From Fistulifera solaris (taxonomy: Eukaryota): a stretch of DNA of 64,000 bases. Shown here piece by piece: positions 1-64,000 of the stretch. The stretch is taken from positions 806,001 to 870,000 of the forward strand of contig AP026145.1 in assembly GCA_030295235.1 (NCBI GenBank), written 5' to 3'. The notes under the pieces are model-generated. The model did not search any database. It was not told where the DNA came from and was given only the letters and a program-made list of their open reading frames with translations. Every line of letters starts with the position of its first letter. Position 1 is the stretch's first letter. Made by a program: the position numbers and the translations under genes.

Positions 1-1360
1 TACTGGTTGATGACGCTTTTTACGTGGAGGGTGATGGTAGCAGCCTTTCGCTATCCGAAGTCGAAGTGAGCGGAACGCAAGTAGACGCCCCTCTGTCATG
101 GACTGCCGTCGCGGTCCAGTCGCAAGCCACCGCAACCCTAGAAAAGGTGACAATAGCCGGCAATGAAGGGCTTGAATTTGGGCTTAGTGCAACACTGGCC
201 GGTGTGATATCAATGAAAGACTCTGTAATCGAAAACAACCAGGGTGTGGTAAGTACTACATGGATTAGCGCCCACACTCTCATGAAGTAGCCCTAACTTT
301 TGCTCTTTCAGCAACCCCTCAATCGAACTTCCGCACCTCTTTTTGGGATATCGGATTCAGATATTACAGTAGAAAGAAGTCAATTTATGGGAAATGAGGG
401 ATTCACGGTACGCTTTCCTCCTGTGCAACTTCATTGATCCATGCTTTTTTCGGTCTAACCATTTTCGTCTCGTCGGAACGGACAGGCTGTTGGTGTCTTT
501 TTGCTTCGAAGCAAAATCAACTTATCTACCAGCTGTATTCAAAATGGGTCTTCCGAGTTCGTTTTATCTGTGGACTCGGCATCCACTTTCACGATGGATA
601 CGAACTTTTTAGAGAATTACCAGTCCGAACAATGCGACATTGGTGCTAGGCTGTTCAAAGAAACGGACGGATCGGGTTGTTTCGTTGGATCGGGAACCTG
701 CGAAGGTACTTGCGAGATCCTTGCGGATCAAACGGAATGTCGAATAGAAGCCCCGGAACCGACGGCTTCGCCCACGGCATCTGCGCCGGTAGCAACGACT
801 GTTTCACCCTCACCTCGTCCAAGTAGTGAATTAACGCAACAACCCACTTTGGCACCTGTCGTGGAACGAACAATTATGCCATCAACAGGTGTACCTACCA
901 TTATCTCCACGGTATCCGACGTACCAACCCTCATGGGGAGCGACGAACTCTCATCGGTACCATCGGAGATATTCTTAACGTCTCCTCCGTCGATCGAAAT
1001 GGAAGAAGAAGAAATAAGCGGGAAAGGCAAGAAGAGTAGCAAAAAGGGAAAGAAGGAAAGCAAGGGTAGTAAAACCGGCAAGAGTAGCCCTAGTGGGAAG
1101 GGTAGTAAGACTGGCAAAGGCAGCAAAAGCGGTAAAAGAGCAAGAGCGGTAAGGGCGGTAAAGGCTCGGAAGGACAGCACACCGAATTACCCGCCCTAGC
1201 AATTACGATGAGTCCTACTGGCTTGCCATCAAGTAGTCCATCAACAACCATCGAACAAGAAAGATCCACAAATTTGGGGCTCACTCGGCAGATCGTGGGC
1301 AGACGGCAATGGCGCAAGTTTCTGCAAGACGTGGCACAAAGGGACGACTCCTCCCGATGA
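1..1360 (+). CDS. 5'-truncated secreted/cell-wall-type protein: beta-helix-like repeats, Cys cluster, Pro/Thr/Ser linker and KxxK (GKGSK) lysine cluster
   Basis: Introns 249-311 (GTAAGT..CTAAC..TTTCAG) and ~408-485 (GTACGC..CTAAC..CAG) join the ORFs in frame. Contains the SGKGKKSSKKGKKESKGSKTGK tract. A 1-nt shift near 1135 restores GKSKSGKGGKGSE... through to TGA at 1358-1360. Confidence 0.6.
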
Positions 1361-1852
1361 GTACCTGGTATAGTGGGGAGCACTTGTACGCAATATAAAT
1401 TCACAAACTGTAAACATTTATAGCCTCAATTGAATGCACTAATTATTCATAGAAAGAACGGGATGTTTTAGATGATGCCTAAAATTCTAATGGCCGTTAC
1501 CAAGCGACACCAATGATTCGTGTCTAAGTAGGAAGCGGGACTACTTTGTTTCCTTAACGGACATAAAGTACCAGGTACTTGTAGTGTGAACTGTGAAACA
1601 TTGTCTAGAAAACAAACACCGGTACGATTAATCAACACGTTTTGGTAAAACGCAGCCAAAAAACCCCAAGAGCAAGAGGGTGTGCGCTGCGAAAGTGCGC
1701 CTTTGCATTATTTTTCTTCAACACGCAGCAGTTTGACACAACAAGAAACGAACTTAACTTACTATTAACAAAAAAATAGACTTCAGGATCACAAAAGAGC
1801 AAAGAAGATCAGATCCTTTCATTTTCTCAGTACAATTTCTTCTCTTTCGACC

Positions 1853-3260
1853 ATGGAGACTAATAATGCCGATGAAAACGATGAATGCAATCTCGACAAC
1901 ACTCTCATTGAAAGTTTATTCTACAACGAGATGATGTTGATGGAAGAATCACCGTCACTCCTATTGTCGATATTGTCGGCAGATGGAACTCCGTCTGTGG
2001 ATACTAATACGTTGATGGGGACTTCATTATGGGGTCAATTAGGCTCACCAAGTCAGCCGCTCGTGCCACAGCCAGCGCACGTCCCTCAGTATCCTCAACA
2101 TCAACAGGCGCAACAGGAACCACCGAAACTGGAATCAACACTGGCTACCCCGAATCCTTTGGTAACCGTCTCAAGGGTGACAAGCTACCAAAATGCTGAA
2201 GGGGCTGCCGCAGCGCCTCCTTCAGCTCCGGAACCCCTAGTACCGCAGATGACATTACCATCCTCAACAGCCAAGCCAAGTACGATGGACGAAGCAGAGA
2301 AACGCAAAAACTGGTTTCTCAGTTCGCCACCATGGCGTCTCGATTGGGTATTCACTTGCCGCCACAAGTTTTGCGAGCATCTATGGAAGGTCGACAAGTC
2401 GCTGTTCCAGCTTTAGCCACACCCACCGGAGACTCCACAGCGACGGTTCCACCGGCGTCTCCATTTCCCGTCATCTCCGGCGACACGGCATCCTTGCAGC
2501 CGATTGTACAGGAACTTCAGTCGACGGCGGAAGCCGCCATTGCTGCGGTATCGAAAAAACACCCTCTTGAAGAGAATGCCTCGTCCGCCAAGCAGCCCAC
2601 GTATTCCAAACGCCGCAAAAGGCCAGTTTGGGAGAATGCGAGCGCCGACTGGCTTCCTTACAAGCCGAGAACAGTTTACTCAAACGTCACTTGCACAACA
2701 TTGCCAACAAGTCGGCCGCTCTCCAGACGGAACAGAAAGCCGCGGAAGCCCAGATCCGTCATTTGTGGAGTAGTAACGCGACTCAACAGCAATTGGATGC
2801 GGCGGTGAACAATCTCACCGAGCTGTATTCGGATTACGGGAAACGTCGACAAGATGAACTTTCGTTTCATTTGGAGCAACTACGACGACTGGCAAATCCC
2901 ACCAACGTGACGAAAATGGGTTTATGGGCATTGGGACAGCAGTCCGTCTTAAAAAAGAATCCCATTGCCGGTATGCTGCAAAAGGAACTCGACATTACCG
3001 CACAGCAAGGTCGTAAAATAGTCGAACAACGGGAAAAGATTCGTCACGTGTCGTCGAACTTAAAAGAATGTTTGGATCTATTGGGAAAGCTACAGACGTT
3101 ATGTGAAAAGAAGACGAACATTTTCCATGATCGCATGTCGAAGTGCCGAGAAATCTTGACGCCACGACAAGTAGTGAAACTGATTCTATGGATTCATGAT
3201 CACGCACAAGTCCTCGAGAACGTTTGTCCTGGATGGGGATCCGAGACACTTCATTCCTAA
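1853..3260 (+). CDS. bZIP transcription factor with C-terminal DOG1-like helical domain (two apparent frameshifts, ~2308 and ~2620)
   Basis: Basic region SKRRK followed by heptad ECERRLASLQAENSLLKRHL. C-terminal ILTPRQVVKLILW is typical of stramenopile bZIPs. Three overlapping ORFs join at poly-A runs. Confidence 0.7.
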
Positions 3261-4063
3261 AAAAATGATGGACCGGCTTAAGATCGACGATAGATCTAGG
3301 TTTAGTAATAGCCACAGTAACTATGTTTAGCATAAATAAAGTAGCCTGGTTCATTTGTCTAAAATGCATGTTGGTCTTGTGCCTCTCTCTAGCTTTACAT
3401 AGCAGCACCACGAACTCAGAACTCAGAAAGGGTCAAGGTTGGAAAATGACAAGCGCACGCACTTCCAATTATTTTTCCCTCCATTCTCGAAAGAAAAGTG
3501 ACGCACACTGTAACGTGTGATTGTCCGTTATTTTGACAAACGCAAGGAAAAAGGAAATGATCTATGGATTAAAATGTACAGTGAAGAATAAACAGTTTCC
3601 GTTCAGATACGGCGCGCTCGTAACGGAAAGAAAGCAAGAACCATCGTACAGTTTTTCTCATAGAATCAAGGAATTCATTCCGCGCGAGCTGGACCGTGCG
3701 CCAAGAGTGTCTTCCGTTTGACTTTTATCCTCCACGGTGCAGCAAAAGTGTGTCTCTTTCGGACCAATAGTATCCAGGCCATTCAACTCATGAACTCGCA
3801 ACACAACCTCTCTTTGGATAAACACTAAACCCATTCGTTCGTCAAGTGTTTTCGCTAGAACTCACTGCAACAAGTCGAAATACTCCTTGCGGCTTTGGAT
3901 AACAAATCGCGCGAGCGAAGACAATTATTTTTCTGATCGTTACTTGACACCCAAAACGTCAAGAACGGTTTCAAAACATCCATCGAAAGACAGCCAGAAC
4001 TGCGAACCGTTTTTTGTCAGTCAAAGACTTTCCTCTTCCCGCATTACAACAAATCCCATAACA

Positions 4064-5623
4064 ATGAAGTTTTCAACATTCGTATACCTGCTGTGTGCGC
4101 CCCTGATGGTGAATGCCTTTCAAACTTCAACTACGAAGCCATCATTGAATCCGGCGTCCTCGTCGGCGTTGTTCGGTATCAAGAAGAAGAAGAACGACCT
4201 TACCACGCAAGTTCCGGCTTTGAATCGTCACCCGCCTCGTAAAATTTGTTTAATGGTGGAGCCCACTCCCTTTACTCACGTCTCTGGATATGCGAACCGA
4301 TTCAAAGAGATGTTGAAATTTATGAAAAAGGCTGGCGACGACGTCGAAGTCTTGACCGTCGATTCCAAGACTCCGGCAGCCAAGTTACCCACAGATTTCA
4401 AAGGCTATCCCATTCAACACACGCAAGGGTTCACCTTTCCCCTCTATAATCATATTTCCCTCACGGTCGATTTGCCAGAGATGAAGGGGGCTCGCATTTT
4501 GGAAGAGAAGCAAGTGGACTTGATCCACGTCACGTCTCCCCGGATTCATGCTCTTTGCTGCTATTTTCTACGCTCGGGTGATGTGCACCCCGCTGGTGAT
4601 GAGTTATCACACACATCTTCCGACCTACGGTACGTTGTGTAATGCAATCATGCAAAAAGGCGTTGCTTTTGTCTATAGGTTCTAACCAACCGCTTTGATT
4701 TAGGCAAAAACTACCTAGGCTTTATTCCAGGCATTGAAAATCTTTGCTGGGAAGCCTTGCGCTGGGCGCATTCGCGAGCTGACTTGACTTTGGTGACGTC
4801 CCCACAAATGCAAGATGAGTTGCGCAAGAACGGAATCCCCCGTGTGGATGTGTGGCGCAAGGGTATTGACACGGAACGCTTTGATCCAGCATTTAAGAGT
4901 CTGGAAATGCGTCAGAGAATGTCGAATGGCAATCCCGATGATTTCTTGATGGTGTATGTGGGACGATTGGGGGCCGAAAAACGACTCAAGGATATCAAAG
5001 CGATGCAAGAAAAGTTGGGACCCAAAGCTCGATTGTGCATTGTCGGTACTGGGCCGCAGAAAGAGGAACTAGAAAAGTTCTTTGACGGTACTAACACTGT
5101 CTTTATGGGGCAGCTGTCGGGAGATGAGTTGTCTCAAGCATTTGCGTCAGCGGATGTATTTGTAATGCCCTCCGATTCCGAGACTCTTGGATTCGTCGTA
5201 CTCGAAAGTATGGCCAGTGGAGTTCCAGTGGTAGGTGCCGCAGCTGGTGGTATTCCTGACTTGATCGATAATGAGCAAACAGGATACTTGTGCGAACCTG
5301 GCAACACCGAAGACTTTGTGAGGCGCTTGCGTGCTCTACAGGATACGGAACATCGCGCGGCCATGGGCAAGGCGGCTCGCGCGGAAGCCGAGAAATGGGG
5401 CTGGGAGGCAGCAACTTCCTATTTGCGAAATGTTCAGTACGAAAAGGCGCTGATTAACTTTCACAGTCGCGCCTTTGGCGGATTTGGTCGGCCTCGTACG
5501 GCTGGCATGTGGCGATTGTTGGGATGGCGCATCCGGCATATTTTCCGAAGAGCCGTCCGCTCTCCGGTCACCTTGCTGTCTTCTTTGCAACGGCGCTGGT
5601 GCCAGTTGCGTGGAGTGGTATAA
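4064..5623 (+). CDS. SQD2: Sulfoquinovosyldiacylglycerol synthase (GT4), plastid-targeted
   Basis: Motifs MVEPTPFTHVSGYANRF, SYHTHLP, VDVWRKGID and ADVFVMPSDSETLGFVVLESMASGVPVV. Presequence ...VNAF. Intron 4630-4703. Frameshift in the C-run near 4540. Confidence 0.92.
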
Positions 5624-5703
5624 GAATACCATGACGCAGATCTTTTGTGTGTGATTAATAGTCTACTCCATATCTATATGCGTTCCACGTATTCATTGTA
5701 GTA

Positions 5704-6208
5704 TTATGAGCATGTTTTCCACGCCATGAGAACAGACTGCGTCATAGACAACCATGATATTGAATCTGTCATTAAATTAGGCTGGTTTCCTTCGAGCCAC
5801 ATGTGTCCTACGCCAATTTGAATCGTCCACGACAATATCCAAAGAACGGCAACGCATGCCTTTCGACGATTCTTCATCTTGTCGTTGGCAAACACCACCG
5901 AAGCCACTCCCACTACAACCGAGGTAGAGAGCGGCTGCACTAGCAGCCCACGTAAAAGGCTCTATTACCCAAGTTAACACGGCAATCGTTCCATGCACTG
6001 CGTACCACAGATGATGCAGGAAAATGGGTGGGAAACGTCGAAGGTGAGCGCTTTGCAACACGAACGAAACAAGCAGAATGAATGTTCCGTATTCGATGGG
6101 AATCAAAACACAATGGAGATACTGATTCCGCACATTTTGATGCGCCCTTTCGTACTGCTTCATATCGATTTCATGTTGCATTCGTAGTGATTCTATCCAT
6201 GTTGGCAT
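5704..6208 (-). CDS. DUF962 / Mpo1-like membrane protein (frameshift near 5940)
   Basis: Conserved His motifs YERAHQNVRNQYLHCVLIP and WTIQIGVGHMWLEGNQP are split across two frames. Confidence 0.7.
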
Positions 6209-6635
6209 GTTTTTTCTTTCTTAATGTGAGTAGAACTACAAACGACCTGCTCTTCCCGAAGTAATGACTTGTTTATTCCCTCTTTGTGCGTCTTGCTCTT
6301 TGATATCGAGATTATTGATATTACTAAGTACGCAGCAAAGGAGTTATGATAGGAAGGTCTTTGCTTCATTCTCTCAAGCTCGACGATGCCGAGAAGCAAA
6401 AAACAACGAGTGCCATTTATTTTCAGCCCGGTGCCTTTTTCCGGGTACCTAAACGAAGATTTTAGCTAAAGGCTATAGATTTGATAATCTTTTCAATCCA
6501 TGAAAAAAAAAGAAAATGGCTTTACTTATATATATAATTAACATTTATTCATTGTTATTGAAGTTAAGTTACTCGATATTGCGACTGCAAATGGTGTCAT
6601 GACATTGACACGGATCTCAAACACAAGACGTTGCC

Positions 6636-7031
6636 TCAGCAATCAGCAGCATGAAGACCATCGAAGGCCATGGTAATGTGCTCCAAAAACTCTTCCTCCG
6701 CCAAAGCCGATGAGCGAAGATATTGCTGGCGCATCTCACTTTCCGCATTGTCATCATGGATGATGCAGCTCATTTCACTCCAATCTTCCGCACTGCTTTG
6801 TTGAAACAACTGCGGGCGAACAAAGTCGCGCTGTTCTTTTTTGTTCTCTAAGAGAGCTAGGGGCTCATAAGTTTCATCTTCCATAATCGTTGGCAAGATG
6901 GTGGAGAAGGGGTATCGTCGACGACGAGAGACACGGTTGTTTTCCATGCTGCCGATGATGAGCGTAGATTTAAACGAAAAGCGACCGCTTTGCTTGCTTG
7001 CGCCAGTCGAAGGGAGCACGGGGTACATCAT
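6636..7031 (-). CDS. Small hypothetical protein with LxxIxE motif
   Basis: 131-aa ORF from ATG 7031 with coding-like composition. Contains LPTIMEDE. Confidence 0.45.
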   Translation of the reverse strand: MMYPVLPSTGASKQSGRFSFKSTLIIGSMENNRVSRRRRYPFSTILPTIMEDETYEPLALLENKKEQRDFVRPQLFQQSSAEDWSEMSCIIHDDNAESEMRQQYLRSSALAEEEFLEHITMAFDGLHAADC

Positions 7032-7979
7032 GATAGTTTTGAGAGTTTGATAGCTTGAGAAATGATTCAATATGCTTTTTGTGAGCGTGATAATGTGATC
7101 GGATGTTCATTTATTCTTTCGTGGATTATGTGCTGTTTTCGTCCGTTTCCGCGGAGACGCGAGCGAAACACGACACAATTTTTGTGAGTGTCGACCGGCG
7201 CGCGAATCGAAAAGCTATGTATAGATAGCCATAACCTCGTAGTGGTACAAGTAATCATTAAGCCTATAACGTGATAGAAAAATCCGCGAACCGTGTCAAT
7301 TTTCACGCCAAACGAAAACAAACTCGTCATCGACCATGGACGACGATGACGGACTAAGAGCTCGTTGAAAAACGATGCAACTATGGAAGAAATCACCTTC
7401 TCATCTTATAAGTCGGAATGGAAGAGATGAATGGATGCTGCGGTCTTATTTTTGAGATTGGCGGCAAGTTCGAGGGTCGAAGGGAGAATCGGATTTTACA
7501 GGTACGCACGAAAATCCGATGTAGCATCAGGAGCTACAAGGTCGAATCTATGTTTGCGGTCATGAATTTTCCTCCAACTCATATCAGAGTATCCGTAGGT
7601 ACTTTACTTATGTTCGAAGCATTTAAAATAGTCATCATGTCGGCAATGGGAGTGCTGTCGACAAAGAAATTGTACATACGTTATACAAATCTATACAACT
7701 TAATGATTGCAGAATTAAACTACGCATGGATAAAGCAATAATATGAAGATAAATGCTCCTTTATTTCTTTTGTGTGACTTTATCCACCAGAGACCATTAA
7801 CGAGTCTCGTGTATTCTCGGCGGAGCACCAGTCCTTCTTCACGACGAAGTCAATCGAGATTTTTTCTCGACGCGATGAAACATCATCTTTCTAATAAAAG
7901 AGCCATATTTGCGATTTTTGTTTTATTTCAATGTATATCTATGCGCGCTTAACCGAGAGCAACGTATGAAAAGAAGCGA

Positions 7980-8396
7980 TCAGAAAGAGTGATTCCAAAT
8001 AGCCGGACTTCGCGTATTTAGCCGTGCCTGAGGGTGGTGAAGATCTTCACACACCATGGTAATCTTGGAAAAATCATCCTCGTCCATGGCTTTGGAACGA
8101 CGATGTTTTCGCTTCGTGCTGATTGCGACTGGGGAAACATGACTCTCATCGACGATGCGCTCTTCCATCTTGACTCGCTTTCGCATCGTCACACGAGGAG
8201 CACCAGGCATTTCAATAACCTCGTCTTCCTCGATCGTATACAAGGCTCTGCGAAGCTTGTTAGGGAGTGGCATCGGAATGGGAGTAAGAGGGTCCTCGTG
8301 GTCGATCAACTTGACCACCGCATGCAACTCGACCGCCGAGCGAGCTTGCTGAGGCTGCGGCTTGTGAGTGTTCAATGAGAACAAGTGGAAGATCAT
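7980..8396 (-). CDS. Small hypothetical protein with LxxIxE motif
   Basis: 138-aa ORF from ATG 8396. Contains RRALYTIEEDE. Confidence 0.45.
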   Translation of the reverse strand: MIFHLFSLNTHKPQPQQARSAVELHAVVKLIDHEDPLTPIPMPLPNKLRRALYTIEEDEVIEMPGAPRVTMRKRVKMEERIVDESHVSPVAISTKRKHRRSKAMDEDDFSKITMVCEDLHHPQARLNTRSPAIWNHSF

Positions 8397-8987
8397 GATG
8401 CTTGGTAGTTTTAATGCGAAATGAATCGATCTGATTTTTTGTGAGGATGAAATTATGATCAAAAAGTGGCATGCTGTTGTTTTGTTCTTGTGGCGCAGTT
8501 TTCTTTTTGCAATGAAACGCCGGGAGCGGTTTTCAAAGTGCCGTTTTTTCTGAGTCACGCTTGTATTATACACATTGGCTGATAGTGACATACCAAGCCT
8601 TTATCCTTAACGGAAACTGAAGAAAACGGACGCTCCGTGCCGGTTTTCAGCGGCGTTTCTCCCGCTGCGCACCATGATGATAAACGGTCGAACAATCATC
8701 AATCGATACAATTATCTCATTGAACTCATTAAATGAGCTCAACCATGACAGCAACGACTGACGGATGGTACTTAATGTCTAATATTTGTCAACAAATGGA
8801 ACCAAGGACACACAATATGCTTTGAGTTGTTGCACATTGACAGCCTTTCCATGTCATTGAATGAGTGCCGTTGCTGATATCACCTCAAAACAAAACAAGA
8901 TGAGAGCATGCATGCGTGCTTCAAGAAGTGATGCCTCTGTTTTGAAGACCAGAAGATAACACAGCGTTTGCCTTGGTGGCGGGAAAC

Positions 8988-9056
8988 GACGTTAAAATTC
9001 TGCCTCGCCGTAGGGTCTACGTAGAAAATTGTACCTAGAGGCAGAATTTTAACGTC
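8988..9056. repeat. Perfect 19-bp inverted repeat with 31-nt spacer
   Basis: GACGTTAAAATTCTGCCTC (8988-9006) and GAGGCAGAATTTTAACGTC (9038-9056). The stem extends via GGAAA/TTTCC after one mismatch. Confidence 0.9.
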
Positions 9057-9369
9057 CTTTCCGTGTTGAGCTCTGTTATTATTTGAAGTGTTCCGAGTTT
9101 CGGCGAGGCACGTGGTTCTCTACCCTTGCTCTACCAGTGACTGTCTTACCGGCTTACATTTCCAATAGTAGAAGTAGTGTCCCTTTGAGTGTGACGTGGA
9201 ACTGGCTTTTTGCTACGACGTGGAAAGGAGAAAACGAGAAAAAGTGAGGTGGTTTACTTTCCCATGATTGACACACGACGATAACCAACGAAATAGAGAA
9301 AACAAACAATTGTATGCGTTCCTAGTTTTCCCTGCCTTATTAGTGTGGTCTATTCGATTGAACGGTACC

Positions 9370-10356
9370 ATGCACCTCTCAATATTGGTATCAGCATGCG
9401 CTGTTGTGTCGGTGCAAAGCTTTACAGTAGCACCATCGGTGCATCGACGACCATCCCCATTCTCCTTATCATCGGCTCCATCCCTCAACAATCAGCAAGA
9501 GTTTCAAGAAACATCGGAAGTCACGAACAAGAAGTCATGGAAAGATGACGGCTTTGTTTTTGGCTTGAGTGATTCGGGTTTACAGCGGCCGAAAGGCAAA
9601 GTAGCCATGACCGTCGTTGATGGAGATTCTCTCGAAACCAAGCCCTATCAAGTCGTCTTGGTCCTATCGACACTGTTCGGTCACGCGGCCTTTTTCATGA
9701 ACGCCATGATGGGTATTTGGGCGCAGCAGAATTATCAACTGGGACCGGCCGCTCTCCAAACTACGAGCTTGACACTCGCGAGTTGGGTTTTGGCCGATTT
9801 GGGCAGTGGCATTTTGCACTGGTCAGTGGATAATTATGGGAACGGACGTACTCCCATCATGGGAGGGATCATTGCCGCCTTTCAAGGGCATCATTCGGCG
9901 CCTTGGACGATTACGCAACGCGGCTTTTGCAACAATGTATACAAATTGTGTTTGCCGTTCGGTCTAGCGCCCGTCACGCTCTTGACATGGCTGGGTGCGG
10001 GCCCCCAGACGATTCTATTTGCCACGACGTTTTGTGTATTGGAAATATTATCTCAAGAATTTCATAAATGGTCGCATATGCTGGGAAGTGAGACGCCGGG
10101 TTGGGTGAATCGCCTGCAAGCTTTAGGACTCACCGTGTCGCGCAAAACGCACGGATTGCACCATTTGGCTCCTTACGAAGGCAATTACTCTATTATTTCG
10201 GGTGTCACGAATCGTATACTGGATCAGACAGGTTTTTTTCGAAGACTGGAGCACTTGATATATCGATGGAATGGAGTAGAAGCGAACGCGTGGAAGCTTG
10301 ATGCCGAGCTCAAGGAGAGGACTTTGCGTGGAGACTATTCGTTGCGCAAAGGATGA
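9370..10356 (+). CDS. FAD4: Plastid fatty acid desaturase 4 (TMEM189/Kua family, delta3-trans-16:1 desaturase)
   Basis: His boxes ADLGSGILHWSVDNYG, AAFQGHHSAPWTIT, SQEFHKWSH and HGLHH. Presequence VQSF. Confidence 0.88.
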   Translation: MHLSILVSACAVVSVQSFTVAPSVHRRPSPFSLSSAPSLNNQQEFQETSEVTNKKSWKDDGFVFGLSDSGLQRPKGKVAMTVVDGDSLETKPYQVVLVLSTLFGHAAFFMNAMMGIWAQQNYQLGPAALQTTSLTLASWVLADLGSGILHWSVDNYGNGRTPIMGGIIAAFQGHHSAPWTITQRGFCNNVYKLCLPFGLAPVTLLTWLGAGPQTILFATTFCVLEILSQEFHKWSHMLGSETPGWVNRLQALGLTVSRKTHGLHHLAPYEGNYSIISGVTNRILDQTGFFRRLEHLIYRWNGVEANAWKLDAELKERTLRGDYSLRKG

Positions 10357-10593
10357 ATAGTATAAGTACTACTCCGGTAACGAAAAGCATAGAAACATGC
10401 TTCTTCTGTAGTTTGCTAATTTACATAATATAAAGTGTCATTGGTTAGCAACAAAATGCGTCATAAGTCCCTAGCGGAATGCGTCAGAACTAACTACGGA
10501 TTGCCTAGCTTATTACTGTTATTCTGCCACCGCAATGAAACCCTCTTGGGAAATGTTACCAGGGAGGACTAATCGCGAAGCAGCATCAGTTGT

Positions 10594-11395
10594 TTAAATG
10601 GTGCGTCTCTTGCCAGAGCCTTTTCCGGAGCCTTTGCCTGATCCCTTGCCGGACTTTTTAGAGCCTCCTTTGCCCTTTCCGGACTTGCTGCTTCCCTTGC
10701 CTTTTCCTTTTCCAGACTTCTTGGAGCTCTTCTTGCCTTTTCCTTTGCCTTTGCCGGACTTGCTGCTTCCCTTACCTTTACCCTTTCCGGAGCTTCCTTT
10801 GCCTTTGCCCTTTCCTTTTCCAGAGCTTCCTTTGCCAGGAGCGACTCCCTTTCTGGAGCTGCTACTTCCCTTGCCAGGGATGACTCCCTTTCCGGAGTTA
10901 GGAGTATCATCGCTACTGCTGACCGGTGCCGCTCCTTTTCCGGGGTGGCTGATGCTTCCTTTGCCAGGTGCCACTCCTTTTCCAGAGCTTCCTTTACCTT
11001 TTCCTGACTTGCTCATACCTTTTCCTTTTCCTTTGCCGGATTTCTTGCTCATGCCTTTACCTTTGCCCTTACCAGACTTGCTGCTTCCTTTGCCTTTGCC
11101 GGATTTCTTGCTCATTCCCTTGCCGGAGTCGCTCATGCCTTTGCCCGACATTCCCATTCCTTTGCCAGATTTGCTCATGCCCTTTCCAGATCCACCTTTA
11201 CCTTTTCCGGAGCTGGAAGAGCCCTTGCCGAGACGTCGTAGGTTCTAGAAAGGATACATTGTTAGTTGAAACTGCAACATCATGCATTGGAAGCGGACAT
11301 TTTCTTACCCTGTGCTCGCTCTCGAATGTTGCATCCCTAGCGATAGTCATCGATGCCATCAGGCAGACGAAAAGAAGATTGTAAAGGCCCTTCAT
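10594..11395 (-). CDS. Silaffin/cingulin-like Lys-Gly-Ser-rich secreted protein A (~245 aa)
   Basis: Exon 1 (11395-11309) encodes a signal peptide. Intron 11308-11245. Exon 2 begins NLRRL (RxL), then SGKG/KKSGKGKGKG repeats, ending KRRTI. Confidence 0.8.
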
Positions 11396-12156
11396 AGTAA
11401 AGTTGGACGGTAAAACTTGTTTACACTCTCAAACCTATGATCTCAACGATGCCGATGGCGAAAATTGTGTCGTTCCTTCTTCTCGTCCGAGATCTTTGCC
11501 GACGAGAGCTTTCATCTTTCATTATTATTTTTTCATGGCATGCCGGCACGTCTCGTTCTTCTGTCGCCTGCCACACTCAATGATGATGCATTGTGTAGGT
11601 TTGTTCTCCTAAACAAACTTTATGCTTCATGGTTGACCGGCGCTGCCCTCCATTTTTGAAAATCTACCATTCGTACTCTTTTACGGATTGTACATATTTC
11701 TCGATGTCCTCAACACCGACACAGTGGTGTAGTGCAATGAGCAATGAATGCTCATTGTGTAGTGGGCTATTGTCGACGAACGGATACTATGGAGACGGAC
11801 GAGAAATTTGAAATATTTCCTCGCAAGCTGCGAGCTGCGAGCAGGCCTGGGCCTGGGGAATGCGGCCGGCTTGTAACGATCAACGATCAACGATCACGCC
11901 ATCACGTCCAAAGCTAAGGTTATTAGTGATTAGAACAACATGCAGAGTGCGAAGTAACAGTGCAAAATACCTGGTAGTAATCAATATCATGACGCTAAGG
12001 TCAGCGGTCTTAAGTTGGGAATGACTCATTTAAAACAATTCCAATTCCGACATCTAATTTCTACAGAATGAACATAATCATTTCACATTTTTCAATCTTT
12101 TACCCAGGCTTCTGATGAGTGTAACGCTCGTTGATATTCGTGATTTATCTAACTAT

Positions 12157-13170
12157 TTAATTAGAGCTCGGCTTCAAAGACATGTCGCCGACCCAAGTCT
12201 CACCGCCGTTCAAAGTCACAGGGTCGAACTTGACACTTTCTACGCAGACAAAGTTGTTGTAGCCCATTCCTTCGTTGCCATACGGACTCCAGATGACGGT
12301 GTCCGCCCATCCCTTTGTGTTGAGAACCGCCAAGCTTTTACCAGTTCCGGCATCTTTCAAGACAGGGTCGTTGACACCTTTGTAGACGCGGTCGTACTCT
12401 TCCGAAATTGTAATAACCTCTCGGTCTTCCGTCTGCATTTCACCGCCGTCGCCCACCAGTTTGTTCAAGAATTCTTTGCCGGCGAAACTTCCAGAAATCT
12501 CGAGCTTGTCAAGACTCGACACGGCAAAGTAGCTGTGCAGAGCAGCCTGGAAATCAAAAGAATCGTCACCTTTGTTCTCTACCCACATTTTGGTGTCCAG
12601 CTGGTCTTCTTGCAGAGTAACAGTAAAAGTGCACTTGAATTGCTTATCCCACATTTCTTTGGTATAATCACTGGGTTCCATCACGAGCTCGACGCTCGAG
12701 TCCGTCATGGACGCCACCGACCAGTTGACGTTGCGAGCAAATCCGTGTTGCTGGATCGCTCCAGGCCCGAATTGCGGCCAGCAGTGAGAAAGTCCACCGC
12801 TGATGGGCTTGCTACCGTCCATCTTGGCATCTGGACGCACAGCGATAAATTCAGTGCCGTCTTGGATGTAGCTGGTGACGCAGGCTCCGTACAAATAAAC
12901 CTGACTCGATGAACCCGACGGATGAACGAGTTGAACGTATTCCAAGCCACCCTCGTTGGTTTGAAGACCCGCCGCCGGTTTGGCTACGGCCTTTTCTTCC
13001 ACCTGGGCCATGCCACCGCGTTTCTCAATCCAAGAAGTACGAGCAGCGACCTTCTGACGCTGGCGGCTGTCGAACAAGGCGGTGGTCGTCGAGGACGGCG
13101 TGGACGGCCGGACAACAAAGCCCGAGACGGCTGAGCTGAGGAGAAGGAGACCTTGAATAGTGATGTTCAT
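12157..13170 (-). CDS. Aldose-1-epimerase family / glucose-6-phosphate 1-epimerase, plastid-targeted
   Basis: Motifs KPISGGLSHCWPQFGPG, QHGFARN, FQAALHSYF, EEYDRVY and FVCVE. Presequence AVSGF. Confidence 0.88.
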   Translation of the reverse strand: MNITIQGLLLLSSAVSGFVVRPSTPSSTTTALFDSRQRQKVAARTSWIEKRGGMAQVEEKAVAKPAAGLQTNEGGLEYVQLVHPSGSSSQVYLYGACVTSYIQDGTEFIAVRPDAKMDGSKPISGGLSHCWPQFGPGAIQQHGFARNVNWSVASMTDSSVELVMEPSDYTKEMWDKQFKCTFTVTLQEDQLDTKMWVENKGDDSFDFQAALHSYFAVSSLDKLEISGSFAGKEFLNKLVGDGGEMQTEDREVITISEEYDRVYKGVNDPVLKDAGTGKSLAVLNTKGWADTVIWSPYGNEGMGYNNFVCVESVKFDPVTLNGGETWVGDMSLKPSSN

Positions 13171-13703
13171 GGTGACAAAGATCGATTGATTCTTTTCAAG
13201 CTGTTTTGGAGTACCTGTAGTAATTATGATGATAAATGCAAAACCGCCGATGTCATGGGTCATGGTCGCTAACGTGGGCCAAAATCTAAAAAGAAAACAC
13301 GTACGCGAAAAAACCAACGGAATCTGGAATTTTTGATTACAAGAGAAGAATTGTCGTCGCTCAACGATACGAGTCACGAGTCTGGAGTTAAGGTCTTGGG
13401 CTAATCACATTCTGTAAAGATTTTTATATTCACAGCGTCGTCAGCGTTTCGTACGACCATACACCATACGGCACCTTGCCTTGTAATCGCTAATCGTGTC
13501 GAGCCCCAGCTAGATGGAAAATTACAAATGAAATTTCACACTATTTTTTTTTTAAAAAGTTATCTTACTCCGTAATTCGATAAAAGTTGCACGAAGGACG
13601 TTTATGACTAACAACGGACAGGACAGTAGGTTGTGGACCAAGCATGCGACGCCTACGGTTTAACATCTTGTGTAGCGATCGCGGCGATCACGGCCGTACT
13701 TCC

Positions 13704-14522
13704 TTAAACCGCACGACGGCTTCCCTTGCCCTTGCCTTTTCCAGAGCTGCTTCCTTTTCCTCCACCTTTTCCTTTTCCAGAGTCGCTTCCACCCTTTCCT
13801 TTTCCAGAGTAGCTACCACCCTTCCCTTTTCCAGAGCTACTTCCTCCCTTTCCTTTCCAGAGCTGCTTCCTCCTTTTCCCTTGCCCTTACCCATTCCTTT
13901 CTTGCCTCCTTTACCTTTGCCCTTTCCCTTTCCGGAGCTGCCACCTTTACCGGAGCTACTTCCCTTTCCCTTTCCTTTACCCGAGTAATCGTCATCGTCG
14001 TCAAAGATGTTGCCCTTGCCCTTGCCCTTGCCTTTTCCTTTACTCGAGTACGAATCGTCATCACCCGAGTAATCGTCATCACCATAGTAATAATCGTCAT
14101 CCTCGAAGATGTTGCCTTTTCCCTTTCCTTTACCAGAGCTGCTTCCTTTGCTCATTCCTTTACCGGAGTCACTGCCCTTTCCCGAGCCCTTTCCGGAACC
14201 TCCCTTTCCACTGCCCTTTCCGGAACTGCCCTTTCCAGAGCTTCCTCCCTTTCCTTTACCGTAACTTCCCTTTCCACTGCCTTTTCCGGAACCCTTTCCA
14301 GAGCTTCCTTTACCGCCCTTTCCTTTGCCGCCTTTTCCTTTGCCCTTTTTGAGGTGACGCAAGTTCTACAGACGAAAAGATCGGCATGATGAGCACGACT
14401 TGTGCGGTAGGATATCAAGCAACGGAGGAACTTACCTGCTGCTCAAGACCGGTGGCAGTGTCTCTCGCGATGGCCAACGCGACCATCATGGAGATAAGGA
14501 GGATGTTGTAAAGGCCTTTCAT
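13704..14522 (-). CDS. Silaffin/cingulin-like Lys-Gly-Ser-rich secreted protein B with Asp/Tyr block
   Basis: Exon 1 (14522-14436, MKGLYNILL...). Intron 14435-14366. Exon 2 is NLRHL plus GKG repeats and EDDDYYYGDDDYSGDDD. A 1-nt shift near 13855 restores GKG repeats ending SRRAV* at 13704. Confidence 0.8.
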
Positions 14523-15623
14523 CGTAGATATGGATTGGTTGGGGTCAATCGATGGTTTCGAAAGCGAAGGATTTCAATTTGTGAGAGATGCTGTCAAGTC
14601 GTCTTGTTCAGACGGCCGCGATTTGTGATGGTAAATCGATTACGATATTGAAGGATCACAAAGTCGATTGGCAAACAGGTGTTTCACTCTTGCTGTTGTG
14701 GCATGCGTCGATACAACAATGTGTTGGCCTCCTTTCACGCGAGCCCGAAGCATATCTATTGCTTCTTGACGTCAACTCATTTGTTTACTCCGTCTGGCGG
14801 GCAGCGTGTGCTGCTATTATTGACTCAAAATTTCAAAAAGAAGATCTTAGGGAAAATACATTCATGCTTCGCTTTTACTATAGCTTTTAGTGTAAAGACG
14901 GCGCCCATAGTTTTTAAGTGGTATGTACTTTTTGCCAAGTCGTGCCATAGCCCTTATTTAACCGATTCCGAAAAGATAAGAAGCGCGGTCCCGATGCTTG
15001 TCTAAGTAGTTTTTAGGCTTCTCTAAATACTCCTGTTCATAGGGTAATGATATAATTGCATTTAGAGGACGCTCTGTCACGCCGAAATCCAATTACTCAC
15101 TATTATCGAAAAGATATTCCGCGTGCCATTTTGGCTGATGTTGGATGTTGACATCGAAAGTTCATCGAAAGACCTATCGTGTATCAAATCGAAGACGAGA
15201 CTGGGCGGGCCACCAATTCTTTTTTCAAGTGCTTCTTAATCCAGCTCTCTCGAGTGCAGATTACTGTATGGTATGCCCATGCCTGACATCTGCCCCATGC
15301 CTTATCTCTACAATACTTCAATCTGAATGCAGACGCGAGGCGTGAGGAGTCGCAACACGTGCATCTGAAGATGTACACGAGGCCAGGCAACTATGTTCGG
15401 ATTCCAGACATCTTCAACACACCTTCACTTTTCATTAGTGTGAACTGAGTATCTAGACCCCCAACTTTTCCATCCAATAACCGACTAAGCTGTTATAATG
15501 CACCCTTTGAAATCCCGCCAAGCTAGTTGAACGCCAGCCCGTTTTTCAATAGCTACAGAGCAATCGTCCACTGATGATTACGATGATCAACGTAATCAAA
15601 TGTAACCAGCCACATCTGATACT

Positions 15624-16905
15624 CTACATGTCTGCTGTGCTCCAGCGATAAGCCACTTCTCTCTGATGCTGAAGCTGGTTACGTTGAGAGAGCAACTTGT
15701 TCTCAAACCCGTTCCCTCTATCTACACCATCCCATCGGAAGCCGGGTCGAATGTTGAATCGGTTCGGCTTTGCGGGAGGTCCCTTGTATACGGGTTTGAT
15801 CGATTTGTCGATGACTTTTCGCTTCGCCTTTGAATCATTCTTGTTCGATCCATAAGCAGCCATGGGATCGCCCTCTCGAATTTCATTTTTCCGTATTTCT
15901 TCCAACTTTTCGTCACCCGCGTATCGCGCGAAGGATGCCTGCTGTAAAGCAATGACTTCTTCCTGTCGTTGAAGCTCACGTTCTCGCTGGGCGTAACTTG
16001 TGTTTAAAAGTACCTGAGTTCTCTGTGCTTCTTCCTTGTCCAGCTGATTCTTTTCGACTTTGCGACCCGTGCTTTTCTCACGATAAACCGTATCGCCGTG
16101 TCCATACTTGTCCACCATTTTATTCACGGCATCCTGCTTGTCGTGTTGCAGCTTCTTTTCCATTTTGGAGAACTTGCTTCGACTTTGTAAGCCAGCAACA
16201 TGCCCTGATGACATCCTCTCTCTATCATCCTTGTTAGATGAATCCTCAGAAGAGGACGAGTCATGGCGACGACGTCTGATGCCACGTTTGTCATCACCTG
16301 ATGAATCAGAGTCATGAAGGCGACGTCTTCTGTCATGCATGTCATCATCTGAAGAATCAGAGTCGTGACGGCGACGTCTTTTGTCGTGATTGTCATCATC
16401 TGAAGAATCGGAGTCGTATCGACGTCTTTTATAGCTTTCTGACGAACTTTTCACCGTATCACGAGTATGAATAACAGCCGATCCCGACCCTATCTTCTCA
16501 GGTTGTTGACTTTTGTTGCTCGCAACTTGTCCAGTTTCTTCGTCCGATGATGAATCGTATCGTCGTCGTCGAGGTTTCTCGTCTATTTCCCCTTGAACGA
16601 CATCACTTTTACGGTTAAGGTCGTCCCCAACGGCCTCCCACCGGCCCTTGGATAGCGAAATTGTCGGCTCTGTAGAACTCTCAACAATGACTGGTCCCTC
16701 ATCGTCGGACTCTCCAGTTTCGGAGTCATCCACATGATCTGTAGAGGGCGCGAAAACATCGTCAACATGATCAGCGTCTGCAATTTGGGCATTTTCGTGT
16801 TTTTGATTCTTTGCTCGTTTCTCCTTTTTAGTCTTCTTTGCCTTTTTCGACTTTTTCTTCTCCAAGATATTTGGAAAGATAAGCGAGTTTACTTGACGAC
16901 GGCAT
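15624..16905 (-). CDS. BUD13: Pre-mRNA splicing RES complex subunit BUD13/CWC26
   Basis: RRRHDSD repeats. C-terminal GDPM..PNRFNIRPGFRWDGVDRGNGFE..W...DM. N-terminus MPSSSKLAYLSKY lies in the adjacent frame. Confidence 0.9.
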
Positions 16906-17196
16906 TTCGGTTTATTTATAAAACAATCAATAAGTTGTGCCTTCGCTTTGTCAAGTAAATATTGCAGGCGCACCACGCCGACGCGATCGCGATGCGTGAT
17001 CCAGTCACGAGTCACGGGTCCCAATAAACTTATGGAGATGATACGAAAAAAACGCGATCAATTGAAAACCAAGCAGCTATCAAGATTAACTCAGCTTCAG
17101 GTTTGACTATTATAAAAACCGAATATTCCGTATTTTCATTAAGTTGCACAACTATGCTTTCTCCTCGTGGAGCTACCAGGTACCTGCGACTAATTC

Positions 17197-18431
17197 TTAG
17201 TCGAGAAGGCCCCGCTCTGAGTCATCGTGTTCACTGTTTAAACTTATTCCCTTCAGGTTCCTCGTCGATTTACTTGGAGACTGAGAAAGGCTTTTGCCCA
17301 TCATCGCAAGCTTGGCAATAGCTTTCATTTTATTCACGAGCTTTCGCCCTTTGTCCGCATTCGTCGCATTAGCTTCTGAGGGGTCGAACGCACTCTCTGA
17401 TGGTTCCACATCAGCTGTATTTTCATTTTGTGCCTCTTTTCCGTGAATGGAGTCCGACTCATTGGCAGTCAAGTCCTCTTCATCAATAAGGTCTACAAGT
17501 TTGTCATTACTTGAACACGTATCATCATCCCGTGTTGACTTGGATGAAGGGTCACCATGCTTAGAATGGCCTTTACTGCTTCGACGCTTTTCTCCATTTG
17601 ATCTAGAAGATTTTTTACTTGTACCAGACTGAGCACTACTTTCACCGCTAGATGTCCGTCGCCTCCTGTGTCCATCGTCTCCATGTTCACTATTCATGAT
17701 CGACTTCGGCCGAAGGTGACCGTGGCGACTGCTATTTAGTGATTTTGATCGACGCCGAGGCTTGTTTATGTCATCCGGGTTGTCGCTTTTGCAACGTGAT
17801 CGACTTTGCGGTTTCTTATCCGGGCTTAGCAATCGTCGCGACGAGGGACTTCTATGAGAGCGCAATGTCTGTTTGCCAGAATGTCGCGATTGTGTTATTT
17901 CTTCATCATCGTGGCTTTTTCGATTCGTCGGACTGTCGTAAGAAGATAGGTCAATTTTTGATGCAAGCCATCGTTTTCTGTCGCTCCAGCAGTTCTCTCC
18001 GAATGGTCTACGTCGCCTTCTTTGCGAGGATGTTCCGAATGTTGTTCATCTTCATCTAAAGATTTCAGAACTCTCATTCTGCTTTTAGTGCGCCGCATAC
18101 GACGGGGAGACGCTATCAGTTTTCTTCCCTCGCTAGCTTCGTCGTCTCCTTTTTCGGGACTATGAGCTGCTTTGGATGAAGTAGAGTGCTTGATGTAATT
18201 CACAACGTTTGAATCTTCATCGTCATCTCTGCAACATTCAGTATGACCCTCAACTATTTCTGAGCAAGATGGGCACATCAATGCTTTTGTTGAAGACTTT
18301 ACGGCGAGCAATCGCGAGAGGCATCGAAAACAGACACAGTGATGGCATGGGGATACCTTAGCAAACTCGACTCCTAACTCAGCCCTGCACTCGCTGCACA
18401 CTTGCTCGTCAGTCTCCTTTAATTTTGGCAT
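17197..18431 (-). CDS. RING-type zinc finger protein with long disordered tail (frameshift near 17890)
   Basis: CSEC..PCHHCVCFRC..CPSC at the N-terminus. A Ser/Arg/Lys-rich ORF continues in the next frame. Confidence 0.55.
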
Positions 18432-19124
18432 TTTTCTATATGAGATGTGTTGCAGTTCCTCCTTGCAATGCTCTCTTGAGGATTGCCAGTAAGCCGTCGT
18501 GATTGTGATGTTTGATGTCGCGGTTTGATTCTCAAAGGATGCCAATTGCCATTTGCATCTTTTGCCTTTCGCATCTTTCGCCTTTTCAATTTTCATCTCC
18601 TGAATCTCCTGAAACTTCAAGGGCCAAGAAGTTTCGGAGTTTGGGGCAAGACATCGTTAATCGTTACACTTTACACTTTACACAATTGTTGACTACTATG
18701 TACATTAAAAGGTATAGTCGGTAATGATACTGTGCTGTGTGAGCAGTCTTTTTAACTAGTCGTAGGACATAACATGCAAGAAATCGAAAGCACAACTGTA
18801 GAGAAAACAGGATGTTGTTTGCTACAGTAATGTATTGTTGGTCATTGTTTGGTCATACTACGTAATTCAGGGGCCACTCAAAAGTCAAAAGTCGATGAAG
18901 GATACAGGATAACGAGACTGCACAGTTTTACACGTGGCAAGCGCAAAATGATGGCGTTCCGCGATCGAATGAGCGGATGATAGAGCGACGGCGACACACC
19001 ATGAGACGAAAATGCGAGCAGCGGAATACAGATACAAGTACCTTCAATATTATCCCAACCACTCTGCAACAAAACGCGATCGGCCATAAGGAATATACAG
19101 ATAATTGAATAAATCGCTGAAATC

Positions 19125-19682
19125 ATGATTAAAGATATAATGGACAAGCAAGTTTATGAGCTCAAAAAGCTCTGGAGCAACAAAAGGCAGTTGACTTTCC
19201 AGGTTCTCAACTTAGCCATGATCGTCTTCTCAGCTCTAATGATTTGGAAGGGCTTGATGTTTGTTACCAAGTCCGAGAGCCCTGTCGTCGTTGTTTTGTC
19301 GGGCAGCATGGAACCCGCGTTTCAGCGGGGGGATATCTTGTTCCTTAATAATGCGGTGCATGATGTTCACGTGGGGGATGTTGTAGTATTCAAAATCAAG
19401 GACAGAGATATTCCCATCGTACACCGAATTCTGAAAGTTCACTTGGACCAAGAAACAGGCAAAGTGGAGCTTCTAACAAAGGGCGACAACAATCGAGTTG
19501 ACGACCGCGGTTTGTATGCCCCAGGACAGCTTTGGCTAAATCGCGATGACATCTTGGGAAAAGCAGTCGGTACCTTACGGTATGTGGGAATGGTAACCAT
19601 TGCCTTGAATGACTATCCAGTTCTGAAATATGTGTTGGTGGGATTGATGGGATTATTTGTCTTAACGAGCAAAGAAGGTTAG
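19125..19682 (+). CDS. SEC11: Signal peptidase complex catalytic subunit
   Basis: Motifs [27 protein letters not shown] and LLTKGDNN. Confidence 0.95.
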
Positions 19683-19961
19683 TTAGTAGACCTGATAACT
19701 TAACATTTCAAAGGATCGACTTCCTTCTCCCTTTCAATCCTCTGTAATAACCTTGTAAAAGTTAATATTCGCATGAAAGAAGGCTCGACGTATTACAAAT
19801 GAGGCACGAAATAAGTTACAACGTTGCGTAAAGATTCCTCGGAATTTATTGCGTTACGTTATGTGCTCCAAGAAGCTCAAGAACTTTGCATGCTCTGTAG
19901 GGCCAAAGCGGAAAATAGGGCTACTTTAAAAGCGCTCCTCATTTTCTGCTGCGTCTTGAAC

Positions 19962-20261
19962 TTAAGGAGTAAACTCGCTGTAACTGTTCCACTCCTTTTC
20001 TGTGTCGGTAAGATGAGGCGGGTGCACTTGCTCTGGTTTCTCGGGAGGATTTGGGTGCAATAGATGCAGTGGCTCAGGTTTTTCAAAGTCACTAAAAAGG
20101 TGGAAGGCACAAGCGATGGGATCAACGTGATCTCGAGATTCACATGGTTCATCCTTCTTGACAGACGTGTCGTTGGACGTTACGTCGTTCGCGTGTCTTC
20201 CCCCATGAGGAGGCACTTCTACCTTTGCCAAGTGAAGGCCATATAATGCTGATTCTGACAT
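19962..20261 (-). CDS. Possible small hypothetical protein
   Basis: 99-aa ATG-initiated ORF between SEC11 and p24. No recognisable motif. Confidence 0.25.
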   Translation of the reverse strand: MSESALYGLHLAKVEVPPHGGRHANDVTSNDTSVKKDEPCESRDHVDPIACAFHLFSDFEKPEPLHLLHPNPPEKPEQVHPPHLTDTEKEWNSYSEFTP

Positions 20262-20621
20262 GGTTAATGCTTTAATTGAGAGGTTGTAAAGCCGATTTAA
20301 TTTATGGGCATATTCTCGAAGGAAAGTAATGATGTGATTGATGGCGAGTTCGGATCATGCATTCACGGAACATGGAACTGTTCGCTTTCGTCGTCGACGA
20401 CTTTTGAGTGTGAGTGTACGTGCAGTCACGAGTGTCGTCTCGTTACTCGATGTCGATGCAAAGCATCCTCTACCCTAGTCGACCTGATTTTCAAATTGCT
20501 CGCCATCATCACACCATCACTTGCGTTCTCTCGCCGTTGCTTCACAAGTGCAATGTTGTTTACTAAACAACATTTCTCACGAACTCTTTTCAATCAAATT
20601 ACATCTTAATTCGTTCACAAT

Positions 20622-21311
20622 ATGGTGCGCATACTGTTGTCGAAAATTCTCAGCGTACTCGGTCTTCTTTTAGTATCAACGTCGCTGGCCAATGCTGCAT
20701 GGACGCTGACGATCGAGGCTGACGAGGAATACTGCTTTGTGATACGGACAAACCACAAGCGCTTGATCACAGGAAATTATGAAATGCTGGATAGAGAGCT
20801 TTCATCCGAGCCCATGCTTGTTTACATTATGGAAGGCGAAAAAGTTGTATGGCATTCGCGCTTAAACTCTGCGTTCGACACCTTTCATGCGGTCATGACG
20901 GCGGGTAATAAATACTGGCTCTGTTTACAAAACAGCAGCCAAGGACCATTGAGTAGCCACGAGCATGAGAACAGCTACGAGCATCCTGATGGCCTTGCAC
21001 GCCGAGTTGGCTTTAATTTTCGCATCGAAGCTGACCCGACCGCTCAACCCATCCTGGGTCAAGGCATGGACGAAAAGACAAAGGACTGGATTCACATATC
21101 GAAAGGCGTGAAAGAAAAGCTGCAGACCTATCTGGACCATTTCGAGTACGCCAAGCGCCGGGAAGCTGATCATCGCAGTCTTTTGGAGGAGATATTCACT
21201 TCTATTCTAAAATGGACTGTCCTGGAAGGCGTTGCTGTCATATTAGGGGCGCTTGGCCAAATTTTCTTTTATCGACGGTACCTCGAAAAGAAAACACCAG
21301 CTTATTACTAA
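20622..21311 (+). CDS. p24/emp24/gp25L (GOLD domain) cargo receptor
   Basis: Signal peptide, EEYCF and YWLCLQNS, a coiled segment with READHR, a C-terminal TM helix and a short tail. Confidence 0.85.
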   Translation: MVRILLSKILSVLGLLLVSTSLANAAWTLTIEADEEYCFVIRTNHKRLITGNYEMLDRELSSEPMLVYIMEGEKVVWHSRLNSAFDTFHAVMTAGNKYWLCLQNSSQGPLSSHEHENSYEHPDGLARRVGFNFRIEADPTAQPILGQGMDEKTKDWIHISKGVKEKLQTYLDHFEYAKRREADHRSLLEEIFTSILKWTVLEGVAVILGALGQIFFYRRYLEKKTPAYY

Positions 21312-23843
21312 TAGTCAACTTGGTTACTTTTGACCGCTTGAACACGTAGATCAACACTCGCGTCGGCAAGACGCAGAAGCGCATATCTCGGGAAAAGAGC
21401 TGAAATTTGTCTTTTTCAAAGACTTAATTAAAAGGATAAGAGAAGTATAACACGATTTCACTAATATTTATTCGGAATGTTCCTAGAGTCAGAATGCAAT
21501 TTTGACATTCGACTGAAATTTTCCTTTCTTCCAAAAAAAACTTGATTTCTAAATCACTGTACCAAAGTTAGTAGTAAAGCGACAAACCTGCTCCGAGAGC
21601 TCGCTCCCGAATCATCAATTTTAACTGCGCTCTAGTTTGATCCTTCAAATGCTCCAGCGGGCGTTCAACAGAAAATTTTGGGCGTTACAGACTTACCAAA
21701 TGAGCTCCAACAACTTCGTATTTGGACCAAGTTATCTTCTGCTTTATCAGTTACATTCTTCTATAATGGTACGCTTACCTCTTGGACCACTTTAAGCAGT
21801 GCATTCGCTACTGCTTCACCACACATATTCGACGCTAGATTGACTGTCACAACACGTCCGTCCGTGAAAAAGAAACTTCTGCAAATTTTACCTCGTAGAT
21901 AGACACTCCTCTTAGTTTTCGCAAACATTCGATTGCATTACGCCGCTTCTTTACTTATGATCTTCAATCGACCTGATGCAGTTCTTACACCTTATTTCGT
22001 CGTGGCCTAAAGTGCCGCTCCCTTATAGGCACGATCTTTCAATCCGATTGCTTCTCTGAACATTGGAAATAAACAAAAGAATCCAGCACCAAAAATTAAA
22101 CAGACCCATCTAGCTACTCCACTTTTGAACAGACTAAATGTGGTAAGTGCTTCATCAAGAGGCTTCTCAGAACACCATAACACCTCACGGGTAGTATCTA
22201 TGAAGTTATAGAAGAAGAAGAAGGTAAGCTGAGTAAGAGGATTTCGCTTTTTGAATCAATCCTGACATCATTTCCGATCGGGAGTCGCTAGCGTATCTGA
22301 AACAAAAATTTTTCACTACGTACTCAACGGACTCACTACTTGACTGCAGTAAGAATCGCTAGTGCGATTATGTAATCTGGACAGTGAAAAGCAGTAAAGA
22401 AGTTTGTGATAATTAATCCACAGTGCGCGATGTAAGCAACAATTTCATCGGAAGATTATCGTATTGAATAAGTTGAAAAGTTTTTTTTAAAATAACCCTG
22501 CAACTAAAGCAATAAAAATTTGGCGTATTCATGCAGCTGGATACTTACACCATTATTCTGCTGTTGTCATATTTGCTACGCTTGGACAAAGCATTTTTAA
22601 TGGCCTTTAACTCGATAAGAAGAATCCAGCTTCTTGGCTATGTTCTTTTTGGTTACGTATGGCCGCTTGCAGCTAAAAGATCACACTCTCAGTCAAGGAG
22701 GGCAAGATCGAGTGCGGAAAACATAAAACGATTTCGTTGCTTTGATCACCTTTGCGATAACATACCCGGCAATAATCGTCAATTAACATTGTTGTGAATA
22801 TAATTGAGCACAAGATAAAAAATATATGCGGTACTGTACAGTCGCAATATTGCGAGAAGTGAGACATAGTTAAGAACAATTCCAAGCTATTAGTATCGCT
22901 TTCTTCTTGGTGATTGATTGGAGATAAAACGCCGAAGAAATGAATAGCATTCTGGGTATTCAATTGACACTTAAGCCAGAGACTTCTATCTAAGAGCTGT
23001 TTAACTTTTGATTTACCAGTTATATCTAAGATCAAGACAAGATTTAACCGTTTGCTATAGTATACTGATTACTGCGAAGACGATACTTTCGTCCTGTTCT
23101 TTCGTAATATACGTAACACATGATTGCTTGGGGCGAAAACGTTTCAAAGATCACTGGCGTTTTCATTTCTTTTTTAGAACATGATCAACCAATGACTACC
23201 TTTCCCCAATATCTCATTCGGTCTTCTCATCTACATGGATAATTTCAACTTATTGCTTGTATTAGTTTTAACCACATTTTTGAAAATGTGATGTATTGTC
23301 AGCCGCCGACATCATGGAACTGATCATACATCATTATTTTATTCATTTTATCAGAAAGTATAATTGGCAGATTGAAGTGATGCCTGATGGCTTGCATGAT
23401 TTTGTGTCTCGCATAATAAATTCAACGGTTCATAATCATTTTTTTTGTGTATGCTGCGAGACGCTGGAGTGCAGATAAACTTAGTCAGGCAGGAGGAATT
23501 TGGAAACAGATTTTTTACATTGTGTCTACTTTTATTCCGTTAAGTTTAATCGCTTTGTTTGGTTATGAAATGCAGAAAGCACGAACTTATTTTTTTTTTT
23601 ATAAAACCATCATCTAGCACAGTTCCGTACCATGCTGCGACTCGTCGTTACTTATCGCACTTGAGTCCGCCTCGAAAGAGTCCTGGAAGTTCCCTTTGAA
23701 AAAAGACAGACAGGCTGTTAAGAGTTGAACATTCAGATAAATCTAATTGGAACAAAAGGTCGCTGACGAAGTTCCAAATATGGGTTATTGCTCGAAATTG
23801 ATAGACTTAGTAAGGTAGCTGTTCATTGTTGATGCAATATTAA

Positions 23844-23989
23844 GCTTAGGTCTTCCAAGCGGCTGCATCCACTAAATATGCTTGAAGCCTAATCAGGAGT
23901 TGGAATGAAGACGCATTATTTTGCTTAGGTCTACCTTGCGGCTGCATCCACTCAAAATGCTTGAAGCCTTATCAGGAGTTGAAATGAAA
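23844..23989. repeat. Two-copy direct repeat, period 79 nt
   Basis: GCTTAGGTCT....GCGGCTGCATCCACT..ATGCTTGAAGCCT.ATCAGGAGTTG.AATGAA at 23844 and 23923. Confidence 0.85.
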
Positions 23990-24356
23990 GTGGTTCGTCA
24001 GCGTTGATGAGTTGAAGCAACCGGTGAACGTTGAAGAATTTATAGCATTGGGGTTTTTTCACAATTAAAAGAATCGTAAATATTCATTCCTTGTTTGATT
24101 TCGGACAGTTTGTTGTCTCCAAATTGCAGAAAGCACGAGCTTATTGGATGTCATCATAATCCAGTACAGTTCCGTGCCTCTAACGGCTTCATATTTTAGT
24201 GCTCCAGATAGTAACCGCTTTTATTTTAACCTCATTGTCGTTTAACTAATGATGTCCGTCCATTTTTTTAAATGATTATCTCGACCCGTTTCGTTATGTT
24301 CCGGTCTGTTAATTTTTTCATCTAATTTCGTATTAGCTAAGATTGGCTAAAAGTGC

Positions 24357-24470
24357 CTACATTTTAAAAAAAGTATGGTTAAAATCCTTGTGCGCACCTA
24401 GGCGATTCAAAAATCTACATTTTAAAAAGTAAGGTTGAAATGCTTGTGCGCACCTAGGCGATCAAAAAAA
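24357..24470. repeat. Two-copy tandem repeat, period ~58 nt
   Basis: CTACATTTTAAAAA..GTA.GGTT.AAAT.CTTGTGCGCACCTAGGCGAT at 24357 and 24415. Confidence 0.85.
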
Positions 24471-24632
24471 TGTGGATTGGTTTTTGTGAGTCCCGAAGGA
24501 ACCCGGACCTTGACTGCGGTCGGTTGATTTGGCAAATGCAACATTTTTTTACGACACATTTGCTGCTACAGTACGTCAAAAGGCTTAGCCAAAGGGGCTA
24601 TTATCTTGGGGGACAGAACAATTCAAGACGAA

Positions 24633-25796
24633 ATGAGAGCTGAAATTATCAGCGACGACGGGGAGGGATCTTCGCAACAAGCAGAACAAAATGCAATTCT
24701 TGCTGAGATAGAATGCGTGACAAACGAGATGAACGCCAGGTCGAAAGCTCAACAACCTTTCACGGAAGAGGAGCTTCTTGGCTTGCAACAGTCTTTGTTG
24801 AATCTAGGGAAAGCATTCGATGAAGCCAACTTTACGGAATTTTGGTCCGCCGTCGCGCATATTCCTCATACAACAGACTGGGATGTTACTTTGCAGAATG
24901 CAGAAAGGCTCAAAGTTCTTCTAAATTTGGGTGCCGATCTGACCGGTGAGAAATGGCTTCATCGCGTACTAGATGATGGTCACTGGAAGACGGCATCGTC
25001 TATGGAGACACCGTTTGTTGTTCTCGTGACAGGTTTAAACGGAATTCGAAAGTCCACGGCGTTGTATCAACCTTGGTTTTCCCATGTGCTTCGTGAAGCC
25101 TTGGGCTCTGGTGTCGACGGCAATTTCAGCGAAAACAAACCCACAGGAAGAAACTCCTTCTTTCGACAGCTCGATTATGTGATGGCCACCGCCTGCAACG
25201 AAGAATTCTCTCGTCTTTACAAATTCGCAAAATCAATGGAGGCCATGGGAGTCTCGGAAGAAACATCACTTCGGCGTTACAGCGACTTGAAAGCAGCTAT
25301 CTTTTCGAGATATCGGACTGTAGCAGAGCTCTTGGGAATCGTTTTGCTTCAGATAGCACAGAATGAATCAAAAAATTGCATAATGGAAACGTCAGGAAGA
25401 AATGAGGCCATGTTTGCATACATTGACCGACTCTATCAGGATACAAAATACCAAAAACTGGCGCTACGTTTCGTAGTTAATGATATCGAGGCGGCTCAAA
25501 AAAGTGTGGATCGGCGAATGCGACAAGAAATGATGACAGGACAGCGCGCACGTGTTCCAGAAGAGGTTGTGAGAGTTAATCAAGGAGGTCCGTACGGGAG
25601 TGACGTGCTACCCGATGTGCAATTTGAGTCAGAGAATGTGTGGAAACAGGTTGAGACTGGCGCAATAGCAACGGACTGGCTAAAAGCCACCATATATATT
25701 GATGCCAACGACAAAGAGCCATGGACAGCGCGCGCACTCCGTCCAGACGGAACACACGGAAAGGTGTACGCGTATGAACCCTTACACTGTACATAA
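24633..25796 (+). CDS. P-loop NTPase, zeta-toxin/kinase-like, of unknown function
   Basis: Walker-A-like VLVTGLNGIRKST, IMETSG and AQKSVDRR lid-like motif. Confidence 0.65.
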   Translation: MRAEIISDDGEGSSQQAEQNAILAEIECVTNEMNARSKAQQPFTEEELLGLQQSLLNLGKAFDEANFTEFWSAVAHIPHTTDWDVTLQNAERLKVLLNLGADLTGEKWLHRVLDDGHWKTASSMETPFVVLVTGLNGIRKSTALYQPWFSHVLREALGSGVDGNFSENKPTGRNSFFRQLDYVMATACNEEFSRLYKFAKSMEAMGVSEETSLRRYSDLKAAIFSRYRTVAELLGIVLLQIAQNESKNCIMETSGRNEAMFAYIDRLYQDTKYQKLALRFVVNDIEAAQKSVDRRMRQEMMTGQRARVPEEVVRVNQGGPYGSDVLPDVQFESENVWKQVETGAIATDWLKATIYIDANDKEPWTARALRPDGTHGKVYAYEPLHCT

Positions 25797-25879
25797 TGGC
25801 ACGGAAATTCATCAATAACTCTTTGTTAATCCGTATCAGTCTAGCTTGGAGAGACTGAAGAAGCTTTGTAGCTTCATAA

Positions 25880-27424
25880 CTATACGTAAAGAGAGCCTTG
25901 CATGACAGTAACGGCCCATCCGGTCAGCCTCACTCTTTCGTTCTCTATCAGTTGACACTCAACTATACCGCCTCGCTTAGATGCCTGCTTCCCGATGAGC
26001 TTTTCTTTCGATTCCGTCCAAAAATGCGGAGCGAGAGCGCAATGCGCCGAGCCTGTTACGGGGTCTTCATTAATCCCTGCTTTCGGCGCGAAGAACCGTG
26101 ATAAAAAATCAACACCTTCCTCGTTCGACGTTGCACGACAACATACGATAACGCCACGACTGTAACCGCCCCATAGGAGGAAGGCCGAAAAGTCGATCCC
26201 AACAGTGTCAAGACTAGCAAAAGCTTCCGGTGTCAATTCTATCAACAAGTCGCCCAGTTCCCTCGAGAGACCCGTGTAAAGAATGCCTTCAGAAGGTATT
26301 TTGGCAGCTGCCATCACCATGTTTTTGACTGCGTCTTTGTCTTCGTCAGACTCAAGTTCTGTTGCAGGCTGTATTGGAAACTCCATAGCGATTGAAGTCA
26401 TGCGAGAATTCGACATATTACTCCAGTTGCACGTTAAGAATGTACGAGTCTTCGTCTCAAACACAATCGGTGTCTCGCTCGTACAAATGTTATTTTGATA
26501 CAAAACAGCGGCCGAAGCCAACGTAGCGTGTCCACACAACTCTACCTCCGTCATAGGAGTAAAATACCGTATCCCAAAAGTAGCAAAAGCATCATTCGAA
26601 GGCAGAATGAACGCTGTCTCGCTTAAATTGAACTGCGCCGCTACTTTTTGCATCCATTCCTGTTTTGCCATAAAAGCTTCCTCCATGACGTTGCTCCCAG
26701 CTCTATCGACTGCAGGTAGTATTACTACTCCAGCAGGGTTTCCTAATGTTGAACCAGTCCCGAAAGCATTTACGTGGAAGCACGGGATAGTTGGCAGTGT
26801 ATATTCACATTCATACCATAAATCTTTGCCATGAACGATCGGACTCGGTCGTTTCACCGCAAATCCTGCGCGAATATAAAATTCCAATAAATGACTTTTT
26901 GCCAATAAAATGATCTGCTCCATCGGGAATGGTAAAGTCGAGTTGAGGGCGGTAACCGACTTTAAATAGTCTTGTAACAAAGCAGTGGCAACACCCTGAT
27001 TTCGATATTCCGGATGTACAGCTACGCTGTGAAGTGCTAATTGCGGACCCCAAGGAACATGCGTCGTGAAACTTTCTGCTGATAATCCGCGACACCTAGT
27101 ACTGCAAACGAAGCCGATTAAAATAGCGTCTTCGTGGTCTTCCTCCTCGTCCTTGTGCTGCTCTTTCGCCTCAAGCGTAGGATACAGCACAGCGCAGCGA
27201 AAATACGGAGCTGCATGATGTTGACGATACTGCAGCGTAGACTTTGATGCCTGCTCGTCATCTGGATACGAATTTGACTCAATTTCAAAGCAGATAGGTA
27301 TGTCTGTCGGTCGGACTTCTCGAAAGAGGATGCGATCGAGTATTGTTGTACGAGAAGAAGGCTCCGCAGCAATACTTTCCGTTGCTGCTGCCGCTACCGT
27401 GAGCTCGCCATTCTGTGGCTTCAT
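25880..27424 (-). CDS. GNAT (AANAT/polyamine acetyltransferase-like) fused to PhzF/PBLD-like epimerase
   Basis: N-terminal LALHSVAVHPEYRNQGVATALL and FYIRAGF. C-terminal GNPAGV, NLSETAF, RYFTP..EVELCGHATLAS, RFFAPKAGINEDPVTGSAHC and QASKRGG. Confidence 0.9.
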   Translation of the reverse strand: MKPQNGELTVAAAATESIAAEPSSRTTILDRILFREVRPTDIPICFEIESNSYPDDEQASKSTLQYRQHHAAPYFRCAVLYPTLEAKEQHKDEEEDHEDAILIGFVCSTRCRGLSAESFTTHVPWGPQLALHSVAVHPEYRNQGVATALLQDYLKSVTALNSTLPFPMEQIILLAKSHLLEFYIRAGFAVKRPSPIVHGKDLWYECEYTLPTIPCFHVNAFGTGSTLGNPAGVVILPAVDRAGSNVMEEAFMAKQEWMQKVAAQFNLSETAFILPSNDAFATFGIRYFTPMTEVELCGHATLASAAVLYQNNICTSETPIVFETKTRTFLTCNWSNMSNSRMTSIAMEFPIQPATELESDEDKDAVKNMVMAAAKIPSEGILYTGLSRELGDLLIELTPEAFASLDTVGIDFSAFLLWGGYSRGVIVCCRATSNEEGVDFLSRFFAPKAGINEDPVTGSAHCALAPHFWTESKEKLIGKQASKRGGIVECQLIENERVRLTGWAVTVMQGSLYV

Positions 27425-27966
27425 ATTTCGCTAATGAATTATCAGCAAAAGGTGACAAACAAGTATTATACAGACTAGTTGGTTGACTAATAAGTAGAAG
27501 CCTCCTTGTCTACTGTGTTACATTTCGTTTTGCTGCGAAAATTCGAAGCGCTCATTTTCGTGGGGTCACCGTCATCGCGCGTCGTCGCGGTAAACCTCTT
27601 TTCCTCACCTCAAAATACCTGTGCGTCACTTCGAAGCTACATTACTTAGACATCCGGGTACCGATAAGCAGATCGTTTGCTAGCTAAAGAACACCATTCG
27701 GTACTCGTACGCACGATAAAGAACAATAAAGAAAGTCGCGCACAAGTTCGCGCGCTATCAAGAGTATCGGAACGGTACCCATCTTTCTTTGCTTAGAAAA
27801 CGAGATCAATCAACCGTTGAGCGTTGAGTCTTGAATCGTCCTTTGTCAGCTTTCTCTCTGGAGCTTATGCTGGCGCTAAGGTTTAGAATGCCTCTAGCAT
27901 CTACTATGTCCAATAGGATAACTAAGTATTTCATAAAATTTATGAGATTAGGGTGTTATGCTTTTT

Positions 27967-28695
27967 TTAATTTACAGAATTCGCATGAGGCTTAGAAGAG
28001 ACTGATCTAGGCCGTCCAGAAAGATTCTTCTGGCTAGTACGCTGCCGTGTAGTCTTTCTTTTGATTTCTCTCGGTTCTAAACTCCGACTTGAGTAGCGCC
28101 GAGGGTCTCTTAGTCGATCCACTGTAGCCTGCGACAAAAGTGGTACACCATTTCTCATTGGACCATTCCGTATTGAATAGTCAATTATAGGTGTGACTGG
28201 CAAGGACTCCTGCGTTGATTCGACGCCATTTCTTTCCTTTTGTTGAGGATTCTGTGCCTCCGTTGATATCAAGGCACTACTGCTTGTTGGTATGGATTGT
28301 TGATCGCTTTCTTGTTCAGCGGGTTCTTGCTGGGGGCTTTGTGCATTATTGACAACTGTTATGACCGTTGGGGGTTCCATCCAACTTGTACCAATTGTAT
28401 CACTTGCAAAGTTGACCCTTTTTCCTGTCCATTTGATCTCTTCAACGAATCGAATGCATTCCGCTCGATAGGATCCGCTGTAGTCCGTTGAATCGCACGT
28501 TGCGGCTTGAGAAGAATTGTCATCGTCTACTTGCGCTACAGCAGCAACTTTCTTTGATTTCTTTTCCTTCGTGGCAGCTTTCTTGTAGGGTCGAATGAAC
28601 TGAAACAGCGTCTTCTTATGCAACAACCAGAGAGCCAGGCAGAGCAAGAACGAGATGATCTCGTCGGCGGAGATTGTAATCGTGATGCTTAGCAT
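27967..28695 (-). CDS. Hypothetical protein with N-terminal membrane anchor
   Basis: 242-aa ORF with hydrophobic IISFLLCLALWLL followed by a disordered region. Contains KRVNF. Confidence 0.5.
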   Translation of the reverse strand: MLSITITISADEIISFLLCLALWLLHKKTLFQFIRPYKKAATKEKKSKKVAAVAQVDDDNSSQAATCDSTDYSGSYRAECIRFVEEIKWTGKRVNFASDTIGTSWMEPPTVITVVNNAQSPQQEPAEQESDQQSIPTSSSALISTEAQNPQQKERNGVESTQESLPVTPIIDYSIRNGPMRNGVPLLSQATVDRLRDPRRYSSRSLEPREIKRKTTRQRTSQKNLSGRPRSVSSKPHANSVN

Positions 28696-29129
28696 TCCTC
28701 TCAGCGAGCTCGTATGCTTGATTGATGATATTTCTGCTTTGATTGCAAATTTATGACAAGAGTGAAAGGTTTATTGGTGTGCTGGTTGTAACATGGTGGT
28801 TCGTGCGGTTTTCTTTTGTTGCGGTGTTGGCGATGAAAACGAATGAATGTGCTATTGGCGGGATTCAAAATAAAAACTGCAACGGTAACGTCACATGACG
28901 CATAATACAGGACTCAAACACATGCACGACTAATTTACAAGGGCGTGTTTGTCGTCTGTCGTCCATCCACCGCCGCATTATTTGTGCGCATTTTGCGAAA
29001 CATTATTGCAACACAACAACAATAAGAAAAAGAACTTGAGCAATTTTATCGCATCATTCGAATGAGAAGCGATATAATACTTGATTCTTCTCCCAGGGCT
29101 ACCTAAGATTGAAGATTAAATAGGATGAG

Positions 29130-32100
29130 ATGACGTCGATGGATGAGGATCGGTCGAGCACAGAGAATGAGACTCCTGTCGATCCGTGGGTCGTGATGCT
29201 GGTGGGTCGTCAATGGGAGATCTATTGGGAACTCAATAGTGATTATGAAGATGATTGGTATGATGCGGTATGTCCTCACAGACTGAGTCGAAAACACACT
29301 GTGATACAACCTCTCTCACAGTCGTAACTTTTCACAGCGCATCGAAGCATTTCTCCGACAAACTCCCGAAGGCACATTCTTGTTTCGAGTTTCCTTTGTG
29401 GGAGACGATCAAACATGCGAGATGATTTTATCACCCAATATAGTTCGTCCGCGCAATGGAGTAACCGATTCGTCTGCTGCTACTATTGAATGGGCACAAG
29501 GGTTGGTGGGGACGGACATTGAAATTGATTGGAGAAAAGACGCGGAAGAAGGGAAAGCCAAGGTTGCTAACGAAGAGGAGTCTGATGAAAAAGGTTGGTA
29601 TGTAGCAACCATCCTCGCATTTGATCAAGGCAAGCGACTCTTCAAAGTCAAGTTCGAGGGAGAAGACGATCTTTACGAAATGCATTTGAAGCCGGAGCTG
29701 GTCCGGCCTTCTGCTGTGGCTTGGGTCAAGCGGTCGCTGGCGTTGTTGCAGCTCGAAACGGAATCCTTCCAAGAATGGATACAAGCATTACCCCCTGATA
29801 CTAGCATGTTGGAAGACGGCACGAAAATAGCGGAAATAAAGCAAGCGAAGCAGATAATAAATGCGGCTGAAGAGTCGACTTGGATCCGGCAGTGGATTGG
29901 TCTTATTCAGGCACAACTTCATTTAAGATCACGGCTGGCACCGATTGAACGAGAAAAACGGCGTCGAACTGTAGATGGGATTCCGGCTCCGACGGAAACA
30001 TATGTCGACTATCTTGTTCAGTGCTTAAAGCAGCACGAGGACTGTGCTTCATGGTATTTAGAGTGCGAAAAATTAATCGAGGATGCGAATCAGGCGACCA
30101 CTGAAACAAAATGGTCAAGTGATTTCGTATTTGATGTTGTGATAAAGCGTGGTTGTGACTCGTTGGAGTTGCTCAAAACAGTGGATACATCGGTCTCGGG
30201 GTCGAAAAGGAGTAGAAGCAGGACTTCGCCGACTGGACGGCGGGCGAAAAGACGGCGCAAAGCGATCAAAGAGTTTTGGACAACCGAGGGACAGCTGCAT
30301 GAGGAATTTGATGTGCAAGACTTGAGATCCTTTTCAACATTTCAGCGTTTTACAGATCAGACGACTGTCATAGATAGACGGTGGTATTTCGCTACTTTGG
30401 TAGGGATGCTGAAAATGGGTTACACTTGTTTAATTGCACCTCTTCGAGAATGGAAGTGGCGTGTTGAGTATGCTCTTGGAGAAAGAGACGATCCTTATGA
30501 CAAAGCGACAGCAAGCGATGGAGAAAGTACGGACCAGGATGACGGGGAAGTAGAACTTGTCAATGATCAAGCCACAGTTTTTGTAAGCTACGATGATGTT
30601 CACGCATTGATGGATCAAGCAAAGGCAGATAATGTGCTCAGCAAGTTTGATTTGGATGTAACTCAACTTTCTTCAAGGATGAAGCTTATTCTAGAGTTCG
30701 AAAAACGTGGAACACGGCTTGTTTCATCCGTGTTCGACGAACCTGTCACGATGCTTGACAAAGAACAAGATATTATTTGCTTGCAACTAAGACAGCTTTA
30801 CAAAGAGAGCAGTGCACCAGAACTGATGCATATTCATCCATTGGGAAGGGTCACATCGTCTCTCTCTCGTTTTGTCATACGGCATGCTCTTTTATACAGA
30901 GAATGGTTTTTGGATCTTCATTACGCAGAAACACAGCGTGAACGCGTCGCTTTTATTGAAAACGTCGTATCACGATGGTCCTACTTGCGTCCCATCAACT
31001 TGAAGGAAATCGAGGGACGATCGGATGAAATTTTCCAAAGATTAAAAATGTTGTCTGCCAGGTGCACGGATCGCTCTGTGTTGTTCGATAAAATTTCAAC
31101 CTTGTTGAACGAACGAAGTCAAGACGCACGTCAGGGCGGACTGCTGTCTGAATTAGAGGTCGAAAAAGCCCGCGAAGAGTTCACTGGCGTCGCTGTTCTT
31201 TCGCTCGCCGAAGAGAAGCTGGTGTCAAGATGTGATATGCTGCGCTGGAAACAAAAAGCAAATTTATTTATGAAAGAGGACCACCATTTCTTTTCTGATT
31301 TGGAACTGCTCTACAATGAGCTGGAAGCTTTGTTGCTCGGAAACTCCGTCTCGCGGACGGCATTGACAAAAGGACTTCGACAAAATGTTTTTGTTGAAAA
31401 CGAAATTCGTGCTTTTGTAAAATGTGATGATGAGGTCATTAACGGGAGCTTGAGCACCCGATTGCGTTCTCTTTATCAAAAATCGTCAATTTGGAAGGAG
31501 CGTACAGAAAATATCATTTGTGCTCTGCTAGGCTTTGGAAATGAGAGCTTAGCTGACTGCAATGTACAGCCGAAACATGGATCAATGATAGACATACGGC
31601 GGATCGCAGATCTTCTGCATGAATACGAGGATCTAGAAGTCGATATTTCTTCCTGGAATAATTTGCTACGACGGGTCCATGATGACGCGATGGAGTGGTG
31701 CCATTCCATCGCATCTTGTTTAAAGGACTCGTGCCAATCCTTTGAAGCATGCTTGCAAGCCGCACAAGTTCTCAACTCAAAGCGACCAAAAGGAATCATT
31801 ATTGATCCAACCAAACCAATCTACGAGCTGATTGTAGAACTGCTGCAATGGTACATTGCGGTTAAAGCGTTAGTTAGTTCCCCAAATGCCAACAAAGATG
31901 CAGTCGCTTCCCTGCTACTTCAAGGAATAGAGGTTGTGAAGTATTTCGGCGACAAGAAGTTGACGCAATCAATGATAAAAATAGCCCCCGACACTTCAAG
32001 CTTCATTATGAAGCAAGTTTCTACAAGTCGACCGGCCAGGCTACTATCGTTGAGTAAACTTGGAAGCTCGGAATTTCTTTGCCATATCTTGAACCGCATG

Positions 32101-35100
32101 GTGGACGATTGCCAGGACGACCATGAAAGGCATCCATTTTTGTTGTTGCTTTTCTGGTTATGGTTACTGCATATTGAAGAGTTTATCGAAGACGCTAATG
32201 GATCAACAAAAGGAGGCAAGAAAGCAACGCTTGGACGAGCCAAAAGTTTGCTATCAGAGCAACCCATACCTGCGACGCATATACATGAAGTTTTGGTTGT
32301 GCCTAAAGCAGTTGACGTGGTCGAGCAACTCAGACAATTGATCACGACTGCTGAGGATGTTGTCAAAACGACAGAGGAATGTCTCAACGCTTCACGAAAT
32401 CTACTCCGTATCGCGTCTAGCAACGAAGCCGCCGTACGAAATCATTATCAAGAGCTTAAAGATACGCTCACAAAGTTGAAAACTCGATACAAGGAAGGTA
32501 GCGGCATTATTCTGGAGCGGTCTCTCGAAACTCAAGTCGAACAGATGTCGAAAGTATTCTCATGGCTTGTACGTACATTTGTTTCCTACTTTCGTCATCA
32601 CCGTCATCATTCATTTCGTCTCTCACTGTACACGTCAGACCAGGACATTTTCTTATCCTTTTCTCCATTCGCACGATCCGTCGCTGTGGCAGGGCGAGCA
32701 CGTTAAGGACGATCCTCGTGTTCCGTGGGACGCTCTTGTTTCGCTTGTAAGTCAGTCGCCTAATATCGGGGAAGAACAAGGTGACCTGGCGTGCATTAAA
32801 CTGAGAGTAAAGGAACTGCATGATGAAGCACTGAAATGGCAGGAAGAGATATCCAGTCTTACTATGCTTTCACTCAGAGGGGGGAAACGACGAAGCCCGG
32901 GCTCCCCAGAAGACACGAAAGACTCATGTATCATCGACATGAGCAAAGTGGAAGAATTGTGCAAGCATTCTATTCTTACTAAGGTGAGTTCGCGAGCTGA
33001 AAGCTTACACACCACTAAGTCTTACTCACAATTTTCATTCAAGGTCTCATTCCCCAGGGAGGAGAGTATTCGGGACATGTTACATAGGTCGAAAGAATTC
33101 GAGTTGGCTCTATTTGATTTTCTTGGAAGAGACTATGATGGTGCAAACGCCGACAGATCTGCTCTTCCTGAAGCCGGCTCTCTGATTGCCTCGGATGGTT
33201 CTTTTTCTTCCTTTGCGACTTACTGGAAGTCCGATGTATCAAGATATGATATCCGCCATAGACAAAATATCGCTCATAGCTGAGAATGTTTTTGCGCACA
33301 CACCCGGGAAGGCTGCCTTTGATTGGATATGCTCAGCAGTTTCATGGATTGAATCGCTGAACAGAGCGTTGGTGATTTCCGAGCACGACTTGACAGAGGA
33401 AAGTGCTAAAAAGATTACTATCACCAAAGATGTTGCTTCACAATTGCTGCATGAAGGGAAAGAGGTATTTGTTGATGTACCCGAGGACCTTCGAAGGACT
33501 TTGAATGGACATAAAATATACATTTCGCATGCGAAAGAAGGAACGATGACTGTTAAGCCCCGAAAGGGCGGGGCTCATCACGCTCTTGGTGTTGTTGCAG
33601 TTCGTTGGTGCCCACTGCTATTTGAATCTCTCAAGTCAGACTTCGAAGCTTTGAAGGAGTGGGAGCTACTGTTAATGACCGTTGCATTAACTTATAATTG
33701 TATCCGACCAGCGCTCACAGATAACAGCGATCAGGGGCCCGAAGACACCAGTATTGATTGGGTATTTGACATGCGGGAGGCTTTAAAGGATCTGGTTCAC
33801 GACTTAAAAGGTCTTGTAATTATGCCCTCATCGAAAGATATTGAGTCTGTAAATAGTCTTCTGGACGATTTGGAAACAAGGGTGATGCCACATCTGAACG
33901 TGGCGACCACGACTTCGCACTTGAATCACAAGTATGCGGAGGGGCCAATCGTTATCAAGTCAAGATTTCGTCGTCTAGATGCCTTGATGGCCAGGCAACG
34001 TCTTTGTCAAAAGCGGCGTACGGTTTCACTCACTGATATTGGCTCGGACGAAATATCGGGTGGAAGACCCGCCGCGAAGCGACTGCTATTTGCAGCATTA
34101 AGGAAAAGCATGGCGGGGCTCAATATACCCGATGACGATGATACAGTGTATCATTGTTGCGCAATAGCCTTGGAAATAGAAAATGCCGCGTGCGATGCTT
34201 TTTTGGAAAGTGCTAGCTGCGACACGATAAATGCACATTACAAGGAGAAGATAAAGGCAGTAAAGCGGAGCCTCGAGGACCCACGCAACAAAATATTGCA
34301 AGCTAGAGTATTGACGGGTGATATTACGCCCGAGAAATTAGTTGCCATGTCTGTTGAAGAACTGGCCAATCCAGTGACGCAAATGCAACGTGCTGCTGCA
34401 GAGTCCAGGCAAAATAATATTTTAGTTGCTCCACCTACAGCAACACGCCATTCGAGTCTTGAACGGGAAACCCCAACTGCTTCAAGCAATAGTACGAACA
34501 CGGAAAATCCGCCATTGCCCGCGGATAAGCCCAATGTTCCTATTGAAACACACCGAACGCTTCCCCCTCCGCCCAAAGCCTCTGCGTTCCGTGACTTGGC
34601 ACGCGCCGCGCAAAACGCTGCACGAAAACCTCCACCTCCTCCACCCGCTTCGCTCGTCTCCAATCTCGTCGCTCCGGTCGAACGCCAAAGCCACGCCGTC
34701 ACCAACGCGAATGGAAGTTACCAATTCCGCCTCACCGTCGGTGGCTCCTATCATTTCACGGCGGAATTTCATGCCGAAGCCCGGATGGATCCGTACGTGG
34801 CCCAGTTCATACCGGAAGTCTTGGTCGAAACCCGACGATCTCCGTGGAATGTTTTGGATCAATTTCTGCGCGAGAAACTGCGTTCCGGCAAATACGAAAT
34901 TGTGGTTCTGCGCGTGGTACCGTGCTCCGACAAGGACGCCCGCATCTTGGACTCGTTTGCGAGAGATTACGAGCATCGCGACCGTGTCTCGACGTGTCAA
35001 GCTCAAGACGAGAAACTGTACGTGATGACACCCCGATTTCAAAGTTTATTGCGTGATGTAGTGCACTTTAAAACCATTCCGGGGACGTATGTGATTTGGA

Positions 35101-35117
35101 TTCGTTTGTTGTTGTGA
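29130..35117 (+). CDS. Large nuclear protein: tandem Tudor-like domains, helical repeats, TFIIS central domain and SPOC domain
   Basis: Introns 29268-29337, ~32569-32643 and ~32984-33043. Frameshift near 33200. TFIIS-M motif YKEKIKAVKRSLEDPRNKILQARVLTGDITPEKLVAMSVEELAN. SPOC-like C-terminus ending KLYVMTP. Confidence 0.7.
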
Positions 35118-35377
35118 ACGACATTGTATAATAGAAGACTGTTTTTGTTACAACCTTTAGTTATAGTCCGTACTGTACTCTTTAATTAGCTTGAGCCAAG
35201 GTTTGTATACGTAGAGGAAGACGAGCGACGGACAAACTGATCGTCATATTGCTCGCCATTTTCGCTTTTCGCACTTTTTCATTCTTTTTCTGTCTCTTCA
35301 TTCCTATTATCATCAAGTTTTATCAATTTTTCCTTATCATCTCTTTTTCTTCCTTTCTATTCACAAACACAACAATC

Positions 35378-36328
35378 ATGCCCCCCGTTCTGGATCCCTC
35401 TCAATCGAAAGTAGACGGTCTCGCGTTTTTAGGCTTGAGTTTCGCACGCGCTTCGGAGGTTGGTCACCCCGACAGTGTGACACACCAAACAGCGTTTGAT
35501 TTGAATGACATTCAAGATCGTGCCTACGAATATGTGTTTAGTACTAATGACGATGGCTGGCTCGTGGGAGGTGGGGAACCGTTGGATTCGTATAAATTAC
35601 CGGCCCCCGATAGTGCTCACGTGGAAATTATGCGCATCGGGACGTATCGACCCGAATGGGGTGGTCTCGATCGTGAGAAACTCATTGCGGCATTGCAATC
35701 GGGTGATATATTGATTCCGCAGATTGAAGTGGTTCCAACAGCCGTCGTGGCGAATGGAGATGTACCTCCGGAACTGGAAATACGATTCGATATGGACTAT
35801 GAAGTGGGTTCCGAAGACGAGTTCGTGAAGAGCAACGATGATCTTCCGGTCAATTGGCAGTTGCGATTTTTACACAATCAATTGTTTCACAAATTCCAAT
35901 TTCCTTCTCGTTTTTGTCCCGGTGCACATCATTCGACGATATTGCGCAAAGCCGAATTTCGAAGTTCCGCGCATCGGGATACTTATTTTCAACAATGCAA
36001 CAAAGTCGTCCGTCAGTGGAGACAACAGGGTGTTCAGCCTCTCGTGTGGGATCCCGCGAATGATACACCCGGAATTCAACGTCTGGCGTGTCAGTATCAA
36101 GGTCAAGTCGTTCATGAACCGGCGTATCAGTCCGGTCTGTACTTGTTTACCGATCGCACCCGCATTACGCATCATTTTGCTCCCAACTTTTTACCGCCCT
36201 ACAATACACCCGAAAAGCGTCACATCATTTACCAGTTCTTGAAAGAGCAGTGGAACGAAACGACACTATCGTGGCAACCCGTTGTCGCGAAGAAACGGAA
36301 ACTGGACGACGAACCGACGCGTGAATGA
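35378..36328 (+). CDS. Hypothetical protein (possible 2H-phosphoesterase-like)
   Basis: 316-aa ORF from ATG 35378 containing AHVEI and HHST motifs and a C-terminal KKRKL NLS-like signal. Confidence 0.55.
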   Translation: MPPVLDPSQSKVDGLAFLGLSFARASEVGHPDSVTHQTAFDLNDIQDRAYEYVFSTNDDGWLVGGGEPLDSYKLPAPDSAHVEIMRIGTYRPEWGGLDREKLIAALQSGDILIPQIEVVPTAVVANGDVPPELEIRFDMDYEVGSEDEFVKSNDDLPVNWQLRFLHNQLFHKFQFPSRFCPGAHHSTILRKAEFRSSAHRDTYFQQCNKVVRQWRQQGVQPLVWDPANDTPGIQRLACQYQGQVVHEPAYQSGLYLFTDRTRITHHFAPNFLPPYNTPEKRHIIYQFLKEQWNETTLSWQPVVAKKRKLDDEPTRE

Positions 36329-36439
36329 AGAACATCTTACAATGGCGATCTGAAAAGACAAACGTAATTTTTCTAAAGTTAATTAAAACGCTCATCATCA
36401 AAGCCGGTTTCATGTCTGCGACGCGTCGATCATTATTAT

Positions 36440-37908
36440 TTAGTCAAACCGCACCTTGGCCTTGCCCATGACGGACCACTCTCGTGGTTGTGACGACATG
36501 GAAGCCAAGCTTTCCCCCAGTCCTTCTTCTCGTGTCGCGGACATGTGACTGTATTGATGATACGAGGAATTTTGCCAGGTAACGAGCCACGCCAGTAGAA
36601 ATATCATACAAATTTGCAGTGTCGCCGATGCCCAAAATACGGCGGGATATTGCCAGTGAAACGGAAGCATCCAATTACATACAAAGGTAATGACGGGGAG
36701 TCCTTGAAACCAGATACAGCCCAAGAAACCCAGTACACCATAAAATTGCTTCAATGATGGCACTTTGGTTTGATAGCCCGTTTGCATACACGATCCCAAA
36801 AACAGCAGACCCAGACCGACACGAGTGATCATCAGTATTTTGCCCGGCAAATGAGAATAACTGTGATACGTATCAAAGTCATCATTGTACGTTCGACCCC
36901 ATTGGGCGAGTCCCATGTGCCATACAATCACCAATCCACTGGCAATGCCGGTCGCATTGAGACGCATCACTCCCGACAATGGCTTGGCGACATCCTGCAG
37001 TAGATGCTGCACCGTACTTCCACTACTCGAAATGACATCCGACGGCAACGTCCATCCATTCCCAATCGATAGCAAAAGAGAACAATCAACGCATCGCAGA
37101 CGGCCTCCAACTGCGTTGCGAGACAATCGAGCGCATAATTGCCATATCCGTTGTAATGATACATTTCCAAATGACCCACTTCACACAAGGAACTCAAACA
37201 ATCCAGTGCCGCTGCCACGGTAATCCACAATGCCGCGGCATGGACGGTGCGTTTGTTTTTCTTCCGGGCGACACGAAACACGACATTGGAGACGAGCCAC
37301 AACAAAATGATGAGGCCCAAAATACAGGACCACTCGTGCACCAATAACAAGTGTCCTTCATCGTACGACATTTGCGTGGTTTTCCGGGCTTTGTCATTTC
37401 CGTAATAATTCCACGTCGTAATTTCGTAATACACGTTGGGGACGGCACCATCTTGTAAATATTGTTCCAAGGAACAGTCATCGACCACAAAATAATAATA
37501 CCGCGGCGTATCAATTTTCATGGCTTCATCGTTCGGATCCGCTATATTAATTGTTTTCACGGCTTGCCATTTGCCACCTTTCGGTGCCAACGGACCGGTT
37601 CCTTTGACCACAAAGGACAAATCGGATGTCGTCATGGCGTATTTGATTTTATCGGTACAAATGGTCGCTTTTTGAAATTTACTCCAGACCGTATCATTGT
37701 AGACACGAAATTTCAGATGTTGATCGTTGGGATACGGATCATCAATGCCCAGACGGACCGTGAGACGTCCTCCTTTCGGGCCGACGACAAAACTCGACAA
37801 GACTTTTTCCGTGTTCACGCCACTGAGTCGAAAATAGCCGCGTGTGCGTTTGGCAGATACGGTCGGGAGCCAGCAAAATAACAGTAAGAATAATCGTAAT
37901 GGCATCAT
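36440..37908 (-). CDS. GPR180/TMEM145-like 7TM membrane protein (frameshift near 37080)
   Basis: Signal peptide, luminal domain with RYYYFVVDDC, QMSYDE, H...YHYNGYG, LLLSIGNGWT and multiple TM helices. Confidence 0.75.
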
Positions 37909-38474
37909 CTTTGGAGAAGAATCGAGTTATATGGAGAAAGGGATTATGATGAATCGGACCGTCACGAGAATAGGGAAAGATCCGCGAAAAAAGTGGGGCA
38001 TACGAATATGAATATGAGCCACAAAGCGGTCATCGGTGCACAGCAAACTCGCCGAAAAAAAGTCATTCGGACAAAACGACGACCCGTGTTTCAAATGTAC
38101 TCTAAGGGTTATATATATAGAAATAAAGATAAGTTTTTATTAATAACGAACTAATACCGGAGCGAATTTTGCCCGAGTGCTAAGGAGGTGATCGCAAATC
38201 CTTAGTTAATATGATCGAGTGACAGTCTAAAGCTAATTTGAATAAGTAAACGGAAGAGGTAGAAGAGACTAATTTCATTGCGCTTGTAAAAAGTAGTCAA
38301 TGAGCGAACCTTGCGAACCAACTCGGCCGAGCCTATTCTTGGCGTCCAATCTTCCGTCTATTCAATATTTTTGATTCAGAAGACAGTCTCGTAATAATAA
38401 GAACACACTTTGCTTTCAGCAATAAGGACATTTTGAACAGTGAGAGATTTGCCCAAAGGCGCAACTGAACTGCC

Positions 38475-38873
38475 CTACTTCCAAAAATGATTCTCCTTTC
38501 GCGACTCTGTTTCTTCCTTCCGTCGCAATTCATTTTCTTGCAAAATTTCTCGGCTCCGCTGTTCAATCTTCTTTAGAAAGGCGGGTTCCGAATGTCGACG
38601 ATTCGGTAGCATGAATCGTTTCTGAGCCTCCATCGCATTGTCGAGATTCTCTTGCCAAGTACTGTTGTGGGCGTTCTCGATCATGGCTTGCAGTTGGGCT
38701 TCTTGGAATGTGCGGGCGCGTTTCGAGTCCCATTCTTCTACAACATAGTTTCTTTTGAAGACTGACCAAGAGATCCAGCCAATGGCGAGGGAACCGATCA
38801 GTGTCCCAGCGACAAAGAGTGGGAATTTCTGTTCGAGGAAGGCTCGTGCGCTGTGCGGATAGCGATGTCTCAT
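38475..38873 (-). CDS. Small single-pass membrane hypothetical protein
   Basis: 132-aa ORF with one hydrophobic segment followed by a helical, charged tail. Confidence 0.5.
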   Translation of the reverse strand: MRHRYPHSARAFLEQKFPLFVAGTLIGSLAIGWISWSVFKRNYVVEEWDSKRARTFQEAQLQAMIENAHNSTWQENLDNAMEAQKRFMLPNRRHSEPAFLKKIEQRSREILQENELRRKEETESRKENHFWK

Positions 38874-39384
38874 CTTGATTGCTTTCAATTCGCCAGAGTA
38901 TTATTCAACCTTCCAGTAGATACTAAAGCTCGTATTTACAACATGATGTATCGCATTGTGTTCATCATTTCCATCGTTGCGTCGTCGCGTGCTCTTTTAT
39001 GCTGACTACGTCGTCGTAGTCGAGGAAGGAGGAAAAAGTGAAAGTGAGTGTTATGGCCGAAAGGAGAAGGTGCTCTAAATCGGAAACAAGCTAAAATAAT
39101 AGATGTTCCGTTAATACTAATACCTTTGTCGGAGCGGCTCTATTTTGTTTTGAGCATAGGATTCGTGATTTGGTCTCGTGATTGATGCCCTGACCATTGG
39201 GTCGACCGCCCGCTCTCGTATTTTATTACGGGTATAATTGGTGGGAAAACGCTCGACTTGTCATGCTATTTACACAATTGATTATAACGATATACTAATT
39301 ACCTTCACTTGAATCAAATAACCGATAAAAAACTTGGCGGAAAGACGGGTTGGGCTAACTCCGAGGATACGCGTTGCCGAAGTT

Positions 39385-40912
39385 ATGAATTCCACTCGAA
39401 AACGAAAATCGCGTTCTCCTCCGAGGGAGCGCGATTCGCATCTGACCCCTGAATCGAAGCAACGCCGGGTCCGAGGTCAAAATGCGGCGGGCAAGGAAGC
39501 ATCTGGCCCTACGTTTGAACAAGCTAGTGCAACGAATTCGTCCCAACGCCGGAGCCTAAGAACTACTACAAAATCAAACGCTGAACCTACGAAAACAGAT
39601 AAAGTACAAGAAAGCACCCCTATTTCGTCCGAAGACAATGATCAGACATCTTCTTCGTCAAAAAGACACAACACAAGGCTACGGAATGGCATACACAAAG
39701 CGCGGCAGAAGGTAAGCCAGCGTTGCGAGATTAATCTCTACGCACTTCGCTTGAAAATTTATCACGAAGCTGTCTTCTCATGGTCTTGCTTTCGTCTTCG
39801 CTTATCTTCTCTTTTGTTACTAAAAAGATCGAAATATACGACAGTCCTAAGGATGAAACGGAAGAGAAAGAGAAAGAGAAAACAGCTCTAATAGATTCAT
39901 GTGCTCGAGAATTAGCGGAGTTGGATAATGACTCTTTTCAAAGAGCTCGCTTTCGCGACGCCAATAAAATCTTTGAGAAACTTCTTTTACCGATGCATTT
40001 TCCTGGAATCATAAAGCACAGCGGAGAGAGCAAGTTCTTCGAGGGCTGCCTTGTGATATTGACGAACTGCTCGCTCATCAAACTCCAGATGATTCCGATA
40101 CTGATGATAATGAGGAGTATGAATTTGGTAAGACTGGCAAAATGATTTGCAATAGATCTCCTCAAGACAAAGGACTAATTGAATTAAGTCATAAACCAAG
40201 CTCCAGAAAGCAGCGTTCGCGTATCAAAACCAGCCTTCGAAATTCGGTGACACGTGTCGACGACGACGTTGCGTTTAGAATGTACCAGGAAGTACAATCG
40301 CGGAAACTACACCGACAGACGAGCGGAGCGAAAGCATCATGCTCTCTTGTGTCAATTCAATGCAATGGTGTCAGCAGTGAAGCATCCATATTCACGGATG
40401 TTCCAGATGGTAAAACACCTGTTTTGCTGCCCGCCATTCAACCTCGCGATGTTGTCAATGGAAAACGAATGTCCGTTACAAAAGCCAAGGAGCTATCAAA
40501 ACAGTTAGGGTCTTATGACTGTCGCTACGGTTTGCCCGATATTTCAAACGAAAGAGAGCAAAGTGGAAGACGGCGGAGAGTGTTTGCGGGGAGAACACGA
40601 ACGATTTGGACCCGAAGAGAGGACGCTCCTGGAAAACCTACTTCGCCTTCGGCGCAGCCTACGTATACCTCTATCATTACAGGAGAGACGTTGCCAGCTG
40701 GGTCACACAAGAGACCATTGCCAGTTAAGGTCGGTCTTAAAGTCAACGGCAAGATCGTGACGGTAGACAAAAATGAAAAGTTTAGCGCCGATTCCCTCGA
40801 CAAAATTGATGAAATTAATAAAGCTCTTGAGAGCGGATCAACTTCGAAGAAATCGAGCAATGCTAAGCAGTCAAACCATCACCAAAATGGCAGTCGTAAA
40901 AGAGCACGCTGA
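39385..40912 (+). CDS. Hypothetical basic nuclear-type protein (intron and/or frameshifts)
   Basis: Successive same-strand ORFs 39385-39891, 39780-40145 and 40142-40912. GTAAG donor near 39711. NLS-like RKRK and RKRAR. Confidence 0.45.
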
Positions 40913-41516
40913 AGGACGTTCATTTTCAATTGGATTTCAACGCCCCTAACTTGTATGCGGCATTTCTCTCTTGTTAGGAGAGAGCGACGGAAAACAAAGT
41001 GTATGAGCTTCTTAGTCCTAAACTCGTGTCATACATTCTCTTGGAATCAGCATACTTCAAATATCTTCTTTTGTAGAAACAGTTGCAGTTTACTTTAGGA
41101 TCCGGAAAAGAATGAGATCACGTTGTTACATTGTTAATAAAACATAGGTACATAGCCGGTTCCGTCCACAGAATCTATTGTATCGCTGACCGATAGCCAA
41201 TTCGCTTCGCATTCTTGGCAACGCTTAGCCTGACTTGGATCCAGATGAAGCATAATTAGGTGCTGGATACAATGCAGTTTGTAAGATAAACAGCCTAGAT
41301 GAATGGGAATCCATACTTGCTAACTCGTGTTTCCATCCATGACTCAAGACTGATTCAGTGATTACGTCATCAGCCCTTTTTCGCGAAAAATGAAAAATCG
41401 CCGCAACAAGAACCACATCATCGATTGGACGCAAAAGGAGAGAATAATAATAGTCCAGGCAAACTGGTGCTCCAGAGTTTCCTGCTTGTATTGCTCGAAT
41501 CAACAAAAGACCAACC

Positions 41517-42356
41517 ATGCGGGTCTTTGTCGCTACTGCCGCTTTGGCGGCTTTGGCAGTCAGTGCTACTGCATTCCAGCCTCACAAATTGTCATCGAGA
41601 AGCCTCTTTGCGCCTTCCACCAGCATCTTGGCTAGTTCGGCTGTTGATAAAACAAATGGTGCCCCCTGCGCCATGCCTGACAATGTGGGAGTGCCCACTG
41701 GAGTCACGGCTAAAACACTGAGATCGGCTGTTCTGACGAACGCCGACGGCGAATCGGTTCGATTGGGTGATAAAATGGGCCCCGGCACGTCGGTCGTGAT
41801 TTTCCTTCGTCACATGGGATGACTTTACTGCTGGAGTTATGCCAAGTCATGGTGTGAACTCCAGCAAAAGGAAGGATCGAAGGATATTGCCGGTCCTATC
41901 TTTGTCAGTATCGGTGACCAGGAAAAGCTCGAACTCTTCTTGGAAAAGAACCCGTACGTTTCGCGTGAGCAGATTTTGGTCGATAACTACAACGATTTTT
42001 CCGCGTACAAAGCGGCTGGATTCGGACGTTTTGATGAACAAGACAAAGAAACGATCAAGGCAGCTAAAGATAACATGGCCTCACCTGACCTGGGCGGGTG
42101 GAAGGGCGCGCTGACTTACCTATCAAGTGTGGGTAAACTATCTCCCATTCCCGCCGACATGAAGTTCGGTCAAATTCCGGAAGGCGTATTGCGCCTTGGT
42201 GGAACCTTTGTTGTTTCTGGAAATGACATTGTGTACCGATGGAGTGATCGACTTCCGGGCGACCACCCTGACATTGAGAAGGTGTGGAGCATTGCGAAGG
42301 AGGCGTCTCAGAAGAAAGGAATCTTTCCCCAGGTCTCAAAAATCTTTGGTCTGTAA
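41517..42356 (+). CDS. Plastid-targeted thioredoxin-fold selenoprotein (AhpC/TSA-2, SelU/SelL/PRXL2-like), UGA 41820-41822 read as Sec
   Basis: ORF 41517-41822 continues in the same frame after TGA (LYCWSYAKSW...) into ORF 41940-42356, giving FLRHMG-U-LY-C and the C-terminal LRLGGTFVV..D...DHP family motif. Presequence SATAF. Confidence 0.88.
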
Positions 42357-42426
42357 TATATTTTGGAAGCAACTAAATGAAGAGTAGCGGTACGGGGTTT
42401 GTATGTGTCGAGGTTCTGAACTGTGC

Positions 42427-42461
42427 ATGACGCTGTGACAATATGGATCGTTACAGCTGAA
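42427..42461 (+). promoter_or_regulatory. Candidate SECIS element
   Basis: ATGAC-GCTGTGAC-AATATGGATC-GTTACAGC-TGAA: an AUGA/GA kink-turn core closes a stem with AA in the apical region, 70 nt after the stop codon. Helix II is shorter than canonical. Confidence 0.55.
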
Positions 42462-42886
42462 GAAACAAAGGAAAATTCGAGGCATACTGTATTCACGGCT
42501 CTTGCTCTAAACTAATTGATGATCAACTTAGCCGCTATTTGTTTCTTGAGTTGCGTTGGGCTGCAAAGGCATGACAAACGAGCTGCAGAAAGCTGATGAA
42601 AATTAGAAGCCTGTTAGCTCTAGTACCGGTAGGATAGTCTGCTCAAGTTGATCCGTTAAATACGGAGTAACTTAGCCTCTAATGAATGAGTGACTATAGC
42701 GACTATAGCTTTTAGTGTAAAACATTGTTCAACGAAGACATCGGACTTTAATTAGGAAACGTAAAGAGCACGCCTGTCGACATCCCTTTTTCTCAGCGAG
42801 CGAGAACACGATTGCAAATGCTTGCAGAGAGCGCTGCTTTGCACAATTTATTCCCCATTTTCTCTTTTTGGTGCACAAGACCAACA

Positions 42887-45056
42887 ATGTGTTCAGTAAG
42901 CGATCAGATATCACACTCTTCACCGCTTCCCGTTTCAGTTCGCACCGTTTTACGCGTGCGGCCGTTTCTGAAGAGAGAGCGCGATGATTCTGAAGTTTTG
43001 AAACCGATCGACACATCGACAGTCGTCATGGGGCCGCAGCCAGCGGTTCAAATGCTCTCGCCCTCCTCTGCTCTTGTGAAGCAAACAATAGACCCTGAGA
43101 ACAATCATGATGAAGACTTCTCGTTTGATCTTGTTCTAAGGTCGACCTCGACACAAGAAGACATGTACTTCGCGTTCGGATCCAATATAGCGCAACAAGC
43201 CATGGAGCCATTAAAGGCTTCAAAGGACCACGACAATATCCGCACTTCCTTGATTATTAGCATGGGGCTTTCCAACTCGGGAAAAACGTTTTCTTGTTGG
43301 GGTGATCATTGTCTGTCTACTCAAAAGCTGCCACAGGACGGCATGTTACCTCGCATTTTGGATTCATTATTTGCTCAGTCAGCGCACTTTGTCGAAAAAA
43401 AGCAAGGGCTTTCTTTTGGAGTCGAAATATCGGTCGTTCAAGTGGGCAACCGTGATGGTGTTATCAAAGATCTGCTCAAGTCGTCGTCTCGCCGCTCGAT
43501 TCGCTCGACAATATCGTCCTTTTCTCGTCAACGGAATGTCGACAGCCCCTTTCCAAGTCACAATTCCGTCATGATTGAACAGGATCCGACGTCACTGGAA
43601 TGTAGGCTGAAAAATCAGCAGCGGAAGCTTTGTCTATCATGGGAAGAAGCAAGACTGGCGTTGAAGAAAGCTGCTAAAATCCGACATGACAACGGGAGAC
43701 CTGGCCACGTGCTAGTACAAGCTCGACCCGTCATGGTGAATCGATCGCACAAAATAGTTGAAAAGGGAGGAATGATAGCCATTTTGGAAATGGAGAGTCT
43801 CGATAACGGAAAGAAAATCAGGGCCGGAAGAATCAAAGATACTATTCCCAACCGGACCGATGCATATGGGTCCGTGATGCAATGCCTTCGGGTGGCTCTC
43901 GACAACCAAAATGACCCCATTAATGCAAAGAACGTACCGTTCGTCCAACACAAAGTAACAACGCTACTGCAGTCCATGTTCTCGCCCGAAAATACTGATT
44001 CCACTGACGTGACTGTGCTCGTGACGGCATATCCTGGAGATCGCGATTACATAGAGAAGAAAAGAGCTCCTCAGGGACATGCAGCTTCTTCGCGAAAAAA
44101 GTCGAACAACTCATGTGATTTCTGGAATGTCTACAAGTAGAAGTACAAAAGTGAGCTCGAAGCTAATGGCGCCTATGAGTGCACTAGTCGGAAACATACT
44201 AGTCGTCTTCGAAAACAAAGCCATGACTTCTCTGACGGGGGCGAAAGAAAAGTTAAAGAGGAAAAGGCCGCCAATGAACGAAATAGTTCTGGAAATTTAC
44301 CATCAAGGGTCCTTGCCACCAAAAGCAAGAATCCTCTTGATGTTAATGTAACGATGAAACGATTCGACATGTCAGTCGAAGATGTTGTACCTCTACCGCC
44401 GCCACCTGTTGCTCCTGGATATCGGCCGAGTTCGGCATTGCTTCATCAACGCCTGTCTGAACCACGAATTTTGTCTCCCCGTCGAATGCCAGTTCGCAAG
44501 GCGTCGGCCCCTGTTGAAGAGACGATATCATTTGCCGAGACACGTCTCACTCTCGCTGATTTCCCAGGGGTGGTAGTCCCTCAGAGTCTCGTGCCAAAGA
44601 AAGAGCTCAAAGAAGAAAAAAGAGGTCGAAGATGATGAGAGTTACATTAACCTGATGGAGGACCACGATGAAGGATATCATGTCGGCCAGCAAGAAAAGG
44701 CGCCAGTCGCCTTTTCGACATCTGATTCGGTGCATCTTTCTGATCGCGCTTTCAAGTTTCGGAACACTTTATTAGAAAAGCGGGTAGAATTTTTGAGCGA
44801 AGAAAACGGTTACCTACGAGCTGAGAATGAGAGTATCAAACGTGAGCTGATGTACTTGAAGCAGGAGCTTGAAAATAGATCTAACGTGGAGTTGCGTTGG
44901 AAAGCGTCAAATAGTATAACAAAGGCGCATGCAGAGGAAACTTGTACGTTTGGCCGTCATAACCAACCCTCTTATTCGAGTTCTTCTGGTTCAGGATCCA
45001 CCCGAAGTCACACGAAAGGGCCCTCCGTCTCCGATATTACCAATAGATACCCCTAA
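42887..45056 (+). CDS. Divergent kinesin-like motor protein with coiled-coil tail (several frameshifts)
   Basis: VLRVRPF, FSFDLV, STQEDMY, P-loop MGLSNSGKT, GMLPRILDSLF and VPF..HKVTTLLQ. Switch motifs are degenerate. Confidence 0.7.
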
Positions 45057-45610
45057 ACAAGTCTTTAGTACAGCTTCTGTGAAACTAGTATCTTCTTAAC
45101 TACGCGCCTTGGCTCATGGCCAAGCCAAATTTGAAACACTTTTGTGCGCAGAATAGAGCACGTAGATAGCTTTGTTTCACGACAAGTTTCACAGTGTCAT
45201 GTGAATCGTTTTCTTGAGTGCGACCCATCTAAGTCGTCGTATCCAATGACATTGCCGACAAAAGAAGAGTTGATGTATGATGCGAAAATGATCATCGATT
45301 ACTGCAATTGTGAGACGCGGATCCACACAAACGAATATCGAGCGACTGCGATAGGTCATTTATAAGCTTTTTGGCCTTTCAAAAGAAGCACATCGGGTCC
45401 GGTGAGGGCAGGAAACGACCCTACTGTGGTTCCGGCTACTTGGAGGGAAATTGCCCTCATTCGAAATTTATTCCAAGCCATTTGCTATTGAAGGTAAAGC
45501 GCCGGAGTTCGTATATTTAATTACACCGTTGCCCGGACCACTAGGAGGAAAAAACTTCATAAGGTGCTTGTCTTCCCATACCGTTTGTCGGATTAGTTGG
45601 AGGTAGAGCG

Positions 45611-48251
45611 TCAGAATTCGTAAATCTGTCTACGCCGTTGGCCGGACCAATAGGAGGAGAAGTCTCGTAAGATGACCTTCCGCTTACACGATTTGTCGAA
45701 CCGGTCGGAGGCAGAGCGCCGGGAATCGCAAATCCTCCTACACCTTTGCCATTTGAATTCTTTCCGATGCCGCTTGCCGAAGCAGTTGGAGCCGAAGCAC
45801 TGGAATTTGCGAACCATTAGCCGGGCCAACGGGAGGCTGAGTAGTGCACTTCAAACATCCTGTTACACTTTCAGTCGTCTCAGTTGAGGACAGGGTACCT
45901 CGTTCAGCGCTGTTAACAATACGAGAATCCTTCATGGACTGGTTCTCGGGTAACGCCTCTTCGGCAGAAAGTTGCGTCTCTGAGTTATTTGCCTTTTTCG
46001 AACCATGCGGTCCACTACCATTGTGAGCCAAGGAAGCAGGCATTAGAGCCGTTTACCGCTACCTCTACGGTTTAACACTTGCGTACCTTTGGATCCGTCG
46101 CCGAATCGTAACGGCCCTCCATCCACTTTGACTCGGCATTTTAAACAATTTCAAAACGTCTTGCAATAGAAGCCCAACACAGTTAAATCCGTCTATCGCA
46201 ATAATTTCGTCTCCAGGTCGAAACAAATTGTAAAATTCAGCGAACCCTGGCCTTCCACTTTTCTCACTATACCCTTCAATTCTACACACGCCTCGTTTTT
46301 CGCCTAGTTTGAGAGCAAAACCTTCCCGAAGAAGAGGTAACAAGAAAGTAAGATAACGTGAGTCCGGTTCCTGATTGGGATAGGTCATCGGAAGATGAAA
46401 AGGTGGCGGTTGCCCCGCAATAACTTTACGCGTTATTCGCATGACCTTTGCCCCAAAACCGTTGGGCGCAACCATGAGATTCATAGTTTTTGAATGTCCT
46501 TCTCACATGGCTCTCCGTCGACATGCGTGATTACATCACCAAGATGAATCAAGTTGCAGACTTCAGCGTATCCTTTGTCCCCCTTTTCACCACGAGAGAA
46601 TTCAACGAACTCTACATTTCCGTGCTTTTCTCCGATCTTCATTCTGAAGCCCTCGGAACATACCGGAAGAATAATCTCTAATGAGATAGACGAGCTTGCG
46701 ACAGAGTTTGTTACCTCAGGGGCGGTGGAGGATGCATCGATATCGTCGACGTCATTATCTTTCTCATTTTCGTCGATCTTGTAGTCAGAATCGGAATCTT
46801 CTTTTGTTGAATCGTCGAGCTCTGGTGGAGTCTCCTTGTACTTCCGCTCGTCGTCATCGTCACCATCGGAATACAAATTAACGTAGTCTTGCATTGAAGC
46901 GGGCGATGCATCCATCATTGGATGATTATTTGGAGGAGGCTTTATTGTCGAAGTCCCGTGGCCGTTTGTCAGCATCGAAAGTTCCTTGTGTGCCGCCTTC
47001 AGATGGTGGAGCTTAACATCCATTCGAGGCTTGGCGACAGGACTTGACGACTGCTCATCAAAATGAAGCCGCATGGCAGGCAGATTGTTGGCATTTTGTT
47101 CAGGCGATCTACGTAATCGCGCAGGAGAGTGGTGTGTGCACAAAGTACAGTACCAGTCACCACGGGGAACGACCTCCAGTGGTGGTTGAAGGCATTTTAA
47201 ATGAAACGCTCGACAACATGAATTGCAAACAATAAGGTGACCTCCGTCTTTGCAAATGCAACACTGGTCCGGTTCTTCACGTCGTTCGTTCCTCAGCAGA
47301 TTGTACGCCTCGCGGTTCGCTGTCTTCCATCTGTAGTATTGCACCAACACCGTTTCCACTGGTCGATTCATCAGTCGAGCAGCTTCCCGAAAATCCTTTC
47401 CATGGCCTATGACGGATTCACGACAAAGGCTGTCAAACTTTTTAGATTCTTCCTGACTAAATTCGACAGACAAACCCGGACGCTGTGCAAATATTCTGTA
47501 AAACATTCGTGTTGCTTTTCCTAAATCATAATTCGCGCAATGTAACGCTTCCAACAGTACCATTCTTATGTTGAAGTCGCGTGATTGATTGAGATATTGC
47601 TCTGCGGGAAAACGACGTTCCATGAAGTAAACCCGTCAGACGATGGGATGTGAATCGAACGACTATTACGCACAAGCGAATGAGTTCTCACCGAGTTCGT
47701 GTGCCGGTAGTGCCGCAGCTCTCTGTGGATCCCAGATTTGATCAGTACCTAGATGGGCTAAAGGAGGCTCCTCATTTTCAGTGCTCGAACGGACATCTGC
47801 TTGATACATGGCACCAATTCGAATCGACTTTCTTTCCTCCTCGTTTGCCGACGACTCCTGTTTCGCAGACTCCCTTTCTCCCTCTCCTTGATCGTTTCCG
47901 TCTTTCAAACTTAGCATCAATTTCGTCTTGTACAGCTGCTGCTGGGATCTCCGTTATATCGCAATCAGTGAGACGCATTTCCTCCAAGCGTTTCTTTATC
48001 GAAAGATCTTTCGATACCAAATTTGTTGCCGATGGCAATGACACATCGATGAAAACTTCGTCAAAGCCTGATTTGAGCGGAAGTTGCTCTTTTCTTTCTT
48101 CTACTTTTTCGTCCACTTCTGGTGCATGTGCTGCAGGAGACAGCGCTGCACATTCTCGGTCTTCGAGGCGCCGATTTTCATTAACAGTGGTATCGTAAGC
48201 CACATCCGAAACAAGTCGCCGGGGCGAGCGTCGGTTCGTAGCACCGTTCAT
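45611..48251 (-). CDS. Chromatin protein with ELM2-SANT, PHD finger and two PDZ-like domains (3' end uncertain; frameshifts and an intron)
   Basis: IRIGAMYQADV..QIWDP (ELM2). GKDFREAARLM..VLVQYYRWK (SANT). CCICKDGGHLIVCNSCCRAFHLKCLQPPL..GDWYCTLC (PHD). GDVITHVDG and GDEIIAIDG (PDZ). Confidence 0.72.
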
Positions 48252-50360
48252 TCTTCTTCCGTGCTTTCAGCTGAAGACTCGAACTATACCTAATTACTAG
48301 CCTGTAAGGCGTATTGTGCCACACGAAAACTCCCCAAGGAGATCAGTTCTCGTTTCTCGTGTCTCCTTTGTCTTTTTTATGAACTAATAATGAAAAATGT
48401 TTTGCGTGTTTTGTTGTCGTCGAGGGCTAGTCCATTGTAAATGTTGCTATAAGCGCAACTAGTAGCTAAACAATCGCACCGGTACTTAGACCGTAAACAG
48501 CATTATAATAACCTGTTACAAATTTCTGCAAAACAGTATCGTTTCATGCTGAAGTTCTCAATTCTGCTTGGAGAAAGATTCAAAAGATCCACTTCAACAT
48601 CGTGTCAGCATCAGAAATATTTGTGTGGACAGGATTGGACCCTCCCAAGGTTCCAAAGGTTGAAAACGATGCCCAATCAAACTCCCAATTCCAAGCTCCG
48701 AGCCAAAAAGAGTCAAAAAGATCCTCTTCAACATTGCAAAAATTCATGAAATTGTTCATACACTGTCCGTTGCATTCTCTCTCATTGAAGCACCGCTTTT
48801 TGCAGAAGAAGAAACCCAAATATCAACTGACGTGGCAGTTCCAGCAACGTCAAACTCTCTTAGTTACAACTCTTAAAAGGCCCTGCAAATTGGCTGTACA
48901 ATTGACACATCAACACCAATCAAGACATCCTTCCTGGCAGTGAACACCCAATGTTCCTCCGCATGTTGCACAGCTTCTCTTCCACATGCTCATTCCATCA
49001 TAATAATTTGTAGTAAAACTTCTTTCTATTGCTTATTTTACAGATAACTGTATTTTTTGCTTCTGGCTCAGAGCCGAGCAACACATGTAAAGGCCTTGCT
49101 TCTTCTATGTTCTAATACTTTACAAAAATACCTATACCTTTTATTGGTTTGCTTATGTTGTTAATAATCAAAAGCCTTCTATGCAACACATGTGGTGCCA
49201 GTCATTGCTCATTGCTGCAGTTAAGGGCTTCTTTCTCACAACCCTACAACACAAACAAAGCCTCATAGTCTGATAAAGCTTTGGTCTGTGTAGAATCTCC
49301 TTTCAAGCCACATGGCACAAGGAAAGAAATAATGATGGAGCAATACAGAGCTCCCTTTCATCATGCAGCCCAGCACTCCTTGTGCAGCCAGCATGCAGCA
49401 CTTTTAGCTAGAGCCGCCTATTCAATACATCTACCTGAATGAACTTCAGATTGTTGCAGTGTTGGACAGCTTGAATAGGGACAAGATACTGTAGTGTCAA
49501 ATGCAATCTATTTTCTTCATAACATAGTTTCATAACAACTTTTACTGTCTTGCTGCTTCCTTGTGCCCGCTGCCAGTGAGGCAGATAGCTGCTGGTATCA
49601 AAGGTAATGACTTTCATCTAGAATTTTTGAGCTAAATAGCTAAAGTACCATCCTCTAAGCAGAGCTTTTCTGAAGTATTTTAGTCTATACATCTGGTGGA
49701 CTTTCCTACTTGTGAAGTTGTTGTGTTGGCAAAGAGAGTTGAGTTCCTTTATGCACAAAGTTCTTCTTAGCTTGCTTGTATTTCTCTTTTCATTCACTAT
49801 TTTGATTTCTTACGAGTCTAAAATTATTGACTCTAGCTTTTTCTTGACTCGGATCTTAATTCTTATACTGTTGACTGTTTACTACGGAGTACACTTTTAA
49901 TCATTCTGAAAGCAAAGTCACAGTGGTCGAGTTGCAGTTAAGCAGTACGGAGTATTTTTCATTACAGTATAAAATAAAACAACATCCTTTCCAATACTGC
50001 AAACCCAACAAACATTTCAAATACAGCAGCTCAATTGAGGAACGATGATAAGATCCCAACAGTTTATCAACGTCGTGAACTTCAGCTTGGAGGTTGGCGT
50101 GGACGACTCAACACCTCTCTTTTCATCCTCATGATGCAGTGTCCGTACTTGGTCCGTGCTACCTGGTACGTCAACATCAGTAAGGTTAGGGACCAATTCA
50201 GTCATTTGGTCGGAACATCGTTTGGATTTTAAAAAGTCAAACATCAAAACGGCTAGAATAAGGACCACCACGTCTATCAAGTCATGTGAATCCTTTGTCC
50301 ATCAAAAAGGGTTGTAAATAATTTTAAAACAAAGAGCGCTAGAATTTTGAGAGACAAAAA

Positions 50361-50410
50361 TGGTGCCCGTGAGGATTAGAGACGTGCTCTTACCCCTGAC
50401 CTATGGCACC
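50361..50410 (-). pseudogene. Internally deleted tRNA-like sequence (probably tRNA-Ile AAT)
   Basis: Minus strand reads GGTGCCATAGGTCAGGGGTAAGAGCACGTCTCTAAT/CCTCACGGGCACCA followed by TTTTT. Acceptor stem, D-arm and 3' T-stem are present. About 23 nt of the anticodon 3' strand, variable loop and TTCG are missing. Confidence 0.55.
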
Positions 50411-50894
50411 ATTCAAAACATTAGTTGCCTTGATGATTGAAATGCAATACAAATTATAAGAGAAGATACTACGGTGCCTTAGGGTGTCTCGAATAGAGAC
50501 TTCTTATCTGAACAGAGAGAATCTCATTGAATCCGAAACCTAGAGCGTCCCAGTCCCGGATGATTCATGAATCAATCCTATAAAAAGCCAGATCATCAAA
50601 CAAAAGTCAGCGAGCGCGACCGCTCCAATAAAGAAATTCCAGCCTAGACTACGTGACCGCTCGCGCAGCGAGCTCGACCTCATAATAAACAAAACCCAGC
50701 CTATATATGTGACAATTTCCAATTCGGCTTGTAATAGTGCTGCGAATTTGTTCTCATAAGTCATTTCCGCCCGCAATTCTAATATACCGCCACCGAAAGA
50801 TCAGAAACTACATCAAAATGGTATAAACTCATTCATCCTGCTATATACTGTTTCAAGTTCAGGACTATTCTACGTAAATCGAAAGGATCATCAT

Positions 50895-51964
<1,070 letters not shown>

Positions 51965-52662
51965 GATGATTGTTTGTTGTTTGTTTGCTAAGATAACACA
52001 AAGGCAGAGCGATTGCTTGACTTGGTGTTGTTTTTATTGTGAGTGTAGTTTCGTTTTTTCGCTTCTCGTGCCCAAAAGATCCAAAAATGCGAAGCGTCGA
52101 AACACGAAGAACGTCCAACGAAAATCTGGCAACGGCGCGGAAAAGATTTTGGAGTGCTCGTGACGCAAAGCAGCACCGTTGACGCTTCTCATTTTTGACA
52201 CCACACTTTATCCTATACAACTCGCAAAGTGTATCATTGGTAAGTACCCCTAGAGGGAATGACGACACGACGTTTGGACGAAGGCGGAGCAGGTGCCATG
52301 CAAAATTCCAAATTCCATGTGCTTGCAACAAGGATGTACAAAGACAGGACGACCCAACTCTCGAATCTCGAATGCGAGGTGCGACTTCTTGATCGTAAAA
52401 TGCCCCTCAATCAAACCGCACGCACCTTCAATCGGAATCAGTTGAATACGATTTCGCGTGACGATAGCGATAAGAGAGTAAGAAGAAAAGCGGCCACTCG
52501 TCAGAGTGAACGGGAAGGTCGGCTGCCAAAAGAAGGCTACTTTAACAACACCGTGTAATTTTTAAGGGTACGCAAGTGAGAAAACCGTACTGATTTATTT
52601 CATTAACTTTGGTGATGCAACTCGTGCTTCCAATTACTTTACTGCGCATCATTTTCGTCGCA

Positions 52663-52974
52663 TTAGGGGCAACCTCCGCACTCGAGACGACCCAGAATGC
52701 GGAGAGAGTTCGCCACAGCGTTGCGAAGAGGGGTGTTTCTCCAGCAGCGTTCTTGCGGCTCGGAGATCCCTGGAACACCGTAGTAACAAACACGGTATTC
52801 ATCATCATTGAATCCGCAGGTGAAGCTTTCGCAGTTCTCCAAGACAACTCCTAGCTCACGGGCGGGGCCGACCGCCGATAGATGCGGCTTGTCTTCGACG
52901 GCGACAGCAGTGTGGCTGCTGAGGCCAACCACGGCGAGAATCAAGGCGGAGCTGATGATAGAGAAAGATTTCAT
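52663..52974 (-). CDS. Small secreted 6-Cys protein, paralog 1
   Basis: Signal peptide, DKPHLSAVGPAREL and a Cys-rich core conserved in three copies. Confidence 0.85.
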   Translation of the reverse strand: MKSFSIISSALILAVVGLSSHTAVAVEDKPHLSAVGPARELGVVLENCESFTCGFNDDEYRVCYYGVPGISEPQERCWRNTPLRNAVANSLRILGRLECGGCP

Positions 52975-54064
52975 GATGTTTCTTAAGCGGAGGCGCTTCG
53001 GTTTAAAAAATGAAGATGGGAGATTGTGAAATGAATTTGAGATGGATCGAAAGTAAGTTCTTCGACACTCGTTTCAAAAAGATTGACGTTTTTGTCGATG
53101 CCTTTTTTGAAAAAGATCGATAATCGCATAACGCATTGGAAGAAAGAAGAATGCGATTGAATGTCTGCTACAATCTGTGCGAGAGTAATGGAAAAGGCCC
53201 AAAGATAGCCAATCACGACCCGAGAGCTGGTATTACGAGGTATGAAGTCACAAGATGTAAATCGTGAAATAATGTACTAAAAATTTCGTTGTACGTAGAC
53301 TTAGTACTGCTTAGCAGGTACCTGTGGACATCCTTGTTTTCGCACAAAGTACAAATTGGTCAGCCTTAGCCCTTTCCTAATACGTAGTAACGCCTTAGAC
53401 CATTCACGGACAACGACTACGATACGGCGGGTCACGAGTGAGTCTCGAGCTATGGATGACGATCGAGGCGAAAGCAGCTGTTTTAAATCATTGGGGCCCA
53501 AAGGTCGCCTCAGATCTCAATTAGCATCAGTCAACCATGTTGGCTATCAAGGTCAAGAAGCCGTCTAATGACAGAGTATTGTTTTACAAATGTATTTAAT
53601 GCCATGAGCAAATGAGTAAAGTCGAAAGTGACGATAAGAACTTTCACATCTTCTCTCTGACTCGAATACATCAAGCCTTGATCTGCGTCGTGATTTCATC
53701 GGATCGACTCCATTGCCTCAAATCAATGTATCTATGCGCATCACCCTCGTCGACCTGTGCCAAAGACGCAATCCCGCTTCGACGAAGTAGCCTGCGATCT
53801 CATGAAAGTGAAATTGAAGTAGTTGCCACGTTCCTCTAGTCAGCATGCCTCTGAAAGTAACACCCAAACTAATTACAAAGAAAAAGGCTCATAAAAACAC
53901 TCATTCTAATTACGTTTTTCTGCAAGAACGAAGTTGAAAACAGGCCATCGGGATTTGGCTGAAACCTGACCGATCTCACCCGGTGTCAGCGTCCACTCGA
54001 AAGCTGAATCCAATGTTTCGTCACACACAAATAATGCTTAGCAGTTGGCTCAACACTTGCATGT

Positions 54065-54367
54065 TTAGCAGAAACCACATTCGAGACGACCGAGAATGCG
54101 GAGCGAGTTCGCTACGGCGTTGCGGATGGGGGTGTTTCTCCAGCAAATTTCTTGAGGCTCCGAAATGAAGGGAATACCGTAGTAGCACACACGGTATTCA
54201 TCATCATCAAATCCACAGGACAAGAAGGTCTCGCAGTTCTCCAAGACGATTCCAAGGTCACGGGCCGGGCCGACGGCCGAAAGATGCGGCTTGTCGTCGT
54301 TGGCCGCGGCCAGCTGGCTACTGGCCATGGCAATCAAGGCGGGGACGATGAACGAAAAAGACTTCAT
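54065..54367 (-). CDS. Small secreted 6-Cys protein, paralog 2
   Basis: Signal peptide, DKPHLSAVGPARDL and the same six Cys. Confidence 0.85.
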   Translation of the reverse strand: MKSFSFIVPALIAMASSQLAAANDDKPHLSAVGPARDLGIVLENCETFLSCGFDDDEYRVCYYGIPFISEPQEICWRNTPIRNAVANSLRILGRLECGFC

Positions 54368-55261
54368 GACGCTTCTTGAAGGGTAGTAGTGAGGGAACGG
54401 ATTGGTGGTAATTGCAGAGAATGAGAAAGGTGCAACTTTTTTGAGGGTGATGGCGAAAGCTTATGTTGCTTATTGTTGGTTTGTGCGTTGGTGCTGACTG
54501 GATGTATGTGTGACGCTCACTCCGACTCCCGCAATTTCCGTTCACAATCTTCAAATTTAACGAGTATATAAGTTTATGTAGGAACATCACGAACAGTCGA
54601 AAAAATAGTCAAGACACTACAGACACCCACAAAAGTAGTGATGTGATTGGTTGGATCTTTGGATCCTTTCTAAATACTGTAACTCCTCTGTGAATTTTCT
54701 CGACATTTTTGTTGGAAACTAATTATCCCCTCGTGACTATAGGCGATGATGTGAAGGCATGGTTAAATCTAATGTAAGATGATTATTCTTCGGAGCTTTC
54801 GTCCACGTGAGCGCAGAATGAGTGAAGATTCAAAGTCCCGAATTACATCTAATTGGCAATTGCATGTTGCCTGGAGTGGGGTCGAGCCCAAGCTATGGCA
54901 AACAAGCCGAAATGGGCGACCGATTTAACCAGCAATGCCTGTCTTGTATATTATTGTTAATCCGTAACAAATATGCTAGAGTATGTACACGAGCAATGCA
55001 AGAGAGCAACGCTTCCGATAGGTGCACACAAATTCACAAATAGCACCGATTCATTGCTTTCAACGCCGTGTTGCGCGGGATCCACCTCGTAAACAAGAAC
55101 AAGTCGTACATCAGCCTGTATGCAATACTTCGATCAAAATATTTGCGCTACTTGTAATGACTTATGTAAGGTTTTAAGTTTGTTCAGCCAGATGCTTTAT
55201 TTGTCGAACGTGCAATCGTTAAAGCAATCAAAGGCGTAAGCCGGAATGTAAACCTATGTAT

Positions 55262-55552
55262 TCAAGGGCAGAATCCGCATTCGAGGCGGCCGAGGACACG
55301 GAGAGAATTGGCAAGGGCGTTACGAAGGGGGGTGTTTCTCCAGCAAACTTCTTGAGGCTCGGAAATGAAAGGAATACCGTAGTAGCAAACGCGGTATTCA
55401 TCGTCGCCAAAGCTGCAGCTGAAGGACTCGCAGTTCTCCAAGACAATTCCCAGATCACGTGCGGGACCGACCGACGACAAATGCGGCTTGTCTTCGTTGG
55501 CTGCGGCCATAGCCAAAATCAATGCGGAGCTAAGGATCGTGAGCGACTTCAT
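55262..55552 (-). CDS. Small secreted 6-Cys protein, paralog 3
   Basis: Signal peptide, DKPHLSSVGPARDL and the same six Cys. Confidence 0.85.
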   Translation of the reverse strand: MKSLTILSSALILAMAAANEDKPHLSSVGPARDLGIVLENCESFSCSFGDDEYRVCYYGIPFISEPQEVCWRNTPLRNALANSLRVLGRLECGFCP

Positions 55553-56084
55553 GGTGTATGTTGATTTCTTAATTGTCGAAAAAGTGGGCTTGAAGAGACT
55601 GCCGCGGAAAAAATTGTGACAACTACAAGTGCATCATCGAATCTCGAAATAATGAAGAATTGGATACTCCGCAGCAGTCGCAGCATTAAATGCCAAATGG
55701 ATTTAACAGCGTTCATGGACGAAAAACGTAACAAAAACATTTTTTGTGGCCAAAGAAAAAGCGCTAAGGAAAAGTGGCGAGAACACGTTTTGTGTATATT
55801 AAAAGAAACCTGTGAGTCGTGATTCGTTTATTTGAATTTTTGAATCTTTTATTGCTTGAGCGCGAGTTGCGCACGTTTCGTTTTTGCTTCATCGAAATTC
55901 GATCGAATTATCTCCCAACGAAACAAAGAACAAAACTAGTCGGTGAATAGTGAACAATGGGAGCTCCAATCCTCTTATTTTCCATTTCATCATGGTAGAA
56001 GTCAGTAGGATGGTGTATACGGGCAATTGCCTATCACAGAAAATTATTCTCGGCATTTGAGAACATAAACGAAACCCGTATATC

Positions 56085-56970
56085 ATGTCGGCGCACAATT
56101 TTACTAAAGGACAATATCAAAGAAAGGAAAATAACGATGAACGCGATACTACCATCAAAGCCGCGGAAAACTTGCGCCTTGGAGCCTTATCGTCGTTTGA
56201 GTTCATCAACGGGTGTTTCAACAGACAACACACCTCCCCCTTTCTACAAGCCCTCATGAAAAGCAAAATATCGTTGAATCGACAAACGAAACGTACAATC
56301 GCTTGGTAGACAAGTTACATCACAAACTCCAAGATTTGTATCCCCATCAAAATACTGGGTCGCTATCGCTGGAGGACCTGGTTCGGGAAAAACGACGTCG
56401 GCTATGACGATTGCGCATCGCATCAATACGCGTTGCGACCGCAGTGTGGCGATCGTGATTCCCATGGACGGTTTTCATTATGCGCGTGAGGAACTTATGG
56501 CACAATACGGTGGACCGGATGCTTTACGGCGTCGCGGAGCACCGTGGACGATTGATGCAAACGCCATTTACCAGAAACTGCAAGAGATTCGACAATTCGG
56601 CCGTGCCGATTTGCCCACGTACAGTCGCAAGGAATCGAATCCGGTCTTGGATGGTGTACACGTCGAAATGCATCACCGAATTTTGTTGGTGGAAGGCTTG
56701 TATTTGTTGCATACCCGTGATCCGGCTTGGGCACCACTGGATGAATTTTGGGACGAACGGTGGTTTGTGCTAGCCCCTTCTCGGGACATTCAGATCGAAC
56801 GTCTTTTGAATCGGCGATTACAGACGTGGAGTTTCTCAAAAGCCGAACAATGGGGCACCGGACGCGAAGGCGCCGAGAAACTCGTTCGTTTCAATGATGT
56901 CAAGAACATGGATTTGGTCGAATATTGTGTTGAACGTGCCGATGAAGTTATTGTAACCGTGTCTGATTAA
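56085..56970 (+). CDS. YFH7/PanK/uridine-kinase-like P-loop kinase, copy 1 (frameshifts ~56237 and ~56350)
   Basis: YWVAIAGGPGSGKTT (frame preceding 56404), IPMDGFH, RRGAPWTID and LLVEGLYLL. Confidence 0.82.
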
Positions 56971-57041
56971 TGCTGTAATAATTTATACTAATTCAATCGT
57001 TTTCATAACTAAGCAGAGAAGGCTTTAGTATTCTTTATCGC

Positions 57042-57821
57042 TTAGTCTAAAGTCTTATCATTATCATCCATTCGATGATAGACACGACATTCCTTACTCC
57101 CCGTCTCAATGATCACGTCGGCACACTCCCGACAATACGCAATCGTTTCCATATTCGGGACATCATTGTACAGGGTCCGTTTCCGGGCTCCTTCCACTCC
57201 GTCTCCCCACAATTCTTTCTTGAGAGAATTCCAGGTCCGGAACGCCCGTTGCACGACTCGTTCGATTTGTTCCTCACGAGAAGGAACTTCCACCCACCAT
57301 CGTTCGTCCCACATTTCTTGCAGGGGTGCCCACGCTGGATCCCGCGTATGCAACAAATACAAGCCTTCTACCAAAATGATGCGATGCGTGTGGGGATCAA
57401 ACGCAATGGCGTCCGGAACGGGACGGGACGTTTCGCGACTGTAATCCGGAAAATACATCCGTTGCTTAGCCTCTTGGGCGTGTCGCAAATCTTGGACCAA
57501 CGCCGTGGTATCAAAGGTAAACGGAGCTCCCTTGCGTCGCAATCCTTCCTCGCCGAATTGTTCCAGCAGTGTGTCCTGTGAACAATGATAACCATCCATG
57601 GGAATCACGAGACAACAATTCGGCTGCAAGGAATTCAAGACGAGTGCGACTTCTCGTGCACAGGTACTCTTGCCCGATCCTGGACCTCCGGCAATGCCGA
57701 CCCAATAGTGTTGGGAATCCTTGGCCCGTTGCCATAACTCGTGAGCCAATTGTTGCAGTGGCTCGTGTGTTTTGTTGTTGGTTTTCGCCCCGCTCGTTGT
57801 TTCTGCTGTCATGGTTGTCAT
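57042..57821 (-). CDS. YFH7/PanK/uridine-kinase-like P-loop kinase, copy 2
   Basis: YWVGIAGGPGSGKST, IPMDGYH, RKGAPFTFD and ILVEGLYLL. Confidence 0.88.
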   Translation of the reverse strand: MTTMTAETTSGAKTNNKTHEPLQQLAHELWQRAKDSQHYWVGIAGGPGSGKSTCAREVALVLNSLQPNCCLVIPMDGYHCSQDTLLEQFGEEGLRRKGAPFTFDTTALVQDLRHAQEAKQRMYFPDYSRETSRPVPDAIAFDPHTHRIILVEGLYLLHTRDPAWAPLQEMWDERWWVEVPSREEQIERVVQRAFRTWNSLKKELWGDGVEGARKRTLYNDVPNMETIAYCRECADVIIETGSKECRVYHRMDDNDKTLD

Positions 57822-58320
57822 GATGAGTCTTTATTAAGGAGAAGAGGTAAGTAACTTGTTTATGTTGCTGTTTAATTTTGTGAGACGAAACACCGCGATG
57901 AATGAGTGTTTCTCCTGTTTGTATGTTCGTTGACGTTCTTATCCCGAAAACCACGGCATTTTCAAAGAACGTGCCTCGAAACGCATCCTCAACAACGCAT
58001 TGACTTGGCTGAATTGCAACGAATGACCTAAGGCAAGTGATGATCTTTCGAATACGTTCGAGAATCTTCGAGAGGAAAAGAAAAAATACGTACAAAGTAG
58101 TAATGCGAGGCAACGCGCTCCCTTTATTGTTTCGTCAAGGCGAGGCAACAAAAGCAATTAAGGTTACGGGTCATTACTAAAAAACATAGTAATAACGCTA
58201 AGACATTTAATGGTTTTGGAGGTACTCAGAACCCGGAGGCAACCGAAAGAAAGGCAAAGGCAACGCGAAAACAACGCAACCTTCCTTTGACTATTCATAC
58301 ATTGATTCTTGTCTTTTCTC

Positions 58321-59391
58321 ATGCAAATTCCTCTCTGGCTAGTCCTTTTCGTCGCCATTCCTGCCCCAAGAACCGAGGCGTTGGCGGCGAAAGGGTTCGG
58401 GAAAACGACAACGAAGAAAGATACAACGAAACATGAACGCTCGCGCCCGTTGAGGATCGTCGATTCGAAGAATACAATAAATAACGAACTGGATAAGTGG
58501 GGATTACCACCTCCAACCGTCGATGATATTTTCCCTCCGTTACCTCCCGAGACGGAATTAAAACCAGCAACGAAGACCCATTATACGTTATCAGAAATAC
58601 AAGCCTGTTTGAAGGATTATATTGATTTACAATTGCATCGATCGTTCGATGAACAAGGTACTGAAATCGCATCTTCCAATCAACAACAACCGATGCAACT
58701 ACATTTATTGCATGAATCACCTCCCGTATTACGCATTGATCATTTTCTGTCACCCGACGAATGTCACGAATTGCAACATTTAGCTACATCGAACAACCAG
58801 GAGGACTGTATTCAAGTCGAATCACAAACCTTCCCCGGCGCCGTGTCTCAACGCACTTCCACATCATGGTTTACACAGTATGCGGCCGTGCCGCAATTTT
58901 TGGCGAAAGCGGTGTATCGTCTCCACATTCCTCTCGAACATATGGAAGAACCGCAGATTGTCCGATATCGTCCCCAACAATTGTTTTCGTGGCATTACGA
59001 TGAAGTCACACCGCAAGCTTTACACAATGGCGGACAACGTCTCATGACGATACTGGTGTATTTGAATACGTTACCAAAGAGTGGAGGCACACTGTTTCGG
59101 GATTTGCGCAATTCTCAACAAGATGAACCGCTCTGTGTCCAACCACAACAAGGTTCTGCCTTACTATTCTTTCCAGCCTTTGCGGATGGTCGACCTGACG
59201 ATCGAACCTTGCATCAAGGACAAGCGGTTGGTGCAGGCTATGAAAAATGGATTGTCCAAATGTGGATTCATCAACGTGAGTATCAAGCGGCGTTACCGCC
59301 GGGGAATTTACAAACGTCCGCTGTGGGTCCCATACAACAAGTCGCGCGGCAGTATGGATACGAGAATGGTGTGGAAGGAAGTACATTGTAA
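58321..59391 (+). CDS. Prolyl 4-hydroxylase-like 2OG-Fe(II) dioxygenase with N-terminal targeting peptide
   Basis: IDHFLSPDEC, RTSTS, EEPQIVRY, WHYD, GGQRLMTILVYLN, GGTLF, TLHQG and EKWIVQMW. Confidence 0.88.
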   Translation: MQIPLWLVLFVAIPAPRTEALAAKGFGKTTTKKDTTKHERSRPLRIVDSKNTINNELDKWGLPPPTVDDIFPPLPPETELKPATKTHYTLSEIQACLKDYIDLQLHRSFDEQGTEIASSNQQQPMQLHLLHESPPVLRIDHFLSPDECHELQHLATSNNQEDCIQVESQTFPGAVSQRTSTSWFTQYAAVPQFLAKAVYRLHIPLEHMEEPQIVRYRPQQLFSWHYDEVTPQALHNGGQRLMTILVYLNTLPKSGGTLFRDLRNSQQDEPLCVQPQQGSALLFFPAFADGRPDDRTLHQGQAVGAGYEKWIVQMWIHQREYQAALPPGNLQTSAVGPIQQVARQYGYENGVEGSTL

Positions 59392-59613
59392 ACCGAGCTA
59401 GAGTGGATCATGACGAATTTGGTTAAGTCTATCACCCTCGGTCAATCACCAAAATTTCACCCAAAAGCCGTCGTGATAGAGACGATAGCGGCCTTTGGTG
59501 GATGAAAGAAAGAGTGTATTTGGTTCCTCATCGATCATCAATGTCCGTCACTACTTTATTCCAGATAGCTTACGGTATAGTACTGCTTGTTATTGCTTGC
59601 TGTGTTTTAGGCT

Positions 59614-60882
59614 CTAAAAGAGATTCAAGTTATCATCATTCAAAGTCTTACGAGATGGTTTTCCTCCCTTGAGTAAGTTTTCGTATTTTCCTCCCGTATA
59701 CACAGCACCCAATTTGGTGATGTTGTTGTACGATAAATTCAAATCCTTGTTGAACGCTAGTACCGTGGACGCATACTTTTGCAACGTGGTGGCTGCTGTG
59801 GGCAAACGATCGGCATCCTTCAACAAGCTGACAATCCAATCATTCTCATCCTTGGGCATTTTGACCAACTCCTGAATGTACTTGTTGAAATTGCGTTCAT
59901 TGATATCATCGGCAGCCAAACGAGCCCCAAATCGCGACTCTTTCGTTCCGAAACTATCCGAGATGTACCAACCATCATCCGGATCTTGGTAATCCGGATC
60001 GGCTTCCAACGCCGCCTGTGCTTCCGCCTCAGCAATGTCTTCGTCCGACAAACGCTTGAACTCCGACATACGTCCCATTTTGCCCCGCTCCCGAAATTTC
60101 GGCTTGGCCGATTGACGCCAATCCTCGGTACTTCGTGCTTTCTCCACGCGTTCCAATGTGTACAGACCACACAACAACGCGATGGTTTCACGATCCGACA
60201 TGCCCGCCGAACGGAACGTATCCAAGATGACATCTTTACTCACCGTCTTGCCATTGAACAGATCCAATGGCAAGGCCGCATTGACGGGCGCATTCTTGGG
60301 CGTATCCATGCGCCCCAACTGCACCACTAAAATGGGTCCTCCCACCGATTCAATCGCTTCCGCACCCGCAATCGCCACCGCATCGGGCAACGAAATGGCA
60401 TTCTTTTGTCGCAAAAACTTTTCCGTTTCCAAAATAACGACGGCCGCTTTTTGCAAATTCGTCATGTACTCGTCACTGGCCGGTGCTTTTTGGCCGAGGA
60501 CTTGAAAGAGAATGGTCCCATCGGGTCCGTACTTGTCCGTTTTGGCTTGATACGACAACCCATCTAACAAGCTGAGATGATAGAAGGAAGGCGCTAAGGA
60601 CGGATTTTCCAAAATCGCCCGACGGACGCGTTCTTTGACACTGTCGACAGCACTGACACGCAATTCTTGATCTCCGTACATGGCTGGATCGAAAAAGACT
60701 TGTGCGTTGGCCTTGGTAGAGACAACTGCAGCAGCACCACCGATGCATCCATGGATCCAATTCCGACGCGAAAGCATCGCATCGAGTTGTGTGATCGATG
60801 TTCGAGTCGTCGGCGACGGCGTAAAGGCACTCGTTGTTGTTGTTACAACGAGCAACCAAGTGAATTGCCGAATCAATCTCAT
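59614..60882 (-). CDS. Thylakoid lumen 29-kDa ascorbate-peroxidase-like protein (TL29/APX4-like, catalytically degenerate)
   Basis: Signal+TSAF presequence, twin-Arg LSRR and ANA lumen cleavage. LSLLDGLSY..GPDG, ISLPDAVAIAG and VQLGRMD peroxidase-like motifs. Confidence 0.78.
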   Translation of the reverse strand: MRLIRQFTWLLVVTTTTSAFTPSPTTRTSITQLDAMLSRRNWIHGCIGGAAAVVSTKANAQVFFDPAMYGDQELRVSAVDSVKERVRRAILENPSLAPSFYHLSLLDGLSYQAKTDKYGPDGTILFQVLGQKAPASDEYMTNLQKAAVVILETEKFLRQKNAISLPDAVAIAGAEAIESVGGPILVVQLGRMDTPKNAPVNAALPLDLFNGKTVSKDVILDTFRSAGMSDRETIALLCGLYTLERVEKARSTEDWRQSAKPKFRERGKMGRMSEFKRLSDEDIAEAEAQAALEADPDYQDPDDGWYISDSFGTKESRFGARLAADDINERNFNKYIQELVKMPKDENDWIVSLLKDADRLPTAATTLQKYASTVLAFNKDLNLSYNNITKLGAVYTGGKYENLLKGGKPSRKTLNDDNLNLF

Positions 60883-61225
60883 GTTGACCGAGCTCAAAGT
60901 ACTATGTGTTATAACGAAGTAAAGACCGGTCGTCTTTCCCTTTCAATAAGGAAGGAAGTAAGAAACAAATAATAGAGATGCCAGCTGCTCTTATGCCATG
61001 TCAGAAAGGTTGACACAGACACAAAAATCGGATGTTTTCGTTCGAGGTTTTTGGGAGGTGACATGCCGACGACTGACGTAGCGAAGTGGCGAGACTCGCA
61101 ATACTCGTGATTTAAAAAAAGCTAGACGCACGACACTTATACGGACAAACAACAAAGTAAAAATCAATCACTCCTTAGTGGGTTATGCATAATTTCGTTT
61201 CATTTCATGATTGTGCGTTTGTTTG

Positions 61226-62942
61226 TTATGCATTGTAAGCGCCCAACTCGACGCGGCGGCGTTTGGTCGATGGAAGAACAATCTTGGCTTCCATGAGTTC
61301 CACACACGGTGCCTCCTCATTTTCCCAATTTTTCAAAGCTTCCAACTTCATGGACACTGCAGTTGCGGCCGCGTGTGTCACATCGTTGGGGTGTTCGAGA
61401 ATCTGTTCAACGGCCGCAATTATTTTCTCTTGCAACTCGCTTCTTGGAAGTAGAAAAGATGACGTCTGACTCGGATTCTCGGGAATTAAATGGTGCAAAG
61501 CAGCGAGGGCCTGCAAATGAACCGCCGTTTCCGATTCCAATTTAAGGGCCGTCACCAGACACAGTCCTCCCTTGGAAACCCAAAACGCGCGAACATGATC
61601 GGGATTTCGCAACGATGCACCCAACACCGCCATCGCTTCGCAGGCTTTGGTACGAAGTTCGTGCGGCCAGCTCCACTTGGTGTCCGTCAAGGAAGATATA
61701 CCATTCGCCAAACGCGTGACAATGTGAGCGCTCATCTGTTCGGAAAGACCATTTCGGATCATAGAAGCTACGGCAATACTCCAAGAAGAAAGAAAATCAA
61801 CGGCACCCGATCGAAGCTGACGTTCCTCATTGAGCGTCTTGGTAACGTCCGTAACAAAGTTTTCATCTGCAAACTCTTTTAGAGCAAAATGTCGCATACA
61901 GTTCATGGCCGTGATAGCGATATCCCGGGTCTTTGCATCACGACGGTAGCGCACGCAACCCGACAAAAAATGAATCAACAGCTTATTATGAAGAAGCGAG
62001 CAAGCAATGTTCTCTCTCCGAGCCATGTCGAAACCTTTCTCCAGAGCACGTACGCCGTAACGGATCGAAAAATAAAGTTGTGTTTTGTCAACTACCAAGC
62101 ACTGCTCCATCAAAGCGAGTACCTGGACCAGCGGATGCAAAAGGGCTGGATTTTGGCAAACCCTGCCGATGATTCCAAGCTAATGAGATTGTTGACGGCC
62201 CAACACGTGTCACAGCAGATCATGACGAGAGCAGCATCTTGGATCGTTTTGTGATTCAACTCGAGATTATTGATACTGAAGATAAGCAAGAGAGAAGAAT
62301 GAGAACCTCTAGCGTTCGGGGAATCACAAAACCAGCAAAAGCTCACTTACAGTCCCGTCATGACGCGCGGTTTGCTCAACAAATACTCGCGAAAGTTCTC
62401 TTCGACCGCTAAATTGGCGATGCATCCGACGGATCGCAATCGTATCGCTTTGTTGGACGCATGAAGGGCCACGATGATCTTCTCCAGAGCATCTTCGGAA
62501 GTGACAATGAGACGCGCGTATTTACTGTACGCAATCTCCACAAAGATTCCGACCGCTTTGATTTGAATCTTTTCGCACATGCCGGGCGTCAAAAGTCGAC
62601 ATAATAAATGAAATTCGTAGTCTCGGACGGCTTCGTAGAACAGCTTGGTTGCTTCCATGTCTCTTTCGTTGTTCGCTTGCACGAACAGCGTTTTGAGGGA
62701 ATCGACGGCCGCCAACAACTCGTCCGGAGTCCCAGCCTGAAGTAATTCGTCGATTTGCAGAAAGAGCTGATGAGCTTGTTCGGATGGACGGTTGGCGCTC
62801 CAATGAAGACGAGACACGGAGGCTTTCGCCGCCGGCGACGACAGTTCGGAAAGGAGAGTGCCTTCGCGATGATTCTTTTGATGACAAAGGCGTGCTTCGC
62901 TTGCAGTTTCTTCTTGCGGAGTTGATAGCTTGACGCTTTCAT
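61226..62942 (-). CDS. Armadillo-repeat protein, divergent importin-alpha-like (intron ~62277-62349, frameshifts)
   Basis: Basic N-terminus, ARM-like helices (IQIKAVGIFVEIA; IRLRSVGCIANLAVE..FREYLL; TCWAVNNL). Confidence 0.55.
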
Positions 62943-63448
62943 TCTCTCTCTTGATCGCTGAGTAAAAGAAAGACTGTAGAACGATTGATTATGATTTGTA
63001 AAAGAAAAAGAGAAGCAGCAACAATGCGATTGTTTTGATTCTTGTTCTGTGCGCGTTGTTGTGGTCGCGTTTTGGCTTCTTGTCACGAATGAAGTGGATC
63101 GCTGAAACATCCTTCCAACCACTGTTAACGCTCCAGTAACGCTGTTTTGAAATCTATGCTTAAGTAACACGTGCGATACTTATTCTATCCTGTTTCACTA
63201 TTAAGGATATTTCGGATCATACTATCGCCTATAAATGCATACTACAGCGAGCACCTATCATGTCACAGTGCACCACGGTTGTATAGGCTGATAAGTGCCT
63301 GTGTCACGGAGTGACTGATTCTATGTCACGGGCACATTCACACTAAAAATAATTGCACAATGCATTGAATGAAGTGAAATGAATGATTGAATGAAAGCTG
63401 CTTCTTTGTTGTTCGACCATTGCACTAAAACAATTTAACAAAGAAGAA

Positions 63449-64000
63449 ATGGAGGAAACACTCTACACATTTAGCTGGTCGGCTTCGAAAGGATTGTACT
63501 GTCGATTGTGTGGGAAAACGGTCGGCTCCTCGCCAGCTGCCCTGTTAAGTCATATGAGCATCGACGGGGAACATGCTCAAAAAGGACTTTGCCGTCATGA
63601 GGCCAATATTATTTCCAACTGGGTGATTCAATTGAATCGTAATGCTCCCAAGAAGAAGCGACGAGGGTATCACTGCTTCGAATGTAAAAAGGTGGCCTTT
63701 AGGAAGTGCAACTTGAAAAAACACGTGGAAAAGAAGGGATCGCGCTGTGCTTTTTTGGGATATTGGCGATGCCATGTTGTGGGAAGACACGCTGCAGCAA
63801 CTATCATTAGCGCATCTCCCTCCGCCGTGCACCCAGGGTGTCGATCCTCTTCTGTTTCCGACTCTGTATTGTGAGCCCGACGATATCGAAAAAGTTTGCA
63901 TCTGCCAGGATACCGAGACACTTTACTGCAAAAGAGTTTAAGTGAGTCTCCACAGCTTCTGGCTCGGACCTATTGGGAGAAACGAAAACAACATGGGCGA
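63449..64000 (+). CDS. Zinc-finger (C2H2-like) protein start, probably continuing past the window end
   Basis: LYCRLC..LLSHM...EH and YHCFEC...NLKKH motifs. Confidence 0.4.

Follow-up and report, generated by a model that had tools for sequence, protein, structure and literature searches.

Three tandem genes for small six-cysteine proteins with a putative RXL pro-segment belong to a tiny, undescribed family of diatom proteins

Diatom proteins associated with biosilica usually carry, behind an N-terminal signal peptide, a short stretch with RXL at its end, and removal of this RXL domain was observed for silaffins, as described in the excerpts of PMC5525289, PMC5647440 and PMC5501833 used here. 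These excerpts confirmed what the initial annotation of the present locus had stated, namely that RxL is a processing motif of diatom secreted and silica proteins. In the RXL-domain biosilica proteins (silaffins, silacidins, cingulins and SAPs), the R-x-L is a reported or proposed pro-peptide cleavage site (excerpts of PMC5525289 and PMC5647440). A second group, the diatom-specific SiMat7-like or silicanin (Sin1) family, combines a signal peptide and an RXL site with conserved cysteines (excerpts of PMC5501833 and PMC5525289); SiMat7-like proteins are about 400 aa long, with eight conserved cysteines (18 in the NQ-rich domain of Sin1) and a transmembrane helix at the C-terminus (excerpt of PMC5501833). 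The association of RXL with biosilica may only mirror where researchers have looked, and diatom secreted proteins beyond those that form silica are a poorly known group.

Here, we analysed a stretch of 64,000 nucleotides (the window) that holds three small genes resembling these proteins in their N-terminal layout. The open reading frame (ORF) list of the window contained exactly three ATG-to-stop ORFs at the coordinates in Table 1, all on the minus strand. A tblastn search of the whole window with the three proteins as queries found these copies only, the next best match having an E-value of 0.1; weak matches at 35.7–36.1 kb and 40.5–41.3 kb (E 0.1–2) were taken as chance.

Table 1. Positions of the three genes and of their putative parts within the window.
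Feature	Position	Strand	Basis
Gene A, pre-pro-peptide, 103 aa	52663..52974 (stop codon included)	-	ORF and contigs
Gene A, putative pro-segment, residues 26-41, VEDKPHLSAVGPAREL, RxL at end	52852..52899	-	invariant GPxRxL
Gene A, putative mature domain, 62 aa, six Cys, pI 4.86	52666..52851	-	
Gene B, pre-pro-peptide, 100 aa	54065..54367 (stop codon included)	-	ORF and contigs
Gene B, putative pro-segment, residues 23-38, NDDKPHLSAVGPARDL	54254..54301	-	G33, P34, R36 and L38 invariant
Gene B, putative mature domain, 62 aa, six Cys, pI 4.44	54068..54253	-	
Gene C, pre-pro-peptide, 96 aa	55262..55552 (stop codon included)	-	ORF and contig
Gene C, putative pro-segment, residues 19-34, NEDKPHLSSVGPARDL	55451..55498	-	G29, P30, R32 and L34 invariant
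Gene C, putative mature domain, 62 aa, six Cys (C41, C46, C56, C70, C92, C95), pI 4.60	55265..55450	-	

All three genes were matched by contigs from public runs. For gene A, positions 52650–53004 were colinear, with 0 differences, with a 355-base contig from a metatranscriptome (RNA) library, and further contigs extended to 53025. Gene B was covered by contigs on 54116–54442 (0 differences) and 53909–54224 (1 difference), and gene C by a 512-base contig, a close variant, on 55129–55567, which ended at 55129 in a loose end of 24 T, as the poly(A) tail of a minus-strand RNA would give. The three genes appear to be transcribed, on evidence that consists of contigs from three studies, with the label "RNA" guessed for 3 of the 4 runs and with RNA libraries being able to contain DNA. 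The initial annotation had described three intronless same-strand genes of 96–103 aa; the ORFs were as it stated, and the colinear 355-base contig is consistent with the absence of introns. The stretches between the genes were uncovered in three public runs, which was not counted as evidence.

Alignment of the three proteins gave 79–81% pairwise identity, 68 invariant columns, six invariant cysteines and R-[ED]-L after VGPA in all three, and thereby reproduced the consensus of the initial annotation. When the DNA was aligned with 200–300 nt of flank on either side, conservation was limited to the coding region and the flanks were unalignable, which bore out the contrast it had drawn between diverged intergenic DNA and a near-invariant coding part. 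No 8-mer was common to the three copies in the 400 nt upstream or 300 nt downstream, and the search for shared promoter or UTR motifs returned just A/T-rich 7-mers at non-corresponding positions. After the signal peptide, synonymous and non-synonymous differences (Nei–Gojobori) numbered 25.5 and 13.5 between A and B, 30 and 19 between A and C, and 27.5 and 11.5 between B and C, corresponding to dN/dS values of 0.104, 0.113 and 0.072, respectively, at a dS of 0.79–1.04; in the signal-peptide part, dN/dS was 0.44, 0.15 and 0.51 over the three pairs. The purifying selection proposed earlier is thus borne out downstream of the signal peptide, and the conservation pattern of the trio is far beyond chance. 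A dS of 0.8–1.0 combined with a dN/dS of 0.07–0.11 indicates old duplicates under strong constraint rather than a recent dosage amplification. In addition, gene B and its Fistulifera solaris counterpart grouped together to the exclusion of A and C (support 100/98), as would be expected of paralogues retained for a long time rather than of amplification. Together with the unalignable regulatory DNA, these observations weakened the suggestion that the copies are kept at high dosage.

The family to which the trio belongs comprised 20 clusters among 5.8 billion proteins, and 3 true relatives were found among 1.84 billion representatives. The other 3 of the 6 matches in the latter search were repeat artefacts, namely P0016, with a 10-fold tandem trefoil-like repeat, and P0017 and P0018, which are repetitive junk ORFs. 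The sole named member was the F. solaris hypothetical protein FisN_7Lh356, which was 92% identical to gene B. No Pfam family matched in any member (3 window proteins; 16 members at E ≤ 10); the weak rows for DUF1509 (E 0.21), DUF5746, OATP and RM6_Med14 each concerned 1–2 of the 16 members and lay below the cut-offs. A profile search of PDB sequences gave 0 matches at E ≤ 10. In the ESM Atlas, the best score with the whole protein as query was 0.79, in a range often reached by shuffled sequences, and the mature part as query gave no usable match. A profile search found no longer or fused form of the family among 7,998 scored candidates, which is weak evidence, and 7 loci from a scan of JGI metagenome contigs were all chance pattern matches (bacterial sensor proteins with VCYYGIPLI, and short out-of-context CWRNTP). 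Literature searches on the F. solaris locus tag and on cysteine-rich secreted peptides of diatoms, covering texts outside supplementary tables, gave no description of the family.

Throughout the family, the six cysteines were invariant and followed the spacing C-x3-5-C-x7-10-C-x13-C-x21-C-x2-C (20/20 members), and the Gly of the C-terminal C-G-x-C was invariant as well. Two independent AlphaFold models, of genes B and C, had the same topology, a hairpin-helix-strand core with a core pLDDT of 74–86, in models of medium confidence overall (mean pLDDT 64 and 67). In the gene B model, the core spanned residues 45–100 (block pLDDT 58–84); in the gene C model, strands were predicted at 52–57 and 67–72, a helix at 75–86 and a further strand at 90–92, with a block pLDDT of 83–86 for residues 51–96. 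Foldseek against the PDB gave 0 matches at E ≤ 0.001 for either model, and VIA-align against 48,161 chains gave a best Z of 3.4, its matches being generic beta-beta-alpha-beta pieces of ribosomal L30-like and ACT/NIL-like domains that we treated as noise. With HMM, tblastn and fold searches run, the view that no named family is recognisable held across Pfam, PDB sequences, Foldseek and VIA, and the family is tiny, undescribed and without a known family or fold.

All 20 members had an 11-residue hydropathy maximum of 2.0–3.2 (Kyte–Doolittle) near the N-terminus, starting at residues 3–8 and followed by small residues (AxA); the signal-peptide boundary of gene A, after A-V-A, was read by eye. 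A later stretch above 1.6 was present in 0 of the 20, which indicates that there is no transmembrane segment. Compared to the SiMat7-like and silicanin proteins, which they resemble in signal peptide, RXL site and conserved cysteines, the members have six cysteines, are about 100 aa long and lack a second hydrophobic stretch. Behind the hydrophobic N-terminus, the motif G-P-x-R-x-L was invariant in 20/20 members, with both x positions variable (A/E/D and D/E/Q/K), and ended 34–44 residues from the start Met. This RxL lay inside the only long low-confidence stretch (pLDDT <50) of both models, which spanned residues 28–41 in gene B and 13–37 in gene C, and a hypothetical cut following the Leu would in each of the three genes yield a product of exactly 62 aa that contains six cysteines. 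The likeness to the RXL-domain biosilica proteins lies in the signal peptide and the short stretch ending in R-x-L. In place of the Lys/Ser-rich, low-complexity, silica-precipitating sequence of the silaffin and cingulin type, the trio has a compact six-cysteine domain with 0 Lys and 3–5 Ser per 62 residues (0–2 Lys in relatives), and searches of the 1.84 billion representatives and 5.8 billion proteins found no sequence similarity to these proteins.

Our best explanation is that the trio are long-retained paralogues of a lineage-restricted family of secretory pre-pro-peptides in Fistulifera-like raphid pennate diatoms, which, taken as a whole, we give about an even chance. The ORFs, their conservation, the narrow range of the family and its lack of a match to any known family or fold are established by the analysis, and the steps that follow are inferred. 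For the products themselves, the sequence features suggest a signal peptide and an RXL pro-segment that would putatively release a 62-aa disulfide-bonded extracellular domain. The hydrophobic N-terminus would direct the chain into the ER, with a signal peptidase cut after AxA, and three disulfides between the six cysteines would stabilise a compact beta-hairpin/helix/strand domain. A cut after Leu by the diatom "RXL" protease might then remove the flexible 16 residues that end in G-P-x-R-x-L, an N-terminal layout shared with silaffins, cingulins, silicanins and SAPs. The 62-aa domain that this would free, beginning G[IV]VLENC, may bind a conserved partner and so act extracellularly.

The alternative that survives best is that the proteins are secreted and left unprocessed, the G-P-x-R-x-L together with KPHLS being a flexible N-terminal tail, a binding epitope or a sorting signal. 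A lone RxL tripeptide is common by chance, and in the nine closest members conservation of the stretch preceding RxL (KPHLSxVGP) equalled that of the mature part. Such conservation of a pro-segment in close relatives is unexpected for a discarded spacer and counts against our best explanation, as do the lack of the Lys/Ser-rich features of silaffins and cingulins and a net charge that varies across the family. However, distant members kept only [VIL]GPxRxL, with the preceding residues replaced (PEALPTSH, AEITESH, SAAISP), a pattern more in keeping with a protease site than with an extended epitope, and the layout is the same as in processed diatom proteins. We regard secretion without processing as unlikely, if still worth weighing seriously.

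As to function, the leading candidate for the putative mature domain is a cell-wall or cell-surface component or ligand that does not precipitate silica, a role we propose tentatively; a diffusible peptide signal comes next, as a more doubtful possibility. Plant RALF, EPF and similar ligands are made as pre-pro-peptides of about 100 aa, from which a Cys-rich C-terminal part is released at a basic/Leu site, and they are strongly conserved and multi-copy. The trio resembles them in length, in its conserved Cys-rich C-terminal part and in its copy number, with release being putative here, but shows no sequence or fold similarity to them by Pfam, Foldseek or VIA. To our knowledge, there is no receptor or signalling evidence for such peptide ligands in diatoms. 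It is improbable, in our estimate, that the family is a class of ribosomally synthesised extracellular peptide signals, new at the level of fold, through which raphid pennate diatoms would convey, for instance, cell-cell, mating or wall-morphogenesis cues, and which the RXL protease that matures silica proteins would release. If it were, these would be the first gene-encoded peptide ligands known in diatoms, and RXL processing would be a general pro-hormone-like pathway.

Other organisms of the SAR clade also have an R-x-L some tens of residues downstream of a signal peptide. PEXEL of Plasmodium, TEXEL of Toxoplasma and RxLR of oomycetes are N-terminal export motifs that mark parasite effectors exported into host cells, and PEXEL is cut after Leu, with R at P3 and L at P1, which is the register proposed here. 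Unlike these, the trio shows no sign of host targeting, and the G-I/V-V that follows its motif does not fit RxLxE/Q/D or RxLR.

A role in defence, as an antimicrobial, defensin-like or protease-inhibitor peptide against bacteria or parasites, seems quite unlikely. The products are small, secreted-looking and six-cysteine, they come from tandem copies, and the top ESM Atlas row was a fungal "Antifungal protein" cluster, which at 0.79 was tied with an unnamed cluster within the range of shuffled sequences. Defensin-like peptides of the cysteine-stabilised alpha-beta type are cationic, with a helix CxxxC paired to a strand CxC, whereas the mature peptides of the window are acidic (pI 4.4–4.9; charge −2.3 to −4.3 at pH 7) and without Lys, have the different cysteine spacing given above and carry no Cys in the predicted helix of gene C. 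The term "defensin-like", used in the initial annotation, is for these reasons a poor fit. Strong purifying selection and near-identical paralogues at saturating dS are also unlike arms-race genes, and no defensin, Kazal or antifungal family matched in 16/16 members by Pfam at E ≤ 10, nor was there a fold match by Foldseek or VIA. Net charge was not kept across the family (pI 4.4 to 9.2), and the acidic DDEY context considered earlier for Tyr sulfation was not conserved, with RDRY, KNTY, QEAY or KIRY at this place in distant members. Overall, of the diatom peptide family first proposed, the genes themselves, their constraint, the RxL layout and the lack of a named family stood, and high dosage, the sulfation context and the defensin likeness were weakened or not supported.

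We consider it very unlikely that the cysteines bind metal rather than form disulfides, with C-x3-5-C and C-G-x-C acting as a Cys4 zinc knuckle pair or as a redox-active CxxC. The two short Cys pairs at opposite ends and the invariant Gly would suit such a site, and zinc-binding HPV E7 CR3 was among the weak VIA matches (Z 2.3–2.4, within noise). Against this, the hydrophobic N-terminus suggests passage through the oxidising secretory pathway, fold matches were at noise level and Pfam gave no His/Cys ligand pattern of a known zinc family.

Least probable of all is a chitin-binding type-2 (peritrophin-A/CBM14) protein, a reading favoured by the UniRef name of the F. solaris member ("Chitin-binding type-2 domain-cont..."), by the likeness to a small extracellular six-cysteine module and by the production of chitin in some diatoms, since Pfam CBM_14 (PF01607) matched 0/16 members at E ≤ 10 and 0/3 window proteins, both models contained a 12-residue helix in the core, and the first and last Cys gaps of 3–5 and 2 differ from the peritrophin-A consensus (at least about 11 and at least 4 residues, respectively). 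There were no chitin-binding chains among the matches listed in four fold searches, an absence that is not conclusive for models of medium confidence. The UniRef label is not supported and is probably wrong.

A small, conserved and compact peptide bearing RXL would provide a clean and easily assayed substrate for finding the RXL protease, for which secretory aspartyl (plasmepsin V/ASP5-like) or subtilisin-like enzymes are candidates. If a role as ligand or wall component were established, diatom cell-surface biology would gain a new protein family and perhaps also a new small disulfide fold; if the protein is instead an ordinary lineage-specific secreted one, its value would be one of annotation, in replacing "hypothetical protein" and the chitin-binding label.

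The public runs also contained variant copies of the genes, whose differences add to the evidence for constraint. Relative to gene A, 10 listed codons differed, 8 of them synonymously; relative to gene C, 17 listed codons differed, of which 15 were synonymous and the two replacements both fell in the signal peptide. One contig joined 54202 to 55462 with 65 other letters between; splicing was set aside as the source of this joint, and we read the contig as a related paralogue of another organism.

The window carries three genes, apparently transcribed and under strong constraint, for six-cysteine peptides of a narrow family that has no annotation. ORF listing (standard code, ATG start) returned these genes, here A, B and C, at exactly the positions given in the initial annotation, and tblastn with the three proteins as queries found no further copies in the whole 64-kb window (next best E = 0.1). 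The proteins were 79–81% identical with 68 invariant columns, and their alignment reproduced the consensus proposed earlier, including six cysteines and VGPAR[ED]LG. When aligned with 200–300 nt flanks, nucleotide conservation was bounded by the ATG and stop codon, and no 8-mer was common to all three copies in the 400-nt upstream or 300-nt downstream regions.

Coordinates of the peptide genes and neighbouring ORFs in the window, and of predicted elements in the gene C model (residues)
Feature	Position	Strand	Length	Domain match
Kinesin motor-domain ORF	42752–44140	+		
PHD-finger ORF	46481–47635	-		
Glyceraldehyde-3-phosphate dehydrogenase, two ORFs	50895–51964	-		Gp_dh_N, Gp_dh_C
Gene A	52663–52974	-	103 aa	
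Gene B	54065–54367	-	100 aa	
Gene C	55262–55552	-	96 aa	
PRK-type ORF (phosphoribulokinase/uridine kinase family)	56278–56970	+		Pfam PRK, E 8e-7
Paralogue of PRK-type ORF	57042–57830	-		
2OG-Fe(II) oxygenase-domain ORF	58306–59391	+		PF13640, E 8e-12
Haem peroxidase-domain ORF	59614–60942	-		PF00141, E 3e-17
Gene C model, first strand	residues 52–57			
Gene C model, second strand	residues 67–72			
Gene C model, helix	residues 75–86			
Gene C model, C-terminal strand	residues 90–92			

Calculated by the Nei-Gojobori method from DKPH to the protein end, dN/dS was 0.104 for A–B (dS 0.79), 0.113 for A–C (dS 1.04) and 0.072 for B–C (dS 0.96), in agreement with the purifying selection suspected previously; these values mark the copies as old, close to saturation at synonymous sites and under strong constraint. 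The signal-peptide part gave 0.44, 0.15 and 0.51 for the three pairs. When 20 family members were placed in a maximum-likelihood tree, gene B grouped with the database relatives P0001 (F. solaris) and P0002 (support 100/98), apart from A and C, and the duplication is therefore older than that split. The tree and the high dS argue that the paralogues were kept over a long time, with regulation that evolved separately, and against the retention at high dosage that had been proposed.

Variant copies in public sequencing runs independently supported this constraint. A gene A variant, present at about half depth in the DNA-like run X1 and also in X2, differed at 10 listed codons (8 synonymous), and a gene C variant in X2 differed at 17 (15 synonymous), with both replacements within the signal peptide. 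These variants, from runs under the same organism code, differ from gene A at 15 of 168 bases (52718–52885) and from gene C at 23 of 439 bases (55129–55567). They suggest that the array exists in a second haplotype or homoeologous copy, in which case more than three peptide genes are probably present in the organism.

Four public runs (X1, X2, X5 and X6) were compared with the trio region, all as contigs, so expression levels cannot be ranked. In X5, a metatranscriptome library, a 355-base contig was identical and colinear to 52650–53004, covering the full gene A coding sequence together with 30 nt of upstream and 13 nt of downstream sequence, as expected of the intronless gene originally described. 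X2, from the same study as X1, had contigs over genes A and B as well as over the close variant of gene C, the last of which (55129–55567) ended in 24 T at 55129; this is what the poly(A) tail of a minus-strand mRNA gives and implies a 3′ UTR of ~130 nt. A 316-base contig in X6 covered the gene B 3′ end and downstream region with 1 difference, and X1 spanned the whole 3.5 kb and behaved as genomic DNA. These data support, but do not prove, transcription of the trio; X1, X2 and X6 are only presumed to be RNA, and RNA libraries may contain DNA. Another X5 contig matched parts of genes B and C (54202/55462) with 65 unrelated letters between them and 6–7 differences on each side; it is most likely a related paralogue from another organism and not a splice.

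Among 5.8 billion proteins, 13 relatives of gene B were recovered by a word-seeded search, and a profile of 16 members brought the family to 20 clusters in all. Only FisN_7Lh356 of F. solaris, 92% identical to gene B, had an organism name attached. In two cases (P0009/P0012 and P0014/P0023) a pair of relatives lay on one contig, so clustered copies are a recurring feature of the family. When 1.84 billion representatives (50% identity) were scanned exhaustively with HMMER, 6 matched, 3 of them true relatives; the others were repeat artefacts (one protein of tandem trefoil-like repeats and two junk ORFs made of repeats). All 7 loci returned by a scan of JGI metagenome contigs were chance matches, and the 7,998 candidates scored included neither longer nor fused forms. 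As the initial annotation had recognised no named family, so Pfam gave no family match at E ≤ 10 for 16 of 16 members (scattered sub-threshold rows aside), a PDB sequence search gave none, and Foldseek gave none at E ≤ 0.001 for the gene B and gene C models; the best VIA-align hit among 48,161 chains (Z 3.4) involved generic beta-beta-alpha-beta fragments, and the best ESM Atlas score (0.79) lay inside the chance range. Searches of the published articles themselves, also by the F. solaris locus tag, found no description of the family. The family appears undescribed and lineage-restricted, within a known general kind, the secretory cysteine-rich pre-pro-peptides with diatom RXL layout. Since eukaryotic genomes often contain orphan families of secreted cysteine-rich proteins, the find would surprise a specialist mildly, not strongly.

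All 20 members shared the spacing C-x3-5-C-x7-10-C-x13-C-x21-C-x2-C, and G-P-x-R-x-L, the six cysteines, C-Y-x-G, N, L-R, R and C-G-x-C were invariant. Each had a hydrophobic start, where the Kyte-Doolittle maximum over 11 residues was 2.0–3.2 from residues 3–8 onward, and none had a later hydrophobic segment >1.6, which gives a signal-peptide-like N-terminus and no predicted membrane anchor. By eye, putative signal peptidase cuts fell after A-V-A (gene A) and A-A-A (genes B and C). The following residue was not aromatic and the stretch beyond was acidic, which, by the ASAFAP rule for plastid import in diatoms, argues against plastid targeting.

The 16-residue segment after the signal peptide ended in R-[DE]-L. 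A putative cut behind Leu would leave 62 residues in all three genes, so the earlier estimate of a ~62-aa mature peptide would be exact for length. Across the family, G-P-x-R-x-L was invariant while both x varied, and the preceding residues diverged in distant members, both of which fit a protease recognition site. In the nine closest members, however, the whole KPHLSxVGP stretch was as conserved as the domain, and therefore the alternative that this tail stays uncleaved in the mature protein keeps some probability, though a low one. Plasmepsin V and ASP5 use the same P3-Arg/P1-Leu register on PEXEL/TEXEL in alveolates, so that the candidates for the RXL protease include a secretory aspartyl protease, as a lead and not a result.

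Two AlphaFold2 runs (gene B with 16 sequences, gene C with 20; mean pLDDT 63.8 and 67.0) predicted a common core in which a long-looped beta-hairpin is followed by a helix of 12 residues and, at the C-terminus, by a short strand, with core pLDDT of 74–84 and 83–86, respectively. From the signal-peptide end through RxL, pLDDT was <50 in both (residues 28–41 in gene B, 13–37 in gene C), compatible with a putative exposed linker.

In the proposed pathway, the precursor would enter the ER and lose its signal peptide, three disulfides would form, and cleavage after RxL would free a compact 62-aa domain acting outside the cell. The putative mature peptides of the trio were acidic (pI 4.4–4.9) and without Lys, but values up to pI 9.2 in distant relatives show that the family does not conserve net charge; tyrosine sulfation, raised previously, is weakly placed since the Tyr does not keep its acidic surroundings across the family. 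Almost the entire domain surface was conserved between paralogues at saturating dS. Taken with the acidic pI and the variable charge, this suggests that the domain recognises a specific, conserved partner, and it speaks against membrane attack, silica precipitation or an arms-race role.

SiMat7-like proteins are described as combining a signal peptide and RXL with eight conserved cysteines and a transmembrane domain (PMC5501833). The trio family has this N-terminal layout in common but has six cysteines and no transmembrane segment, lacks the Lys/Ser richness of silaffins and cingulins, and showed none of the mature-part features described for proteins of that layout. Because the SP-RXL layout has so far been tied to cell-wall proteins, we tentatively rank first a non-silica-forming cell-wall or cell-surface component or ligand. 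A diffusible peptide signal comes second and is less probable, and that the family is the first gene-encoded diatom peptide signal is doubtful; a defence peptide or inhibitor is improbable. Chitin or metal binding is in each case very improbable. The UniRef name of the F. solaris member, 'Chitin-binding type-2 domain-containing', was backed by none of the tests made: none of 16 members matched the Pfam CBM_14 profile, the cysteine spacing does not fit the peritrophin-A consensus, and the models predict a helix-containing core. The family is most useful in practice, as a putative RXL substrate that is compact, conserved and not one of the classical silica proteins.

Adjoining the trio is a convergent pair of paralogues, the first of them PRK-type. 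Their identity is 53% across 178 residues, 18 of which form one unbroken identical run, and they make up a further local duplicate pair. Glyceraldehyde-3-phosphate dehydrogenase lies directly downstream of gene A, its split consistent with one short intron near 51516–51565. The oxygenase and peroxidase ORFs lie 3–5 kb from the trio, with no established link to the peptides. The kinesin and PHD-finger ORFs, both upstream in the window, resemble normal eukaryotic genes and so agree with an origin from a diatom's nuclear chromosome.
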